Virus record (IMG/VR): IMGVR_UViG_2541047860_000002
Length of the DNA stretch: 64,000 nt
Source of the DNA: a virus
Taxonomy: Duplodnaviria > Heunggongvirae > Uroviricota > Caudoviricetes
Reading direction: 5' to 3' (one strand)
Shown: piece by piece, positions 1-64,000 of the stretch
How positions within the stretch are numbered: position 1 is the stretch's first letter
Layout of the letters: each line of letters opens with the position of its first letter
The notes under the pieces: model-generated
Databases searched by the model: none
Told to the model about the DNA's origin: nothing
The model's input: only the letters and a program-made list of their open reading frames with translations
Translations under genes and position numbers: made by a program

Positions 1-1459
1 CTGGTACCGAGTTCTCTTAAACCAAGGTATTGGATAACAGCCAGTGTGCTTGTTTTAGCCAGAATATCGCGACCGACTGACGTTAAATCAGTCTGCGCTA
101 CCGTATCCTTACCGGTGAAATAAGGCAGTTTGTTTGCACCAGTCGCAAGACCAGCGAGCGCGGTTAAAGTTGCATCCAGAGGCTGTTTGCCTGCCAGCGC
201 ATTTGTCATGGTTGTCGCAAAGTTCGGGTCATTGCCCAATGCTGCTGCAAGCTCATTCAGGGTATCAAGAGCTTCAGGTGATGAGCCGACCAATGCAGAG
301 ATAGCAGCCCGTACGTAAGCAGTCGTAGCGATCTGCGTATTGTTTGTGCCCTGTGCGGCGGTCGGCGCAGTAGGGACACCCGTTAATGCAGGGCTTGCCA
401 AAGGCGCTTTGAGAGCCAGGGCATTGTTGATAGTTGTGCTGAAATTCGGGTCGTTATTGATCGCAGCCGCTATTTCTTTCAACGTATCCAATGTGCTAGG
501 CGCACCGTTGATAAGTGTCGTTATAGCTGCCTTAACAAAGGCTGTATTTGCAATCTGCGTGCTATTTGTGCCTTGTGAGGCCGTAGGCGCTGTCGGTGTA
601 CCTGTAAACGCCGGGCTTGCCAAAGGAGCTTTAAGAGCCAGTGCGTTATTGATAGTTTCGCTGAACTTTGGGTCGTTATTGATGGCTGCTGCAATTTCTT
701 TCAGCGTGTCCATCGTTCCCGGAGCACCATTGATAAGCGCATTTATAGCAGCATAGACAAAGGCCGCATTTGCGATCTGTGTGTTGTTTGTACCGGGTTC
801 AGGTGTTGGCGAAGTCGGCGTACCTGACAGATGCGGACTATCGAGCGGAGCTTTTGTATCAACCAAATCATGGAGAGTTTTGACAGCCAGAGGTGTAGCC
901 GCTTTTCTTTCTTCTGTACTGCTTATTTCATTAGAGAATTCGACACCAACAGCACGGTTAACCCGGTATTTAAGCACAATCATTTCTTTAGTCACAGCCG
1001 TTGCGCCGCTAGGCACGATAACTCGACATAATTCAATTTGATTCTGCCCAATAGTATTGTCCGTACGCGCGTAAATTCTTGCAGCACTGACAGAAGATGC
1101 GCTATCTACCTGTGTCGTTTTTACACCATGTTCAAAATTGGCTTCCAGCACAATAATGTTGGTAGCCCCTGCCTTTACCGAGACAGTCACATCTTCTATT
1201 TGCTGAACGGATATCTGAACATTATTCACATCTACTGAAGCAGCCCCTTTACCTTCTGAATTTTCAGAAGTTATACGGACGCTCAACCCTGTGCCGGGAA
1301 CTGGTTCAAATCCACAGTAAAAGCCAGGCAAAACAATATTTTTTAGTTTTCTGTTAAGAGCCGAACTACTATAGAGTTCGAAATATTGAACATCAGCAAG
1401 CAAAGGCTGTGAGACACCAGAGGATAGTGTCATTATGTTGTTCGTTTTATCAGCCCCCA
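1..1459 (-). CDS. Phage tail fibre protein, partial (start codon at 1459, 3' end runs off the window)
   Basis: Minus-strand translation from ATG 1459 gives three ~43-aa repeats (SPxFTGTPTAPT..GTNxTQIANTAFV..LINGAP.TLDTLKEIAAAINNDPxF) and a C-terminal LPYFTGKDTVAQTDLTSVGRDILAK motif typical of side tail fibres; no in-window stop, so absent from ORF track. Confidence 0.8.
180..830. repeat. Tandem ~129-bp coding repeats inside the tail fibre gene
   Basis: Three near-identical nucleotide blocks visible by eye; they generate the spurious plus-strand ORFs 130..318, 340..756, 781..1041. Confidence 0.5.
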
Positions 1460-1462
1460 TAA

Positions 1463-1909
1463 TCAACCCTCAACTTGCTCGATTGTCATGAGAATACTGT
1501 AACGTTTACCTTTATAGAGGGTATCTTGCTGGGTGCAAAGCACACCAAAAGCCTGTTCCTCAGCATCAACAAGCACAAGCGTGTTAAAGTCGTAAGGCGT
1601 GTTATCCGGCATTCTTTCTTGAGGGAAGGCTGCATTGATAGTGATAATCCCATCCACGCTGGACAATATCAGATCGGACACGGCAAACTGTTGAGCGTCA
1701 CTCAATTTAAAATCGAGTGGAATGTCCGCTATATTCCAGCCTCCTGCACCATTAGCAGTTACCAGACTAGATTTGCACCAATACGCCTTAGAGATAACAA
1801 AACGCGCACCTTTGCCGATCGCCGACTCTGCGCGGCGTGAATAATAGTAGGAAAGCAATTGCGCCTTATACAGGCGGTTACCATCTCTTGCCTTTAAATT
1901 TTCAGCCAT
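1463..1909 (-). CDS. Hypothetical protein immediately upstream of tail fibre gene (tail fibre operon)
   Basis: 148-aa ORF, position only. Confidence 0.4.
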   Translation of the reverse strand: MAENLKARDGNRLYKAQLLSYYYSRRAESAIGKGARFVISKAYWCKSSLVTANGAGGWNIADIPLDFKLSDAQQFAVSDLILSSVDGIITINAAFPQERMPDNTPYDFNTLVLVDAEEQAFGVLCTQQDTLYKGKRYSILMTIEQVEG

Positions 1910-2003
1910 ACGAACATAGCCCCTTCATAAGCAATGAACCAAAGGAGAGTATGCTCAGTTTGTGATTTCCGTTGTTCTTCCCCCAAATGCGGGGGAAGAA
2001 TTA

Positions 2004-2849
2004 TTAAACAGGTTGAAGGTGGTAATCCAAAGGCCACGCATCGAGTGGGGTTACATCAAGATGTAATTGCTTTTCTGCCGTTCGGTTCGGTATGGCGTTA
2101 AGAGAAATATTGTCTACCTGGCAGGAGGTATCACTACGGGATAGCACATCAGCCATACTCTCAGTAACATAAACACCTTCAATTACCGAAACATCCGTAG
2201 ACAAGCAATTTAGTATTTCTGCCACTTCAGGGAATACAGCACTAAGCCGAAACGAGACGCCATCAAAAACAATATGCAATGGCAACAAAGGGGCTATTAC
2301 TGTTTCGAAGTCAGATAACAATTTCTGCACAGCCGCCTCTTTATCCTGCTCTCCATATGAGCGATATAGCTTGTTCTGATCAACAACGACCAGCCCCCTT
2401 GATGTCAGGAAGAACTCACCGAATTGAGCCTGTGCCGTAGGTATTTCTATTTCGGTCGCAAAATATGAACCATAGGGGTGTTTTTCTATATTTACAGGTG
2501 CATACAGCGGTTCCCAACTAACAGGAATACAACCGAATTCACGCCAGAATGTCTGCTCAATTGGCAAGATAGTGCCTTTAAAGTGCACTTCATCTAAACG
2601 TTGTGCCAGCAGCATTGGCCTACGAGCCTTATCTTTTTCAGTGATAACGAAAAAACGCCCGTATTCAGCAATGCGGGCATCCATATCCTCACTGTCCATA
2701 GTGAAGAAGGATTTTCTGTTACTTATTCTTGTTAATATTGGTTCTACTGCCTCATTCCAGACATCCTGTAAAGCGTCTATAAATGCACTCCAGAGATGTG
2801 AATCCTGTTTTACTTTAGTTAATCGTTCCTTAAGCCAATTATCTTTCAT
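2004..2849 (-). CDS. Hypothetical tail/baseplate protein
   Basis: 281-aa ORF co-oriented in morphogenesis block. Confidence 0.4.
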   Translation of the reverse strand: MKDNWLKERLTKVKQDSHLWSAFIDALQDVWNEAVEPILTRISNRKSFFTMDSEDMDARIAEYGRFFVITEKDKARRPMLLAQRLDEVHFKGTILPIEQTFWREFGCIPVSWEPLYAPVNIEKHPYGSYFATEIEIPTAQAQFGEFFLTSRGLVVVDQNKLYRSYGEQDKEAAVQKLLSDFETVIAPLLPLHIVFDGVSFRLSAVFPEVAEILNCLSTDVSVIEGVYVTESMADVLSRSDTSCQVDNISLNAIPNRTAEKQLHLDVTPLDAWPLDYHLQPV

Positions 2850-2859
2850 GCTAACCTCA

Positions 2860-4290
2860 TTACGGGTAAGAAATACTGAACGTTGAAGATTTCACGTCAA
2901 GATAAATGAAGTCATTAAAGTAAACTGCATCTTTCATATTTTGTATTGTTATGTCATAAGAGAGAAACATATCCAGCGACTCTATTACTCGCCAAATATC
3001 TTTAACTTTTACCTGTGCATAACATTGCTGAGAATCATCATCACTCTGTAGTAATAAACTGAATGATGACGAATCACGACCAAAATTATCTTCCAACGCT
3101 GCTTTAATAGCATTTTGAGCGTCGTCTATCAGAACATTTTTACGTGCAATACCTGTAAATTTTATAGTAAATGGTTGTTCATTTGTATCTACATACTCAA
3201 ACCGCTTGTTCAACTCATTTGGAACATTCTCTAGAGCTTTCAGTATTTCTGATTTTAGCTGAGCCTGGCTTACACCTGGCTTATGTCCGCAAAAGAAAAT
3301 CTTGTTGATGTTTCGAACGTCAAACCCAGTTATTTTCTCTTGTAACGCTTCGCCCCAAACGTTCAACCATGAAGTTCCATGAACAACATTCTGAATGAAT
3401 TGGCGATAATCACCGCCCCATACCACTTGTTCATCGTATGCAACATAATACTGAGCACGATTTCGAGTTTCTTCTGTAGTTTCCATACCACTACCACCGG
3501 TAATGATCGAATCAGTTTTAAACTCTAGTGACTCCACATATTGAGCGATATTTCCAGCCGGTTCTAACTTTTGTCCTTCAGCCAAAGTATAGTCGCCAAG
3601 GCTAGCCATAACATCGATTCGAACCTGACAGCCTGCTGGAGGCATCATACCCATAGAACCATCACCAAACTTGACTCCTAGTTGTTCTGTAGGTTTATAT
3701 GCCAATGAATAGTGCTTACTCTTGTCTCTGGACATTCTAAATAATGGGTTATATGTCCATTTTTCTTCTACGCCATCTGTAATAACATAAACATCCAGGC
3801 TGGAGACTTCTTTTGTTAACTCTCTGGAAAGCAACAATGTCAGAAATAAAGTTTCCTTCTCAATATCAAATGTAACGCTAACAGCTTCATGCTGTTTAGT
3901 TTCTACGCCAGAAACAGTTCCTCCAGCAGGAATTACAACACTATTAATAATTGCCAAAGGTGTTTGGTCATTGGCAAGCAATTCAGCCCCGGCTGGTAAC
4001 GTAATATCCCGATCAGTTTTATTAGTTATAGACGTTGTTCCGTATGAAGCACTAACAAATCGCCCTACGTAACTACGGTCTTCAGCAACCGCTAAAATAC
4101 TTGAGCGGCGCGTAGCCGTTGAAATAAGTCCCTCAGTGAGGCCGCGGCTTGCAAATGTACGAGCAATATAAATAAGCTGTGATCCGAATATAGCGTGCAT
4201 CTGCACAAACTGACTATTTACAAATCGTGACCACCATGTGTTTTCATTTAACTTAGCGTTAAATTTATCCAGTAATTCTGTAATCGTCAC
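2860..4290 (-). CDS. Baseplate protein, gpJ-like
   Basis: 476-aa ORF; size, position next to gp25-like gene and overall resemblance to baseplate J family. Confidence 0.5.
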   Translation of the reverse strand: MTITELLDKFNAKLNENTWWSRFVNSQFVQMHAIFGSQLIYIARTFASRGLTEGLISTATRRSSILAVAEDRSYVGRFVSASYGTTSITNKTDRDITLPAGAELLANDQTPLAIINSVVIPAGGTVSGVETKQHEAVSVTFDIEKETLFLTLLLSRELTKEVSSLDVYVITDGVEEKWTYNPLFRMSRDKSKHYSLAYKPTEQLGVKFGDGSMGMMPPAGCQVRIDVMASLGDYTLAEGQKLEPAGNIAQYVESLEFKTDSIITGGSGMETTEETRNRAQYYVAYDEQVVWGGDYRQFIQNVVHGTSWLNVWGEALQEKITGFDVRNINKIFFCGHKPGVSQAQLKSEILKALENVPNELNKRFEYVDTNEQPFTIKFTGIARKNVLIDDAQNAIKAALEDNFGRDSSSFSLLLQSDDDSQQCYAQVKVKDIWRVIESLDMFLSYDITIQNMKDAVYFNDFIYLDVKSSTFSISYP

Positions 4291-4661
4291 GCGCCCACCC
4301 CACTTGATTTCTGCATAACAATATCCATGCTCCCACCTTTCGCATAAAAACTAATTAATAAAGAATCTTCAGAAATTGATGTGCAACGAATCCCCTCCAC
4401 ATCCAAACCTGGCAAGTCTTGTCGTAGTTTTTTCATCATTCTCCCTTCAATAGCCACTTCAACTATGTGCGAAGTTTCAGAGCCGAATGGTTCATGCTTA
4501 AATTCTTCCATTGGATTCCCCCAAGAGGGTAAACCATAAACACTCCCTTCAGGGGTTCGTAGCCACTCGTCAAGTCGGGCCATCCATGCTGCGGTACTTC
4601 CTTCTGCAATAATGACACCGCTCTCATTCGTTTGAAGTCTTGCGTCTATTTCATAAAGCAT
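4287..4661 (-). CDS. Baseplate wedge protein, gpW/gp25-like
   Basis: 124-aa ORF overlapping downstream gene start by 4 nt; size and context. Confidence 0.45.
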   Translation of the reverse strand: MLYEIDARLQTNESGVIIAEGSTAAWMARLDEWLRTPEGSVYGLPSWGNPMEEFKHEPFGSETSHIVEVAIEGRMMKKLRQDLPGLDVEGIRCTSISEDSLLISFYAKGGSMDIVMQKSSGVGA

Positions 4662-4666
4662 CTGTA

Positions 4667-7600
4667 TTAATCCTCAAGCAGAGCATCCAGCGACGGGTCA
4701 TTAATAGTTGTGCTAGCACGTGGTCGCGGTTGCGGCTGCGATGTTTTGACAACCTTATCCGGATCGCCTTTTGTATTGTTCTTGTTCACATTCAGAAGGT
4801 CGTTCAGGATAGAGCAGATGTTATCCAGCGCCTTCAACATAGCAGGATCGTTATTTATAGTGTCAGTAGTTAATGGTTGTCTTATTCCGCTTCGTGCGAG
4901 ATCTGTTACAGTAGGAAGCTGTGGTGGCATAGCAAGAAAAGGTTCTTGCACGGCTGACGCAGAGCCAAATATGGCATTATTGGCTTCGTTTGATATACCT
5001 CTAATGCTATCTGCGGTTTGTTGAATACCATTATTCAGCCAACTACCGGCGCTCCTGGTAAGCGGGCTAATAGCCCTAGCAATTGTTGAGTTCTGCCCAG
5101 TAGCCTGATAAACCAAATCATTAACAATGCCAGTGCCATCTACCCCACCAATAAGTCGTGAAACGTTATCGCCAATTGCAGGTAACACAGCAGAGCTAAT
5201 ACGTTTCAGACCTGTTAATGACGAGTCAAACAAAGAGCCAAGCACCCCCTTATCTTCACCATCAATTACCTTGTATCCATTGTCATAAACTGGAATCCCC
5301 CTTGAGTTTACAGAGATTTTTTCACTCTCACTTGCCGAAGAAACACCGGAAAGAAGATCCACTGAAGGCATATCGCGTTCAGCTTTTGGTCTTTTTTGTA
5401 AAGCGTCTCTTATATCAGTTACCTGGCTTGCTTTTTGAAATCCAAAAGATTTACCGGTTAAGCTGGATATCTTTTCAGTAAGAGCCTGATCCATTCCTTT
5501 CGCTTTTTCGGAAAGCGAAGATATAGAACCAAACGAAGTCGCCGACGCAAAATCCTTAATCAGGCCAAGGCTTGTACCAGCAAGGCTGGTAGCCGCACCT
5601 CCAAATAAATTACCTACCCCGCTGTCATTTATAGCGATTAATCTCTCAAGCAGACTTGATGGCGAGCCAGTATTAACATCAACATTCTCTGGATTAATCG
5701 GTTGCGATTGATTGCCTGTTTTTTGTGGCTTTTTGACTGCCTGGGCATGTTGTGCAACCTCAATTGGCTGTTGTGTTGCTGTCGGAACGGCATTCAAAAC
5801 TGGTTGAGCTGGAGATTTTCCATTAGCATATTTTACCTTGCGACCAACACTATATTGCGAATTGCGGGCAATTAGCTGACCACCATTTTCTTTCTGAATT
5901 TTATTAATCCGCGCCAATGTTTCGTCAGAGAATTGTCCCTCCCATCGACCAGTGTTTGTGTTAAATGCCCCAAGAGCATTCTTTATGAACTCATTGTTAA
6001 CCGCCGGGTTTCCACCTTCTTTCGTCGCTATTGCACGAACTAATTGCGTCATAACCTCTGGGTTGCTGACGTCTATTTTTTCATTAGGCGAGACGCCAAG
6101 ATATTTGCTGACGTTATCAATATATTGATTAGTATTGTTCTCCTTTGGGGGTGCCCATTTGGAAATAATACTGGATACCGTCTGTAGCTTCTGATACCCA
6201 GCGGCGGCGCTGGTGCCGTTGTAATAGCTTGACACCTGGTTTGCCAGCGCCCTGATCCCTTCTTCAGGCGTGTTAAATCGCGCAAAACGTTGTTCACCTT
6301 TTGCATTTGGTGCTTCCAGCGCCGCCCCTTCCTGATTAGCGAAAACAAGGTTGCCGAGGTTATTATTCCGGTAATTGCGGTTTTTAGCGTTGCTGCCACC
6401 AATATTCAGATCCGCTGCAATGGTGTTGCTGGCAGGGGCATTAAATTCAGCCGGGGAAGTATACCCGTGCTCACCAACACCATCTTCACCATCACGCCCG
6501 CCTTGTAGCTGCTCACCTAAAGAATGAATCGCATCGACGGTCTTCTTGGTGCCATCCTCAACCGCTTTTTTTACTTGTTTCGTGTTTTCGTCAGTGGATA
6601 AAAATGTATCCTTAAGGCTACCAAAAACAGATTTGGTGATATCTACTGCACCGTTAACACCACGAGCAATATCTCCGGTATCAAAATTCTGAAGTTTTTC
6701 ACCAGCTCTTTCAAATCCTAGCGCAGAAATTCCTTTCCCTATCAAGTTTGTTGCGCCCGACACCAAGCCCCCCATATCGAGCACATTAGCTGTTGCGTAA
6801 GCCGTTTTTTGCTGTTCGGATACAGCATCATCGTCACTTAAACCAAAGGCTGCCTTTTGCGCCTCTGTATCTGTGTAACCATCTATGGCGTCATATCCAG
6901 CCATTGCCAGCGAACCGATGATAGGGACCGCTCTTGCCGCTGTGGATGCTGCTGATTTAACACCTATTTTTGCAGCACTTTTGAGGGCTACAGATTCAGT
7001 TTTTTTCTTTGCAATGGCTTCGCCGGTTTTAATGGTAGTATCTTCAGCCACAACACCAGCTGACTTCACGGCCTTAGCAGTATTTTTTGTTTCCTTTGCA
7101 ATCCCCTTTGATGTATCGCTGATAGTGCTTACATCTTTGGGTTTGCTGATCTTATTTTTAACTGCTTTGGCTGTTCCGACACCAGTGCCAGCTGCAGCGC
7201 TACCGGCAGCAACTTTTTCGCCAACGGAGAGTGCTTTTTTCCCAAGATTGCGGCCTTTCCTTTTCGATTTGTTCCGTTTATTTTTTCCCGCCCGATCACC
7301 AATATTGATTTTATTTCTTCTGCTTGCTCGATTTTTCCAGAGATCACTTAAGCCGAACTTATTTCCAGAAGACACTGATTTCCGAAGCTTAACTATCTCG
7401 TCAGAAACATTTTCCAGACCATCAATTATTTTGTTGTCATTGGTCTGAAGGATTTTGGTTTGCTCTTCTACTGCTTGTGCGGATTTTGTCTCAACAGCGT
7501 TATTGAACGCTTTTGCAGATGTTGATTTTTGAGAATTCACCGCCGCCGGATAAGTAATTACTGGTGATATCGCTTTCGAGGTTGATGTTTCTTTTTTCCC

Positions 7601-8449
7601 CTTTTCTACCCATTCTTTAAGAGATTCTGCTTTACCTGTGATCTCTTTAGTTATGTCGTACATGCCACGAGCCGCCATCCATAACGGCCCACCAGCACCG
7701 ACACCAGCTGCATTTGTTAAAGACTCTTCACTGGAAGACTGATTGCCATCTACCCCCATAATGGAACCTAGCTTTCTGAGAAAGCCAGCTTGTAATTTTG
7801 CGTCGGCTTTACGTGCGTTCTGCAATTCTTTTTTTTTGGCTACATCCTCATTGCTTTTTTGGGATACAAAACGTCCATTACTATCCCGCAGCGGGCCTTT
7901 TAGACTTTGGGGGGATTGTGGTTCAAGAGGTGCTGAATTAGCAGCTACCGGTATAAAACCGTCCGATTTTCGGATGGTCTGACGTGATTGCACAGAGCGA
8001 ACACTTTCTGGTGTGTTCGTTGCAACGATAGAGCGGTCCACGGTTTGGTTTATCGTTGCCCTCTCCTTTTTAGCAGGGAGACGTTTTTTATATGGGTTAG
8101 TTTGGACATCTCTAACGCTATCAGATGTACTTTGCTCGTAGTCTTTACGCCTGCGTGATAGTCTGTTGCTAACTCTGCCTTGCCTTTCGTCCTGTTGAGT
8201 TATGGTTCTTGCCCCAGAAAGAATGGCGTCTTTTACCTCAGCAAGAGCTTTAAGTTCGTTTGTGCTCGCTTCCTGAATAGCGTCAATTATTGCGATACGG
8301 TCTTTATTTTCTTTCAAAATAACCTCTCTTTTACCAGCGCGATCAACGTTTCCCAGCTTGAGCTTTGTATTTTTCTTCCAGGGCTTTTGACATATGGAGT
8401 GCTCGCCATTGCGGTAATTGTTCAACGTCGCTAACGGGCTGATATCCAT
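4667..8449 (-). CDS. Large virion protein (Sit-like tape-measure / putative peptidoglycan-hydrolase domain)
   Basis: 1260-aa ORF, K/R-rich low-complexity stretches, central block (FARFNTPEEGIRALANQVSSYY..) resembling a muralytic domain; position as sit in P1. Confidence 0.5.
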   Translation of the reverse strand: MDISPLATLNNYRNGEHSICQKPWKKNTKLKLGNVDRAGKREVILKENKDRIAIIDAIQEASTNELKALAEVKDAILSGARTITQQDERQGRVSNRLSRRRKDYEQSTSDSVRDVQTNPYKKRLPAKKERATINQTVDRSIVATNTPESVRSVQSRQTIRKSDGFIPVAANSAPLEPQSPQSLKGPLRDSNGRFVSQKSNEDVAKKKELQNARKADAKLQAGFLRKLGSIMGVDGNQSSSEESLTNAAGVGAGGPLWMAARGMYDITKEITGKAESLKEWVEKGKKETSTSKAISPVITYPAAVNSQKSTSAKAFNNAVETKSAQAVEEQTKILQTNDNKIIDGLENVSDEIVKLRKSVSSGNKFGLSDLWKNRASRRNKINIGDRAGKNKRNKSKRKGRNLGKKALSVGEKVAAGSAAAGTGVGTAKAVKNKISKPKDVSTISDTSKGIAKETKNTAKAVKSAGVVAEDTTIKTGEAIAKKKTESVALKSAAKIGVKSAASTAARAVPIIGSLAMAGYDAIDGYTDTEAQKAAFGLSDDDAVSEQQKTAYATANVLDMGGLVSGATNLIGKGISALGFERAGEKLQNFDTGDIARGVNGAVDITKSVFGSLKDTFLSTDENTKQVKKAVEDGTKKTVDAIHSLGEQLQGGRDGEDGVGEHGYTSPAEFNAPASNTIAADLNIGGSNAKNRNYRNNNLGNLVFANQEGAALEAPNAKGEQRFARFNTPEEGIRALANQVSSYYNGTSAAAGYQKLQTVSSIISKWAPPKENNTNQYIDNVSKYLGVSPNEKIDVSNPEVMTQLVRAIATKEGGNPAVNNEFIKNALGAFNTNTGRWEGQFSDETLARINKIQKENGGQLIARNSQYSVGRKVKYANGKSPAQPVLNAVPTATQQPIEVAQHAQAVKKPQKTGNQSQPINPENVDVNTGSPSSLLERLIAINDSGVGNLFGGAATSLAGTSLGLIKDFASATSFGSISSLSEKAKGMDQALTEKISSLTGKSFGFQKASQVTDIRDALQKRPKAERDMPSVDLLSGVSSASESEKISVNSRGIPVYDNGYKVIDGEDKGVLGSLFDSSLTGLKRISSAVLPAIGDNVSRLIGGVDGTGIVNDLVYQATGQNSTIARAISPLTRSAGSWLNNGIQQTADSIRGISNEANNAIFGSASAVQEPFLAMPPQLPTVTDLARSGIRQPLTTDTINNDPAMLKALDNICSILNDLLNVNKNNTKGDPDKVVKTSQPQPRPRASTTINDPSLDALLED

Positions 8450-8463
8450 ATAGAGTCAGGTTG

Positions 8464-9285
8464 TTAATAATGGTTAGCCATCCATTCAGATCTAATTGAT
8501 GGGATAAACTCTCTATTGAGAAAGGGGACGTACAGTGTGGTTGTCACATCTGCACCCTCCTTAGCGTTTTTGCAATGTTGCGGAGGCAGGATCAGTCGGC
8601 TTGTGCCTCTCTCAATAGACATTTTCAGGCCGTGGCGTAGGTCTTTTTGCATAAGCTGTATGCGAGCCACAAGCGGTGTAAACTCGGTTTCAAGCGCCAT
8701 GCTTTCAATAATGTCAAAGCGTCGGTTAGCGGCCTGCGTGAAGTCCTCCGGATCGTCTTCAAGCGCCGTGCATAAAGCCAGTTCAGCAATCCGCATCCGT
8801 GCCACGCCAGCACTGTATTCGGGGCTTTTCATATCAGGAAGTGACGCTCGCATTCGTTCAAGGAGTTCCGCGCCTTTCCCGGTTAATGGTTTAAGTATCC
8901 AGTCTGTTGGTACTCCATTTACTGGTACGTTGGTTTTCACGTAAGGAGGTACGGTGAGTATTTCTACTGTTTGGGCCAGGTCGCTCAGGTTAATATCTGC
9001 ATGATGCGTATTACCGCAGTGACTGCACTCATAGGAGTAGGTCATTACTGCATCGGGGCGCGAATTAACAAATATCCACCAAAGAGCAGTTCTGCGATCC
9101 TGAACTGTCCAGTTAGCACTGTCGTTAATTTCACCATCCTGCATAGAGTTAAGGTACTCTGTAGTAGTTGCCTCATCTTCTGCCGGGTTCAGGTCAGAAT
9201 ATTTCAGCGCATCCTTCACGGTAGGGGCGTGGAACTGAATTTCTGTCTCAGGACGGGAAGGCAATGGGAATTTTGGAATGTTCAA
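8464..9285 (-). CDS. Hypothetical protein (CxxC..HH motif)
   Basis: 273-aa ORF. Confidence 0.4.
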   Translation of the reverse strand: MNIPKFPLPSRPETEIQFHAPTVKDALKYSDLNPAEDEATTTEYLNSMQDGEINDSANWTVQDRRTALWWIFVNSRPDAVMTYSYECSHCGNTHHADINLSDLAQTVEILTVPPYVKTNVPVNGVPTDWILKPLTGKGAELLERMRASLPDMKSPEYSAGVARMRIAELALCTALEDDPEDFTQAANRRFDIIESMALETEFTPLVARIQLMQKDLRHGLKMSIERGTSRLILPPQHCKNAKEGADVTTTLYVPFLNREFIPSIRSEWMANHY

Positions 9286-9531
9286 GTATTCCTCCGAAAA
9301 GCAGGTATCTGTTCATTTTCCAGAGGATAGGGAGTGTGTGATTTGCGATGGGGATTGAATGAAGATCTTTGCCGGTCGAGAAGCGATTATTGAGGGTGAT
9401 TTTTACACCTTAAGTGACGCTACTCACATATCCACAGAGTATTTTTATAAACCTTTTTCCATTTTTAATCCTTTTTAGATCCTTTTTAGGCGTCGCTGGA
9501 GCCAGTAGTGGCGCGGGCTGTAGAGGAGGCT

Positions 9532-9650
9532 GGTGTAAGATTTGCCCTCAATTAAATACGATCGGTGTAAGATTTGCCCTCAAAAGGTGTAAGATTTGCC
9601 CTCAAAAGGTGTAGTAATTGCCCTCAAAGTGATGTAAAAATTGCCCTCAC
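9532..9650 (+). repeat. Iteron array (oriV) upstream of repA: five direct 20-bp repeats
   Basis: GGTGTAAGATTTGCCCTCAA at 9532, 9564, 9586; GGTGTAGTAATTGCCCTCAA at 9608; GATGTAAAAATTGCCCTCAC at 9631; 22-23 bp phasing for the last four; DnaA-box-like ATATCCACA at ~9426. Confidence 0.8.
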
Positions 9651-9673
9651 CATTTGAAGGATCACACAGGGTT

Positions 9674-10429
9674 ATGAACAGAGCGGAATTAACAGCAAAA
9701 GCCGTCAGCCTGATTGAGTCAGCGACACCTATTAGTCGTAGTTTGGCACAAGCCAATGAGATCACGGAGGCTGCTTATCACCTGACTCGCGACCAAAAGC
9801 GACTGTTGTTTATTGTGGTGGGAAGACTTCGCTATGCTTCTAAGGATGGCGTTCTTGGTTCAGGTGCCTGTGAGTTGACGGTCAACGAATATGCAGAGAT
9901 GTATAATTTGCCCTCTGCTGAAGCCAGCAAGGATATTCGTAAGGCCATTTCAGGGCTTAGCGAGAAGAAAGTTACGATATATAACCCTGATGAATCGACC
10001 GAATCAGAAGACAGTTATGAGTCTTATCCTTGGATGATTAAGGATGCCTATTCACCACGGCGCGGGACTTACATTATTCATCTTAATCCATATCTCATGC
10101 CGTTTTTTACTCTGCTTGATAAGAGATTCACAAGGCTGAATTTTACCGAAGTATCTCGCCTTACAAATCCTTATTCTATGCGGCTTTATGAGTCCTTATG
10201 CCAGTACAGGAAGGATGATGGAAGCGGCTTTGCCATACTTGGCGTCGAATGGATGCGGGAGCGTTATGGGTTACCAAAAAGCTATCAGCGGTATGCCGAA
10301 TTTAAGAGAAGTTTTTTAACGAAGGCTGTAGCAGAGATTGAAAAAAATACAAAAATGAAAATAGTCTTCTCAGAGGTGACGGAAGGCGGCAAAGTTACCA
10401 GGATAAAATTTACCTATCAGCAGTCTTAA
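9674..10429 (+). CDS. repA: Replication initiator RepA (Rep_3 family, iteron-binding)
   Basis: NPYSMRLYESL and LTVNEYAEMYNL motifs characteristic of Rep_3 initiators; ORF track start 9641 is TTG inside the last iteron, ATG at 9674 preferred. Confidence 0.8.
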   Translation: MNRAELTAKAVSLIESATPISRSLAQANEITEAAYHLTRDQKRLLFIVVGRLRYASKDGVLGSGACELTVNEYAEMYNLPSAEASKDIRKAISGLSEKKVTIYNPDESTESEDSYESYPWMIKDAYSPRRGTYIIHLNPYLMPFFTLLDKRFTRLNFTEVSRLTNPYSMRLYESLCQYRKDDGSGFAILGVEWMRERYGLPKSYQRYAEFKRSFLTKAVAEIEKNTKMKIVFSEVTEGGKVTRIKFTYQQS

Positions 10430-10765
10430 GGGCAATTTTTACACCCCTCTCAAGGTGTAGAATTTGCCCTTAACGATCGGCAATTGAGGGCAATTTTTAC
10501 ATCTTAATTGCATGTATCTTGTTATTAGCAAGTTGTGTTTTTATATAACGTATTGATATATAAGGACTATGTAAAAATCGCCCTCAACCAATATCGTGCG
10601 TATCGTGCATTCTTATTGCGCTTTTTTATTATCATTCACTGTGTTAACTGATTGATATTATTGAAATGTGTAAAGAATGCCTTCATTACAGATGAATTGA
10701 TGATGTAAAAAATGCCCTCAAAATTGCGCTACCTTCCCTACCCGCTATCGTTGAGGGCGTGGGTG
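10427..10765. repeat. Second iteron cluster downstream of repA (copy-control array), both orientations
   Basis: Iteron-like units at 10427 (inverted), 10454, 10484 (inverted), ~10569, 10702, ~10751. Confidence 0.7.
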
Positions 10766-10810
10766 CTGGCGGGAAATGAGCAACCCTCCAGCACACATAA
10801 TTAAAGCTAT

Positions 10811-11518
10811 TCAGAATTTGATCACTCCACTCACAGCCCCCTTTAACGCACTTGTAGCCATGCCAGCGGCACCGTTGACCAAAGCAGAAACACCTGAGCC
10901 TGCGGATGTGTATTTCTGGAAAGTGATTGGGTATGACAAGAACTCTGACACCTGATCACGTGAGCGTGTGATTTCCCCAAGTTGCGTAGGAAATACGCGC
11001 ATTTCTTCTTCCAGTTCTTTTCCGCCGTCCTGAGTCACCCGGTAGACACGGATTTTCATCAGATATTCAGGAGGAAGGTTTATTGTTCCATCAGGATTTG
11101 TTACACGAGAACGACGCTCTTTGAACCAGTCCATGATCTTGCCATCTTCGGTATCCCTCACGGTCATAGTGACCGGTCCGGCGCTAACATAGGTTGGCTT
11201 GCTGAATTCTACGCTGCCGATCACCTTGCTTTCTGTCTCGATGTTCCCACTGCTGTAGGTGATATCCTTCACGAACATATCGAAGCCGTTCAGACCATCC
11301 ACTTCAACGGTCCACTGCCACCCCTGGGCGTAACGGATACGCATAGCGGCAGCAACAATATTTTTCCCGTAGGCAATATCGCTACTGTAATTCCCGCTTA
11401 CCCCGCCGCCTGATATGGCTTTATCAAGAATGTCGCTAATGAGGTTGCTGGTGAATGATTTCGTGTTAAATGACAATGCGGTGGTCAACGTTCTACCAAC
11501 GCTGCTGAAAATACTCAC
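10811..11518 (-). CDS. Hypothetical virion structural protein
   Basis: 235-aa ORF in tail gene block. Confidence 0.4.
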   Translation of the reverse strand: MSIFSSVGRTLTTALSFNTKSFTSNLISDILDKAISGGGVSGNYSSDIAYGKNIVAAAMRIRYAQGWQWTVEVDGLNGFDMFVKDITYSSGNIETESKVIGSVEFSKPTYVSAGPVTMTVRDTEDGKIMDWFKERRSRVTNPDGTINLPPEYLMKIRVYRVTQDGGKELEEEMRVFPTQLGEITRSRDQVSEFLSYPITFQKYTSAGSGVSALVNGAAGMATSALKGAVSGVIKF

Positions 11519-11533
11519 TCTGCGCCTCCAGCG

Positions 11534-12085
11534 TTAAAAAATGGTAGCCCCCGGAATAATGGCCCGGTTTGAGGACATTTTTTCCTCAATCTCCTGCACG
11601 CGGGCATATAGCGTGGCTTCATCGGGCAGATCGGAGTAGTCAAATTTCCCGTCGATGGACGCTCTACGCTGCCGAGCGACATTTCTTACATTGATAAGCG
11701 CCTCTAGATATTCCTCCAGCATTCCAATGATTGCAGGAGGCACTTGCCATTCATCCAGCTTTCTGTCGCGTAGGTTAACCAGATACAGCATTCGTAAAGG
11801 CCAGCGTTCTGAACCTGTTAGCTCTAATTCAATAAATCCGGATAATTCATCCGAATAGACCAACAGGCCGTTGTTGTCGGTAACATGAACCAGAGAGAGA
11901 TAATCTTCTGGCAACGGAATTGCAGTACCACCAGCTTTTTCAAGTTTTAACGTTTTCACTACCCCTGCCCTGTCCTGATACGTGGTCAGAGCTTTGATCA
12001 GGAATGCTTTCAACGTTTCTTCTTCACGCACAAGCAGTGGATTAAATCGCTCTTTAACGCTTTCTAATAATTCAATTGGTGTCAT
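11534..12085 (-). CDS. Hypothetical virion structural protein
   Basis: 183-aa ORF. Confidence 0.4.
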   Translation of the reverse strand: MTPIELLESVKERFNPLLVREEETLKAFLIKALTTYQDRAGVVKTLKLEKAGGTAIPLPEDYLSLVHVTDNNGLLVYSDELSGFIELELTGSERWPLRMLYLVNLRDRKLDEWQVPPAIIGMLEEYLEALINVRNVARQRRASIDGKFDYSDLPDEATLYARVQEIEEKMSSNRAIIPGATIF

Positions 12086-12139
12086 TGTTGCCTACAACTC
12101 AATAACAAGGATGTTCCCGCCACAAGGGCGGGATAGGGA

Positions 12140-12631
12140 TTATTCCGCCCAGTTGTAAACAATGCGCAGAGAAGGTTTAACGACCGCCGTTACGTCTTCG
12201 GATGAGAAGTCCACGGCGTCGGAATACACTTTGCAATGAGAATATGTGCGGATCAGACCTTTATGGTTACCGCTATTCGATTCAGCCGCCGCCTGTAAGG
12301 TAATTTCCAGATATTCTTTTCCGTATACCATCTGTTTTACAGCGGCGAGAACTGCGCCTTCGATAGTTTCCGCGCATGTGACCTGAAATTCACCAGAGTT
12401 GCGTAATGGTCCGTGCTGGTTGAATTTCATGCCACCAGGGGCGTAATCCTCCACATCTTCACGTGTCATTTCTGGTAACTGAGCTGTACGAACTAGTACA
12501 GACAGATGTTCGTAACCCTTAATGGTCATCCAATATTCAGAACCAATAAGTTTTTCGCCTGCAGCCAGGTTTTTATTAAACCGGGATTTTAGAAAGGCCA
12601 TATCGGCTTTTGTATTTGCAAAACCGGACAT
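12140..12631 (-). CDS. Putative tail tube protein
   Basis: 163-aa ORF; size and position upstream of sheath gene block. Confidence 0.4.
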   Translation of the reverse strand: MSGFANTKADMAFLKSRFNKNLAAGEKLIGSEYWMTIKGYEHLSVLVRTAQLPEMTREDVEDYAPGGMKFNQHGPLRNSGEFQVTCAETIEGAVLAAVKQMVYGKEYLEITLQAAAESNSGNHKGLIRTYSHCKVYSDAVDFSSEDVTAVVKPSLRIVYNWAE

Positions 12632-12639
12632 AAATACTC

Positions 12640-13230
12640 CTACACAAAAACAGATGAGATATTGCTACGGTTGATCGATGTGTTACCGCTGCATTGCAGG
12701 GTTACCGTGTTATGAGTGAAATAGCCTTCCGGTGTGCGCGGGGCGTCCAGTTGGTAACTCACGCTTTTGATAACAACGTCGGTAAGGGCTATGTTCCTAC
12801 CTATGTTTAACGTTACTGTCTCCGGGCGACGACCGAATGGCGCTACATTGTTCAGTTCCGGCGATTCCATCTTCAGCAATGCTGTAATGGCTGCGTTCAC
12901 TTCAAGTTGCGCGTTCGTTGTCGCCATAAAATCAATTACCAGATTAAATTCAGGCGGTTGCTGACCTTCCCAAACAAGCATTGAGTTGAAGAGGGTTTTT
13001 GTTGTTACGCCGGTTGCGGTCTGAAGCGTATCTGCAAGAGAGCCAGCCGCAGCGCTAATACCGCCAAGCAAACCTCCTACTGACTGGTTTTCAAATGGTG
13101 ATTGCCACATTGATGACAGTTCTGCGGTAGATCCTTCACCGATATAACCGACGACCATATCCTCTGAAGAGAGGATATAAACCTTCATTAACGGACTTAT
13201 TCCGTCAGGCATTATCGCGCCGCAAATCAA
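12640..13230 (-). CDS. Hypothetical tail protein
   Basis: 196-aa ORF. Confidence 0.4.
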   Translation of the reverse strand: MICGAIMPDGISPLMKVYILSSEDMVVGYIGEGSTAELSSMWQSPFENQSVGGLLGGISAAAGSLADTLQTATGVTTKTLFNSMLVWEGQQPPEFNLVIDFMATTNAQLEVNAAITALLKMESPELNNVAPFGRRPETVTLNIGRNIALTDVVIKSVSYQLDAPRTPEGYFTHNTVTLQCSGNTSINRSNISSVFV

Positions 13231-13279
13231 ACGCTATTTCTCCCAGGTAGAGGCCACCTTTGCAGGCGGCCTATGTCAC

Positions 13280-14020
13280 TTACAAACCGCGTTTTTTGCG
13301 AATGCGCATTGATTTTTTGCGGTTGATATTCGCTACGGATGTATGTGCTTTGCGGCGTGCTTTTTTCAGCGCCTGTTTTTGCAATGACGTCATGCGGCGA
13401 GGACGCGGGCGTTTACGGATGATGGTAACCTTGCCATCACGAACCACTTTTTTACGTACCGCTTCCAGCATTGCGCTATCACCACCAGCAACGGTGTAAA
13501 TGGCAATAGCTGTTTCCATCATGTCGGTGTCGCTTTCGGAAAGAGCGTCATAAACACGTTCGGCAGCTGAGTCATCTTCATCGTCGATCATTTCGGTTAC
13601 ATCGTCCTGATCAGCGCCAAGCGCAACAGCTGCATCAGCAAGAGCTGCGAGAGCATCGTTATAAGCATCGATTTGCTCATCGGTGAAATCGGTGTCTTCA
13701 TCGATATCAGCCAGGCCAGCCATAGTGATTGCTAATGCATCAAATGAGTCAGCCTCCGGATCACCATCTTCAACCCAACCAGCAAGCATGGACGCTGCCA
13801 GGCTGCGCATATCACCTTGTGCACGGGATTCAACCGCTTCCATCATCGCGGTTTCAATGTCGTCTTTGGGCTTTGGTTGAGTGTCCTTTCCTTTCTGTCC
13901 TGCGCTTTCCAGCATGGCGTTATCATTATTGTCCTGCGTGGATTTATCACCGCTTTCAAAGCAGCCAGAACCGAAAATCGCACGCATAAAAGGATCAGCT
14001 GTATAATTTTTCATATTCAA
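13280..14020 (-). CDS. Acidic protein with basic C-terminal tail
   Basis: 246-aa ORF, D/E-rich body, C-terminal RKRPRPRR..RKKRGL. Confidence 0.4.
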   Translation of the reverse strand: MNMKNYTADPFMRAIFGSGCFESGDKSTQDNNDNAMLESAGQKGKDTQPKPKDDIETAMMEAVESRAQGDMRSLAASMLAGWVEDGDPEADSFDALAITMAGLADIDEDTDFTDEQIDAYNDALAALADAAVALGADQDDVTEMIDDEDDSAAERVYDALSESDTDMMETAIAIYTVAGGDSAMLEAVRKKVVRDGKVTIIRKRPRPRRMTSLQKQALKKARRKAHTSVANINRKKSMRIRKKRGL

Positions 14021-14058
14021 ACCTCTTTCCCCCGCATCATTTAGCGGGGGGTTATAAA

Positions 14059-15717
14059 TCAGCGCATCAGAATTGGCTTACCGACGATTCGGCGAGCTGT
14101 ACCGGTCGGACAAACAGACCAGGACACTTCCCACAGATCGATGTCCTTTTGGACAACCTGAACAACATATGGATCTTCGCCCTGGGATTTGTCACGTGGA
14201 GTAACCAGCGCACCGGCTGCAACGTAACGGTCAAGCAATTCAGTCATTGCTTTCATGAGCGTTTCTTTGGTAATGCCATCCGGTTCGTGCTTAATCGCCT
14301 GAGCTACGTCATAGAAATTTCTGGCGATGGCGTTCATCAAGGAAGACACATGCTGGAATCGCAGATAATTGTTTTTGCTGTAAGTTGTTAAAGAGTCGTC
14401 AATGTAAACGGACCCGTCAGCAGCAACTGAAACTGGATTAATGCGCGCAAGAACGAACGCTTCACGATCAACTGCACCGATATTTGGAATTCGGGCAATG
14501 TTCTGTCGATCAATAATCGCGCGTGATATACCTGCGGGTGAGTAATGCCAACCACCAACATCCGGTACCAGCGCAACTCCTTTTGCTTTCGCTACGAATG
14601 CGTCGCAACTAATGCCATAGACGACATTCATCCCAGTGAAGGTATCTCGGCAGGAAAGCGGGAAGTAGTAACGGCTTGGTTGATGTGAGCCGCCAAAACT
14701 ATGGCTTTTCGCTTCTGAAATAGCGTTTTCAGGTGTCTGGTTGCCCTTCAGGTCATAGAACATGTCTACGCGAACATCTTCAGCCAGCTTTTTGATTGCG
14801 GCTAAGGCGGATGCGTCATAACAACCCAGTGACAGCAATGCGGTGTAATTAACCTCTGAAGCTTCGAGAACCTTTAATGCTTCCAGATAGTCTTCAGTGT
14901 TAATTGTGGACAGATCGCCATCAGTACCACCTTCAAAAGCTACATCCTCAAAAATGAGTTGAGCAGCAGATGCTTCTACATCATCTGCCAGCACGGCACC
15001 AATGCGAGTGGACTGGCTTTCAAGCAGTGTCGGAATCCATGCAGGTTGGCCCATGTCGTTAGTGCCTTCTGGATTGAAGGACACCTGGTGGCTTTCCAGT
15101 ACCTCAATGGACCCATCAGTTTGTTTTTCTTTCAGCGTCAGCGTAAAGAGTTCGCTTTCTTCATTATCGCGGGTTAGTGATAACGTGCGATTTTGAGATG
15201 CATCACCATCTTTGATGAAGAATAATGCTTTCTCATCACCTTTTATCTGAGGCGTCTCTTTTGGTGTGAAGACCTCTGATTGAGTCGTTACTGTTGAAGC
15301 AACACCAACGCTTAATGTGTCATCTGGATTTACTGTGGTTTCAGTTGGTTCAACGGAAAGTTCTTTACTCGCCTTTGCCGCTTTTGCTCTGCCCACAACG
15401 GAAACAGAAATACCCGGCACCTTCATGTCTTTAGCGCAAACTCGAACGACATATCCAGAACCGCCTTTTACTGCACGCTCCACGTGGCGGTATGGTTCAA
15501 ATGCCGCGCCCAGGCGAGGGTGAATCGGTGAACCTAATACGCTTTGATAAGTCGTATCGTCAACTTTCAGTACCTTACCCGGTGCGCCACGACGCGATAT
15601 TACAAGCCCAGCAAAGACGGAAGCGCCACCGCTGGTATTGGTGAGGGTAGCGTCAGCATTGACTGACATTACAGCAACGCCAGCTGCCTGCCCTACCGAA
15701 AAACTAATCTTATTCAT
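14059..15717 (-). CDS. Contractile tail sheath protein
   Basis: 552-aa ORF; size, composition and position between tube and capsid genes. Confidence 0.65.
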   Translation of the reverse strand: MNKISFSVGQAAGVAVMSVNADATLTNTSGGASVFAGLVISRRGAPGKVLKVDDTTYQSVLGSPIHPRLGAAFEPYRHVERAVKGGSGYVVRVCAKDMKVPGISVSVVGRAKAAKASKELSVEPTETTVNPDDTLSVGVASTVTTQSEVFTPKETPQIKGDEKALFFIKDGDASQNRTLSLTRDNEESELFTLTLKEKQTDGSIEVLESHQVSFNPEGTNDMGQPAWIPTLLESQSTRIGAVLADDVEASAAQLIFEDVAFEGGTDGDLSTINTEDYLEALKVLEASEVNYTALLSLGCYDASALAAIKKLAEDVRVDMFYDLKGNQTPENAISEAKSHSFGGSHQPSRYYFPLSCRDTFTGMNVVYGISCDAFVAKAKGVALVPDVGGWHYSPAGISRAIIDRQNIARIPNIGAVDREAFVLARINPVSVAADGSVYIDDSLTTYSKNNYLRFQHVSSLMNAIARNFYDVAQAIKHEPDGITKETLMKAMTELLDRYVAAGALVTPRDKSQGEDPYVVQVVQKDIDLWEVSWSVCPTGTARRIVGKPILMR

Positions 15718-15784
15718 GCTGGTTCTTATCCTCTAAAGCGAGAGAACGAGGCAAGGCTACCCACGGTTAATGGGCAGCCTCTGA

Positions 15785-16063
15785 TCAGGATTCGCTTACC
15801 GTGAAGTTGTCGCCTACGGTTACTTCTTTCGTAGTTGGTTCAACACTGACGGCGCTTACGCTTTTAGGTGCCTCCCTAACAGTGACTGTGCACTGTGCGG
15901 TTTTATTGCCGTCATTTGTTTTGATTGTCAGCACTGCCTGCCCGGCCTTAAGAGCGGTACATGTAGTGCCATCAACCTGGACAATTTCAGGGTGATCGGA
16001 CTCAACAGTGAAAGATTTGTCTGTTGCGTCAGATGGCGAGATAGTTACTTGAATGTTTGCCAT
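15785..16063 (-). CDS. Ig-like (Big_2-type) domain protein
   Basis: 92-aa T/V-rich beta-sandwich-like sequence. Confidence 0.45.
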   Translation of the reverse strand: MANIQVTISPSDATDKSFTVESDHPEIVQVDGTTCTALKAGQAVLTIKTNDGNKTAQCTVTVREAPKSVSAVSVEPTTKEVTVGDNFTVSES

Positions 16064-16210
16064 TCTTTTCTCCTGAACGCCCCTTATTCAGGGGCGTGTT
16101 TTTGCCTTACTTCTGCTTTGTTTTTTTCTGTGCCTTTGAAGTGTTCGCGGCGATAGTTTCACCTTCATCTACGTCAAGTGACGTTGGTGATACCGACACG
16201 TTCGCCACCA

Positions 16211-17908
16211 TCACTTTTTTTCGTTAACCTTGCCTGTCAGCATGTCGATAGCGCCTTCTTTGGCACGAGTCAGACGCAGGCGGGTGAAGTAGTTTTCACC
16301 GTTGCGAGGATGTACTTCGTTGATGGCACTGCCCCAGAGAGTGGTACGGTTAACGAGAGACGGATTGGTTTCGTGCACGTAAGGGATTGCAGGGACTGCA
16401 TCACCAGCAATCAGACCGGCTTTACCGATGCCTTCGCCACGCCCATAGAAGAAGATGTCATCCAGCCCGAAGTCATATCCCTGTGCCTGGAATTGCTCAC
16501 AGACAGGTTGCGGCACTTCGTAAATACGAATCGTGCCAAACAGGGTGCCGATGTACTGTACATACGGCGACTGAACGTAACCTGGTGCGATCTGGAAGTG
16601 CTGTGGAGGCAGAGAGCGCAGGAAGTTCGCGGCGTCACCACCAGCAAAGCCGCCACGAATACCCGTTGTCAGGGTACGATTTGCCATTTCCTGAGACAGA
16701 GCGTTTACTACGTGACGCAGGAGGCCGACCCAGGACTCATAGTTTTGAGCTTCCGGCAGAGCCACATCAAATTCACGGCCATAAACGGTATGGAATACCA
16801 GGGTGCGCAGACGCATGATGTCGGTTTCATGGGAGATCCAGTTACGCATCGCGGAGAACTGAAGTGCCGCTAATTCAAGGCCGTGCTCACGGCTTAAATC
16901 GGATGCGGACATTACCGTGTGTTCGGAAGCAATTACGTACTGGGACGGACGAACTTCGTACTTACGCATAGCCTGGTTGATCACAGGAATCAGGCTTGGA
17001 TTGCGCTCGATGTTAATTTCGACCTGAACAGCAATTTCAGTACCTTCTGGCGGAGCCTGGGTAAATGTAATGTCAATGACACCAGTGTCATAGGCAACTT
17101 TGGCAGTCGCTGAGAAAGCATTACCTTTGCTGTCTTTAGCATTGAAATAAAGGTTGCCATCGCCGTCGTCAACTTTGGACGGTTTGCGGTTGATCAGCAG
17201 TTTGTTATAACCAGCGCGAAGCGGGCAGGATTGTCCCTCAAAATTTTGGATGTCGAACTGGAAGGTTTTGGTGCTGCCATCCCCTTTAGTGGAAAGGGTA
17301 TACAGGCGCTTCATTTGAGAATAAACACCAGCTGACTGCATATTCAGTTCGTCACCTTGTTTGAAGGTGCCGAATTTTGTGCCTGCTACGTTGACCAGTT
17401 CATAAATATTTGACTCGTCACGATCACAAGGAACAAAAGTACAGGCATCACTGGTAGCAGCGCCCAGAGAGGCAGGCAGAATTAGAGCAGCATATTGAGC
17501 AACTTTCATTACGCCGTCAGAGCTACGCATTGATTGCGCGACAGACTCAAACATTGCCTTACCCGTGCCTTCATGGGTATCACTGGCACATTCAGTCATC
17601 AGGCGTTCAAGAGCCATGTGTGCGTTCGCCAGGATGTCACTTGCCGGGTAATGACCATGTTGACGTTTATACTCATGCAGAGACATAGCCCACCCACCAG
17701 TGATCTGACGAGCGACCTCTGGATTTACGCCTTCAAACATAGGCACTTTCTGGATTGCTTTATCCAGGTTTTCCATCATTACTGCCTGGTCAGCAATCAT
17801 GTTGCCTGCTGCATCGGTGGTCGGATCGACGGTCATAGCCATGACGCTTGCCGCCCGATTCATAATCTCGCGCTCGCGATCACGAGCTGGCTGAATGTTT
17901 TTATTCAC
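16211..17908 (-). CDS. Major capsid protein (P1 gp23-like)
   Basis: 565-aa ORF at head of morphogenesis block; resemblance to P1-type major head protein. Confidence 0.6.
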   Translation of the reverse strand: MNKNIQPARDREREIMNRAASVMAMTVDPTTDAAGNMIADQAVMMENLDKAIQKVPMFEGVNPEVARQITGGWAMSLHEYKRQHGHYPASDILANAHMALERLMTECASDTHEGTGKAMFESVAQSMRSSDGVMKVAQYAALILPASLGAATSDACTFVPCDRDESNIYELVNVAGTKFGTFKQGDELNMQSAGVYSQMKRLYTLSTKGDGSTKTFQFDIQNFEGQSCPLRAGYNKLLINRKPSKVDDGDGNLYFNAKDSKGNAFSATAKVAYDTGVIDITFTQAPPEGTEIAVQVEINIERNPSLIPVINQAMRKYEVRPSQYVIASEHTVMSASDLSREHGLELAALQFSAMRNWISHETDIMRLRTLVFHTVYGREFDVALPEAQNYESWVGLLRHVVNALSQEMANRTLTTGIRGGFAGGDAANFLRSLPPQHFQIAPGYVQSPYVQYIGTLFGTIRIYEVPQPVCEQFQAQGYDFGLDDIFFYGRGEGIGKAGLIAGDAVPAIPYVHETNPSLVNRTTLWGSAINEVHPRNGENYFTRLRLTRAKEGAIDMLTGKVNEKK

Positions 17909-18034
17909 GGTTAAGCCCTAAATTCGGGCGCGGCGTGAAGGTTCTTTTGACGGGCTAACAATACCTACTTTGTGATTTAGTCAATAGGTTTAGTAAAATA
18001 AAATCTATTAACACGCATGTTGTTATGTGATTTA

Positions 18035-18053
18035 ATTTTAGTTTTCTAACACA
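18035..18053 (+). promoter_or_regulatory. Dispersed operator-like motif (reverse orientation of ATGTTAGAAAACTAA)
   Basis: ATTTTAGTTTTCTAACACA 14 bp upstream of ORF 18067. Confidence 0.4.
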
Positions 18054-18066
18054 AATCATTAGAGTT

Positions 18067-18459
18067 ATGTCGTATCGAATCTTTGTTTCGTATAAAAATG
18101 GCGCTAAGAGCCACTCTCTGAACACAACAAGTCGCTTTCTTGTTGAGGCGCAGTTGGCATCAATTCTTGCCGAAAGTGAGATACTCTCGCTCGCTGAACG
18201 GATCGTTATCCAGTTTTCTGGTAGAGATATACTCAATGTCCCCGCCCTCACCCCGGCATCCGAAGTTATGGAATCAATTAAATGGCCTGTATGCGGATGT
18301 CCTGCCAGGGTTGAAGAGCCGGTAACTGCAACGCTCTACATGCCGAAAGCTGTAAGAGATTGGCTTGCTATGGTTGGCAATGGGAAAGTCAGTGCTGGAC
18401 TTCGCAAGTTAATTGAAATGGCAGATATTCCTGAGTTAAAAAATGCATGGCGACAATGA
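18067..18459 (+). CDS. Hypothetical protein
   Basis: 130-aa ORF. Confidence 0.4.
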   Translation: MSYRIFVSYKNGAKSHSLNTTSRFLVEAQLASILAESEILSLAERIVIQFSGRDILNVPALTPASEVMESIKWPVCGCPARVEEPVTATLYMPKAVRDWLAMVGNGKVSAGLRKLIEMADIPELKNAWRQ

Positions 18460-18475
18460 GTAAACAAGGGACAAA

Positions 18476-18934
18476 ATGAGTCACGTTAACCCATCAAAAA
18501 CACAATATCGCTTAATGCTGGCGATCGCGTCAGCTATACCAACCAGCCTGAATCCCCCGGCAGGCTATCCCGCTGTTGTTGATGATTGTTTTCAGTATTA
18601 CGGAGAAGACATCCTGAGCCAGTCAAAAGCGCTCAAGCAGTTATGTAAGGCAGGTATTCTTCACTGTATCGGAGATCCGGACGATTTTGTTGTTATGCTG
18701 GCGGATCGTGACTCTTTTCTACTGTCCTGGAAAGCCGGTGCGCGCGAAGCACGTTTGGGGAATGGTATTGGTTACATAGACTATAGTGATTGTCCGCTGG
18801 CATTTGCTGGTGGATACATGCATTGGCATGAGCGAAATAGAGGCCGTCAGCGTCAGTATCGCTTGAGTGACTTTAACGTCTGTCACGGTTTCGAAGAAGC
18901 TGACAGCCAGGACATCTGGCTTCAGGAGCCTTGA
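18476..18934 (+). CDS. Hypothetical protein
   Basis: 152-aa ORF. Confidence 0.4.
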   Translation: MSHVNPSKTQYRLMLAIASAIPTSLNPPAGYPAVVDDCFQYYGEDILSQSKALKQLCKAGILHCIGDPDDFVVMLADRDSFLLSWKAGAREARLGNGIGYIDYSDCPLAFAGGYMHWHERNRGRQRQYRLSDFNVCHGFEEADSQDIWLQEP

Positions 18935-19254
18935 TCCCCCTTCCCTTCCCAAATCTCCCTGTTTCTTTGGTTATTCAGTGCGTTTCGTTGGTTGCATTCG
19001 TCGATCGTGCTGAATAACTGTTCAGCGTATGTCGGATACTTGTTTAACAGCACTGGCGTGTCCTCTGGCACTAAACAAGGGGAGTAATCAATCAGATTTG
19101 CCTGCGGCTTGCTGGTGGCTTCTACGGTAATTTTCACTGGCACGCTGGTTGATGGCTTTTGCCCGTTCCCGCTGCATCCTGATAACGTCATCAGGCACAC
19201 GCACATCGTTAATCCCAGCACGGCGTAACGCATTTTCAAGGCGAGTGATTTCAT
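18922..19254 (-). CDS. Lipoprotein, o-spanin-like (Rz1-like)
   Basis: Signal peptide with lipobox LSGC, Pro-rich mature part, additional Cys; start embedded in 3' end of upstream gene in another frame. Confidence 0.45.
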   Translation of the reverse strand: MKSLALKMRYAVLGLTMCVCLMTLSGCSGNGQKPSTSVPVKITVEATSKPQANLIDYSPCLVPEDTPVLLNKYPTYAEQLFSTIDECNQRNALNNQRNREIWEGKGDQGS

Positions 19255-19579
19255 TCTGGCTTTCCTCTCGTTGTTTGATTAGGTTGGCATTCAGTTCTGC
19301 TGTTTTGCGCTGGTACTCCTTTTCCAGTGCTTTAATTCTTTCGTTTTCGGTCAGCATGGCTGAGCGAGCGTTCTCACTTAACTGTAATGCGGTAGAAAGC
19401 GTGTTGTTCGTGCTTTCCAGTTGTGATTTTGAGTCTTCAAGCGATCGGACATACCTGATGTGTTCGATAACTGCCGTCGTTGTTCGGTAAATTCCAGAAA
19501 TGGCTAAAAGCGCAATTACAATCAAAATTATCTTTTTCAAAACCATCCTCTTCAGGTTCATTTTTTTGGTGTTAAACAT
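19088..19579 (-). CDS. Membrane-anchored coiled-coil protein, i-spanin-like (Rz-like)
   Basis: N-terminal TM helix then ~120-aa coiled coil; overlaps lipoprotein gene. Confidence 0.45.
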   Translation of the reverse strand: MFNTKKMNLKRMVLKKIILIVIALLAISGIYRTTTAVIEHIRYVRSLEDSKSQLESTNNTLSTALQLSENARSAMLTENERIKALEKEYQRKTAELNANLIKQREESQNEITRLENALRRAGINDVRVPDDVIRMQRERAKAINQRASENYRRSHQQAAGKSD

Positions 19580-19618
19580 GTACCAATTTACATCCTTTTG
19601 TGTTCCTAAGTGGTGTTG

Positions 19619-20422
19619 CTATGGTTCCTTTTTGGTGTTCGTTTGGAGCGCGTCGATAACGCCTTGTGGCATGATTAAACTGATTGCCGGACTCATTACT
19701 GCATCATCCAGTAGAGAACCAGTTAACGTGATGGCGACAGCGTTCTCTAAACCTTTGGTTGCCTGAGTGGTTGACGTTTTAATGCGACCTGCAAGGGCTA
19801 CGACACTCTCACTTGCTGAGTTAATTTCGGAGAGTAAAACTTCGGCGGCTGTCACTGCTTCCCGTAAAGCATCAATTTCATCCTGAGTAATGACTGGAGC
19901 CTGAGCGCCCCCAGTACCACCCTGCCCACCATTGCTATCACCACCAGCACTTCCGGCAGCTTCAATTTTTGCGTTAATGGCGTTCATGGCGGTTTTCAGA
20001 GCATCAAGTTTTAGCGCCGTCAATGCGTCCGTTAGAGATTGCGGAATGGAAACATTCCCCATTCCCTCAACAAGGGCGAAAGCAGGTATGGGGGGCAGCT
20101 CGTTACCTTTTGCGTAGCATTCCCAGCCAATCTTCATCTGTAACAGCTCTGATGGCTTGGTGTATGGGGAAAGAGAATCAGCCAGTAATGAAGACGCTTT
20201 GCTGGCCTCATTGAGCTGTTCAGAAAAGCCAAGCAATTGAGTAGTCCAGGCCGAAACAGAATCAGGATAGGTTTTATCGGCGTGAACTATTCCCTGTATG
20301 GCGCTGGCGAGTGATGAGGCTTTTACAGAAGCTGCCCGGCTTATGGTTATAGATTCTGGTGTAGAGATACCGGCATCTGACAGAATTTTGAAGGCTTTAA
20401 CTTCACCTATTGAATCAAGCAT
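19619..20422 (-). CDS. Hypothetical protein (Gly-rich linker, coiled-coil)
   Basis: ORF track start 20521 trimmed to internal ATG at 20422, which overlaps the stop of the upstream PAAR-like gene. Confidence 0.4.
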   Translation of the reverse strand: MLDSIGEVKAFKILSDAGISTPESITISRAASVKASSLASAIQGIVHADKTYPDSVSAWTTQLLGFSEQLNEASKASSLLADSLSPYTKPSELLQMKIGWECYAKGNELPPIPAFALVEGMGNVSIPQSLTDALTALKLDALKTAMNAINAKIEAAGSAGGDSNGGQGGTGGAQAPVITQDEIDALREAVTAAEVLLSEINSASESVVALAGRIKTSTTQATKGLENAVAITLTGSLLDDAVMSPAISLIMPQGVIDALQTNTKKEP

Positions 20423-20706
20423 TATGCAACCTGAAAAATATCCTCGCCGTTGGCGATAACAGAACCACAAGAAAGCGGATCGCCTACACAGACAACTCCC
20501 TTTCCACCTATCGAAAACCATACTCGCGTCGATACAGCTGCCCCTGGGTGTGCACTGTTACCGTCAGTGTGACTGGGAAACATGGCACCATCTACAACAA
20601 CTGGCTTACCGTTAACGGTGAACCAAGGAACGGTTTCAGCTACCAGTCGCGGCGGAAATCCTCCGTGACCAGAACAAAGGGTGTCGCTGGTGGCTATTGC
20701 GCTCAT
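20422..20706 (-). CDS. PAAR-like spike-tip protein (putative)
   Basis: 94-aa protein with CSGHGG and SCGSVIANG motifs resembling PAAR-like domains. Confidence 0.4.
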   Translation of the reverse strand: MSAIATSDTLCSGHGGFPPRLVAETVPWFTVNGKPVVVDGAMFPSHTDGNSAHPGAAVSTRVWFSIGGKGVVCVGDPLSCGSVIANGEDIFQVA

Positions 20707-20972
20707 TCTTCACCTCCTGGTTATCCTCCTATTGTCATCACTTTGTTATTTCGTCATTCAAACGGAGAGTTAAATTTCGGAATATTTTTGTATTCTCAAT
20801 TCATTCGCAAATAAATCTCACTATCAGCCCATCATTCAGTGGGTGATTAAGATATTCTCAAAATAAACTCAACAAGCGCTCTTTTTTGTCTCGTTTGGTG
20901 TGGATTTTTGGGGGCTTCTCTTTTAAAATTACATTTTGATTCTCAAATGTGTCTCAGAAGTGGAGCAAGAAG

Positions 20973-21929
20973 ATGCGCATTTTTATCGATGATGGTTCAA
21001 CCAATATCAAAATGCTGTGGGAGCACGACGGGGAAACTCGCACTCACATCAGTCCTAACAGCTTTAAGCGCGGATGGTCAGCAACATTTGGTGCTGGCAA
21101 GCCGTTTAACTATGTCATTGACGACGAAAAGTATTCGTATGATTTGATCTCGCCAGATGTTCTGCCGACGAATAACGTGGAATGGCAATACAGCCCGCTT
21201 AACGTCCTGGCTGTTCACCATGCCCTGCTGACAAGTGGCATTGAGCCGCAGGAAGTAGAAATTGTGGTCACGCTGCCTCTGGCGGAGTTTTACGACGACG
21301 ACGCGCAATACAATCTCGATAACATCGAGCGCAAGAAAGCCAGCCTTATGCGCCCCGTCACGCTGAATAAAGGCAATGTGTTCACGATTAAGAAAGTTAC
21401 GGTACGCCCGGAGTCTATTCCGGCAGGAATTGGCCTGTGCGACAATCTGAACCCTGCCCATTCTGTTCTTATCGTCGATTTGGGTGGAACTACCCTTGAT
21501 GTTTCAATGGTCGCCGGGCAAATGACGGCAGTTTCCCGTGTTTTTGGCGATTCAAATCTTGGCGTCTCTCTGGTTACCAGGGAAGTAAGGCAAGCACTTG
21601 CCAGAGCCAATACCGAAACGTCAAATTACAATGTCGATCAGCTCATTATTAACCGCCACGATGAAGATTATCTGAACGACAATATCAATGACCCATCAGC
21701 GATTGGTGATGTGAAAAAGGCCATTGCCGCAAGCATTGACCGTCTGCGTACCCGCGTTCTTGATGTGATTGGCGACTTTAAAGGATATACGCATGTCATG
21801 GTGATCGGTGGTGGCGCACCGCTGGTGGCAGATGCAATTCGCGAGCAAGTTAATATTCGTGATGACCGTTTCTTCGTGGCGGATGACCCGCAACTTGCTC
21901 TTGTTCATGGCCTGAAAGCAATCGGTTAA
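20973..21929 (+). CDS. parM: Plasmid segregation actin-like ATPase ParM/StbA
   Basis: MRIFIDDGSTNIKM, ISPNSF, VAVHHALLTSG, IIDLGGTTLD and GYTHVMVIGGGA motifs closely matching ParM; GGAG 7 nt upstream of ATG 20973. Confidence 0.85.
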   Translation: MRIFIDDGSTNIKMLWEHDGETRTHISPNSFKRGWSATFGAGKPFNYVIDDEKYSYDLISPDVLPTNNVEWQYSPLNVLAVHHALLTSGIEPQEVEIVVTLPLAEFYDDDAQYNLDNIERKKASLMRPVTLNKGNVFTIKKVTVRPESIPAGIGLCDNLNPAHSVLIVDLGGTTLDVSMVAGQMTAVSRVFGDSNLGVSLVTREVRQALARANTETSNYNVDQLIINRHDEDYLNDNINDPSAIGDVKKAIAASIDRLRTRVLDVIGDFKGYTHVMVIGGGAPLVADAIREQVNIRDDRFFVADDPQLALVHGLKAIG

Positions 21930-21936
21930 CGAGGTA

Positions 21937-22281
21937 ATGTCCATGTCTCAGGAACGTAAGAAAGTGATGATTTATCTTCGCCCAGAGGCTTATGCCAATG
22001 AAAAGGCGGCGAGCGAGAAGATAAAAAAACATAGCGATATGGCAAGAACCGCATTGTTGGCAGGGCTTGCGCTGGGAGAAGTCGATAGCAGGCTTCCAGG
22101 ATTACTGGCTTCTCTGCTGACCGAAGATAATAATCCGGAGCTGATCCGAAAAATGCTGGCATCCTTCCTGGAACTACCAGCTGCGGTTGAGGAGCGCCCT
22201 GCCTCCATTGAGCCAGTGAAGGAGCAAGTTGTTGCCAAAAGCGCGTCGGCGCGCAATCTGGCTGACTCTCTACCTGATTGA
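21937..22281 (+). CDS. parR: ParR-like partition adaptor (RHH)
   Basis: 114-aa ORF immediately downstream of parM. Confidence 0.55.
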   Translation: MSMSQERKKVMIYLRPEAYANEKAASEKIKKHSDMARTALLAGLALGEVDSRLPGLLASLLTEDNNPELIRKMLASFLELPAAVEERPASIEPVKEQVVAKSASARNLADSLPD

Positions 22282-22319
22282 CAGAAGATGTGCTGGTTTA
22301 AGGCTGCAAATTGCAGCCT

Positions 22320-22420
22320 TTTTTATACCTTAATGGTGCCTAATTGGTGTTAATCTGGCACCAGTTAGGTGCTGTTATGGTGCAATTTTGTATCTGGTTC
22401 CAATTTGGGGCTGATTTCGT
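22320..22420. repeat. Centromere-like repeat cluster (GGTGCNC / CCAATT elements) upstream of parA
   Basis: TGGTGCCTAATTGGTG, TGGCACCAGTTAGGTGC, TGGTGCAATTTTG, GGTTCCAATTTGG. Confidence 0.45.
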
Positions 22421-22568
22421 GTTAAATAGGATGCAATATAAGGTGTATTTGGTCTGATTGATGTTATACTTTGCCAAACATTCATGACTCCATTATAGAG
22501 CCTGTCCCGCATCAAAAAGGCTCTTATCTGGAACCGTTTTGATACCAAAATCACACCGAGGAACGGAT

Positions 22569-23210
22569 ATGATTATATTGGTAGTCAGCCAAAAAGGTGG
22601 CTGTGGAAAATCAACCACAAGCGTAAACATCTGTGCGGAGCTTGCCCGCGCAAATAAGGATGTAGTGTTACTAGATGCAGACAAGCAAGGAACAGCTGCC
22701 CGCTGGGCAGCTGACCGTAACACGGCAGAGGTTTCTCCTGTTATTCATTGTGTCCAGAAGTTTGGTAATATTCGAGAAACACTTCTCGATCTGGATAAGC
22801 GTTATGAATTTGTAGTTGTTGATACAGCCGGGCGCGATAGCAAAGAGATGCGTACAGGCATAACCGCTGCAGATATTGTGTTGGTCCCATTCAGACCATC
22901 TCAACCAGATTTAGACACGCTGGCACACTTTGTTGAAGTGTTTGAAGAGGCTTTGGACCTGATGCCTAATCCTAGCATTAAGGCGTTCGCAGTCTTAACA
23001 ATGGCCCCATCCAATCCGGTTGTGAATGAAACTAATGAGGCCAAAGAGTACCTGGCTGAATATCCGCAACTGAAGTTGCTGAAAACCATCATTCGTGATC
23101 GTAAGGTTTACCGCGATTGCATGGCTGAAGGGAAGGGCGTTGTTGAGATGGACAACGGGAAAGCTAAAGGTGAAATCCAGATGTTGGTTAAGGAGTTATT
23201 AAGTGATTAA
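22569..23210 (+). CDS. parA: ParA/ParF-type partition ATPase (type Ib)
   Basis: Deviant Walker A KGGCGKST near N-terminus; ORF track start trimmed to MIILVVSQKGG. Confidence 0.8.
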   Translation: MIILVVSQKGGCGKSTTSVNICAELARANKDVVLLDADKQGTAARWAADRNTAEVSPVIHCVQKFGNIRETLLDLDKRYEFVVVDTAGRDSKEMRTGITAADIVLVPFRPSQPDLDTLAHFVEVFEEALDLMPNPSIKAFAVLTMAPSNPVVNETNEAKEYLAEYPQLKLLKTIIRDRKVYRDCMAEGKGVVEMDNGKAKGEIQMLVKELLSD

Positions 23211-23490
23211 GCCTCGTAAATCGGTAAAAGCCCCCGAAGTAAAAGACCCCGATCTTGAACGCCGAATTGAGGATTTTGCCAGTAAGGCTGATTTGGTGCC
23301 GGGTGAGCAACCAGAAGACAACAAAGTGCTCGATAAGGACGCTCCACGTGATTTTAAATCTATTCGTGTTGGTTTCAATGAATACGAGTACCAAGTACTT
23401 GATGCGTTAAGTAAAAAGCATAATCGCAGCAAATTGAATATGATCCGCCATGCTATCCTCATGTTAGCGGAGTCTGAGGAAGCAAAATAA
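23203..23490 (+). CDS. ParG-like small centromere-binding protein
   Basis: 95-aa ORF overlapping parA stop. Confidence 0.5.
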   Translation: MIKPRKSVKAPEVKDPDLERRIEDFASKADLVPGEQPEDNKVLDKDAPRDFKSIRVGFNEYEYQVLDALSKKHNRSKLNMIRHAILMLAESEEAK

Positions 23491-23524
23491 AGTCTTTCAG
23501 GTTGGTTTTAGAACTTAAAAAGTC

Positions 23525-23590
23525 TTGAACCAAGGTGTACCAATACACCACTAATTTGGTGCACCTTTACATCCTTTTTGGTTCCAATTG
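23525..23590. repeat. Second centromere-like repeat cluster downstream of parG
   Basis: GGTGTACCAATACACC palindrome, TTTGGTGCACC, GGTTCCAATTGTGTACC. Confidence 0.45.
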
Positions 23591-23757
23591 TGTACCATTT
23601 ATCATTAATTTACTTATGCGCAAAAGTGGGCTTCATGAAAAAGCTCATTATTGAAATAACGATAGAAAGCAATTTCTAATCAACTAGTGGTTGTCAGCCT
23701 ATTCGGCTTATAAGATCATACGCTGTTATACGTTGTTTACGCTTTGAGGAATCCACA

Positions 23758-25419
23758 ATGAGTGAGGCAGAAGCCCGCCCGACTAACTTTATTCGTCAGA
23801 TCATCGATGAAGATCTGGCCAGTGGTAAGCACACCACAGTACATACCCGTTTCCCGCCGGAACCGAATGGCTATCTGCATATTGGTCATGCGAAATCTAT
23901 CTGCCTGAACTTCGGGATCGCCCAGGACTATAAAGGCCAGTGCAACCTGCGTTTCGACGACACTAACCCGGTAAAAGAAGATATCGAGTACGTTGAGTCG
24001 ATTAAAAACGACGTTGAATGGTTAGGTTTTCACTGGTCTGGCAACATCCGTTACTCCTCCGATTATTTTGACAAACTCCATGCCTATGCTGTTGAACTGA
24101 TCAACAAAGGCCTGGCGTATGTTGACGAACTGACGCCGGAACAGATCCGCGAATACCGCGGCACCCTGACGCAGCCGGGTAAAAACAGCCCGTACCGCGA
24201 CCGCAGCGTTGAAGAGAACCTGGCGCTGTTCGAAAAAATGCGTGCCGGTGGTTTTGAAGAAGGTAAAGCCTGCCTGCGTGCGAAAATCGACATGGCTTCG
24301 CCGTTTATCGTGATGCGCGACCCGGTGCTGTACCGTATTAAGTTTGCTGAACACCACCAGACTGGCAACAAGTGGTGCATCTACCCGATGTACGACTTCA
24401 CCCACTGCATCAGCGATGCGCTGGAAGGTATTACGCACTCTCTGTGTACGCTTGAGTTCCAGGACAACCGTCGTCTGTATGACTGGGTACTGGACAACAT
24501 CACCATTCCTGTTCACCCGCGCCAGTACGAATTCTCGCGCCTGAATCTGGAATACACCGTGATGTCCAAGCGTAAGCTGAACCTGCTGGTGACCGACAAG
24601 CACGTTGAAGGCTGGGATGACCCGCGTATGCCGACCATTTCCGGTCTGCGTCGTCGTGGTTACACTGCGGCTTCTATTCGTGAGTTCTGCAAACGCATCG
24701 GCGTGACCAAGCAGGACAACACCATTGAGATGGCGTCGCTGGAATCCTGCATCCGTGAAGATCTCAACGAAAATGCCCCGCGCGCAATGGCGGTTATCGA
24801 TCCGGTGAAACTGGTTATCGAAAACTACCAGGGCGAAGGCGAAATGGTCACCATGCCGAACCATCCAAACAAACCGGAAATGGGTAGCCGTCAGGTGCCG
24901 TTTAGCGGTGAGATTTGGATCGACCGCGCCGATTTCCGCGAAGAAGCTAACAAGCAGTACAAACGTCTGGTGCTGGGTAAAGAAGTGCGTCTGCGTAATG
25001 CTTACGTCATTAAGGCTGAACGCGTGGAGAAAGATGCCGAAGGCAATATCACCACCATCTTCTGTACTTATGACGCCGACACCTTAAGCAAAGATCCGGC
25101 AGATGGTCGTAAAGTGAAAGGCGTTATTCACTGGGTGAGCGCGGCACATGCGCTGCCGGTTGAAATTCGCCTGTACGACCGTCTGTTCAGTGTACCGAAC
25201 CCAGGTGCTGCGGATGATTTCCTGTCGGTGATTAACCCGGAATCGCTGGTGATCAAACAAGGCTTTGCTGAACCGTCGCTGAAAGAAGCGGTAGCGGGTA
25301 AAGCATTCCAGTTTGAGCGTGAAGGTTATTTCTGCCTCGACAGCCGCCATTCTACGGCGGAAAAACCGGTATTTAACCGCACCGTTGGGCTGCGTGATAC
25401 CTGGGCGAAGTTAGGTTAA
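23758..25419 (+). CDS. glnS: Glutaminyl-tRNA synthetase
   Basis: 553-aa class I aaRS with HIGH (HIGHAKS) and VMSKR motifs and full-length enterobacterial GlnRS-like sequence; own promoter region and terminator. Confidence 0.95.
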
Positions 25420-25446
25420 TAGGTATTTCGCCACATGAAAAAGTAA

Positions 25447-25469
25447 ACGCCGCTACTGCGGCGTTTTTT
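25447..25469. terminator. Bidirectional rho-independent terminator between glnS and dam
   Basis: ACGCCGC-TACT-GCGGCGT hairpin with flanking A and T tracts; dam stop codon lies in the T tract. Confidence 0.6.
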
Positions 25470-26373
25470 ACTTCATTATTGCAATTATATCGTTAGCAAC
25501 TACACGTGTTGACGCCTTGCAGGAAACCGACCGTCTGGCTGCCATATGATGTACTTTAAACCCGTTTCCTTCATATAGTTCACGGATGTTTGGAGCACCA
25601 CTATTTGTAATCACTACCTTAGCGCCGCGCTGGTGGGCTTCCACCAATAGAGATACCAGCCGTTTCTGTTCGTCGAAACGGAAGCTATTTCCTGAATAAC
25701 TGGTAAACCATTCTGTATCCGGCAGCGGTTCATACGGCGGATCGCAAAAAATCACATCGCCTTCACCAGCCGCCTCGATGACGCCAGCAAAGTCACCTGA
25801 TACAAAGGAAGTGTTTTTGAGTACGTCATCAGCCAAAAATGCCTCCATCTCTGCATGTGGGAAGTAGGGCGCTTTGTATTTACCATACCCTACGTTGAAC
25901 TCGCCATTTTGGTTGTACCGTGTTACGCCATTAAAACAGTGCCGATTAAGGTACAAAAAGGCAGCAGCATGATGTAGTTGGTCATACTTTCCTCTGTTAA
26001 ATGCCTCACGCACTTCGAGGTAAGCGTCAGCGTTGTTGTAATTTTGGAAAAAACTATATGACAGCGTGACTAGAGAATGTCTTTCTCGCTGCAATGTCTG
26101 ATAGAAGTTAATCAAGTCACCGTTAATATCATTAAGCAGGTTGTGGCGAAATCCTGCATTCGTAAATACGGAACCGCCACCAACGAATGGTTCTATTAAC
26201 CGCTTACCGTGTGGTAGATGCTCAAGCACTATAGGCAACTCTGAAAATTTACCGCCTACCCATTTGAAGATCGGACGCTCGTATTCATCCGGAGTCCGAA
26301 TGGTGCGCATATAGCTAATTTCCGCCATCGAATCATGTCTTTCTATGGCTGTGCTTACTAGAGATTTACTCAT
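25468..26373 (-). CDS. dam: DNA adenine methyltransferase (Dam family)
   Basis: FKWVGGK and DPPY motifs; start set to ATG 26373, which overlaps the upstream stop (ATGAGTAA). Confidence 0.8.
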   Translation of the reverse strand: MSKSLVSTAIERHDSMAEISYMRTIRTPDEYERPIFKWVGGKFSELPIVLEHLPHGKRLIEPFVGGGSVFTNAGFRHNLLNDINGDLINFYQTLQRERHSLVTLSYSFFQNYNNADAYLEVREAFNRGKYDQLHHAAAFLYLNRHCFNGVTRYNQNGEFNVGYGKYKAPYFPHAEMEAFLADDVLKNTSFVSGDFAGVIEAAGEGDVIFCDPPYEPLPDTEWFTSYSGNSFRFDEQKRLVSLLVEAHQRGAKVVITNSGAPNIRELYEGNGFKVHHMAARRSVSCKASTRVVANDIIAIMK

Positions 26374-27016
26374 AGAGCACCCCCTTATTTGCTTCGAAAA
26401 CTGCTTTTGCGAATCCATTCGGAGTAGCACTTCGAAAATTAGCCCTTTCAGGCCCAGGTGGCGCGGTATGGATTCTGTTATCTGGCTTGCCTAATGATTC
26501 GTCCATTAGGGCATCAGGCATGACAAAGCCCTGCCCGCTCCAGAGGCATGTTTTTTTGGTGTAATTGTCTTCCTTGCAATATGCAGTGAAGTGGTAAGGA
26601 TGGAAGATGTGATCAGGTTTACGCCAGAATGTCGATATTTGGCTGACCGGGTTTTCAATCATGTACGGGCAACCAATCATCTTTGCAATGTCGTAACACT
26701 GCCAGACGACTTGCATCGCTTTGAACTGGAAAACCGGATCTTTGTCAGCCTTATGTGCAAACCAGCGCGCACCGGAAACAGCAAGGTCCGTGCACGGCGG
26801 AAAACCAGCTAAAAACACAATACGTTGTAAATTATTTCGGAGAAAAGCATAAACTTCATCACTATCGATAATCGCACTGATACGTGTCAGAACTGCGCCT
26901 GATTGCATCAGCTCATCTGTGGTCTTTGCGTGTTGTGGATCGACGATAACAGCATCTATACCATGCTCCAGCCAGGGGGCGACCATTTTCCCCGTGAAAT
27001 CACAAAGACTCACCAT
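26366..27016 (-). CDS. C5-cytosine DNA methyltransferase-like protein
   Basis: GFPPCTDLAVSG (PC motif) and MIENPV (ENV motif); degenerate motif I; start trimmed to ATG 27016 just after rdgC stop. Confidence 0.5.
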   Translation of the reverse strand: MVSLCDFTGKMVAPWLEHGIDAVIVDPQHAKTTDELMQSGAVLTRISAIIDSDEVYAFLRNNLQRIVFLAGFPPCTDLAVSGARWFAHKADKDPVFQFKAMQVVWQCYDIAKMIGCPYMIENPVSQISTFWRKPDHIFHPYHFTAYCKEDNYTKKTCLWSGQGFVMPDALMDESLGKPDNRIHTAPPGPERANFRSATPNGFAKAVFEANKGVLYE

Positions 27017-27029
27017 AAGAGGTCTATTG

Positions 27030-27935
27030 TTAACGTTCTGCTTCACCACCAACGGCCTCCACCAGCGAAGTGAACATCGCTGATAATTCAGCAGTAAACA
27101 GGATAAAGTCAGCGTCAAATCGTTGAGCAACATCCTCTCGATCAATATCGTCGTTCTGGTCGTACAATTCGTCGCTGAACGACAAAGCCTTGATACTCAT
27201 ATCGTCATTCAGTCTGAAAAATGCACGGTCTTGCCAGTTAACCGCAACTGTGGTTGCAACCTTACCAGCTTCTATATGACTCATGATCTCGTCGGATAGC
27301 AGGTCCACTTTTTTGCAGCGGACCGCGCCGCCATCATCAAGCAATGCTTTTAAGGTCGCTTCCTCACCGGCACGGAAACCGTTCGGGAAGCCATTTTTAA
27401 TCCAGCCAGTGATGGTCAGTTCTAATGGGTCTTTCGGAGAGAAGGGGACAACGGGCAAGCTGCCAAGAGATTTCCGTAACAAAGCCAGCTGATCCTCTGC
27501 TTTTTTAGCACTGCTCGCCTCGACAAAAACCAGATGATTGCTTCGGTCTATCAGGATTTTAGCGACTGATTTTCTCGTGAAAGCACGAGGAAGAAGAGAG
27601 TGAAGCACTTCATCCTTCAGCGAATCTTTTTCGGTCTTCTTCAGCTTTCTGTCTTGTTCTTCTTCAAGTTTCAGGATTTTTTTCTGTAGCTCTTCTTTGA
27701 GCACTTGAGAAGGTAGGATTTTTTCCTCTCGTTTATGCTGTATCAGAAGAAAACCCTTGTATTCATGGGTGAGGTTGTCGCCAAGGACGGGGGTCCAACC
27801 AGCTTTAGCAATATCCTGAGAACCGCATGGGGTAAACACAAACTTGTTAAGGGCAGCATTTACTTCTGCGGTATCCCAGTTAACTTCGCGTGAAAGACGA
27901 TAGATGAAGATATTTTTGAAAGCGACTGATCTCAT
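27030..27935 (-). CDS. rdgC: Recombination-associated protein RdgC homologue
   Basis: [52 protein letters not shown] and [19 protein letters not shown] blocks match RdgC, divergent from host copy. Confidence 0.85.
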
Positions 27936-27946
27936 GTCTCACCATT

Positions 27947-27999
27947 TATGTTAGAAAATGCATGTTAATTATCTAACACAAATGGGTGCATTTTCTATC
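27947..27999. promoter_or_regulatory. Operator-like motif cluster upstream of rdgC operon
   Basis: TATGTTAGAAAATGC plus inverted TCTAACACAAA and TTTTCTA within 50 bp. Confidence 0.4.
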
Positions 28000-28648
28000 C
28001 TTTCTTGAAATCGAAGTTGCCAGCAGTGGCCTGAAAGGTTCCTCCTGCCTTGAAAGCTATGTCCCCGTTAGCGGTGACAGCTATATTTTCCCCATTAACA
28101 TTGATGTTGTTGGCTGATTTGACGTTAACACTCCCTCCTGCATTCACGATTACATCAGCCGGACCAATGATATATATCTGCCCGGACTCATTCATGCCAA
28201 TCCTTGAGCCAGCTGCCGTATTGGCAATTTCATAGCCGCCACCAGCAGTTCGTACTTCAAGAATATTGTTGCGGTGAATAACGAAGTCTTTCGTTGCTGA
28301 GATTTGGGGGCGGGGAGGTGCTCCATCTACTTCCGGCGGCGTCCAGCCGTTGCCTTTGCCAGATGCTTCTGGTGCAACGTTTGGAATTCCTCCCGGTGCA
28401 TCCTGAGCGGCACCAACTATCATTGGGCGTCTGGTGTCTATTCGACCGTTAACATCTAAATAAGGAAACTCTACCCAGACCAGGTCACCTTTGACTGTAG
28501 GTACAAAAGCGTTCCCGATGGGTAACTGGTATTCCGCCCAGGGTAGATCGTCATCAGGAACGCCATTCCAGTCAGGTAAAACACGGACTTGAGCACGCAT
28601 AAGCCCTGCCGGGTGCACAGTTCCAACAATTTGCGCTCTACGCTTCAT
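27995..28648 (-). CDS. Baseplate central spike protein, gpV-like
   Basis: 217-aa ORF; N-terminal OB-like region and Gly/Asn-rich C-terminal beta-helix-like repeats. Confidence 0.5.
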   Translation of the reverse strand: MKRRAQIVGTVHPAGLMRAQVRVLPDWNGVPDDDLPWAEYQLPIGNAFVPTVKGDLVWVEFPYLDVNGRIDTRRPMIVGAAQDAPGGIPNVAPEASGKGNGWTPPEVDGAPPRPQISATKDFVIHRNNILEVRTAGGGYEIANTAAGSRIGMNESGQIYIIGPADVIVNAGGSVNVKSANNINVNGENIAVTANGDIAFKAGGTFQATAGNFDFKKG

Positions 28649-29625
28649 TTGTTCGGCACTCCCAATATCATTCGTGTTGTGTAGCCTACGCGGTCCTCAA
28701 AGTGCGCAACATTTTTTACTATCAGCTTACGGGGCATTGATTCATCAATGCGGTTTTCCTGGTCATAGCGGTATACGATAATCTCTATTACCATCCCCGG
28801 TTTTATATCAGGATTGCCTGCGACTTCTATATCCATTTTGGGGACGAGAGACAGCTGCATATTGCGAAGAGTTTCCATATCAGAGTCGGATATATAACGC
28901 ACTGGGAGTGAGCTATCGCCATATTCGACGTAGCCATCGGTCATGGAATACCCAACAAAACGATATTGATTCTTTGCTGTTGACGCATGTTCCTGTTGGA
29001 GTAGGCGCATTTTTGACAAAGTGTATTCTGCTTTAGGGTTATTCCCCTCGTAGGTAAATGATGGCGTTTGCTTCATCAGATCAGCCAGGGTGTAAAAGTT
29101 AAATTCCCCCCGACATACCCAACACAATGCACCTTTGTCTCGCGCTATCTCCGAAAGCATTTTTGACGGTTTGTCACCAGCATTCAGATGATATGTAACT
29201 GCGCGTTTTAGCACGCTGCTGGTAATTTTAAGCTTGCCGGAATATGCCTTGAATATAGCGTCTGGTGTTTTGTTGGTATGTAAATTTGTGCGCGGGGAGG
29301 GGATCTTAAACCTGCGCACGTCTTCACTGACAGCAATAACGGTAACAACATCACCAGCCAGCATTGCAGACGTAACAAAGAAATCTGTTTTAAAAGTGCC
29401 TGCATTACCGTTTGGATCGCCCATTTCAGCCACCAGCGATGCACCGTATTTGGCTTTCCAGTCATCAATTACGGTGCCGGTAGCGTCATGAATTTCCAGT
29501 TTTAGCAAAGGGGCTTTGAGGCTGGTTTTTTCTACATATACTGCGGTAAAAATCCAGTCTCGTGGCACTTTGTTATCGTTAATGAGCACTGACTGTAGAA
29601 AATATTGTTGTAACTCCTGGGCCAC
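28645..29625 (-). CDS. Hypothetical tail/baseplate protein
   Basis: 326-aa ORF. Confidence 0.4.
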   Translation of the reverse strand: MAQELQQYFLQSVLINDNKVPRDWIFTAVYVEKTSLKAPLLKLEIHDATGTVIDDWKAKYGASLVAEMGDPNGNAGTFKTDFFVTSAMLAGDVVTVIAVSEDVRRFKIPSPRTNLHTNKTPDAIFKAYSGKLKITSSVLKRAVTYHLNAGDKPSKMLSEIARDKGALCWVCRGEFNFYTLADLMKQTPSFTYEGNNPKAEYTLSKMRLLQQEHASTAKNQYRFVGYSMTDGYVEYGDSSLPVRYISDSDMETLRNMQLSLVPKMDIEVAGNPDIKPGMVIEIIVYRYDQENRIDESMPRKLIVKNVAHFEDRVGYTTRMILGVPNK

Positions 29626-29628
29626 TTA

Positions 29629-30396
29629 TCACCCCATAGATATCGAGGTTTCGGTAATAATACGTTTTGCGTCCAACTCCCATGCTGTGATCACGTCTGC
29701 AATCACACTTATCGGCGCTTGTGTGGCATAAATACGCTCTTCTCCAATTGGTGCTGAAACATCCGTAAAGCCGACTTCTTTGGCATCCTGTATCGAGCAA
29801 ATCAGCGGGACCGGGACACGAACAAGGTGAGTGGTTGCTTCAAATTGTGTACCTGTCATCAGGCGAAGCCGTGCGCCCAGCGAATTACACATCAGACTCA
29901 TGGTCGCTTTATCAGTTGCCATTAACGTAACGTCATACGTCAGAATGGCCTGGGTGTATTCCAGTTCTGCTAAAGGCGTTCCGGTATCTGGTTCGCAAAA
30001 ACTGGCTACTTTTTTGCGGTCAATCTGCTGATCATCGTTGATATAATTGATATCCATAGTGCGTGAGATATTGACCAGGGGGAGAGCATCCCGGTTAATG
30101 TTCTGGTTTTCAGGTTTTCTCCCTTGCCCGGCATTTGCGCGACGAACTGCTTTAAGAAACTCGATCGCATTGTCGAAACGGGCCATATAGACACGCTCTG
30201 CTGGTGGACGATTCAGGAATGACGCAAAGCGTTTTTCTTCCGGCGCGGGGGCCACCAGTAAGATATCAGAAAAAATGTTGCTGATTAGCGTCGCAAACGC
30301 GTTATCCACGTTTTCAAAGCCCGTGGTCTGGAATTTTCCTGTGCGTAAGGTTTGCCATTCACCGGTTCGCGCCAGGAGGGTTTTATTTGAAGTCAT
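29629..30396 (-). CDS. Hypothetical structural protein
   Basis: 255-aa ORF. Confidence 0.35.
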   Translation of the reverse strand: MTSNKTLLARTGEWQTLRTGKFQTTGFENVDNAFATLISNIFSDILLVAPAPEEKRFASFLNRPPAERVYMARFDNAIEFLKAVRRANAGQGRKPENQNINRDALPLVNISRTMDINYINDDQQIDRKKVASFCEPDTGTPLAELEYTQAILTYDVTLMATDKATMSLMCNSLGARLRLMTGTQFEATTHLVRVPVPLICSIQDAKEVGFTDVSAPIGEERIYATQAPISVIADVITAWELDAKRIITETSISMG

Positions 30397-31196
30397 TCGA
30401 TCACTCCGTTTTGAGTCGTATCAAAATTCCTGGCAGGTATGCAGTAGTAAAGCGAACCAACATGCTGTGTGCCGTAGCTAAAAATACGGTGCACGTACCA
30501 CCAGCGGCGGGCTACGCCGTTTACCATCTCTTCATTCCATTCAAGAATTGAGCCGACGGGGACGTTATTTGCTGCAATACGCAGAATCAGAACATCATCG
30601 GTTAAGCCATCCTGCTCACCGTCTGCGTCAATCGCATGGAAAGAGTCACGCCCGTCAGGGTTATCCAGCACATAAACGATTTCAGGTTCCTGGTAAGTCA
30701 GTTCGCGTTGGTTGTTATCCAGTTCAGTGAATGACTCTTCTCCTGTTTCGTCGCTGACTACCCCATATGTGCCAACATCTGGTCGATATAAGAGAGCCTG
30801 AAACGCGTCTGGGCTGGATTCAATAATCAGCATCCAGTCTGCGCGGATTTGGTCGTTAAAGGCTTTATGCCCGTTATAGCGTGCTTTTAGCTGTGGAGTT
30901 GGTTCTCTGCCAGCCAGGGAAGGAGGAAGTATGGCTATATCTGATTCGCCAGCATCCGGAGTAAGGCCACCGTTGCTATCAGCAAAATTATCATGGCTAT
31001 CAGCTTTGGCGGCGGGTTGCTCTTCCAGAATGCTGAATGAATCCGAACCGGTATTGCCATGTTCCGGCGCGCCTCCTGCATTCGCTTCAATCGGCGCTGG
31101 CGTTTCTCTCTGCGTGCTGTCATGTTCTGACTCCTTACTTGCCAGGTTTGCATCGTCAGCAAACCATTCGTCAAAACGGCCCATAAGCATCCTCAA
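30393..31196 (-). CDS. Hypothetical acidic protein
   Basis: 267-aa ORF. Confidence 0.35.
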   Translation of the reverse strand: MRMLMGRFDEWFADDANLASKESEHDSTQRETPAPIEANAGGAPEHGNTGSDSFSILEEQPAAKADSHDNFADSNGGLTPDAGESDIAILPPSLAGREPTPQLKARYNGHKAFNDQIRADWMLIIESSPDAFQALLYRPDVGTYGVVSDETGEESFTELDNNQRELTYQEPEIVYVLDNPDGRDSFHAIDADGEQDGLTDDVLILRIAANNVPVGSILEWNEEMVNGVARRWWYVHRIFSYGTQHVGSLYYCIPARNFDTTQNGVIE

Positions 31197-31346
31197 AGGT
31201 CGATCTGTCAGGTATCGAAAGGAAGATTTTCGGGAGATTGTGATTTTGGATGAAGGAGGGGGAATTCATAAAATGCACTTGCGCACAGTGCAACAGTGCG
31301 CTATAGTTATGGCATTCGGTAATCATCACGGAGGATCAAATGACTA

Positions 31347-31649
31347 ATGACCAAAAAAATTAACATAAAGGATTTCAGGGATGCGTGGCTTGATGATTTT
31401 TTTGAATTTTCAACACCACATAGAAAGATACCTCCTGATATTCATATGACATTGTCACGGAAGTTGGACATTATCAATGCCGCAACTACCTGTAAGGATT
31501 TAAGATCACCACCAGGTAATCGGTATGAGGAACTGTCAGGGAAGCTAAATGGCTATTCATCAGTAAGGGTGAATAAGCAATATAGGTTAATTTTTAAGTG
31601 GGTTAACGGAAAGGCCGAGGACTTGTATCTCGACCCTCACAAATACTAA
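31347..31649 (+). CDS. higB: HigB-family toxin (RelE/ParE fold)
   Basis: KDFRDAWLDDFF..IPPDI..LSRKL..DLRSPPGNRYEELSGKLNGYSSVRVNKQYRLIF signature. Confidence 0.8.
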   Translation: MTKKINIKDFRDAWLDDFFEFSTPHRKIPPDIHMTLSRKLDIINAATTCKDLRSPPGNRYEELSGKLNGYSSVRVNKQYRLIFKWVNGKAEDLYLDPHKY

Positions 31650-31719
31650 AACAGATACCCGGTTACGGACCGGGTTCTGACCAGAGTCCACTTAATACGT
31701 ACGCTAGTAAGGGCAAAAA

Positions 31720-32058
31720 ATGAAACAGGCAACCAGAAAACCGACGACCGTAGGTGATATCCTGCTGTACGAATACCTGGAGCCGTTAGAGCTGAAGATC
31801 AACGAGTTAGCAGAAATACTTCATGTTCATCGTAACACCGTAAGTGCTCTTGTTAATAATAATCGTAAGCTAACGATGGATATGGCATATCGCCTGGCAA
31901 AAGCATTCGATACTTCTGTAGATTTTTGGATTAATCTTCAGACCGCAGTAGATCTGTGGGAAGTCGAAAATGATATGCGCGTTCAGGAAGAGTTAAGTCG
32001 TATCAATACTGCTGAAAAATTTATTTCTCAGCGGAACCTGAATAAAAAAGCAGCCTGA
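31720..32058 (+). CDS. higA: HigA-family HTH antitoxin (YbaQ-like)
   Basis: XRE-type HTH; closely resembles E. coli YbaQ as I recall it. Confidence 0.75.
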   Translation: MKQATRKPTTVGDILLYEYLEPLELKINELAEILHVHRNTVSALVNNNRKLTMDMAYRLAKAFDTSVDFWINLQTAVDLWEVENDMRVQEELSRINTAEKFISQRNLNKKAA

Positions 32059-32080
32059 TATAGTAAAACACATACAAAAA

Positions 32081-32108
32081 GCCCACTTAGCAAGTGGGCT
32101 TTCCTTTG
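32081..32108 (+). terminator. Rho-independent terminator after higA
   Basis: GCCCACTTAGCAAGTGGGC hairpin followed by TTTCCTTTG. Confidence 0.55.
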
Positions 32109-32114
32109 TAATTA

Positions 32115-32315
32115 ATGAACATTAAACCTATCCGTACAGAACAAGATTATGAGGCCGCACTGCGTGCGGTCAAACCGATGTTCGATAACGAACCGGAAAT
32201 GAATACTCCGGAAGGTGATTTCTTTGAGGTTATGAGTCTTCTCATTGAGGAGTACGAGAAGAAACATTACCCAATTCAGCCACCATCACCTGTTGAATCT
32301 TTTAACTATCCATAA
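32115..32315 (+). CDS. Small protein resembling only the N-terminal domain of HigA-type antitoxins (no HTH)
   Basis: IKPIRTEQDYEAALRAV...TPEGDFFEVMSLLIEEYEKKHYPI; ORF stops where the HTH domain would begin. Confidence 0.4.
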   Translation: MNIKPIRTEQDYEAALRAVKPMFDNEPEMNTPEGDFFEVMSLLIEEYEKKHYPIQPPSPVESFNYP

Positions 32316-32336
32316 TAAAAGTAATCAGGATAAGCT

Positions 32337-33065
32337 ATGATGTCAGAAAAAGTTAAAGATAATCCGTCTATAAATGAAACAGAACTAAAATCATTTTCTG
32401 AAATAATAAAAGATAAAATATTTAACAAGGTTTTTGCATATGTTGTCATTTCTTTTCTAATTTTTAACTGGAAGGATATTTTAATTATATTAAAGTCAAA
32501 GGACGACATCCTATATACATTATCTATTGTTTTTGTTGGTGGTAATGTCCCGTTCTTTGATAATTGGATTGTATCCCCGTGGGTTTATCACTTTGTAATC
32601 CCATTTGGTTATGGGGTATTTGCATCTGTGTTAGCTCCTATTCTCACACTGAAGATATCTAAGCTAACAAGTAAATTATACACTGAAATAAGATATTTAG
32701 ATGAAGATGCTGATTATGATAAAAGAATAGAATTGCAAAGAAAGAAAACAAAGTTAAATCAAGCAACCAATGACGCTAAATATTCAAAACAAATCTTAGA
32801 TGAAAATGAAAATAAACTTAATGACCTAGCTACGAAACGGCGAGAAATTTGTGGCGCGATAAAACTATTGCATTCTGATGTTGGCAGTATTATTGAACTA
32901 TATAAAAATAAGGGGGTTAGCATTGAATCTCCGCAAGATTTATGTGATTTTATAGTCGCTATAAAAAGCACATCATTCTATAATGATGACAAGCATTTTA
33001 ATAAATTGGTGTCTGATATTTCCAGTTTGTTTGATAATACTGGAATTGATCTTTCAAAAAAATGA
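32337..33065 (+). CDS. AT-rich gene for a multi-pass membrane protein with C-terminal coiled-coil domain
   Basis: ~27-30% GC versus ~48% surroundings; three predicted TM helices then ~130-aa K/D/N-rich soluble tail; no family recognised. Confidence 0.5.
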   Translation: MMSEKVKDNPSINETELKSFSEIIKDKIFNKVFAYVVISFLIFNWKDILIILKSKDDILYTLSIVFVGGNVPFFDNWIVSPWVYHFVIPFGYGVFASVLAPILTLKISKLTSKLYTEIRYLDEDADYDKRIELQRKKTKLNQATNDAKYSKQILDENENKLNDLATKRREICGAIKLLHSDVGSIIELYKNKGVSIESPQDLCDFIVAIKSTSFYNDDKHFNKLVSDISSLFDNTGIDLSKK

Positions 33066-33071
33066 AAGCCC

Positions 33072-33110
33072 AGCATAAACTACTAGGCTATGTGTGGTTT
33101 ATGCTTTTTT
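33072..33110. terminator. Hairpin plus T-run terminator
   Basis: AGCATAAAC...GTTTATGCT followed by TTTTTT. Confidence 0.5.
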
Positions 33111-34292
33111 CACGTACTCTATAAACATCTTCTCAGCCTGTTCTTGTGGCGTTCCAGCCATGACAAGCGCATCAATGAACGCCTGCTTCTTCAGTGCGAA
33201 CTGATCGGCAAGGCGTTGCTGAAGTTCCTTATTTTTCTGTTTCTCACGTTGCAAGGCCGCTTCTTTTGCAGCCGCCCGTTTTTTCTGTGCGTCTGACAAC
33301 TTTCTGGCCCTGGTCAATTGGTCACGTAGCTTGTCGATCTTGCCGTTGTCCTTTGCCAGTTTTGTACTTAAAGCTGCCTGGCGCTTCTGATAGAGCCTCC
33401 ATTCGCGTTTGGCGGCTTCAACGTTCGTTTTACTGCTACGATTGCGATTAAACTCCTTCTCGTCTTCTTTTGAGAAGTGTTTGGTTGTACGGCGGCGATC
33501 GTCACCAAATGCAATTTGCGTTGCAGCCTTTTGTAGCGCACGAGCAATACTCATTTGCCAACTGGCGGACTGTAACCGCGTCATTGAGTGGATCACGTGT
33601 TTACAGGCGACGCCTTGCAGCTTCGGGTTGCGAACTTTTGGATAGGCGTATTCTTTTGGCGGTGCCAGGGCAAAGTTACCCGCAGTGGCGATGTAACGAT
33701 ACCAGTATTGATGACGACCACAGTCACAATCGAAAGACACTCGCCCGGCGCACAGTGATTTAGTGATTTTGAGAGCTGATTTATCGTCTTCTGCGATGTC
33801 ATCAACCATCTGATCCCATTCTTCAAAGCGTATCCGGACGATATGGTGCTGGTGGACGGATATATCCGATGCTTCTACGCGGATATTAATCACATTGTGG
33901 CGAAGAGATACGGGTGTAGCTCTTTTGATACCAGATCCGTCATCCACGGCGTTATTTGCACGCTTAATATCGATTGCCTGGCTGGATGCCACCAGCTGGG
34001 CGTATGTGATGCCAGCCGTCTTGCTGTCATATTTTTCGCGCGTTTTACTCCGTAGCTTTTCGAAACCTTTCAGGTCGTCTCGCGTGAAGAACGTGCCGCC
34101 TTTTTTCTTCCCTAACTTGAGAATATCTTCGGCGGATTTGTTCCTCAGTCTACCTGGCGTCAGCGTCCGGTGAGCTTGTCGGCGCTTACGGGTTTGTTCT
34201 TTCCTGATAAGCTCGAATAAACGCGTGAAGTCCTTAGAGGACAGGCCGTCAGTGATATAGCGCCCGTCCTGGTTTTTCAGGAAATCAGGCAT
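33099..34292 (-). CDS. Hypothetical protein with Cys/His cluster and basic coiled-coil C-terminus
   Basis: 397-aa ORF; CDCGRHQYWYRY..CKHV motif. Confidence 0.4.
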   Translation of the reverse strand: MPDFLKNQDGRYITDGLSSKDFTRLFELIRKEQTRKRRQAHRTLTPGRLRNKSAEDILKLGKKKGGTFFTRDDLKGFEKLRSKTREKYDSKTAGITYAQLVASSQAIDIKRANNAVDDGSGIKRATPVSLRHNVINIRVEASDISVHQHHIVRIRFEEWDQMVDDIAEDDKSALKITKSLCAGRVSFDCDCGRHQYWYRYIATAGNFALAPPKEYAYPKVRNPKLQGVACKHVIHSMTRLQSASWQMSIARALQKAATQIAFGDDRRRTTKHFSKEDEKEFNRNRSSKTNVEAAKREWRLYQKRQAALSTKLAKDNGKIDKLRDQLTRARKLSDAQKKRAAAKEAALQREKQKNKELQQRLADQFALKKQAFIDALVMAGTPQEQAEKMFIEYVKKA

Positions 34293-34614
34293 TTTCTATC
34301 TCCGGTTCCGCGCTCGCGTAATCACGGATCTTGTTCCTCAGCCATGCCACATCAGGAAGAGTTAACGTGGTCCCGGCGGGCATTTCTTCCATTTCTGACT
34401 CATGGCCCACCAGCACCCGGAATACCCAGCGCAAATCTGCATTGCCATACGCCCGGTAGGCTGCAAGGTCTGAACGATATACTTCATCAATCTTTATCGT
34501 GTACTGGAAATTATCAGAGTGATACTCCGATACCCGCTTAATCATTTCCTGGTGAAACAGCGCACGAAAAATATCGTCTTCAATGTACCTATCGTCGAGT
34601 CTGCTATAGCCCAT
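34285..34614 (-). CDS. Hypothetical protein
   Basis: 109-aa ORF overlapping downstream gene start. Confidence 0.4.
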   Translation of the reverse strand: MGYSRLDDRYIEDDIFRALFHQEMIKRVSEYHSDNFQYTIKIDEVYRSDLAAYRAYGNADLRWVFRVLVGHESEMEEMPAGTTLTLPDVAWLRNKIRDYASAEPEIENA

Positions 34615-34807
34615 AACAAAGCCTCTCAGTCATAACCTGGGGGAAACTGTATGCAGGGTGTGAAATGCGAGAAACAGACAGGCCACCAGTTCAGGGGGAT
34701 GTGGCTCATAAATCCCCTCACTGGTGACAAGTGACTTTCATTAATCTTTATGCGGGGGCCAGCTTCATTTGCTGGCATTAGATTAAAAATTAAACGGAGT
34801 GAATGAC

Positions 34808-34942
34808 ATGGATGTTATCTTCGAATTATTAATTCTAATTGATCTGTTTATGAACGCTTCATTGACCACTCAAATACTCGCGTCAATATTTTTGTTACTC
34901 TTCTACCTGGTGTTGAGGGAGTTAACAAAGCTACTAATGTGA
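34808..34942 (+). CDS. Small hydrophobic peptide (44 aa), possible type I toxin-like or membrane peptide
   Basis: GGAG 8 nt upstream of ATG; MDVIFELLILIDLFMNASLTTQILASIFLLLFYLVLRELTKLLM; below 60-aa ORF cut-off. Confidence 0.3.
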   Translation: MDVIFELLILIDLFMNASLTTQILASIFLLLFYLVLRELTKLLM

Positions 34943-35596
34943 TCAAAGTATCACGGTATCTTCATCAACTTCTTTCCCAGCCAGTGACTTTGGCTGGGAG
35001 GTGCCTGCTTTAACTTTTTCATGCCCAATAATGGAAAGGAACGAAGCGAGTATGCCTGTTTTTTGCTCTTTCTCGACTGTACCGGTCATCTGCTCTACGT
35101 AATCCGCACTGGCAACGTTGTGGTATACGGTCGCGTAGCAACACAGGATCATCAGAATATGCTCCGGCCTGATATCCTGCCAGTTCACCCTGTAGACTTC
35201 TTCTCCGTTACCGTTGTATTCGGTATCAACGATAGAGTCGGGGATTTCGAAAGCACCTTTGTTATTTTGCGGCAGGGATAATAGTTTCTGGAGTTTTAAC
35301 TCTTTGTATCTTTCCATCCCGACGATGATTGCTGCTCTACCATCGGCATGACGGGTCTTGAGAGTCACCTGGCTTGCTCCGGTGCCAGCGGAGATCGTTG
35401 GCGTAATTTCGTCTACCAGTACCTTAAATTTGCTTTTCCGCAGGGCTGCTATAGCTGGAGGAATTTTTTGCTTTTGCTCCAATGCTGACGCGGGAAGGGG
35501 TTTTACTTCGTTAATAATGAGAGCACCGTCTTTCAGTATTGCAGTGAGCATTTGAGGCTTGCTGGTGGTCAGGCTGAATATTGCGATCTTTTCCAT
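34943..35596 (-). CDS. Hypothetical protein
   Basis: ORF track start trimmed to MEKIAIF with GGAGG RBS. Confidence 0.4.
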   Translation of the reverse strand: MEKIAIFSLTTSKPQMLTAILKDGALIINEVKPLPASALEQKQKIPPAIAALRKSKFKVLVDEITPTISAGTGASQVTLKTRHADGRAAIIVGMERYKELKLQKLLSLPQNNKGAFEIPDSIVDTEYNGNGEEVYRVNWQDIRPEHILMILCCYATVYHNVASADYVEQMTGTVEKEQKTGILASFLSIIGHEKVKAGTSQPKSLAGKEVDEDTVIL

Positions 35597-35938
35597 TGTC
35601 CTTCCTCCACGGATGACGGATACAAAAAAAGGCCGCACATGGCGGCCTGCTTTGGCGTTATGACTCCCTACCGCGCTTCGGCTGAAAGTTAATCGTCAAA
35701 AGAACCTTCAACGGGAGCCGTTAGCGCGATGGATTATGTGCAGTTTGTGATTTCCAAAATAGTGTCAACCACTTTTTGTGGATTTTATTTTTTGACAGAA
35801 ATTTGGCCTAAATCATGTTGATTTGGCTGATTATTTTTATAACATAAAAGTCATTTTGATTGCATGAAGGACGGTGCAGTGAAGTTAAGGGTTTTAGGGA
35901 CCGCGCTCGCGGCTAAGATGGTAAGGTATGGAGTTAAT

Positions 35939-36763
35939 GAAATGTTTTTTATAAAAAATGGAAAAAGATTTTCCTCAACAATACTAGCTACTGTTGTTGC
36001 TCTTTTTGTCCCCACACTCACCTTTGCTTATGATTTTAGCAAAATTGACTGCAATTCCCCTAAAACTAGGCAGATGTTAATCGATGATTATAATGAACTG
36101 CTGAAGGACGATCAGGAAGCAATTTCTGTAATCGATGCTTATAATCAGATCAATGAGATAAGAGAAAAAAATAAGCTCCAATGCCTGGGAACGTATGAAT
36201 TCTCAGATGGAAGTGCGCTTAGGGTTAGATATAAGTTATATTTAAATAGCCTCGGCACCCCCATATATGAATTTGCTCCAGTTGAGGAGTTAACGCAAGA
36301 TGACGTAAGCGCATCTATCCAAAATATCCCTGCAACCACAGCGAGTAAGGCTGGAGGGAATGAAGAAACGTACTCCTGTAAAGTGGCTGTAACCTACAAT
36401 GGAAAGCGCTCTAACTATATGGGGGATACTGGAGTCTGGGATCGTGTGATTACTGACTATGGCACTTATTTCTCATGGGATTTGCCGCGCGGAAATCGAG
36501 GCAATAGTACAGGCCAGGATGCTTTTAGTGGCATGGACGAATCAAAGCCAGCATTAGAAAATAAGCTGGTGAGAAAGGAAGTCGAAAAAGATGGTAGCGT
36601 GGTTGATGAATTTAGGACTGATGTAAGTTATGGGGAAAAACAACCAGTTCATAAGTTTGTATATGCTCGTAGAATAAAACCTACAGGCATGAGAGAGTAT
36701 TATGTTACGGATTTAACAGACAAGCGGGCGTTTATGTTTCTGAATTGTCAGAGAGATTCGTGA
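35939..36763 (+). CDS. AT-rich gene for a secreted protein of unknown function
   Basis: Signal-peptide-like N-terminus (MFFIKNGKRFSSTILATVVALFVPTLTFA); low GC; ORF track start 35864 is an upstream extension. Confidence 0.45.
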   Translation, partial: EMFFIKNGKRFSSTILATVVALFVPTLTFAYDFSKIDCNSPKTRQMLIDDYNELLKDDQEAISVIDAYNQINEIREKNKLQCLGTYEFSDGSALRVRYKLYLNSLGTPIYEFAPVEELTQDDVSASIQNIPATTASKAGGNEETYSCKVAVTYNGKRSNYMGDTGVWDRVITDYGTYFSWDLPRGNRGNSTGQDAFSGMDESKPALENKLVRKEVEKDGSVVDEFRTDVSYGEKQPVHKFVYARRIKPTGMREYYVTDLTDKRAFMFLNCQRDS

Positions 36764-36803
36764 TTGACATAGCAGGCTTACTATTAAGCCTGCTTTTTGG
36801 CTA

Positions 36804-37163
36804 TTACTCGGTAATAGTTTTGCAGTTGTTTTGATTTAATGACAATCCTAGCTTGCTAGCAGCCAACTCATTTTCTGTGTGAGAACCAGCAAAAATGAAG
36901 CCTTGTTTTATCTTATTTACGGTGAAATATTTATTATACATGAACGCCCAGATAAATGAGGCAATCCACGGGCCAATTCCGGCTGTGAGGAATGCCAGTA
37001 TCAGCATCACTACGAATACCCCAATAAAAGTTATAAAGTCTTTCCTGAACAAAGCTGGAAAAGCACCAAACAAGAATGTAGTCCAGGAAAAACCATAAAA
37101 ACCGGTGATTGATTCGCCAGTTTGAGGGTTTTCAAGTTTAATTTTAGTAGCCACGATTATCAT
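36804..37163 (-). CDS. Small inner-membrane protein
   Basis: 119-aa ORF with two predicted TM helices. Confidence 0.4.
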   Translation of the reverse strand: MIIVATKIKLENPQTGESITGFYGFSWTTFLFGAFPALFRKDFITFIGVFVVMLILAFLTAGIGPWIASFIWAFMYNKYFTVNKIKQGFIFAGSHTENELAASKLGLSLNQNNCKTITE

Positions 37164-37299
37164 CCTTTTACATAAAAAACATATAGTTATAGTGCTGTGT
37201 GAGATTCTAATGTTACTAATTTACACTTTGTAATGCAATTAAATAACTTTAGGCAGTGAAAGTAACTATTCGTGGCAGACTATCGTTAAGACCTTTCAA

Positions 37300-37584
37300 T
37301 TATGGTTGCTGTAAGTGGAGGGGAACAGCCTGTTCTATCATCTCGCGTATCAAGCCAACTTCAAGTAGTTCCTCGGATTCCCAGTATCTGTTTGTCACCA
37401 GATCCAGGCTGGCTATGACCTTGTGCCGGTCATTCGGCATAGCCAATTTTTCTGCTATAACCATCAGTGAAAACTCTTCATCCAGTAGAATTTGATACCA
37501 GTTTTTTGATAGTTCCACTTCCCTTATGAGACTGAAACGTCGCTGGATTGTGGCAGCAGAGTAAGTGAAATCTATTTTCTTCAT
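37300..37584 (-). CDS. Hypothetical protein
   Basis: 94-aa ORF. Confidence 0.35.
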   Translation of the reverse strand: MKKIDFTYSAATIQRRFSLIREVELSKNWYQILLDEEFSLMVIAEKLAMPNDRHKVIASLDLVTNRYWESEELLEVGLIREMIEQAVPLHLQQP

Positions 37585-37643
37585 CGTGCGGAGAATCCGG
37601 TTATTTAGTAGTTAAAGCCCCGGACAGGCCGGGGCAACAGTAA

Positions 37644-38585
37644 TTAACTAACAATCCAGTCCGTAGCAACAACATCCTCTGGAGCTAAATCAATCGCATG
37701 GATTTTCCCATCCCGGATAGTGCGCCAGTGCTTTCGTGATCCACCTTCGGGCCATACCCATACACCTTCAGGCCAAGATGCTCGACGGCATACGATTGCA
37801 TACCCTGTTTTAATCCTCTCTCTGGCGGTATGCAACGACAGGTTTGCCTTTGGACTTTCAGGCACAGGATGGTGGATTGCCTGAAACATCCCCATCTTTG
37901 GATGATACCAGCGTTTATTGCGTGGTTCTGCCTCCGACATCACCTGCTTAAAGGCTTTCCGGAAGGGGGCCAGAGCCACAATGGAGCGTCGCGCAAGCAA
38001 GCCATCGGGGGTCAAAAACTCATGTGTATCGGTGGGAATCCGGTAAGCGTTAACCAGGTTGCGGCATTTGGCTTCAGTCAGGCCGCATTTCGCCGCCAGC
38101 TGGCGGTAGCCAATGTAACCTTCCGGCATATTGCCTTTCTTGATTTGCTCGAGTGTTTCAGCAACCATCGATACTTGTGCTGATACCTCGGCTACCTGGG
38201 CATTTACGGCGTTGATCCGGCGTTCATGCTCAAGATGCATTTGCGCCATTTCAGCCAGGATTTCGGCTTTTGATTTTAACTGTACCCGGGCATTCTCCAG
38301 TTCGCGCCAGCGGTCCACTAGCCGGGCGGTAAATTCGGGAGAGAGCTGCGCGACGACAACAATGCTGTCTCGTTTTCCTTGCTCGCCTTCGAAGACATAG
38401 ACCGGATCTTTGACAACCTTCCCTAAGTTATTGATTCTTTCGACGAACTCATTTTGAGTTTCTCGGATGACACCGCTAGCCATCATATTGCGAATGGTAC
38501 GTAAAACATTGCCGTGACGACTACCAACTAACTCTGCAATATCTAGGCTACTCATTGTCGCTTTTTGAGAGATGGACAGATTCAT
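37644..38585 (-). CDS. Phage antirepressor (Rha/Ant N-terminal domain)
   Basis: N-terminal SSLDIAELVGSRHGNVLRTIRNM typical of Rha/AntA family. Confidence 0.65.
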   Translation of the reverse strand: MNLSISQKATMSSLDIAELVGSRHGNVLRTIRNMMASGVIRETQNEFVERINNLGKVVKDPVYVFEGEQGKRDSIVVVAQLSPEFTARLVDRWRELENARVQLKSKAEILAEMAQMHLEHERRINAVNAQVAEVSAQVSMVAETLEQIKKGNMPEGYIGYRQLAAKCGLTEAKCRNLVNAYRIPTDTHEFLTPDGLLARRSIVALAPFRKAFKQVMSEAEPRNKRWYHPKMGMFQAIHHPVPESPKANLSLHTARERIKTGYAIVCRRASWPEGVWVWPEGGSRKHWRTIRDGKIHAIDLAPEDVVATDWIVS

Positions 38586-38800
38586 CAGTGCACCTCCACG
38601 CAGTTCATCGGCAGATTCCAGTAATTGAGGATCTCCATCGCATCAAGAGTGAAGCGAGCAGCAAAAATGCAGGGTTCTTCGGGAAGGTATGAGCGCGCCT
38701 CTGATTCGGTAGCAGCCATGACGCAGATATACAGGTGCTTTTGGCAGGAATAGAAACGCCAGATAAATTCAGAATGAGTTGGGGTAGGGATAGTAGCCAT
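38585..38800 (-). CDS. Small protein translationally coupled to antirepressor (Icd-like position)
   Basis: 71-aa ORF whose stop overlaps the ant start. Confidence 0.35.
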   Translation of the reverse strand: MATIPTPTHSEFIWRFYSCQKHLYICVMAATESEARSYLPEEPCIFAARFTLDAMEILNYWNLPMNCVEVH

Positions 38801-38829
38801 ATTGGCAGCCTCCTTTTGCTAATTTAAGG

Positions 38830-38940
38830 AGCTACCGCGTGAGGTCTCAATCTCAATGGCGGTAGCACTGGCTGGGTTGAGACTACCGGCGCAAAAGGGA
38901 ACCGGCCTGCCTTTCGGCAGCCCAGCCAGCACTACCATTG
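38830..38940 (-). ncRNA. Candidate structured leader / antisense-type RNA upstream of icd-ant
   Basis: Nested inverted repeats: GCTACCGC/GCGGTAGC, and GGTAGCACTGGCTGGG (38861-38876) pairing 14/16 with CCCAGCCAGCACTACC (38921-38936); no ORF. Confidence 0.25.
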
Positions 38941-39112
38941 ATCTTGGAGCTATACGCTACGTATGGCTGTGCGATGGCATGACACAAAAAAAGACGCTTT
39001 CGGCGTCTGTGTCGCCTTTTGCATTATCCGGGGTCTCAATCCCGGCACCCGTTTTTCTAAGGTGCCGTAGAAATATACCCCACGATAATGCCAGGGCGCA
39101 ACAGTCAGTATT

Positions 39113-39280
39113 TTATGCTTTGGCGGATTTTTTCCGGGCTTGCTTGCAGGCGTAGGCCATTGCTTTAGCTTTCACTTCATCCAGCTTCCCGGTGATCACT
39201 TCTTTTCCGAGAGTGACAAACCAGTCATAGCAACCGCCAGTAATGTTCTTGATTTGAAAGTTGAGGTAGCGAACAGTCAT
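39113..39280 (-). CDS. Small protein (55 aa) with strong RBS
   Basis: GGGGG 8 nt upstream of ATG; below ORF track cut-off. Confidence 0.3.
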   Translation of the reverse strand: MTVRYLNFQIKNITGGCYDWFVTLGKEVITGKLDEVKAKAMAYACKQARKKSAKA

Positions 39281-39599
39281 TTTGACACCCCCAGCGCGAG
39301 TAAAGAATGCAGATTATCGCGTGAGTGGTGGACGACGAGTGATGGGAAAAGACTGTAGTTGTTCATAGTGTAGTGACTCCTTGCTTTCGGAGCCGCCATC
39401 GACTGTTCCACGGTCTGGTGGCGGCGCAATAAAGGCTGGAACACCGTGAGTCAACGGGGGCTTTTCAGCCACCTATATTGCACCGCCATAGGTATGGCGG
39501 CGGCAATAATACGAAAAACTAAACAGTTTGTCTCAAAAAGTTGACCGGTGTGCCAATCGGTAGTGAATGTACATCGGAGAAATTTTCAATTCAACTTAA

Positions 39600-39618
39600 A
39601 ATGTTAGAAAACTAATTT
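39600..39618. promoter_or_regulatory. Operator-like motif AATGTTAGAAAACTAATTT
   Basis: Core ATGTTAGAAAACTAA identical to the site at 54926. Confidence 0.4.
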
Positions 39619-40190
39619 ATCAATTCAATTGCCATCTGATACAACGCCATTTCATCGGCATTGTGCCGCATGAAATCTGCTTTTCCGCCTATTTTTCCAT
39701 CAGCATGAACAGGGACCAGCCAGGGATATTGTTCTCGGACCTCGGCTGGCGCTGCGTACTGGTGGTGCCATTTACACAAAGGGAGGACATATTTATGCGC
39801 GTTCTCTGCCGTTCTCCCGAAGATATGGTGCAGGGATACTACTGGGCTATGTTGCCCGTGAATATGGCAGGCAATGCAGGGGAGAGTACCGATAGCGGTC
39901 TGTATCCGGCGTTCATCGGCTGTGAGTGATCTGCCCTTCAGGCCGCGTGACGTGCGTGTTTTTTTGGACGGAGCGGATACAGCTTTCTCTTTTCTCCGCT
40001 GGTCATATTGCTTTGCTTTTTCAATTTTTTTTTGCCGATATTCAGGCGATGCGGCTTTTTCTCTCGCTCGCTGCTGCTGGCGTTGAGCTTGTTGAAGGCG
40101 CTTTGCCCTTTGTTCCTCTCGCCAGGCCGGGTCAGCCAATTTTTGCATGGCTTTTTGTCTCTGTTTCTCCCAGTAGCTCTGTTTCTGCAT
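39612..40190 (-). CDS. HNH-like nuclease with basic disordered N-terminus (Ref-like, putative)
   Basis: N-terminal 100 aa K/R/Q-rich; C-terminal CIACHIHGQH..SLHHI..CKWHH metal-binding motif. Confidence 0.45.
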   Translation of the reverse strand: MQKQSYWEKQRQKAMQKLADPAWREEQRAKRLQQAQRQQQRAREKAASPEYRQKKIEKAKQYDQRRKEKAVSAPSKKTRTSRGLKGRSLTADERRIQTAIGTLPCIACHIHGQHSPVVSLHHIFGRTAENAHKYVLPLCKWHHQYAAPAEVREQYPWLVPVHADGKIGGKADFMRHNADEMALYQMAIELIN

Positions 40191-40211
40191 GATGGCTGCC
40201 TCTTACTTTTC

Positions 40212-40272
40212 AGCGATTTTTCTATGATTGATCAAAATTGTTAGATATTCAAAATTGATTTTCTAACACAAA
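40212..40272. promoter_or_regulatory. Operator-like motif cluster in divergent promoter region
   Basis: ATTTTTCTA, TTGTTAGATA and TTTTCTAACACAAAA. Confidence 0.4.
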
Positions 40273-40462
40273 ACATTAATATCATTCCTGATAACTGTTT
40301 GGAGGACATGATGCTTATAGCTTTAAGTGCGATCCACCAGCCATCTGTGAATGAGATTGGCCTGTTCTATGTGTTGTTTTTCGGGGCGTTGGCGCTACTT
40401 GAGCTTGGTATTGAGCTTTTCGCAGTGCTTATGTTTTGCGTCACGATTTTGGGGAAATTTTG

Positions 40463-41086
40463 ATGGTGAAACGTGTTTTGAAAATTTACATCGCGGGGCC
40501 GATGACTGGTTATCCAGATTACAACCGTGCGGCGTTTAATGCGAAAGCGAGCGAGTTGATGGCTGAAGGGCATATCGTTCTGAATCCAGCGGTGTTACCT
40601 GGTGGCCTTTGCCAGAGTGAATACATGGATATTTGCCTGGCAATGGTGCGTTCTGCTGATGCGATCTATTTGCTCAATCAATGGGAAGAATCGGTTGGTG
40701 CTCGTGCAGAGCACGCGTTGGCTGAAAAGCTTGGGCTGACTGTAATTTATGAGTCACCAACCAACATTGAATGCCAGGTTGCTACGCATATTTACCGGGA
40801 ACTGGTCAATGCGTTACGTGATGTTGCTATTGAATGTCACGGCACGGATCAGCTTCGCGCTCGCTTAAGCCAAACCCTTTCCAGTTACCTGTCTTTGGCT
40901 GAAGGATACAACCTCCGACAGCGAAGAATGGTCAGATTAATCACGCGGTTATCTCAATCCCTGGCAAATGCTGAACCAACTAATCCGCTACCTAATGACG
41001 CAATGAATTATCTGAAGTCATGCGGCGTTGTTTCTGAAGATGCAGTTCGTTTTGTGGAGTTTATGTCTCAGAGGATGTCGGCGTGA
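40463..41086 (+). CDS. Nucleoside 2-deoxyribosyltransferase-like (DUF4406-like) protein with C-terminal shared module
   Basis: KIYIAGPMTGYPDYNRAAF N-terminus; C-terminal HIYRELVNALRDVAIECHGTDQLRARLS also found in ORF 46824..47990. Confidence 0.4.
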   Translation: MVKRVLKIYIAGPMTGYPDYNRAAFNAKASELMAEGHIVLNPAVLPGGLCQSEYMDICLAMVRSADAIYLLNQWEESVGARAEHALAEKLGLTVIYESPTNIECQVATHIYRELVNALRDVAIECHGTDQLRARLSQTLSSYLSLAEGYNLRQRRMVRLITRLSQSLANAEPTNPLPNDAMNYLKSCGVVSEDAVRFVEFMSQRMSA

Positions 41087-41400
41087 GCTGGCGGGGATGG
41101 GGAAGGGCAGAAATCATGATACTCCGCCAGTGCGCCGGAACTATGACGGTCGAGAGTATTGGGAAGCTGATCGGTCGTACCGGTGATGCCGTCAGGACTA
41201 AAGCGCGGGAGTTGGGGATCAGCATGATTCTGAAAGGAGACTTTCATCCGTCAGCCAAATACCGGCAGAGCGATATAGAACTGGCACGGCAGCTTCATCA
41301 GTGTGGTGTTCCCCGCCGTGAGATCGCGGAAAAACTCGAAATGCCCCTGGGCATGATTAATCAGTACGTTTATTTCGAAAGGAGAGTGTATGAAGTCTGA
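41083..41400 (+). CDS. Hypothetical protein
   Basis: 105-aa ORF. Confidence 0.35.
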   Translation: MSWRGWGRAEIMILRQCAGTMTVESIGKLIGRTGDAVRTKARELGISMILKGDFHPSAKYRQSDIELARQLHQCGVPRREIAEKLEMPLGMINQYVYFERRVYEV

Positions 41401-41899
41401 AGGTTTAACGCCCGCACAACTGGCAGAGCGTAACGCTGAGTATGTAACGGAAATTTCCCGACTTGAGCAAGAACGCTCGGCGCTGGCGGCGGAGAATGCG
41501 GGAATAAAGTCTGCAATTCCAGAATCACGGGATATTGAGGATGACAATGACAATATGGATGACGTATCTCTCGCGGAAGATTTCGGGTTCAATCATGCAA
41601 TAGAACTGATGAGGAGACGGATTCCTGAAACTCCGGCCACCGACGCTTTCCTGGCTGAAGTACGTGCGGAGGCACGCAACGAGGGGATTAACTACACCGC
41701 AAGCCGTCTTGCTGCTGCGTTCAATCACGGATTTATCAATAAGTCTTTGCGTGAAGTTTTCGACGTTACACGCATGATTTTGTCAGCGAAAGAAGAGTTG
41801 GCTAATGAACCGCATCCGCTTGATGGCCTGTCCGGTGAATATGCGGAGAAATCCCTAGAAGAATGGGCGGAACAGATTCGCAAAGGAAGCAGCCAGTGA
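41390..41899 (+). CDS. Hypothetical protein
   Basis: 169-aa ORF. Confidence 0.35.
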   Translation: MKSEGLTPAQLAERNAEYVTEISRLEQERSALAAENAGIKSAIPESRDIEDDNDNMDDVSLAEDFGFNHAIELMRRRIPETPATDAFLAEVRAEARNEGINYTASRLAAAFNHGFINKSLREVFDVTRMILSAKEELANEPHPLDGLSGEYAEKSLEEWAEQIRKGSSQ

Positions 41900-42171
41900 A
41901 TATCGACACCACGATAACGATCGATACGGCCCTAAATACCGGACTGGCACTTCTCGGTTGGCTTTACATCATGTCCAGTACATGGCGATGGCTGGGTTCC
42001 ATTTTCCTAAAACAGTGGAAAAAACGGCGCAAACAGGAACTACGCCAGAAGGCATTAGAAGCGTTCTATGACGCATTTGAACTTAGCCGCATAGAACCAG
42101 GCACAACAGCCAGGATAGCGACAAAAGGCGACCTGATGATAGTGATGTTCAGACAGGAGAAAACAAAATGA
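41863..42171 (+). CDS. Hypothetical small membrane protein
   Basis: 102-aa ORF with one hydrophobic helix. Confidence 0.3.
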   Translation: MGGTDSQRKQPVNIDTTITIDTALNTGLALLGWLYIMSSTWRWLGSIFLKQWKKRRKQELRQKALEAFYDAFELSRIEPGTTARIATKGDLMIVMFRQEKTK

Positions 42172-42392
42172 CAGAACAGACGATGACAAATCGCGAACTT
42201 GTTGATGCCGCGATTGAACTTGCTGGCGATTTTTATTCCATGATGGGTTACGAGCATCGACCTGGTTTTAAGTATTGGGAGTCACCGCATCCGCAAGAAC
42301 AACAGGTGTTTGAAATGGCTTGCCGTGCTTTTGAGTTTATTCGCGGTTCTGATGTGATGGAGGCCGTTGCCGATTTGGAGGATGAAGAGTGA
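42168..42392 (+). CDS. Hypothetical protein
   Basis: 74-aa ORF, overlapping start/stop. Confidence 0.35.
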   Translation: MTEQTMTNRELVDAAIELAGDFYSMMGYEHRPGFKYWESPHPQEQQVFEMACRAFEFIRGSDVMEAVADLEDEE

Positions 42393-42700
42393 GCACAATT
42401 AAAGAAATGCCGGTAGAACGTGATGAATATGGCTGCTGGACACATCCGGAGTATGAAAAGTTTTGCGCAGGCCGTGAATATATTTCCACTGAGGAATTTG
42501 ACGCCTGGATGAAGGGAAATAATCTTCAGTGGACTATTCGCAGTATGGATGAAGATGATTTTGATCTGGACGCAGCTGGTCCCGATATTGCCGCCTGGGA
42601 ACCGGAGCGACCAGAGGGTGAAGGCTGGTTTGTTGGCTCTATTCATGACACTGAAGATGGTCCGGTTTGTATCTGGCTGCGTGAGAAGGTTGCCGCATGA
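42389..42700 (+). CDS. Hypothetical protein
   Basis: 103-aa ORF, overlapping start/stop. Confidence 0.35.
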
Positions 42701-43389
42701 CACAGGCTATGCATGAAGTGAATTTATATAGCCGTATTGATGGTTCTGGCTACAGAAACATATGGGTTGTTGGTGATCTGCATGGTTGCTACACCAGACT
42801 GATGTCCGAACTCCATCGTGTGGATTTTGACCCGGCGCAGGATTTACTGATATCGGTTGGCGACCTTATCGATCGCGGTACTGAAAATGTCGAATGTCTG
42901 GAACTATTGCAGATGCCCTGGTTCAGGGCAGTAATGGGGAACCATGAGCGGTTGATGCTTGATGCGTTAAGTCCTGATGGCAACGTGAATAACTGGCTAA
43001 TGAATGGCGGACAATGGTTCTTCATGCTGGACACTGATCAGGAAATATTAGCCAAGGCGCTGGTGGAGCTGGTAAAGCGTCTGCCATATATCATTGAGTT
43101 GAACACCGGGCATGAAACTATCGTTATAGCCCATGCCGACTATCCAGGTGGAGAGTACCAGTTCGGTAAGGATGTGTCGCTTTTTGATGTTGTCTGGTCG
43201 CGCAGTCGCGTCGGTGATTCGATAGATGGCATTGGTGGAGAAATCACAGGCGCAGATCGCTTTATCTTTGGGCACACACCGGTACGAAGACCAAAAGCAT
43301 ACTGGAATCAGCACTACATAGACACGGGCGCGGTTTTTTGCGGAAATCTGACGCTAATGCAGGTGAAGGGAGGGCAGCTTAAAGTCTGA
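42697..43389 (+). CDS. Ser/Thr protein phosphatase (lambda PPase / PrpA-like)
   Basis: GDLHG, GDLIDRG and GNHE metallophosphatase motifs. Confidence 0.8.
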
Positions 43390-43409
43390 TCAAATCATTT
43401 ACGCACTCA

Positions 43410-43450
43410 AAATTTGTTAGAACATTGATTATAGTTTTCTAACATATTAT
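43410..43450. promoter_or_regulatory. Operator-like motif pair
   Basis: TTGTTAGAACA and inverted TTTTCTAACATA upstream of ORF 43487. Confidence 0.4.
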
Positions 43451-43486
43451 TTTACCGCTCGGAACAAAACAGAGTCGGTATACATT

Positions 43487-44482
43487 ATGAGTGCAATAAT
43501 CACACCTCATTTCGTAAACGGAGCTGGTGTGGCTGTCTTTCCGGTAGACAAGCCCACCAGTAACTACATTGGCGCAGGTCGCCGTTTCATTATCTCCCCA
43601 CTTCCGCGTGAACAGGCTGAAAACACGCCAGATGGCGTAGTGGATCTGAATTATTCGCTGGTTGCCAACCAGTCTCTGAAACCGTTTTTTCAAAGCGAGC
43701 GCGTATTTAACGCGTTGGGCGGTGAAGATTCGCTTGTTCATTGGGTAAGTTCCAATATCCACGATTGCCAGGCGCACGATAAGCGCGATTGCAGCCACCA
43801 GCTAACCACTCATTTCTATAACGGCTCTGCCGTTCGCCTGTGCTGGAAGCATGATGCGGAATACATGATGAAGGGGTACAGCAAGTTGGACGACCAGTTA
43901 TCCCTGAATCGTGCCAACTGGGTTATGAACTGGGCTGCGAGCGAGTTAAAACTACCGCCAGAACGCGATCTGAGCATGGTTGAACTCACTTTTTGGGCCA
44001 TTCGCCGGAATCTGAAAGATGAGCTACCAGATGAAGCCGGTCGCATTGCATTTTGTCAGCCAAAAACTGAAATCCCTACCGGTACGCTGAAAGAATCAGA
44101 TATCACCTGGGAGCACAGTACCCGCGAGCTGGTGGACATAACCGCAGAGCAGATCGTCAACCTGTCTGTAGATGAGGATTCCGGCCTGCTTTATATGCGC
44201 CGACCAAAAGCGGTCCTCGGTAAAAGCCCGGCTTATCTCCGGTTTGTGGTTTCTCGTCCGTGCATCGGATGCGGTGGCAAAGTTAACCACCCGTTCATGT
44301 ACCGCGCCCGCTCGTTAAACGAACACGACCGCTGGGCTGTTCCTCTTTGCGATGACTGCGCCAGAAGCGCAGAAAACGATGTCCGGGCATGGGAAAAAGC
44401 ACATGGCATACGCCTTTACGTAGCCGCTAACCAGCTTTTTGACTTCGCCATCGAGCGCGGAGTGATCACTTTCAATAACTGA
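43487..44482 (+). CDS. Hypothetical protein with C-terminal Cys cluster
   Basis: 331-aa ORF; CIGCGG..CDDC. Confidence 0.4.
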   Translation: MSAIITPHFVNGAGVAVFPVDKPTSNYIGAGRRFIISPLPREQAENTPDGVVDLNYSLVANQSLKPFFQSERVFNALGGEDSLVHWVSSNIHDCQAHDKRDCSHQLTTHFYNGSAVRLCWKHDAEYMMKGYSKLDDQLSLNRANWVMNWAASELKLPPERDLSMVELTFWAIRRNLKDELPDEAGRIAFCQPKTEIPTGTLKESDITWEHSTRELVDITAEQIVNLSVDEDSGLLYMRRPKAVLGKSPAYLRFVVSRPCIGCGGKVNHPFMYRARSLNEHDRWAVPLCDDCARSAENDVRAWEKAHGIRLYVAANQLFDFAIERGVITFNN

Positions 44483-44486
44483 TGAG

Positions 44487-45179
44487 GTGGATCAAAAAAT
44501 GAAAGAACGCGGGATGATTTTTAACGATGAGATGGTCAGGGCCATCCTCGAAGGAAGGAAGACGCAGACTCGCCGACCTGTAAAAAATGTCAGGGCCGAT
44601 AACTGCCTGGTTATCCGTAAACCGACAAAGAAACGCAATGGTGTCTATACCCACGTTATGGATGCACCTGAACATGGTTTATGCCCGTTCGGTAACGTTG
44701 GTGATCGCATATGGGTCCGTGAGGCGTGGGCGATATTAGGCAATGAGGATGGTTGCAGTGTGGACTGGAACGACAACCTTTGTCGTGGCGATGAGAAGAA
44801 CGCAGCAAGGATTTATCGGGCCAGTTGTGAGCAAAAGCCGGGTGATTACGGCTTGTGGTCGATACCCGATGATGCCGACTGGAAACCTCACACTGTGAAT
44901 GAAAAATTTGATGGCGGGTGGCGTCCATCAATTCACATGCCGCGCTGGGCATCGCGCATTTTGCTGGAAATTACCGACGTGCGTGTGGAACGGCTGCGTG
45001 ATATGAGCGAGGCAGATGCTAAAGCAGAAGGCGCATCTCCGGCGATGTACAAAATTACGCCGCCGGAAGCTGTTTATCGCGTTGGTTTTGGTGATATCTG
45101 GCGCAGTATTTACGGGCAGGATAACTGGCTATCTAACCCGTGGGTATGGGTAATCGAGTTTAAGCGCATTCAGGAATAA
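44487..45179 (+). CDS. Hypothetical protein
   Basis: 230-aa ORF. Confidence 0.4.
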   Translation: MDQKMKERGMIFNDEMVRAILEGRKTQTRRPVKNVRADNCLVIRKPTKKRNGVYTHVMDAPEHGLCPFGNVGDRIWVREAWAILGNEDGCSVDWNDNLCRGDEKNAARIYRASCEQKPGDYGLWSIPDDADWKPHTVNEKFDGGWRPSIHMPRWASRILLEITDVRVERLRDMSEADAKAEGASPAMYKITPPEAVYRVGFGDIWRSIYGQDNWLSNPWVWVIEFKRIQE

Positions 45180-45262
45180 ACCGTGAGTATGCATCAAATC
45201 GTCAGTTTTTCAGGTGGACGAGCATCGGCCTGTCTCGTTCATCTGTTCGAAGAGGTAGTGGC

Positions 45263-45466
45263 ATGACAATCGTAAAAACCCATACCGGCACCGTGATCAC
45301 CAAAGACGGTCCGCAGGTAAAAAAACTGCACCAAACAGAGCGGATGTGGGTCGTCGGCAAAAATGAGTTTTACCACAAAGATACCGGACGCCGCCACTTT
45401 GCAGAAAATACGCGCCGTCGACTGCTGTTAGACACCATCAAGCCTATCGAGGTGAAGCATGTTTAA
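45263..45466 (+). CDS. Hypothetical small protein
   Basis: 67-aa ORF. Confidence 0.3.
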   Translation: MTIVKTHTGTVITKDGPQVKKLHQTERMWVVGKNEFYHKDTGRRHFAENTRRRLLLDTIKPIEVKHV

Positions 45467-45698
45467 ACAGAACGAAAAAGCTATCGCTCAAATTGCTGAT
45501 TATATCCCGCGTGCGTGCCGGGGTATGCAGTTGCAGGAAGCCAAAGCGCGCCTGGAGAAAAAAATTGCGCTCTATATTGATGACGGCTGTGATGCTGCCG
45601 TTCTTAACGCGGCGTTCGCACCAGCTCTTAACAGTCATACTCGGGAGTCTTTTTTTTCGTGCATCGAAGCGCAACTCCGCAAAGGAGGCAACCAGTGA
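45459..45698 (+). CDS. Hypothetical small protein
   Basis: 79-aa ORF. Confidence 0.3.
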   Translation: MFKQNEKAIAQIADYIPRACRGMQLQEAKARLEKKIALYIDDGCDAAVLNAAFAPALNSHTRESFFSCIEAQLRKGGNQ

Positions 45699-46420
45699 GC
45701 CAGATTGATTATCAAAAGCTTCGTGAAATCGCTGAAAAAACAAAAATTGCCGGTGAAGCACCTGTAATGCCTTTCGATCAGCGAATTAATGCGCTTAACG
45801 ATTTTATGAAGCACTTTTCGCCAGATATCGCGCTGGCATTGTTGGATGAACGGGAAAGAAACCAGCAATACATCAAACGCCGCGACCAGGAGAACGAGGA
45901 TATTGCGCTTACGGTTGGGAGGCTGCGCGTTGAGCTGGAAGGCAAAGACAGCAAAATAGCCAATCTTACCGCCGAACGCGATGCTCTTCGTGAAGGTGAG
46001 ATGGGCGACGCTAGGCATAGCAACACACGGGCCGCAGCTGATATCTACTTCCAACTGGTCGAGGAATGCGAAATTCCTGCTGGCGGATCTCTGGTCGAGT
46101 ACGTTGACGATATGCGCGAGAAGCTGGAAGCCGCAGAGAAGCGCATTGCAGAACTGGAAGCACGGGAAATAAAACCAGCCAAAGGCGAAGTTCTTGTCGT
46201 TGTCTCTGGTTTTACTGGTTGCGGGAAAAGCGCCATTGCCGGGGAAATAGAAATTGCGATGAAAGCTATTGGTGTGCCGGTTCAATGGACTAATGGCGAT
46301 GCAGAAAAGCATATGACCGGCGCTGACTGGCTGACAGCGATTGAGATGTACAAACCAACTGTGCGCATCGTGGAAGTTAATGTGCCACGCGCCGCTGGCA
46401 TTCGCATCAAAGGAGAGTGA
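45695..46420 (+). CDS. Coiled-coil protein (Ead/Ea22-like)
   Basis: GTG start with AGGAGG 6 nt upstream, overlapping previous stop (GTGA). Confidence 0.4.
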   Translation: MSQIDYQKLREIAEKTKIAGEAPVMPFDQRINALNDFMKHFSPDIALALLDERERNQQYIKRRDQENEDIALTVGRLRVELEGKDSKIANLTAERDALREGEMGDARHSNTRAAADIYFQLVEECEIPAGGSLVEYVDDMREKLEAAEKRIAELEAREIKPAKGEVLVVVSGFTGCGKSAIAGEIEIAMKAIGVPVQWTNGDAEKHMTGADWLTAIEMYKPTVRIVEVNVPRAAGIRIKGE

Positions 46421-46421
46421 T

Positions 46422-46616
46422 ATGGCAACCAACAACCGTAAAGCAAAGATTCTGTTAGTTCGTAGAAACGCTCCTGGCGTCTGGCAGTGGGTGAGACTCA
46501 GCAACCGACGGATGGGGTTGATGAAATATTACGGGATGATGGATTGTGGTTTTTGCAAAAAGCCCAGCGCGGCGCAAAACCGCTGGAAAAACCATTTGCG
46601 CACTAAAGGAGAGTGA
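46422..46616 (+). CDS. Hypothetical small protein
   Basis: Start preceded by AAAGGAGAGTGAT. Confidence 0.35.
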   Translation: MATNNRKAKILLVRRNAPGVWQWVRLSNRRMGLMKYYGMMDCGFCKKPSAAQNRWKNHLRTKGE

Positions 46617-46617
46617 T

Positions 46618-46827
46618 ATGGCTATTGCCGCAAGTTACACCATGCATCTCTATTGTGACTGCCGCCAGTGTACGGAAGGTGTATATCCAGTGCCAGACTT
46701 CGGTGAGTATATCGGTACGTCATGGTCTGGTTGTGCAAAAGAGGCGCGCAAGGATGGCTGGCGCATAAGCAAAGACAAAACGCGTGCTTTTGCGCCCGGG
46801 CATAAAGTTTTGAGGATTAACAAATGA
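46618..46827 (+). CDS. Hypothetical small Cys-rich protein
   Basis: Identical initiation region AAAGGAGAGTGATATGGC as previous gene. Confidence 0.35.
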   Translation: MAIAASYTMHLYCDCRQCTEGVYPVPDFGEYIGTSWSGCAKEARKDGWRISKDKTRAFAPGHKVLRINK

Positions 46828-47990
46828 CCACTATTACCAAAGAGCGACTGCTGGCAATCAAGCAGTGGCGCGAAACATACGGACCTGGTAGCAACGTTGT
46901 ACTGCCAGCAGAAGAAGCGGAAGAACTGGCACGGATTGCTCTGGCAGCGCTGGAAGCTGAACCTGTTCTGTATCAGTCCTGCACTCGCCCCACTTGGAAT
47001 AGCGGTGTTCCGTGGACGGAATGGAAAGAACGTAGTCGTGAGGGCTACGAAAACGATTTGCGCTTTACAGACACGCCTGACCATGCCGGTTGGATAAACA
47101 AATGCCGAAAACAATATACCACTCCGCCAGTTCCGGTAATGCAGGCTGATGTCGCGCAAGCAATTGAAAACCTCAAGCAGAAGTTAGTGGAATGCAATCG
47201 CTATAACTACTGCGCAGATGCCGTTAAAGGTGTTGAGGATGCCAGCCGCGTCTTGGCACTCCAAAATCAAAATATGTCAGCGCCGATAACGCCGGAGGCT
47301 ATTGAAAACGCAATTGAATACATCCGCAGTATCGCTTTTCACATCAATGAAGACGATTACCACGGCAAACATATTGCGTATTTCATGCGACAAGCATTGG
47401 CCTGGCTGGAAGGGCATTCATGCAGCAACGATAGACTGGGTAAAGCCGATAATCAACCAGTACGCGGCAACCAGGCTGCCGAATCCAATCGCGGTAATGA
47501 GTGGACCGGCAATCCTGATATTGATAACGCCATCATCATGCTCGATCGCATAGATACTCTGGAAAATTGCGATGATGACCGTATTGAGGCTGTTAAGGCC
47601 GTTTTGCGTAGACTGGCTGGCAACTATCCGGATATTCCGGATAGTTCGGTGCCAGCGCCAGGAAAGGGCGTCACCGGTGAACGTATCCGAATTAAGCCGC
47701 ATGTTTATCGCGAACTGGTTAACCGTCTCCACGATACAGCGATCAAGTGTGCTGGCACCCAGCAATTACGAGAAAGAATTAGCCGTGTTTTAGGCGACGT
47801 TATTACGCCAGATCATCATAAACAAGCCGAGAAAAGTGGCTTGGAAAGGTGTCACCTTGAGGCGGCATTAAACATTAAGCCGGGGCATACACTTGGCATT
47901 ATTGATGCACTATTGGTTCATAAGATGGCCAGGGCTTTATTGCCGCTGGTGGCTGAAAAGCATGAGGTGGACCATGCCAACGAAAGCTGA
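46824..47990 (+). CDS. Hypothetical protein carrying C-terminal module shared with ORF 40463..41086
   Basis: HVYRELVNRLHDTAIKCAGTQQLRERIS. Confidence 0.4.
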   Translation: MTTITKERLLAIKQWRETYGPGSNVVLPAEEAEELARIALAALEAEPVLYQSCTRPTWNSGVPWTEWKERSREGYENDLRFTDTPDHAGWINKCRKQYTTPPVPVMQADVAQAIENLKQKLVECNRYNYCADAVKGVEDASRVLALQNQNMSAPITPEAIENAIEYIRSIAFHINEDDYHGKHIAYFMRQALAWLEGHSCSNDRLGKADNQPVRGNQAAESNRGNEWTGNPDIDNAIIMLDRIDTLENCDDDRIEAVKAVLRRLAGNYPDIPDSSVPAPGKGVTGERIRIKPHVYRELVNRLHDTAIKCAGTQQLRERISRVLGDVITPDHHKQAEKSGLERCHLEAALNIKPGHTLGIIDALLVHKMARALLPLVAEKHEVDHANES

Positions 47991-48258
47991 ATTACAGGTG
48001 CGCGTAGATGAGCTTGAAAAAGAGAACGCGAGCCTCAAAAAAATGCTGTCGCGGGCGGAAAGGGAATTATCAGGCAAATTATTGCCAGAAGAACTGCCAC
48101 CAGCAGATATACCTGATCGAGTGTCCTGGTGGATGAAGTATTTCCGTGCACCGTGGGAGGCGTTTTGGTGCTACCACCATCGCAGATGGTGTGATGAACT
48201 TGATAGCAGTTTTCCCTACTTTGCGGAAGGGAACACCTGCCCTCAATGCAGGGGATAG
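47974..48258 (+). CDS. Hypothetical coiled-coil / Cys-rich protein
   Basis: ATG 47974 with GAGGTGG RBS; ORF track start 47893 is an upstream extension. Confidence 0.35.
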   Translation: MPTKAELQVRVDELEKENASLKKMLSRAERELSGKLLPEELPPADIPDRVSWWMKYFRAPWEAFWCYHHRRWCDELDSSFPYFAEGNTCPQCRG

Positions 48259-48593
48259 CATTTGACGAAATCGATCACCCTATCCTGAACTTCAGAAAGA
48301 AGGTCTTTTTCACGCGCCAGGACGTCAGGATATTGACGTTCTGGCCTTACCAGATGCCGGAGCTTCCCATTAAGCAGAATGGCCTCAGAAAACACTTTTA
48401 CGCTGTGCTTTATCCCCTCTGTTTCACTTTTCAGCGTCAAAATAAAGCGCAATTGCTTATTAGCCTGATTCAGATTCAATACACGAATTTGCAGTTCGTC
48501 TATGCTGTTTCGCAATGGGATTGATGCCACCACACTGGTGCAGTCTCTGATTGTCTGAATTGAACGGCTAACATTGAGAACGTTGTTGTGCAT
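48243..48593 (-). CDS. Hypothetical protein
   Basis: 116-aa ORF, opposite strand to neighbours. Confidence 0.3.
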   Translation of the reverse strand: MHNNVLNVSRSIQTIRDCTSVVASIPLRNSIDELQIRVLNLNQANKQLRFILTLKSETEGIKHSVKVFSEAILLNGKLRHLVRPERQYPDVLAREKDLLSEVQDRVIDFVKCYPLH

Positions 48594-48745
48594 GTGCCCG
48601 ATCCACTAACTCCTGGAGGTTTCTTGTGTCAGATCGAAATATAGCAGCTAAAAGCCAGGAAGAGCGAGACAAGGTGAACGTAGACCTTGCCGCCAGCGGT
48701 GTTGCTTACAAACCCCGCTTTCACAAACTATGCCTTTTCAATGTA

Positions 48746-48765
48746 TACTGTATGAATAAACAGTA
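48746..48765 (+). promoter_or_regulatory. LexA (SOS) box overlapping the humD promoter
   Basis: TACTGTATGAATAAACAGTA = CTGT-N8-ACAG consensus, 18 bp upstream of ATG. Confidence 0.7.
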
Positions 48766-48783
48766 TCATTGAGGTAAAACGCT

Positions 48784-49173
48784 ATGGGCTTCCCTTCTCC
48801 TGCGGCGGATTATGTTGAAAGCCGAATTTCTCTTGATCAACAACTAATCAGGCATCCATCAGCAACCTACTTCATGCGGGCAGCTGATAGCCATCACCGT
48901 GAGGGAATATTGCAGGGTGCTTTGCTGGTGGTTGATTCTTCGCTTACTCCAGTTGATGGTTCGCTGCTTGTGTGCGCTATGGAGGGTGAATATCGCATAA
49001 AGAGATACAGGAAGTATCCGCGCCAGCACCTGGAGGATTTAAGCACCGGGAAGAAAGAGGCGTTACCAGTAGATGACGATGGATACACGGGCAGTAATGC
49101 TGTTTTTGGTGTGATCACCCACATTATCAATGACGCCAGGGGCGGTGAATTTGATGATAGTCCTGCTATATGA
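48784..49173 (+). CDS. humD: UmuD'-like protein (P1 HumD homologue)
   Basis: MGFPSPAADYVE..HPSATYF matches UmuD from its RecA cleavage site onward, so the product is pre-truncated like UmuD'. Confidence 0.85.
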   Translation: MGFPSPAADYVESRISLDQQLIRHPSATYFMRAADSHHREGILQGALLVVDSSLTPVDGSLLVCAMEGEYRIKRYRKYPRQHLEDLSTGKKEALPVDDDGYTGSNAVFGVITHIINDARGGEFDDSPAI

Positions 49174-49307
49174 TTTGTTTTCAGAGAAACCATAGAGAGG
49201 CATGACTGGATCTATATCGCCCTGGCCATTTAAATGATTCCTCCCATTAGACGCGGTTACTCACTTGAAGATAAGATGAGGTTATAATTCTCTTTTTAGG
49301 TACGCGA

Positions 49308-49730
49308 ATGAGTTCGTCTGCTTTTGTCACTGTTGTCACTGGAGTAAGCGTTTTTGTCCTAGGTCGACTCATCATCAAGGGGGTTGAGTCTTACATTTCA
49401 TTCAAGGAACAGTTGGGGGAAATATCGCATCTGTTATTGTCTAACCAAGCAAAGCTATCGAATCCCCGCTCTGACTTAAAACAAGAAATCATCCATGATT
49501 TGAAAGATGCGGCAGCACAGTTACGGGTGAAGTACGAACTATTACCTTTCTATATCAAAATGTTACACATCGGTTTTCGCCTTGTTCCATCAGAAACTGA
49601 AATTCGTAAAGCGGCGCAAGAATTGAATCTGATAGCCTCGATACATGACGGTAAAACCGGAGAGCTGCCATATGAGCACATAGCCAAGATTGGATTACTG
49701 CTCAGAATTCCAACCACTTATTCTGCTTAA
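49308..49730 (+). CDS. Membrane-anchored protein of unknown function
   Basis: N-terminal TM helix (FVTVVTGVSVFVLGRLII). Confidence 0.4.
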   Translation: MSSSAFVTVVTGVSVFVLGRLIIKGVESYISFKEQLGEISHLLLSNQAKLSNPRSDLKQEIIHDLKDAAAQLRVKYELLPFYIKMLHIGFRLVPSETEIRKAAQELNLIASIHDGKTGELPYEHIAKIGLLLRIPTTYSA

Positions 49731-49838
49731 TCCCAGCAATTGCAAGACTGCATCTCGAGGATTTAAGGCACCAAGAAGTGGTATTCAGCATCATTAAAAC
49801 CTATAATTGCGTACACATAACGAGCACACGAGGTGTTT

Positions 49839-50060
49839 ATGCAATCCATTAACTTCCGTACCGCGCGCGGCAACCTTTCTGAAGTGCTCAACAATGTTGA
49901 AGCCGGGGAAGAGGTTGAAATCACCCGCAGAGGCCGTGAGCCAGCAGTAATTGTTAGCAAGGCTACTTTTGAAGCCTACAAAAAAGCGGCGCTGGATGCC
50001 GAATTTGCATCCCTGTTTGACACCCTGGACTCCACCAACAAGGAACTGGTTAACCGATAA
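49839..50060 (+). CDS. phd: Phd antitoxin
   Basis: [49 protein letters not shown] matches P1 Phd as I recall it; ORF track start 49833 trimmed. Confidence 0.9.
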
Positions 50061-50440
50061 TGAGGCATATATCACCGGAAGAACTTATTGCGCTTCATGA
50101 TGCGAATATAAGCCGCTACGGTGGCCTGCCGGGAATGTCAGATCCGGGTAGGGCAGAGGCCATTATCGGGAGAGTTCAGGCCAGAGTTGCCTACGAAGAG
50201 ATCAGCGACCTTTTCGAAGTCTCCGCCACCTACCTGGTGGCTACAGCGAGAGGGCATATATTCAATGATGCCAATAAGCGTACCGCGCTAAACAGTGCGC
50301 TGCTATTTCTACGCCGTAACGGGGTGCAGGTATTTGATTCACCTGAACTGGCAGACCTTACTGTAGGCGCTGCGACTGGCGAGATATCTGTATCTTCTGT
50401 CGCCGACACGTTACGTAGATTGTATGGTTCTGCGGAGTAG
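50060..50440 (+). CDS. doc: Doc toxin (Fic-fold kinase)
   Basis: 126-aa protein directly coupled to phd; [11 protein letters not shown] Fic-like motif. Confidence 0.9.
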
Positions 50441-50445
50441 ATTAA

Positions 50446-50642
50446 TGGCACGTAAATACAACAAGTTGTCCCGTGAAGCGTTAAAGATGCTTCTTGATGG
50501 CGTGAGTCGCCGCGAGGTAAAGCAATACCTGGTTGGTAAGCAAATTGGTGCCAGGACCGCTATTGCTGTGTTATGCCGTCAGGAAATGGTTGTGCTTAAA
50601 CAGAGAATGCTTGGTAGCAGACAAAGTGCTTCCAGTATTTGA
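50446..50642 (+). CDS. Hypothetical small protein
   Basis: ATG at 50446 within ORF 50424..50642. Confidence 0.3.
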
Positions 50643-50646
50643 AAAG

Positions 50647-50673
50647 AAGCCCGCCATACCAAGCGGGCTTTTT
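50647..50673. terminator. Bidirectional terminator between convergent genes
   Basis: AAGCCCGC...GCGGGCTT hairpin followed by TTTTT. Confidence 0.5.
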
Positions 50674-50674
50674 G

Positions 50675-51451
50675 TTATTTCACCTCTTCTGCCGCTGTAT
50701 CATTGGACTGTTCTTCTTTGGCCCGTTCTGCAATCGCCGCACGGCATTTCGCCCTGGCTGTAGCGATTGCTTCTGCTCGCACATCGTCTGGAATCGTTGA
50801 CGTGATATACATATCCAGTTCTTCGGCACGGAATACTGTTTGGTCCAGATATTCGCGTAGCATCCAAGTAAATTCGAAATCACACGCGATAATCTCTGCG
50901 CTACCTTCTGCACCATTTGGGAAATGAATAAATGCCTGTTTAGCCAAACCGATAACACGACATGCGGTTGCCAAAACAGCGACAACCAGGTTTACATTTT
51001 CACACGCTACGGGCTGATTAACGCCGGAGATTACTCCATTTAACTGTCGGTTATATGGAAGGTAGTTTGAGATGCGTTCTACGCGCCATGTGCCAGTCAG
51101 GCTGCCATTCTTAAAGATAATTGGTGTAACGGATAGCCCAAGCTCGCGTATAAGTCGTTGCGCTATAGCAGGATCATTAAACATGTCTAATGCTACACAT
51201 TCGAAAGACTGTGCAAGGGTAAACAGTTCTTCCAGAGAGTAGTCTTTGCCCCTGGCGGTGATGTAACGATGAACGCCGCTTTCTGCATCGCTCCATATAG
51301 CTACGCCATGCTCTTCATTCAGCTCTTCATTAAAGCCGAGATACGTCATGATAGTACGTTCAATCGTGTCAAACGGCAGTGACATGTCGGCGTTAACAGC
51401 CACCAGCAGGCCATTACGCAAGCGGTATTGAATTGCTTTAGTATTTTCCAC
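50675..51451 (-). CDS. Hypothetical protein
   Basis: 258-aa ORF. Confidence 0.4.
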   Translation of the reverse strand: MENTKAIQYRLRNGLLVAVNADMSLPFDTIERTIMTYLGFNEELNEEHGVAIWSDAESGVHRYITARGKDYSLEELFTLAQSFECVALDMFNDPAIAQRLIRELGLSVTPIIFKNGSLTGTWRVERISNYLPYNRQLNGVISGVNQPVACENVNLVVAVLATACRVIGLAKQAFIHFPNGAEGSAEIIACDFEFTWMLREYLDQTVFRAEELDMYITSTIPDDVRAEAIATARAKCRAAIAERAKEEQSNDTAAEEVK

Positions 51452-51457
51452 GTTAAA

Positions 51458-52135
51458 TCACTCCACTACAAACCAGTCACATGCCAGTAAGTCGCCTACA
51501 GAAGGAACCCACGGAACAACTACACCTTGTGCATTTTTTAAGGCGAAATAAGCACCATACGGAACGAGGTCGCCGGGGAAATATCCCTTAATGGCTTCCA
51601 TTCGTGCCGGGTACTGTCCTTCAGGAACCAGCCAGCAGAATTGGTTTTCGCCGTTCCACCCGCGTCGAGCAACTTTCTTGCCATCCTTCAGCCACATCAG
51701 CGCGTCAGAAAAGTCGGCTGCTTCAAGGTCGATTTCTTCTTGCTGGGTGGTGATGCCACCAGCAGAAATAGTTACGCTCCCGGTAAGATTAATCATCACG
51801 CCGTTGTCATCCGTAATGATGACCGTGGTTCCATTTTTGGAGGCGTCGTTAACCAGGCCATAGCGTTCCTCAAATGGTTTCTCCGGGGCATAGAACAGAT
51901 AACCGTTTTCATAAACGATCAGATACCCGCCAGTTTTTGGTCGGTGTTTTTGTAAAAACATTGCGTCAACACAAACTGTTGCCCCTTTTGGTTCAACGAG
52001 TTCGATGCAGCCCCAAAGTGGGGCATCAGTTACTCCGAAAATAACAACATTTTTGATTTTCGATGCACTAACGTTTTTGTGAGCTTTGTATTTGGGAAGG
52101 AACTTAAAAAGCTCTTTCGTTGCCATGTTATTCAT
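51458..52135 (-). CDS. Hypothetical protein
   Basis: 225-aa ORF. Confidence 0.4.
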   Translation of the reverse strand: MNNMATKELFKFLPKYKAHKNVSASKIKNVVIFGVTDAPLWGCIELVEPKGATVCVDAMFLQKHRPKTGGYLIVYENGYLFYAPEKPFEERYGLVNDASKNGTTVIITDDNGVMINLTGSVTISAGGITTQQEEIDLEAADFSDALMWLKDGKKVARRGWNGENQFCWLVPEGQYPARMEAIKGYFPGDLVPYGAYFALKNAQGVVVPWVPSVGDLLACDWFVVE

Positions 52136-52149
52136 AGTCTTTTCTCTGC

Positions 52150-52644
52150 TTATAACTTTTCGTACTGAAGCGGTGAACGCTTAATTTCAAAGTGGCCTTC
52201 CGATGTGCTACCAAAGCCACCAGCACCACGTTCCGTTTCGTTGAGTTCCTCAACCTCGACTAGTGAGACTTGTTCAACTCGTTCAAAAATTCCTTGCATG
52301 ACAGCCATTCCAGGCTTGAGACAAACGCCTTCCCCGCCGGGATCAGTAATCAGTTTTGCCATGATTTCGCCGCGATAATCGGAGTCGATAATTCCTACGC
52401 AGTTAGCCAGGCGAGTATGTTTTTTGCAGCCCAATCCGGATCGCGGATAGAGTTTCAGACACCAGCCGGGCGGGATCTCCATAGCCAGTCCGGTATACAC
52501 CCACCAGCTTGAGGAAATTGCACCATTGCTATCGACGCATGGTTTTATTTCAACAGCCTCAAAATCCATCGCCGCCGATCCGGAGGTGGCATAAGCTGGA
52601 AGTTTTGCTGCCGGATGTAGGCGTTTCACTTTTACGTAAATCAT
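52150..52644 (-). CDS. dut: dUTP pyrophosphatase
   Basis: PRSGLG, GIIDSDYRGE and RGAGGFGSTS dUTPase motifs. Confidence 0.75.
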   Translation of the reverse strand: MIYVKVKRLHPAAKLPAYATSGSAAMDFEAVEIKPCVDSNGAISSSWWVYTGLAMEIPPGWCLKLYPRSGLGCKKHTRLANCVGIIDSDYRGEIMAKLITDPGGEGVCLKPGMAVMQGIFERVEQVSLVEVEELNETERGAGGFGSTSEGHFEIKRSPLQYEKL

Positions 52645-53117
52645 TGTTTTTTAGCTCTCTGCGTGAAGGTGTAAACCCGACGTTTGATATGTGGAACGGT
52701 AGGAACAGGAAGACAGGAACTTTCAATAACTCCTTGCTCCTCCAGCGATCGCACCGCCCGCAAGAACTGCGACGTGTCGCCGCCAAACTGGCGGGCATAG
52801 GTGCTGCCGTTATGAAGTATTTGAGCTATTACCCGAGCTTTTGTCTGGCTGTCACGATATGCGAATAGCCGCACGGCCTCTTCTGGCGCAATCGCTAACT
52901 GATAGCCTTTCCCGGCACGGTGTCGAATGAATCCATGCGCCAGTAGGTTTTTGAGTTCGTTACGAGTGCGAACAGATCCGTAATCCAGGAAGTGTGGATT
53001 GATAACGACTGGCTTAAACCATTCCGTAGGTGCTTTAGCTAATAGAGCTAACAGCTTCCCGGATAATTCTGGATAGGAAGACGGGTAACAATTCAGAGAT
53101 GTGTAATAAGTTTTCAC
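52641..53117 (-). CDS. Hypothetical protein
   Basis: 158-aa ORF. Confidence 0.4.
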   Translation of the reverse strand: MKTYYTSLNCYPSSYPELSGKLLALLAKAPTEWFKPVVINPHFLDYGSVRTRNELKNLLAHGFIRHRAGKGYQLAIAPEEAVRLFAYRDSQTKARVIAQILHNGSTYARQFGGDTSQFLRAVRSLEEQGVIESSCLPVPTVPHIKRRVYTFTQRAKKQ

Positions 53118-53458
53118 CGACGCCCCCTTGCAGGATAGCGACCTGCATTAGTATCCGGTGCAATAAAGCCGGTAGTGGGGCGAGTGAAAGCGAGATTAAT
53201 CTTCTCGACCATAGTGCGATAATTTTCCTGATAGTGGGCCAGGAGTTTTTCGGCGGCAATGATGGTTACTTTCCGGACGTAGCTTTCTGCTTCCTCCAGA
53301 TTTCGCCAGTTTTTTTCGAGGGTAAACACAGGGACGGCCTCAAGCCCGGTCATGATGCCGAACACAACGACAGCATGACTGTTCTTAACACCAGCGGCGA
53401 AGGTTACGGTGTAACCATCCACCTTAAAGCGTCTTGATTCCGTGATTTGACTCTGCAA
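53114..53458 (-). CDS. Hypothetical protein
   Basis: 114-aa ORF. Confidence 0.4.
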   Translation of the reverse strand: MQSQITESRRFKVDGYTVTFAAGVKNSHAVVVFGIMTGLEAVPVFTLEKNWRNLEEAESYVRKVTIIAAEKLLAHYQENYRTMVEKINLAFTRPTTGFIAPDTNAGRYPARGRR

Positions 53459-53515
53459 AGCACCCTCCGAAATAGGCGAGGGTACTTTACAGCAAAGATA
53501 ACAATCTAAAAAGAT

Positions 53516-53534
53516 GTGTTAGAAATTTAATTTA
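53516..53534. promoter_or_regulatory. Operator-like motif TGTGTTAGAAATTTAATTT
   Basis: Lies between the dre stop and the start of the 53458 operon. Confidence 0.4.
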
Positions 53535-54560
53535 TGAATCCATCAGGCGGCTATTAGCCCCCACAGACACGCCGCCACGGCGCAGATACCGCATAAGTGT
53601 TTCCGGTTTCTTCCAGGTTCCTTCCTGCATGATCTCCACCATAGACACCTGCTTTTCTGCCATATCGATAGCAGCCCCGACACGAGCACTATGCCCGGTC
53701 CACGTCCGGTATCTCCCCTTGTTTGGAGTGGCATCTCTTTTATTCAGCAACACCCAGGCGTCACTAAATATTTTCTCCATTGCAGGTGCAGTAAGGGGCG
53801 TTGTCGTAATCCTGGCCTTATTGCTACGGTGTATCGGCGGGAACAGCACCGCGTCAGGATGTTCACGAAGCCCGGAAACATCCAGCCAGTCATTCAGCAC
53901 AGCAGTAGTGCGACGGGAAAGCACCTTATCAAGCCCGGCGGCGGTCGTTATTGTCTTCGTGTGTGAAATATGTAGCGTGACAGTGTCACCTGTTTGGTCC
54001 AGATCTCCTACACGAATACGCGAGATTTCAGACATGCGCATCAGCGTATTGTATGCAACAAAGAGAAAAGCCCGGTTGCGCAGGTCCACCAGCCGTTCTG
54101 ACCTGGACAACAGGACGTCGAGCAGTTTCAGATCGTCCCACCGCAGCGGTATAGCCTGGCCTGTTCGTTCGCCTTTTTCCGTTGCCGCTTCACGCCGGAT
54201 GCGCCGCATAGCCAGAGAAACACTTTTATCATCCGAAAGTGGCGGAAGGCCACAATGCGAAAGCAGCATGTTCAGCATGGCGTAGTGCTTATCAATGGTG
54301 GTCGAAGCCAGATCAGCATCATGCAGCTGAAGAAAATACTCGCGGGCCATCTCTGGAGAGATCGGGAACCAGGCGAGCTGGCGAGCGTGACACCATCTCG
54401 CCCAGGAGTGAAACACTAACCGGAGATCGCGCAAAGTATTAGGCGCGTAAGCCCCCTGGTCATTCATGAACCGCATAAAGTTTTCTGCGGCCTCCTGGTA
54501 CTCTTTGCCAATGTTGCGCAGAAAACCACTGGAGCTGCCAGAGATAATTAATTCACTCAT
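53532..54560 (-). CDS. dre: Cre-family tyrosine site-specific recombinase (Dre-type)
   Basis: 342-aa protein alignable with P1 Cre along its length (MRRIRRE.., AFLFVAYNTLMRMSEISRIRVGD, HSARVGAAIDMA, C-terminal Tyr); rox-type site 150 bp upstream. Confidence 0.9.
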   Translation of the reverse strand: MSELIISGSSSGFLRNIGKEYQEAAENFMRFMNDQGAYAPNTLRDLRLVFHSWARWCHARQLAWFPISPEMAREYFLQLHDADLASTTIDKHYAMLNMLLSHCGLPPLSDDKSVSLAMRRIRREAATEKGERTGQAIPLRWDDLKLLDVLLSRSERLVDLRNRAFLFVAYNTLMRMSEISRIRVGDLDQTGDTVTLHISHTKTITTAAGLDKVLSRRTTAVLNDWLDVSGLREHPDAVLFPPIHRSNKARITTTPLTAPAMEKIFSDAWVLLNKRDATPNKGRYRTWTGHSARVGAAIDMAEKQVSMVEIMQEGTWKKPETLMRYLRRGGVSVGANSRLMDS

Positions 54561-54712
54561 GAAACTATTTAACCTCTATATACAGATGACGCTACGCGAA
54601 AAATATAAAAATGACAGGGTAGCTATAAGTTAATTTTCAAGATTCAAACCTTTGATTCGAGGCACGTATTTTCAGTGATGTCAACACTGATCATCCACCC
54701 ATGATTATAGCT

Positions 54713-54744
54713 TAACTTTAAATAATGCCAATTATTTAAAGTTA
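54713..54744. other. rox-type recombination site (14-bp inverted repeats, 4-bp spacer)
   Basis: TAACTTTAAATAAT-GCCA-ATTATTTAAAGTTA, perfect palindrome arms; identical to the rox site of phage D6 Dre as I remember it. Confidence 0.85.
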
Positions 54745-54924
54745 TAAAGTGCCAATTTTTTTTAATCCATCATAGATTGATGATGACCAGTAACACGTTG
54801 CCTTCATGGTCTTTAATTTGCGAAGTGTGGTTTCTACGGTTGGTTTTCTAAAATTGATGACAAAAAATCACAGTTCGATCCTTTACTCACTCTGTTATTC
54901 GACATAAATTTGTCATAGTAATTT

Positions 54925-54942
54925 TATGTTAGAAAACTAAAT
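54925..54942 (+). promoter_or_regulatory. Operator-like motif TATGTTAGAAAACTAAAT
   Basis: 13 bp upstream of ATG 54955. Confidence 0.4.
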
Positions 54943-54954
54943 CGAGTAGGAATA

Positions 54955-55992
54955 ATGAGTAAGAAGTCGATCGAGAAAGAGTACAAACGGTTCCTGCAAA
55001 CCGCTGAACGGTGGAAAGAGCTGGTGGTCGCAAACTCTGTTTTCCATGATACCAGTTATGCTGGCGAGGAATTCCGCCATGTTGCATTAACGCATGACCA
55101 AAACATATTAGAAGAAGCTGAAAAATGTCTTGCTGAATGGAAAGCCTTCGTTGACATGTGCCGCGATTCCGACGGCAAAGCGTCGAACATTGTTGAGTCT
55201 GTATATTCTCCGATCCCATTCATCATTGAGGACACCAATCAAAGCACGCATGTTGTTGTGCAAAGCGCTACAACAACACGTACATTTACACGTGAACAAT
55301 TGCTCAAAAAATACGACAAAATCATAAAGAAAAGCCTGAAAAATAGGGTTTTTTCTCAAATCGTAGGCGCTCTTGAAGAAGAACAGCGCTTCTTTGAAGC
55401 TGAGCCTGAAGGCGAGATCTACCGGGCGCGTAAAGAGGCATATACAGATGTTGTGCTGACAACAAATATCGAAGGCAGCAATGCCCTTTCTCGCTTTAGA
55501 GTTGGCGCACATGGCGCATTGGTTTTCGCAAGACTACCGAAGACAACGATCCCCGTTGTCAATAATGTTGGTGAACGCCGGAGCATTACAATTTATTCTG
55601 GCGTCGAATCGGTACCTTGCAGCCTTCTCGGCGATTTTAACTTATATCGTGTTCGTGACCTGGAAAAACACCAGCCAAGCTACGTTGCGAAGTCGTACAT
55701 CTTAAGGAACATCGATATTCGCAATGAAAGCCTTAAGCAGAAATCCGCTAAGATGCTGGAGGATGCCGATCCGGCTATTCGCCATATCATTGAGCGTAAG
55801 ATACGTACATCACGTGAAGCAATGGCAAGGCTGGATAAAATGGATCTGGAATTGTTAGACGTAATGATGGCCTCTGGAGACGACCTGACCGGCATTAAAC
55901 TGAATGAAGCTCGTAAAAAATACGGCAAAGCAATCGAAGAACGTTACGGATACACATTCCCCCAAACGCAGTACGCCGCGAAGCTCTGGTAA
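54955..55992 (+). CDS. Hypothetical protein at the immunity-locus position (between rox and pacB)
   Basis: 345-aa ORF; no recognisable family; operator-like motif in its leader. Confidence 0.45.
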   Translation: MSKKSIEKEYKRFLQTAERWKELVVANSVFHDTSYAGEEFRHVALTHDQNILEEAEKCLAEWKAFVDMCRDSDGKASNIVESVYSPIPFIIEDTNQSTHVVVQSATTTRTFTREQLLKKYDKIIKKSLKNRVFSQIVGALEEEQRFFEAEPEGEIYRARKEAYTDVVLTTNIEGSNALSRFRVGAHGALVFARLPKTTIPVVNNVGERRSITIYSGVESVPCSLLGDFNLYRVRDLEKHQPSYVAKSYILRNIDIRNESLKQKSAKMLEDADPAIRHIIERKIRTSREAMARLDKMDLELLDVMMASGDDLTGIKLNEARKKYGKAIEERYGYTFPQTQYAAKLW

Positions 55993-56019
55993 TCACAACC
56001 GGCCCCGCATCGCGGGGCT

Positions 56020-57528
56020 TTATATATCCAGATCAGGCATTTCGATATCCGCCAGAACCTGATCTCGGAAAGTTGCCATTTCGGCACCAATATCTTCATT
56101 AGCAGGCACATAGTCCACCAGCATAGTGAAGCAGTAGGTATCCCATCGGTCAGGCGATTTGATGTTTAGCTTTTGCCGCATGTGCTCTTTGCGCATCATC
56201 GCCATTTTCCCTTCTTCATTCAGTAAAAAGGGGATTTTTGACGCTTGCTCTGCCGTTTTAGGGTCACTGTCTATCCGCATACGCCCTGACTTTATGGCAT
56301 CACGCGCCATAATATTTGCGTAGGCACGCTGATTAACAAATCGCTCCCTGTCTTTGTTCGCAAACATGGGTTTTCCCCACCGAATACGTACCGGGTTCGC
56401 ACCACGACGCACCAACTGCGCACACGTATCAGAACCAAAACCATCAGCATCAACCGCGATTGTTATATTCGGGTATTTTTCCGGCGTACATTCGTTATAT
56501 ATGAAGTCAGCAAAGGCCAATGGGTCCATAGTGCCAGGCATCTCCATTACCTTAAAGTTAACAACGCGACGCTTATCCCTGTGACCAGATACCTTGCAGA
56601 TGTTGAGGACCGACTTATCTCGCCCATTACCAACGTCAGCCGTTGCCACCCATCCCCAGTTTTTCTCCAACAACACCTTGCGGCGAGCAGCGCGATCGCA
56701 TTCATCACGACCAAGCAAATAGCCGTTAATTTCTCGTGGGAACTGACCAAGCACCTTGACCATGTACTCAATAGAATCGCGCCCGCCATATTCCAGAAGC
56801 TTCTGCTTGATGAATTGTGGTGTGACGAACGGTGATTCTTCCGAGTTAAGAACAATTGCTGTCCAGATCCCTTTCGGGTTGTCTGGGGTTTTTGCTTGAG
56901 AATGGTGCGAATCGTAGAAATAACCACTTGGCCTTGTTGGCTGGGATAGCATCAACATCCGGTTATCTTCTTCAGTAAGAGCACCGGTCATTACGCCGAT
57001 CGCCTTATCAGATATACCAGATGCTTCGTCCAGAATTAGAAGCAAATGTGCCGCGTGTTCCCCCGCCAGCGCTTCTTCGTTGCCGAGTCGATAACCTTTG
57101 CAGAGAACTTCCCAAATCCCCTTACGGGAGCGCTCATAAAACATGGTGTCAGAGAGGACAAAATAGGTCTGCAACCACCCATGACGCTTAACTGCATTCG
57201 CCCAATACTGTTTAACGTATTTGAATACGCCTGTTTTTACCTGGCCTATCTTGTTAGCAACAATGATGACACGGGCATCGGGGAACAGGATCATAAAAAT
57301 CAACAGCAACATCGCGGTAAGGGACGACTTCCCCGTTCCGTGTCCGGACGTGACGGTCGTCCTACTCCCCGTTTCCTGCACTGACTGAATGATCTGCTGC
57401 TGCTGGTGGGAGGGGAACATCCCAAAAATATCGACAACAGCCTGGGTAAAGTTGTAGCGGTATTTGATTACCATATCGCGCCAGCGTGGATCGCTGGTGA
57501 CGCATTTAATCTTGCGCCCGCCAGCCAT
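56020..57528 (-). CDS. pacB: Terminase large subunit (PacB-like)
   Basis: Walker A GHGTGKS near N-terminus, ~500 aa, directly downstream of and coupled to pacA. Confidence 0.75.
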   Translation of the reverse strand: MAGGRKIKCVTSDPRWRDMVIKYRYNFTQAVVDIFGMFPSHQQQQIIQSVQETGSRTTVTSGHGTGKSSLTAMLLLIFMILFPDARVIIVANKIGQVKTGVFKYVKQYWANAVKRHGWLQTYFVLSDTMFYERSRKGIWEVLCKGYRLGNEEALAGEHAAHLLLILDEASGISDKAIGVMTGALTEEDNRMLMLSQPTRPSGYFYDSHHSQAKTPDNPKGIWTAIVLNSEESPFVTPQFIKQKLLEYGGRDSIEYMVKVLGQFPREINGYLLGRDECDRAARRKVLLEKNWGWVATADVGNGRDKSVLNICKVSGHRDKRRVVNFKVMEMPGTMDPLAFADFIYNECTPEKYPNITIAVDADGFGSDTCAQLVRRGANPVRIRWGKPMFANKDRERFVNQRAYANIMARDAIKSGRMRIDSDPKTAEQASKIPFLLNEEGKMAMMRKEHMRQKLNIKSPDRWDTYCFTMLVDYVPANEDIGAEMATFRDQVLADIEMPDLDI

Positions 57529-58892
57529 TAATCATCCTCCGGCGGTTCTATCGCGATATCATCATCTCCGGCGTCATACCCTGCATCAGATGCATCATAA
57601 TCACCGTAAATTTCAGCCGTTGCCGAAGGGTCAATATCCAGCTCTTCGTCGTTGGCCTCGAATTCTCCAGCTTTACGCTCGCCATTGCGGTCGTAATCTC
57701 CGCACCCCAATTCTTCAACAATGGTTGCCACATCCGCCCGGCGCTCTGCCAGCCATTGCGGATGGTTAGCCTGAAGCGTTGCAAACTCCCTTGCCTCTTT
57801 GTCCAGCTGTTCATCATCAACATCATTGACGTCAGAAACAGGTGGTTCGAGAAGAGTGATAGCTTTCGCCGCGCGCGCCGCGAGGATAGCCGGGACGCTG
57901 ACCCCCTGGCGCTCGATGTATTCAGCAACACCGATATCATCCAGTTCCTCGCGCTCACGCATACGTATAGCGGCGGCGATAACTCTGGCAGCGCGTGCGT
58001 CAGCGCCAATGCGATATTCAATCTCTTTGCCACGCTGTTCGGCCTGTAGGCGTGCTAATTCGAGTTTTTCTCTGGCCTCAGCCTCTTTGAATGCTTGCTG
58101 GCGAGCGCTCTGACGAAGCTTTTCATCCCCCTGTCGCAGCTTTTGTTCGGACTGATATATAGCTGCCAACCTACTGATAAAATCATTCATGTAGTAGGCC
58201 GCGTCACTGATTAGACCGAGAAGGCGCTGCCCAGGGTGCATTCCTTCTGGCTCTTTATCGCCCAAGGCGTCTATTTCCGCCTGTAGACGTTCGGCCTCCT
58301 GATCAACAATGCTTTGATACTGAAGTGCGCGCTCTTGCGCCATTTGAATTGCTAACCGCAGGTGTTCTTCTGCGCCGTTCTTCATCATGTCGCGAGCCAC
58401 ATTCGTAGTGGGCAATGTGGCACGTTGCACAGCACCGCCAGGGATCATTGCTGAAGATCCCTCAATTTTTGGGGCGCTTTTATCTTCTTCGGGGATCATT
58501 TTCGCCATTTTTTCGCGCAATGATCTCCTGACAGATTCTTTTATCTCATTGTTATTATTTGCATTATTTTCATGATCCGAAGTTTTCTTTCTCGGCATAC
58601 TTCGGAAAGAACCTGCGCCCTGCGAATTGTCAATTTCTGTAAATTTTGTTTTTTCTGCACCCTCTTCCAGCTTTTTTGTTGCTCTTCCCGCCCGTTTTTT
58701 TTCAGGTGATTTGGTGCTTTTTTTTGTTGTCTTTACCTGCGACCGCACCTCATTTTTTTTCATATTGAGATGCTTTCTGGCTGTATTGAAGCTAAGGCCA
58801 TGCTCCTCACAGTATTCCTTTACAGTGATCCCTTTTTCTTCACGCAACGCTATAAAGCGGGCGCGGTGCTCCTCCCAATTAACCAGACTCAT
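57528..58892 (-). CDS. pacA: Terminase small / pac-recognition subunit (PacA-like)
   Basis: 454-aa protein with N-terminal HTH-like region and very acidic C-terminus; contains GATC cluster. Confidence 0.6.
   Translation of the reverse strand: MSLVNWEEHRARFIALREEKGITVKEYCEEHGLSFNTARKHLNMKKNEVRSQVKTTKKSTKSPEKKRAGRATKKLEEGAEKTKFTEIDNSQGAGSFRSMPRKKTSDHENNANNNNEIKESVRRSLREKMAKMIPEEDKSAPKIEGSSAMIPGGAVQRATLPTTNVARDMMKNGAEEHLRLAIQMAQERALQYQSIVDQEAERLQAEIDALGDKEPEGMHPGQRLLGLISDAAYYMNDFISRLAAIYQSEQKLRQGDEKLRQSARQQAFKEAEAREKLELARLQAEQRGKEIEYRIGADARAARVIAAAIRMREREELDDIGVAEYIERQGVSVPAILAARAAKAITLLEPPVSDVNDVDDEQLDKEAREFATLQANHPQWLAERRADVATIVEELGCGDYDRNGERKAGEFEANDEELDIDPSATAEIYGDYDASDAGYDAGDDDIAIEPPEDD
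58443..58577. other. Candidate pac site: cluster of five GATC (Dam) sites inside pacA
   Basis: GATC at 58443, 58456, 58494, 58522, 58574, three as ATGATCC elements; ~10x over expectation. Confidence 0.35.
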
Positions 58893-59281
58893 AAAGCAAC
58901 ACCACGCTTTTTAACGGCGGCATTCCACAGCTTATTCGCCATGTCCACCAGCTCTCGTTGCTCTTTTCGCGCCTGTTCGACTGATTTCCTGCTACAGTTT
59001 TTAACCAGTAAGCTACCGTATTCAGGCGTGCGCCCGCGCACCTTGAACTGATATCCGTTCAGACCATGTAGCCAGTATTTTCGTGGATACACACGATCAT
59101 CCAGCTCACAGATTGCCCTGCTTGAACGAACAAAATGACGAATGATGTTAGTTACACTTACTCGTGAAACATGGAGATGAGGGTATTTTTCTTTGGCGAG
59201 AGTGGTAATTTCAGTGACTGTCAGATAGCAGTCAGCCCTGATCATGATATCCGCAATTTCTGCGCTGCTGATTTGTTCCAT
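58889..59281 (-). CDS. Hypothetical protein upstream of pacA (late-activator position)
   Basis: 130-aa ORF overlapping pacA start. Confidence 0.35.
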   Translation of the reverse strand: MEQISSAEIADIMIRADCYLTVTEITTLAKEKYPHLHVSRVSVTNIIRHFVRSSRAICELDDRVYPRKYWLHGLNGYQFKVRGRTPEYGSLLVKNCSRKSVEQARKEQRELVDMANKLWNAAVKKRGVAL

Positions 59282-59389
59282 TAATCCCCCGGGCAGGAAA
59301 TGACCGAGGGGATGATAATGAGAATGTTAAAACTGTATAGACTGGTAAAAAGATGATTATATTAGAAAATTAATATTAAATACCTAACG

Positions 59390-59782
59390 CTACCAGCGAG
59401 ACAAACGAACAACATGTTTCACTTTTGCGATCCACTTTCCGCGATAACTATTGATTACGGCCTGTGCCAGCTTCAAATTGGCTTCAAAATCAGCCTTACT
59501 ACCATCAGACTCCACCAGCATTCCTCCATCTATTTCTGGTAAACATAGATAATCCTGCTCAACCTGCAGCGGCATTGATGGCTCTCTGAATGGCGTTACT
59601 TGCTCTGCTTTCCAGCGAAATCTAACCCTCATCCCCCTGGTGGTCATTACTAGATAGCCTGTTATAGTGCTTTTATGGCCCACATCAGTACGCGTGGCAT
59701 TGCATGACACGATCTTACAGTTAGCGATAGACCACTCCATATTGGTGGCCTGTTGAGTGCTTAATTTGGTAGTCCCGTACAT
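59390..59782 (-). CDS. Hypothetical protein
   Basis: 130-aa ORF. Confidence 0.35.
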   Translation of the reverse strand: MYGTTKLSTQQATNMEWSIANCKIVSCNATRTDVGHKSTITGYLVMTTRGMRVRFRWKAEQVTPFREPSMPLQVEQDYLCLPEIDGGMLVESDGSKADFEANLKLAQAVINSYRGKWIAKVKHVVRLSRW

Positions 59783-60357
59783 CAGAAAGCCTCCCAGTCA
59801 GTCGCGATAATATCCACACCAGTTGCAAACCAGTCTGTCTGCGCCTGTAAATCCCCATTCATCATTACCAGGCGAGGCATCACCATCACATCGCACCCTT
59901 CCACAATATCGAATGCCTCTTCCGGCAAGAATTCGAAGAGCTTTTCTTTGCTGCCAATGCTGCCACGGAACATCGATATATAGCTCCCTTTAGGCCATGA
60001 TGTCCGCCGGGCATCAAGCCCTTTCATCATCCAGTAAAAAGCCGAGGAAAAAGGGATATTCTTTTTGCCAATGATTACATTATTCGCTTCTGTGTACTTC
60101 AGGAACTTAACTAACCTTACCATTGACTCGGATAACGCAACGTATGGCTCATGATTGATTGCTGACACGCTTACACCGTGCAATCCAACGCTTACCACTG
60201 TCATATCGCCGCTCTGTGCGGTTTCGATATTGACGCCTTTGCGAACTAATGAGGCGTAAAGTTCCTCTCGCTTTTGGGTCCAGCGTTCCCGCTTCCCTAT
60301 GAAGTCACTCAAAATGAGATCTTCTTCTGCATATGCGTTATCGTTCGCCATTAACAT
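59782..60357 (-). CDS. Hypothetical protein
   Basis: 191-aa ORF. Confidence 0.35.
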   Translation of the reverse strand: MLMANDNAYAEEDLILSDFIGKRERWTQKREELYASLVRKGVNIETAQSGDMTVVSVGLHGVSVSAINHEPYVALSESMVRLVKFLKYTEANNVIIGKKNIPFSSAFYWMMKGLDARRTSWPKGSYISMFRGSIGSKEKLFEFLPEEAFDIVEGCDVMVMPRLVMMNGDLQAQTDWFATGVDIIATDWEAF

Positions 60358-60811
60358 AACGTCTCCTTTTTTACACGCGCGACTATCCCCCGGAAGTGCC
60401 GGTAGTGATGTCGTAAATTCGTATTAATTAAGGGGTACAGCCTGAGCGGCTATATGATGAATTGAAAGGAGTTGTGGCGGTGGTGCCTCCACCTGCCAGG
60501 TTAGCCACTCCTGGCGACGTCACTTATCAGAACGTAGTGAATAAAAATGGCTTCGTCACGAGCGCATAGCCGCAATTACCACAACGGAAACGGCGCTCAC
60601 GCTAATTAAACGCCTTTTCCTGTTGTGCGCCGTGCTCTTCCGGCTGTCACACCGAATCGCCAGGATGGTGAGTCCTCGGTCCGCCACTGTTATCGGGGCT
60701 TGCACATTCCGGCTACCTGGTCCGTTTGCCTGAGCAAGAGTCAAAGATACCCCTTTAACGTCACCAGACCGCTAACGACGCATGTGCCAGACGCCGTGTT
60801 ACAACCAAATA

Positions 60812-60887
60812 TGGTGGCCCCTACCGGACTTGAACCGGTGACCGTGCGATTATGAGTCGCCAGCTCTAACCACTGAGCTAAAGGGCC
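60812..60887 (-). tRNA. tRNA with CAU anticodon (Ile2 lysidine-type or Met; resembles enterobacterial ileX)
   Basis: Manual cloverleaf: acceptor GGCCCTT/AGGGGCC, D-arm GCTCAGTGGTTAGAGC, anticodon loop CTCATAA, T-arm ACCGG-TTCAAGT-CCGGT, 3' CCA. Confidence 0.7.
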
Positions 60888-61041
60888 AGATTACTGTTAA
60901 TTCCGCTTACGCTTTTTGCCAGGACCGCGTAAGGCTTTTGCTGCTTGCTCGACCCCATATGCAACCACCAGCAGAAATAAAAATGTCCACCAAGGGTTCT
61001 TGTCGGCAAACGTCCAAAATTCCATCATGTTATCTATTTGG

Positions 61042-61869
61042 TTATTTCACCGGAACAAACGGAACAGCGGTATTACTGGTCATATACTGCGGTAGCGTTC
61101 CGTTCCATTTGTTGATCGCTTCCAACTCCATAACGCCGGGGTTCTGGCGCAGAGCCTCACCGCGTAAACGAATGGCATCAGCTTCAGCCTGGGCTTTTGT
61201 GCGAATGGCATCGGCCTGTCCAGCAGCTTCTGCGCGCAGCATGTTGGCTTCTGCTTCGCGTTGCTTGACTTCCTGCTCGCGTTGCAGAGTTTTCTGGTTC
61301 GCCGTGACTTTGGCATTAATGCTGTCGATAACGGTTGGCGGGTACTCCGGCTTGCCCACATATGAGAGGCTCATTACCTGAATACCGATGGGCGTCATTT
61401 CTTCCTGAATGTCTTTAAGGGCTGCATCAAGCAATTCAGATTTGCCACCGTCGATAAATTTGTCGGTGGTCATTTTGCTGGCTAACCGGTTCAGAGCATC
61501 TGCAACCTTCTGGCGTAGATCGGTATCAGTAATATCATCTACACCTTTGCGATAGGTCTGAAATACCGTTGTGACTTTTGCTGGATCAACCTTGTAGGCT
61601 ACGCCGATGTGGTAACCAATGGTTGTTCCGTCGCTCATCTGGAAGCTGAACGGCTCATCGTATGTCTTCATTTGCTTAAAGGTCGGGAAGATATAAACTT
61701 CAGTATTCAAGCCTGTCCAGTAGCGACCAACGCCAACTACTTCACCGATACCTTTATCATCCCCCAGCTTATTTACTTTGATCCCTACGTTACCTGGCTC
61801 TACCCGATCGCATCCGGTCAGACATAAAGAACCAAAAATAATCGCTGCACTAATCAACGTTTTTTTCAT
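61042..61869 (-). CDS. SPFH/band-7 domain lipoprotein
   Basis: Signal peptide with lipobox LTGC; stomatin/prohibitin-like core and Ala/Glu-rich coiled-coil tail. Confidence 0.65.
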   Translation of the reverse strand: MKKTLISAAIIFGSLCLTGCDRVEPGNVGIKVNKLGDDKGIGEVVGVGRYWTGLNTEVYIFPTFKQMKTYDEPFSFQMSDGTTIGYHIGVAYKVDPAKVTTVFQTYRKGVDDITDTDLRQKVADALNRLASKMTTDKFIDGGKSELLDAALKDIQEEMTPIGIQVMSLSYVGKPEYPPTVIDSINAKVTANQKTLQREQEVKQREAEANMLRAEAAGQADAIRTKAQAEADAIRLRGEALRQNPGVMELEAINKWNGTLPQYMTSNTAVPFVPVK

Positions 61870-62086
61870 TAATCAATTTCCTGGTTTTTTCACGAAAAAA
61901 GACTACTGCAAAAGCCGGGTAAATGAGCGCGAGAAGGACTCCCAACAATACAAGTATTGTGCTGTCAGATGAGATCATATTTGGCAAAAGCCAAACATAC
62001 AGAACCAGTGACACAATCAAACAGAGGACGACATAAATATATAACCGCACCCATAGCGTTCGACATTTGTTCGGATTGTTCTGCAT
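61850..62086 (-). CDS. Small two-TM membrane protein, overlapping start of SPFH gene
   Basis: 78-aa ORF, two hydrophobic helices. Confidence 0.4.
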   Translation of the reverse strand: MQNNPNKCRTLWVRLYIYVVLCLIVSLVLYVWLLPNMISSDSTILVLLGVLLALIYPAFAVVFFREKTRKLINEKNVD

Positions 62087-62349
62087 CCTCTCACTCCATT
62101 ATTTACCGAATAAAAAAGCTGCGGTGCCTGGTGCCTCCAGGTGACGTTAACCAGTTAACAATTAACGCCGGGATGTTTGACTTAACCACTAAGGAGGATT
62201 GTTTTAACTGTTCCGCGTGCGCTTAGCCGCATTCACCGCAATGGTAAGAGCACTTGGCTGGCTGGGCGGCGATGACGCCTGTACGCATTTGGTGATCCGG
62301 TTCTGCTTCCGGCATTCGCTTAATTAGCCAAATACTCTTAACGTTGCAC

Positions 62350-62436
62350 TGGCGGAGAGTAATGGAATCGAACCATCATCGCTTGCGCAATGGGACGGTT
62401 TTCAAGACCGCTTGAGCACCATGCTCCCTACTCTCC
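62350..62436 (-). tRNA. tRNA-Ser(UGA)-like, type II (long variable arm), atypical D-arm
   Basis: Acceptor GGAGAGT/ACTCTCC, anticodon stem-loop GCGGT-CTTGAAA-ACCGT, T-loop TTCGATT, 3' GCCA. Confidence 0.4.
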
Positions 62437-62838
62437 AGTGATTGTGATGGTCGGTGCTGAACTCCGACACAGGGTTGTAGCAAGCCCCGCAAAGCGCGCA
62501 CTACTGTAGTTGCGGCACATCAGCCTGTGCATTCACCACAATGTTGAGAACACTGGTTGTCACGCTGCAACGCAACATTTATTCATAGATTGGGATATGA
62601 CCCCGTTACGCCAGTGTTCTCAACGTTGTGGTGCCGGTTACGGTTCCGGCCAGGCCTCTTCCTCAACGGGGTGTTCTCCATACGGACTACCGTTTATTGG
62701 TCGTTCCTGCGGTTTATGTTGTGAAGCCAGATGCTTATCTTCTGGTTGCTTCAAAGAGCTGCACTTCATCACAACGGTAAGAGCACTCGATGCATTTAAG
62801 CCAAGCCCCATAAGGGAGAATGCCCTTACCTGTTGTGT

Positions 62839-62914
62839 TGGTGCCGGTTAACGGACTCGAACCGCTGACATCCTGCTTACAAGGCAGGCGCTCTACCAAC
62901 TGAGCTAAACCGGC
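62839..62914 (-). tRNA. tRNA-Thr(UGU)
   Basis: Acceptor GCCGGTT/AACCGGC, D-arm GCTCAGTTGGTAGAGC, anticodon loop CTTGTAA, T-loop TTCGAGT, CCA. Confidence 0.8.
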
Positions 62915-62918
62915 AATT

Positions 62919-63005
62919 TGGTGGGGAGTGATGGAGTCGAACCACCCGAGTCGCAATGACAGTAGATTTACAGTCTACCCCGCTACCCCTACGGACTAAC
63001 TCCCC
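62919..63005 (-). tRNA. tRNA-Tyr(GUA), type II
   Basis: Acceptor GGGGAGT/ACTCCCC, anticodon stem-loop GTAGA-CTGTAAA-TCTAC, 15-nt variable arm, T-loop TTCGACT, CCA. Confidence 0.6.
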
Positions 63006-63010
63006 TAAAT

Positions 63011-63087
63011 TGGCGATGGTGGGTGGATTCGAACCACCGACCGACAGCTTAGAAGGCTGCTGCTCTATCCTACTGAGCTACACCATC
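63011..63087 (-). tRNA. tRNA-Arg(UCU)
   Basis: Acceptor GATGGTG/CACCATC, D-arm GCTCAGTAGGATAGAGC, anticodon loop CTTCTAA, T-arm GGTGG-TTCGAAT-CCACC, GCCA. Confidence 0.75.
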
Positions 63088-63547
63088 ACTTGCCGGGTAC
63101 GTCTCCGGCGAGGGCTTCCACCTCCGTATGCTTTTCGGCGCACCGCGCCCTGGCTGCAATTCGGTAACAGGGGATGCACAACCCTGGCTTCCAGCGTGAT
63201 TAGCGCCTTCAGCATGACGGGATATACCCGTAGTAGGATGTTATCCCAGAAAGCCATTAATCAATGGCTGTTACGCGGGAGGGACGTAACAGGTAAGGGC
63301 GCTGACCAGAAAGACCTGACCCTTCTCATTCATCTGGTTAATCACACCAGCGCCCTTGCCTGTTATGCCTCCCCGTTCCCTAATACACAGACGGGGACAC
63401 TCTGCGGTCGATTTTTTGACGGGGGACGACTCATACCCCGTGGCGTCTGGCTTCTTAGGCCGCTACCATCATCAGATCATCGTTTGCATTTACTTTAATG
63501 GTCGGTTTCTAAACCGCCGCAAAGTCGCTAACCATGACGAAAACCCT

Positions 63548-63571
63548 AAAAAAGCCCACCCGAAGATGGGC
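63548..63571 (-). terminator. Rho-independent terminator (minus strand)
   Basis: Minus strand reads GCCCATCTTCGGGTGGGC followed by TTTTTT. Confidence 0.5.
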
Positions 63572-64000
63572 AAATACGCTACATCTCACACAAGAAAGAA
63601 GCCGACTGCCTGAGCTGGATTCACTTTCAAATGCCCGCAGAAAGGGATCACAAGTCGGCTTCTTTCTTGATGCGGCACTCTCTCCGCCCGTCACCGCTCT
63701 GTCTCGGTTGTCGCGTTTGCCACGCCAGCCGTAACGAGGTTTAAAGTCTTTACACGTTTCCATCACTCGACTGCCGTCTGTGGCTGTTCGTTGCAGCGGG
63801 GGTGCCTCCCCCTGGGGATATCCCCGGCCTTACCCCATTCTTTCAAGACACAATGCAAGGCCACATCCGCATAGGTGCATTACCGCAACATTAAGGAGAC
63901 TCAGGGCAAAAGGTAACCGCCACAAAAATCCCTATGCCTCCTTAATGTTGAAGATGTGCATTGATGATTAGATGCAGCATGTACCGTTACTCTCTGCCGG

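What the first reader, a model, noticed from the sequence alone, without database searches (positions are those of the whole stretch)
62232..62792. Repeat family and a partial copy of the tRNA-Thr 3' end in the spacer between tRNA genes
A ~22-bp element (TCACCRCAA..GGTAAGAGCACT-like) occurs at 62232, 62523 and 62766, and an inverted copy at 62608-62630 forms a 23-bp inverted repeat with the 62523 copy. The sequence TGGTGCCGGTTA at 62630 duplicates the 3' end of the intact tRNA-Thr gene at 62839. Partial tRNA 3'-end duplications bounded by inverted repeats are footprints of site-specific insertion or of a decayed mobile or intron-like insert.
Basis: seen in the sequence. Interest (0 to 1): 0.4.

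Follow-up and report, generated by a model that had tools for sequence, protein, structure and literature searches.

The report
Hairpin punctuation in phage tRNA array
The repeats are the two arms of a family of long RNA hairpins that sit between tRNA genes and small-RNA-like modules in a P1/D6-type phage-plasmid; many enterobacterial phages share this layout, I found no description of it, and the arms are also where modules are gained, lost and swapped.

Summary
The 22-nt element occurs four times in 64 kb, none expected by chance, all in the tRNA spacer. The 12-mer TGGTGCCGGTTA occurs at 62629 and 62839.

The window is a P1/D6-like phage-plasmid, and the tRNAs are on the minus strand. Read on that strand, the repeats are the arms of long hairpins ("H", 65-120 nt). 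Each starts within a few bases of the 3' end of a tRNA or of a small terminal hairpin. The H hairpins alternate with three-helix "S" modules built like the prophage sRNA STnc100.

Arms stay complementary through compensatory changes. Hairpin interiors are conserved in Felix O1-like and rV5-like lytic phages with different arms. The same H and H-S units occur in SSU5-like phage-plasmids, Sashavirus, Klebsiella phage MK54 and genome contigs from about 18 Enterobacterales genera (three checked were prophage).

Similarity breakpoints among 68 relatives fall at module edges, so the repeats do bound indels. There is no integrase-type att duplication and no intron.

Best reading: RNA-level punctuation of a multi-RNA transcript. 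The arms also act as short homology for module shuffling. The nuclease step is inferred, not shown. No Rfam family matches H.

The parts
62762..62838 (-). Hairpin H_A. 5' arm 62838-62818 starts directly after the CCA of tRNA-Thr.
   Evidence: RNA fold -34.9 kcal/mol, z -4.2. Model R1 scores 43.8 bits, E 1e-10, against 21.4 bits on the opposite strand. The interior is conserved in Klebsiella phage MK54 and Felix O1, with different arms in Felix O1.
62629..62775 (-). Module S_0. The first ~55 nt form the short S_0 core (closing pairs GUUGUGA/UCACAAC, hairpin CCAGA-AGAUAAGCA-UCUGG). The 3' end is the small hairpin GCCGG-AACCGUAA-CCGGC (62650-62633) followed by ACCA (62632-62629).
   Evidence: Invariant in five P1-type phages. 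The short core also occurs in SSU5-like plasmids, Sashavirus and P22-like phages. The 12-mer is confirmed. The equivalent hairpin covaries in SSU5-like arrays, GGCUGG...CCAGC. The whole-module fold is not significant, z -0.8.
62534..62633 (-). Hairpin H_B.
   Evidence: Inverted repeat of 23 nt, 96% complementary. Fold -50.1 kcal/mol, z -5.3. R1 scores 39.5 bits.
62437..62545 (-). Module S_b. Three-helix frame: closing stem GUGGUG/CAUCAC, 5' hairpin GCACA-GGCUGA-UGUGC, 3' hairpin UCGG-AGUUCAGCA-CCGA. It ends 4 nt before tRNA-Ser.
   Evidence: Alignment of 23 S frames: 91.5% of cells paired, 10 of 19 pairs changed on both sides, 0 of 500 shuffles reach this.
62350..62436 (-). tRNA-Ser(UGA). Absent from P1 and Ro157c2YLVW.
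   Evidence: ARAGORN. Alignment with relatives.
62229..62349 (-). Hairpin H_C, directly after the CCA of tRNA-Ser.
   Evidence: Fold -44.4 kcal/mol, z -3.0. About 60 nt of the interior are nearly identical in an rV5-like lytic phage, whose arms differ but still pair. Missed by R1 under default filters.
62120..62240 (-). STnc100-like S module. Its closing strand UGCGGUG overlaps the 3' arm of H_C, and it ends in CACCGCA followed by a U run.
   Evidence: Rfam RF02076 scores 39.4 bits (gathering 47), E 3.5e-7 in the local search. Equivalent sub-threshold hits occur in P7, D6, P1 and Ro157.
62839..63087 (-). tRNA-Thr(UGU) 62914-62839, tRNA-Tyr 63005-62919, tRNA-Arg(UCU) 63087-63011.
   Evidence: ARAGORN and Rfam.
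63277..63373 (-). Hairpin H_U upstream of the tRNAs (arms UAACAGGCAAGGGCGCUGG / CAGCGCCCUUACCUGUUA).
   Evidence: Fold -53.4 kcal/mol, z -4.9. The equivalent hairpin is present in 36 related loci.
63883..63953 (-). Hairpin H_D (CAACAUUAAGGAGG... / ...CCUCCUUAAUGUUG).
   Evidence: R1 scores 33.1 bits, E 1.8e-7. Also present in D6-type loci.
60579..60628 (-). A further H hairpin about 180 nt downstream of tRNA-Met(CAU). It is followed by a second S module of STnc100 style (about 60586-60474).
   Evidence: R1 scores 22.4 bits, E 3e-4. Fold -32.1 kcal/mol, z -3.8. Sequence read.

Best explanation
The 22-nt repeats are the arms of a strand-polar family of long stem-loops (H hairpins). These punctuate an untranslated array of RNA genes in a P1/D6-type phage-plasmid. 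The array holds tRNAs and STnc100-style three-helix S modules. In P1 and P7 the same array is the leader of the C1-controlled ban operon. Each H begins within 0-4 nt of the 3' end of a tRNA or of a small terminal hairpin, and its 3' arm runs straight into the closing stem of the next S module.

Shown: the hairpins exist. Their pairing is kept by compensatory change. They have one polarity relative to the tRNAs. They are confined to this region of the window. They recur in many unrelated enterobacterial phages. Module gain and loss occur at their arms.

Inferred: the hairpins act in the RNA. Each roughly 20-bp duplex would insulate neighbouring modules and give a nuclease entry point (RNase III on the stem; tRNA-processing enzymes at the adjoining tRNA and tRNA-like ends). 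The transcript would then be cut into separate stable RNAs, each ending in a protective hairpin. The variable, sometimes conserved, hairpin interiors would be released as small RNAs of unknown role. At the DNA level the shared arms (14-26 nt) serve as short homology for recombination that shuffles modules between phages. The 'tRNA-Thr 3' copy' is the terminal hairpin of module S_0, probably derived from a tRNA-Thr acceptor stem.
For: Repeats are real and non-random. Three hairpins fold well below shuffled controls, and further ones do too. Model R1 finds H only between 60.5 and 64.0 kb of the window, with higher scores on the tRNA-sense strand. Arms of 28 H variants: 96.8% of cells paired, 9 of 17 pairs changed on both sides, 0 of 500 shuffles reach this. 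S frames: 91.5% paired, 10 of 19 pairs changed on both sides. G.U versus A.C counts are 36:8 for H and 15:4 for S, which favours RNA of tRNA sense. Every H is preceded by a tRNA end or a small hairpin. Interiors of H_A and H_C are conserved in Felix O1, MK54 and an rV5-like phage, with different complementary arms in Felix O1 and the rV5-like phage. The same units occur in SSU5-like plasmids, Sashavirus and about 18 Enterobacterales genera. One lies between a Q antiterminator and a holin gene. Breakpoints fall at module edges. P1 and the window each equal the L007 type minus one unit, with the junction inside an arm.
Against: No expression or cleavage data were available. The H variants were collected with a pairing-energy filter on the sense strand. 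This inflates the percentage paired and the G.U excess. The outer six pairs of H (CACAAC/GUUGUG) and the closing stem of S use the same GUUGUG, so the two structures cannot both be complete. Sequence conservation of the arms across genera is partly built in by the search pattern. A plain DNA-level explanation, repeats kept alike by recombination, accounts for the indels without any RNA function. An intrinsic terminator-like site (63571-63554) lies upstream of the array, and no sigma-70-like promoter was predicted. It is therefore unclear how the array is transcribed here.
Confidence: 0.55

Rival explanations
1. DNA-level only. The repeats are short homology patches or recombination scars left by repeated module exchange and duplication. 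Pairing of neighbouring copies is a by-product of alternating orientation, with no role in RNA.
For: Indels and module swaps have junctions in the arms. Modules occur in nearly all combinations among 60 viral contigs.
Against: Arms of different H types differ in sequence yet stay complementary. Felix O1 and the rV5-like phage keep the interior and change both arms in a compensating way. Polarity relative to the tRNAs is constant, and G.U exceeds A.C on the sense strand.
Confidence: 0.15
2. One reading: a footprint of site-specific insertion next to a tRNA gene (duplicated tRNA 3' end as attL/attR), or a decayed mobile or intron-like insert.
For: An exact 12-nt copy of the tRNA-Thr 3' end lies 198 nt from the gene. 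Repeats bound indels.
Against: No recombinase gene lies between the copies; the ORFs there are short and hit no Pfam family. The intervening sequence is invariant in five phages. The 12-mer is exact only in 4 loci, with ACTA elsewhere. The hairpin carrying it occurs in Sashavirus with no tRNA within 1.5 kb, and it covaries in SSU5-like plasmids. No intron family is matched.
Confidence: 0.05
3. Integron-like cassette sites. H hairpins are attC-like folded recombination sites (ends ...CAAC and GTTG..., one bulged base) and the modules between them are cassettes moved by a tyrosine recombinase.
For: Imperfect inverted repeats of 65-160 nt with conserved AAC...GTT ends and variable centres. A bulged A in many copies. 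Units are flanked by direct CACAAC. A site-specific integrase gene lies about 1 kb from the array in one SSU5-like plasmid.
Against: The core does not fit RYYYAAC/GTTRRRY. Breakpoints fall at several positions (inner arm edges, tRNA ends), not at one crossover point. The integrase neighbour is absent from the other two SSU5-like loci. The cargo is RNA modules transcribed in one direction.
Confidence: 0.07
4. Cis-acting transcription elements. H and/or S modules act on RNA polymerase, as pause or put-like processive antitermination RNAs, so that it reads through terminators in long untranslated leaders.
For: H-S units sit in operon leaders: between Q and holin in L081, and upstream of holin and lysozyme in L105. 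The short S_0 core lies between PL and the N-like gene of epsilon34. A terminator-like site lies within the leader here.
Against: In L076 the unit lies on the opposite strand between the terminase-like ORF and the portal gene. Interiors are variable. The boxA-like GCUCUUUGAAGCAA of the P1-type S_0 is not conserved in SSU5-like L066, Sashavirus or epsilon34 copies.
Confidence: 0.1
5. Protein-coding. The region encodes Plp/Upl (plus strand, as annotated in P1) or a 44-57-codon peptide on the minus strand, and the repeats are incidental.
For: P1 records annotate upl and plp here. A 113-codon frame is open at 62510-62851 and a 57-codon frame at 62638-62811.
Against: No Pfam family. The 'plp' frame runs antisense into tRNA-Thr. 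Its ends and length change with module content, and a 161-bp insertion or a 1-nt deletion shifts the frame. CRISPRi knock-down of plp and upl in P1 was scored non-essential (PMC10695390), which is uninformative.
Confidence: 0.03

Closest known systems
STnc100 / PasD family of prophage small RNAs (Rfam RF02076)
   Same: The S modules have the same layout as STnc100. This is a closing stem (..UGGUG / CACCA..), then AAU, a 5' hairpin, a variable middle, a 3' hairpin (CCNGG-AGGCA-CCNGG in the STnc100-like copies) and the closing strand. The module at 62240-62120 gives a consistent sub-threshold Rfam hit in the window and four relatives. PasD and STnc100 are reported as related prophage sRNAs near Q antiterminator genes (bioRxiv 10.64898/2026.05.13.724894).
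   Different: Scores stay below the gathering threshold. The commoner S type (loops GGCUGA and AGAUCAGCA) is not detected by Rfam at all. Canonical STnc100 has its own promoter-like upstream sequence and no H hairpin before it.
RNase III processing hairpins in polycistronic transcripts (T7 early RNA, rRNA operon stems, lambda N leader). From my own knowledge.
   Same: Stems of about 20 bp or more with occasional bulges, placed between functional RNAs of one transcript. Copies within a genome resemble each other.
   Different: Cleavage was not tested. Here the hairpin interiors are long and themselves conserved between phages, and the stems share a sequence motif (CAAC-RKURAG).
Small stable RNAs in the phage T4 tRNA cluster (species 1 and 2, rnaC/rnaD). 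From my own knowledge.
   Same: Non-tRNA structured RNAs encoded among phage tRNA genes and presumably matured with them; function unknown.
   Different: No sequence comparison was made. The present elements form a repeated, modular family shared by temperate and lytic enterobacterial phages.
Integron attC sites
   Same: Imperfect inverted repeats with conserved ends (AAC...GTT), a variable centre, unpaired bases and modular cargo.
   Different: The core consensus is not met, there is no consistent recombinase, breakpoints are not at one position, and the cargo is RNA genes.
tRNA-linked pre-miRNA hairpins of murine gammaherpesvirus 68 (TMERs). From my own knowledge, analogy only.
   Same: A viral tRNA or tRNA-like unit followed at once by a long hairpin, released by tRNA-processing enzymes.
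   Different: A eukaryotic virus with no homology. Rfam miRNA hits here are generic hairpin matches far below threshold.

Membership tests
Integrase att-site duplication at a tRNA gene | A copy of the tRNA 3' end at the far border of an inserted element that carries an integrase | tested here: not met
   A copy exists, but the 198 nt between the copies hold only H_A and S_0. There is no recombinase ORF and no Pfam hit.
Integrase att-site duplication at a tRNA gene | Relatives with an empty site that lack exactly the segment between the copies | tested here: not met
   All P1-type loci that cover this stretch keep S_0. Variants differ at other junctions.
tRNA or tRNA pseudogene (for 62629-62775) | Cloverleaf recognised by ARAGORN or Rfam RF00005 | tested here: not met
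   No call by ARAGORN and no Rfam tRNA hit at E up to 10. Only a 5-bp hairpin plus ACCA resembles the acceptor end.
STnc100 (RF02076), for 62240-62120 | Score at or above the Rfam gathering threshold (47 bits) | tested here: not met
   39.4 bits over model positions 31-147 of 206. Relatives score 33-43 bits. It works like STnc100 and looks like it, but is not filed as a member.
RNase III processing site | Double-stranded stem of about two helical turns | tested here: met
   Predicted stems of about 20-26 bp in H_A, H_B, H_C and H_U.
RNase III processing site | Cleavage by RNase III in vivo or in vitro | not testable with these tools
   No RNA-end data were available.
Integron attC | Core sites RYYYAAC and GTTRRRY | tested here: not met
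   The consensus is ACACAAC...GTTGTGR. The AAC and GTT triplets are present but the R/Y pattern is not met.
Integron attC | IntI-type integrase next to the array | tested here: inconclusive
   One SSU5-like plasmid has a site-specific integrase about 1 kb away; two others do not. The window itself was not scanned for IntI.
Dispersed palindromic repeats or MITEs (REP, ERIC and the like) | Copies scattered through intergenic regions of the replicon | tested here: not met
   All matches lie at 60.5-64.0 kb of the 64-kb window.
Intrinsic terminators | GC-rich stem followed by a U run | tested here: not met
   H_A, H_B and H_C have no U tract. The scan flags other sites.
Group I or II intron, or other Rfam family | Match to a curated covariance model | tested here: not met
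   Only far sub-threshold generic hairpin (miRNA-precursor) and snoRNA matches over 62420-62850 at E up to 10.

The most novel reading that the evidence does not exclude
The hairpins are a common 'holder' of a cassette system for non-coding RNAs in enterobacterial phages. Diverse small RNAs (the variable or conserved hairpin interiors and the S-module middles, in some arrays next to a tmRNA-tag-like template) are strung together with tRNAs. They are cut out by host tRNA-processing enzymes and RNase III. They are exchanged between unrelated phages through the shared arms and CACAAC linkers, possibly by a dedicated rather than a general recombination mechanism.
Probability: 0.15. Interest if true: 0.85.

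Novelty: new variant of a known kind. Interest (0 to 1): 0.55.

Why it matters
Phage tRNA clusters are usually annotated as tRNA genes separated by 'spacers', or by dubious ORFs such as P1 plp and upl. Here the spacers are built from a small vocabulary of structured RNA modules with a fixed grammar. P1/D6-like and SSU5-like phage-plasmids, lambdoid prophages, Sashaviruses and large lytic phages all share it.

If the hairpins are processing signals, they explain how such arrays are matured. They would also offer a portable way to express several stable RNAs from one transcript. If the interiors are functional small RNAs, a sizeable unannotated class of phage RNAs awaits study. The arms also explain the mosaic tRNA content of these phages.

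Tried and rejected
- **Rfam.** Searches at permissive thresholds over the region and over relatives gave no family for H, only generic hairpin (miRNA-precursor) and snoRNA matches.
- **boxA/nut idea for S_0.** GCUCUUUGAAGCAA looks boxA-like, and the short S_0 core lies between PL and the N-like gene in epsilon34. The boxA-like part is not conserved in SSU5-like L066, Sashavirus or epsilon34 copies, so I dropped it.
- **Invertible-switch idea.** Related hairpin interiors always have the same orientation.
- **Anchor-based hairpin scans.** Strict CAAC/GTTG anchors missed H_B and H_C and were replaced by a covariance model. Under default filters that model still misses H_C and H_U.
- **Canonical STnc100 preceded by H?** No. 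It has its own promoter-like upstream sequence.
- **tmRNA gene in the array?** ARAGORN finds none. Rfam tmRNA models give only weak hits on the tag-like stretch.
- **Literature.** The P1 genome paper (PMC523184) is not held. Searches for descriptions of these repeats, or for their sequences, found nothing.
- **My own correction.** I first assumed the array leads into ban and that H_D lies inside dmt. Both hold for P1/P7 but not here. This D6-like window has SPFH, Tad2-like-domain and lpa genes downstream, and a D6-type upstream region.

Full report
**What the window is**

The region 62100-63200 matches P1-type phages: P7 and D6 at 92-94% over about 89% of the query, and P1 over 67%. The stretch 62200-62850 is 100% identical to a 74.5-kb plasmid of E. 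coli O39:NM F8704-2. All five tRNA genes lie on the minus strand:

- tRNA-Arg 63087-63011
- tRNA-Tyr 63005-62919
- tRNA-Thr 62914-62839
- tRNA-Ser 62436-62350
- tRNA-Met(CAU) 60887-60812

In P1 and P7 the equivalent tRNAs lie downstream of the C1-controlled ban promoter and operators, upstream of tciA/terB and ban (record annotation). This window is D6-like. Downstream of the array come a small membrane protein ORF, an SPFH/Band-7 lipoprotein, tRNA-Met, a Tad2-like-domain protein and Lpa. There is no ban. I read everything below on the minus, tRNA-sense strand.

**Checking the observation**

The 22-nt element occurs at 62233, 62533 and 62766, with an inverted copy at 62613. That is four matches against none expected, and there are no others in 64 kb. 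The 23-nt inverted repeat is 62534-62556 with 62611-62633, at 96% complementarity. The 12-mer TGGTGCCGGTTA is at 62629 and 62839. The substance is right.

**What the repeats are**

Each direct copy has an inverted partner that begins right after a CCA end:

- 62838-62818, after tRNA-Thr
- 62633-62611, after ...CCGGCACCA
- 62349-62333, after tRNA-Ser

As RNA these give three long hairpins. H_A folds at -34.9 kcal/mol (z -4.2), H_B at -50.1 (z -5.3) and H_C at -44.4 (z -3.0).

I built a covariance model from the arms of 28 H variants. In the window it finds H_A (43.8 bits), H_B (39.5), a copy at 63953-63883 (33.1) and one at 60628-60579 (22.4). Nothing elsewhere reaches E below 0.1. Scores on the opposite strand are much lower. 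H_C and a further hairpin at 63373-63277 are seen by folding only.

Across the 28 variants, 96.8% of cells pair and 9 of 17 pairs show changes on both sides. Examples are GUUGAG/CUCAAC, GGUAAG/CUUACC, AUUAAG/CUUAAU and CAGC/GCUG. No shuffle out of 500 reaches this. G.U exceeds A.C by 36 to 8, which favours the tRNA-sense strand. One caveat applies to both figures: the variants were collected with a sense-strand pairing filter.

**What lies between the hairpins**

Between the hairpins lie modules I call S. Twenty-three of them, from the window, P1-type phages, MK54 and Enterobacterales genome contigs, share a three-helix frame:

- a closing stem, GUUGUGGUG/CACCACAAC
- a 5' hairpin, GCGCA-GGCUGA-UGCGC
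- a 3' hairpin, GCCGG-AGAUCAGCA-CCGGC
- an unalignable middle

In this frame 91.5% of cells pair and 10 of 19 pairs change on both sides. Canonical STnc100 from lambdoid prophages has the same layout. The module at 62240-62120 gives a consistent sub-threshold STnc100 hit (39.4 bits against a gathering threshold of 47). One S, in L084, has a canonical T-arm and weakly matches the tmRNA model ends.

Every H is preceded within a few nucleotides by a tRNA 3' end or by a small hairpin. It most likely derives from a tRNA-Thr acceptor stem, since CCGU(U)AACCGGCACCA is shared. But the CCA reads CUA in most relatives. The hairpin also recurs in Sashavirus with no tRNA within 1.5 kb, and with compensating changes in SSU5-like plasmids.

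**Relatives and indels**

Sixty viral contigs and four reference phages show the modules in many combinations. The tRNA sets are Asn-Thr, Asn-Tyr-Thr, Arg-Tyr-Thr or Arg-Thr, with or without tRNA-Ser. There are one or two H_A types, and a 161-bp insertion carrying a 42-codon ORF sits exactly at 62632/62633.

The commonest array (L007 type) carries both H_A types separated by a module S_a. P1 equals this array minus the segment between the two 3' arms. The window equals it minus the segment between the two 5' arms. BLAST breakpoints over 68 loci pile up at 62252/57, 62443, 62632/33, 62819, 62840, 62944 and 63009, with one each at 62787 and 62788. All of these are arm or module edges. So the repeats bound indels, most simply through recombination at 14-26 nt of shared arm.

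**Spread beyond P1**

- SSU5-like phage-plasmids have a 1.5-kb non-coding array of the same style, with four H types.
- Sashavirus has small hairpin, H and short S_0 between head and tail genes.
- Klebsiella phage MK54 and Felix O1 carry H_A with 27 invariant interior bases; in Felix O1 the arms differ but still pair.
- An rV5-like phage carries about 60 nt of the H_C interior after its tRNA-Ser, again with different pairing arms.
- A junction pattern found H-S units in about 18 Enterobacterales genera. Roughly 17 chance matches were expected among 39 loci, but model R1 confirmed hairpins in 27 of them, including four contigs assigned to non-Enterobacterales.
- Most of these loci have no tRNA nearby.
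- Sampled contexts are prophage: between a Q antiterminator and a holin gene (L081); after tRNA-Ser and upstream of holin and lysozyme (L105); and on the opposite strand between a terminase-like ORF and the portal gene (L076).

**How it most likely works**

Shown: a conserved, polar, covarying hairpin family placed at module borders, and indels at its arms.

Inferred: the hairpins act in the transcript as punctuation. Stems of about 20 bp are the right size for RNase III, and the flanking tRNAs and tRNA-like S frames are substrates for tRNA-processing enzymes. Each upstream module ends in a hairpin that would stop 3' trimming. The conserved interiors of H_A and H_C suggest that the excised hairpins are themselves small RNAs.

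Unexplained: the outer CACAAC/GUUGUG pairs of H and the closing stem of S compete for the same GUUGUG.

**Rivals**

The rivals are a DNA-only role, an att-site footprint, attC-like sites, transcription control and coding. They are weighed in the fields above.

**Comparison with known systems and novelty**

S modules work like, and look like, STnc100/PasD but do not pass the Rfam threshold. H matches no Rfam family. I found no description of it in the searchable literature, though the P1 genome paper could not be read. I rate it a new variant of a known kind (structured processing elements in multi-RNA transcripts), of moderate interest.

Noticed in passing
window 63497-63462 (-); also L067, L066, L071 (MK54), L072 (Felix O1), L091: A tmRNA-like tag template sits upstream of the tRNAs: AAAUGCAAACGAUGAUCUGAUGAUGGUAGCGGCCUAA, reading ANDDLMMVAA*. 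Relatives read ANEEVYLAVA*, ANDNQYLAVA*, ANEEMYLAVA*, ANDNVFLAVA* and ANDDVVLMAA*. Rfam tmRNA models give only weak hits (11.7-26.3 bits) and ARAGORN calls no tmRNA, so this may be a phage tmRNA-derived module without a recognisable tRNA-like domain.
   Followed up: partly
window 60800-60640 (-); L076, L085, L100, L101, L103: A conserved stretch of about 150 nt (GGCACAUG..AGCGGUC..GGUAGCCGGAAUGUGCAAGCC..CACCAUC..GGCGAU.CGGUGUGAC) lies between tRNA-Met and the H hairpin at 60628. The same stretch precedes H in several chromosomal loci. No Rfam match.
   Followed up: no
window 60586-60474 (-): A second module of STnc100 style (GUUGUGGUAAUUGCGGCUAUGCGC ... GGUGGAGGCACCACCGCCACAAC) lies just upstream of the Tad2-like-domain gene. 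Rfam does not detect it at E up to 1.
   Followed up: partly
window 62510-62851 (+); P1 plp/upl: The P1-annotated ORFs plp and upl overlap the hairpin array and run antisense into tRNA-Thr. The frame's ends change with module content and it hits no Pfam family. They are probably not genes.
   Followed up: partly
L004 (Ro157c2YLVW) 1869-2029; L059: A 161-bp insertion exactly at window 62632/62633 carries a 42-codon ORF with a Shine-Dalgarno sequence (MWAFNGIRVV...). A homologous small ORF sits at the same place in L059.
   Followed up: no
L069 (epsilon34) 1500-1557: The short S_0 core lies between PL and the N-like antiterminator gene of a P22-like phage, next to a lambda-style GGCUGAAAAGCC hairpin.
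   Followed up: partly
window 63571-63554 (-): A strong terminator-like site (GCCCAUCUUCGGGUGGGC + U6) follows the stretch that P1 annotates as dicF-like, upstream of the tRNAs. No sigma-70-like promoter was predicted anywhere in 60300-64000.
   Followed up: no
L005 2385-2483 (-) (rV5-like phage phita32): ARAGORN calls an unannotated 99-nt tRNA-like gene with a four-base anticodon between tRNA-Ser and tRNA-Thr.
   Followed up: no
window 62919-63087 and 62350-62436: tRNA-Arg, tRNA-Tyr and tRNA-Ser are about 84% identical to those of 131-140-kb lytic Escherichia phages (rV5-like by my reading) and occur in the same order there. This points to tRNA module exchange between lytic and temperate phages.
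   Followed up: partly
window 59785-60357 (-): A 191-aa protein with a Tad2-like (Thoeris anti-defence) domain lies downstream of the RNA array, where P1 has ban.
   Followed up: no
plasmid OX345635.1 (3264 bp, Salmonella), hit H90: A 40-nt match (97.5%) to window 62201-62240, covering part of the H_C 3' arm and the start of the STnc100-like module, on a small plasmid.
   Followed up: no
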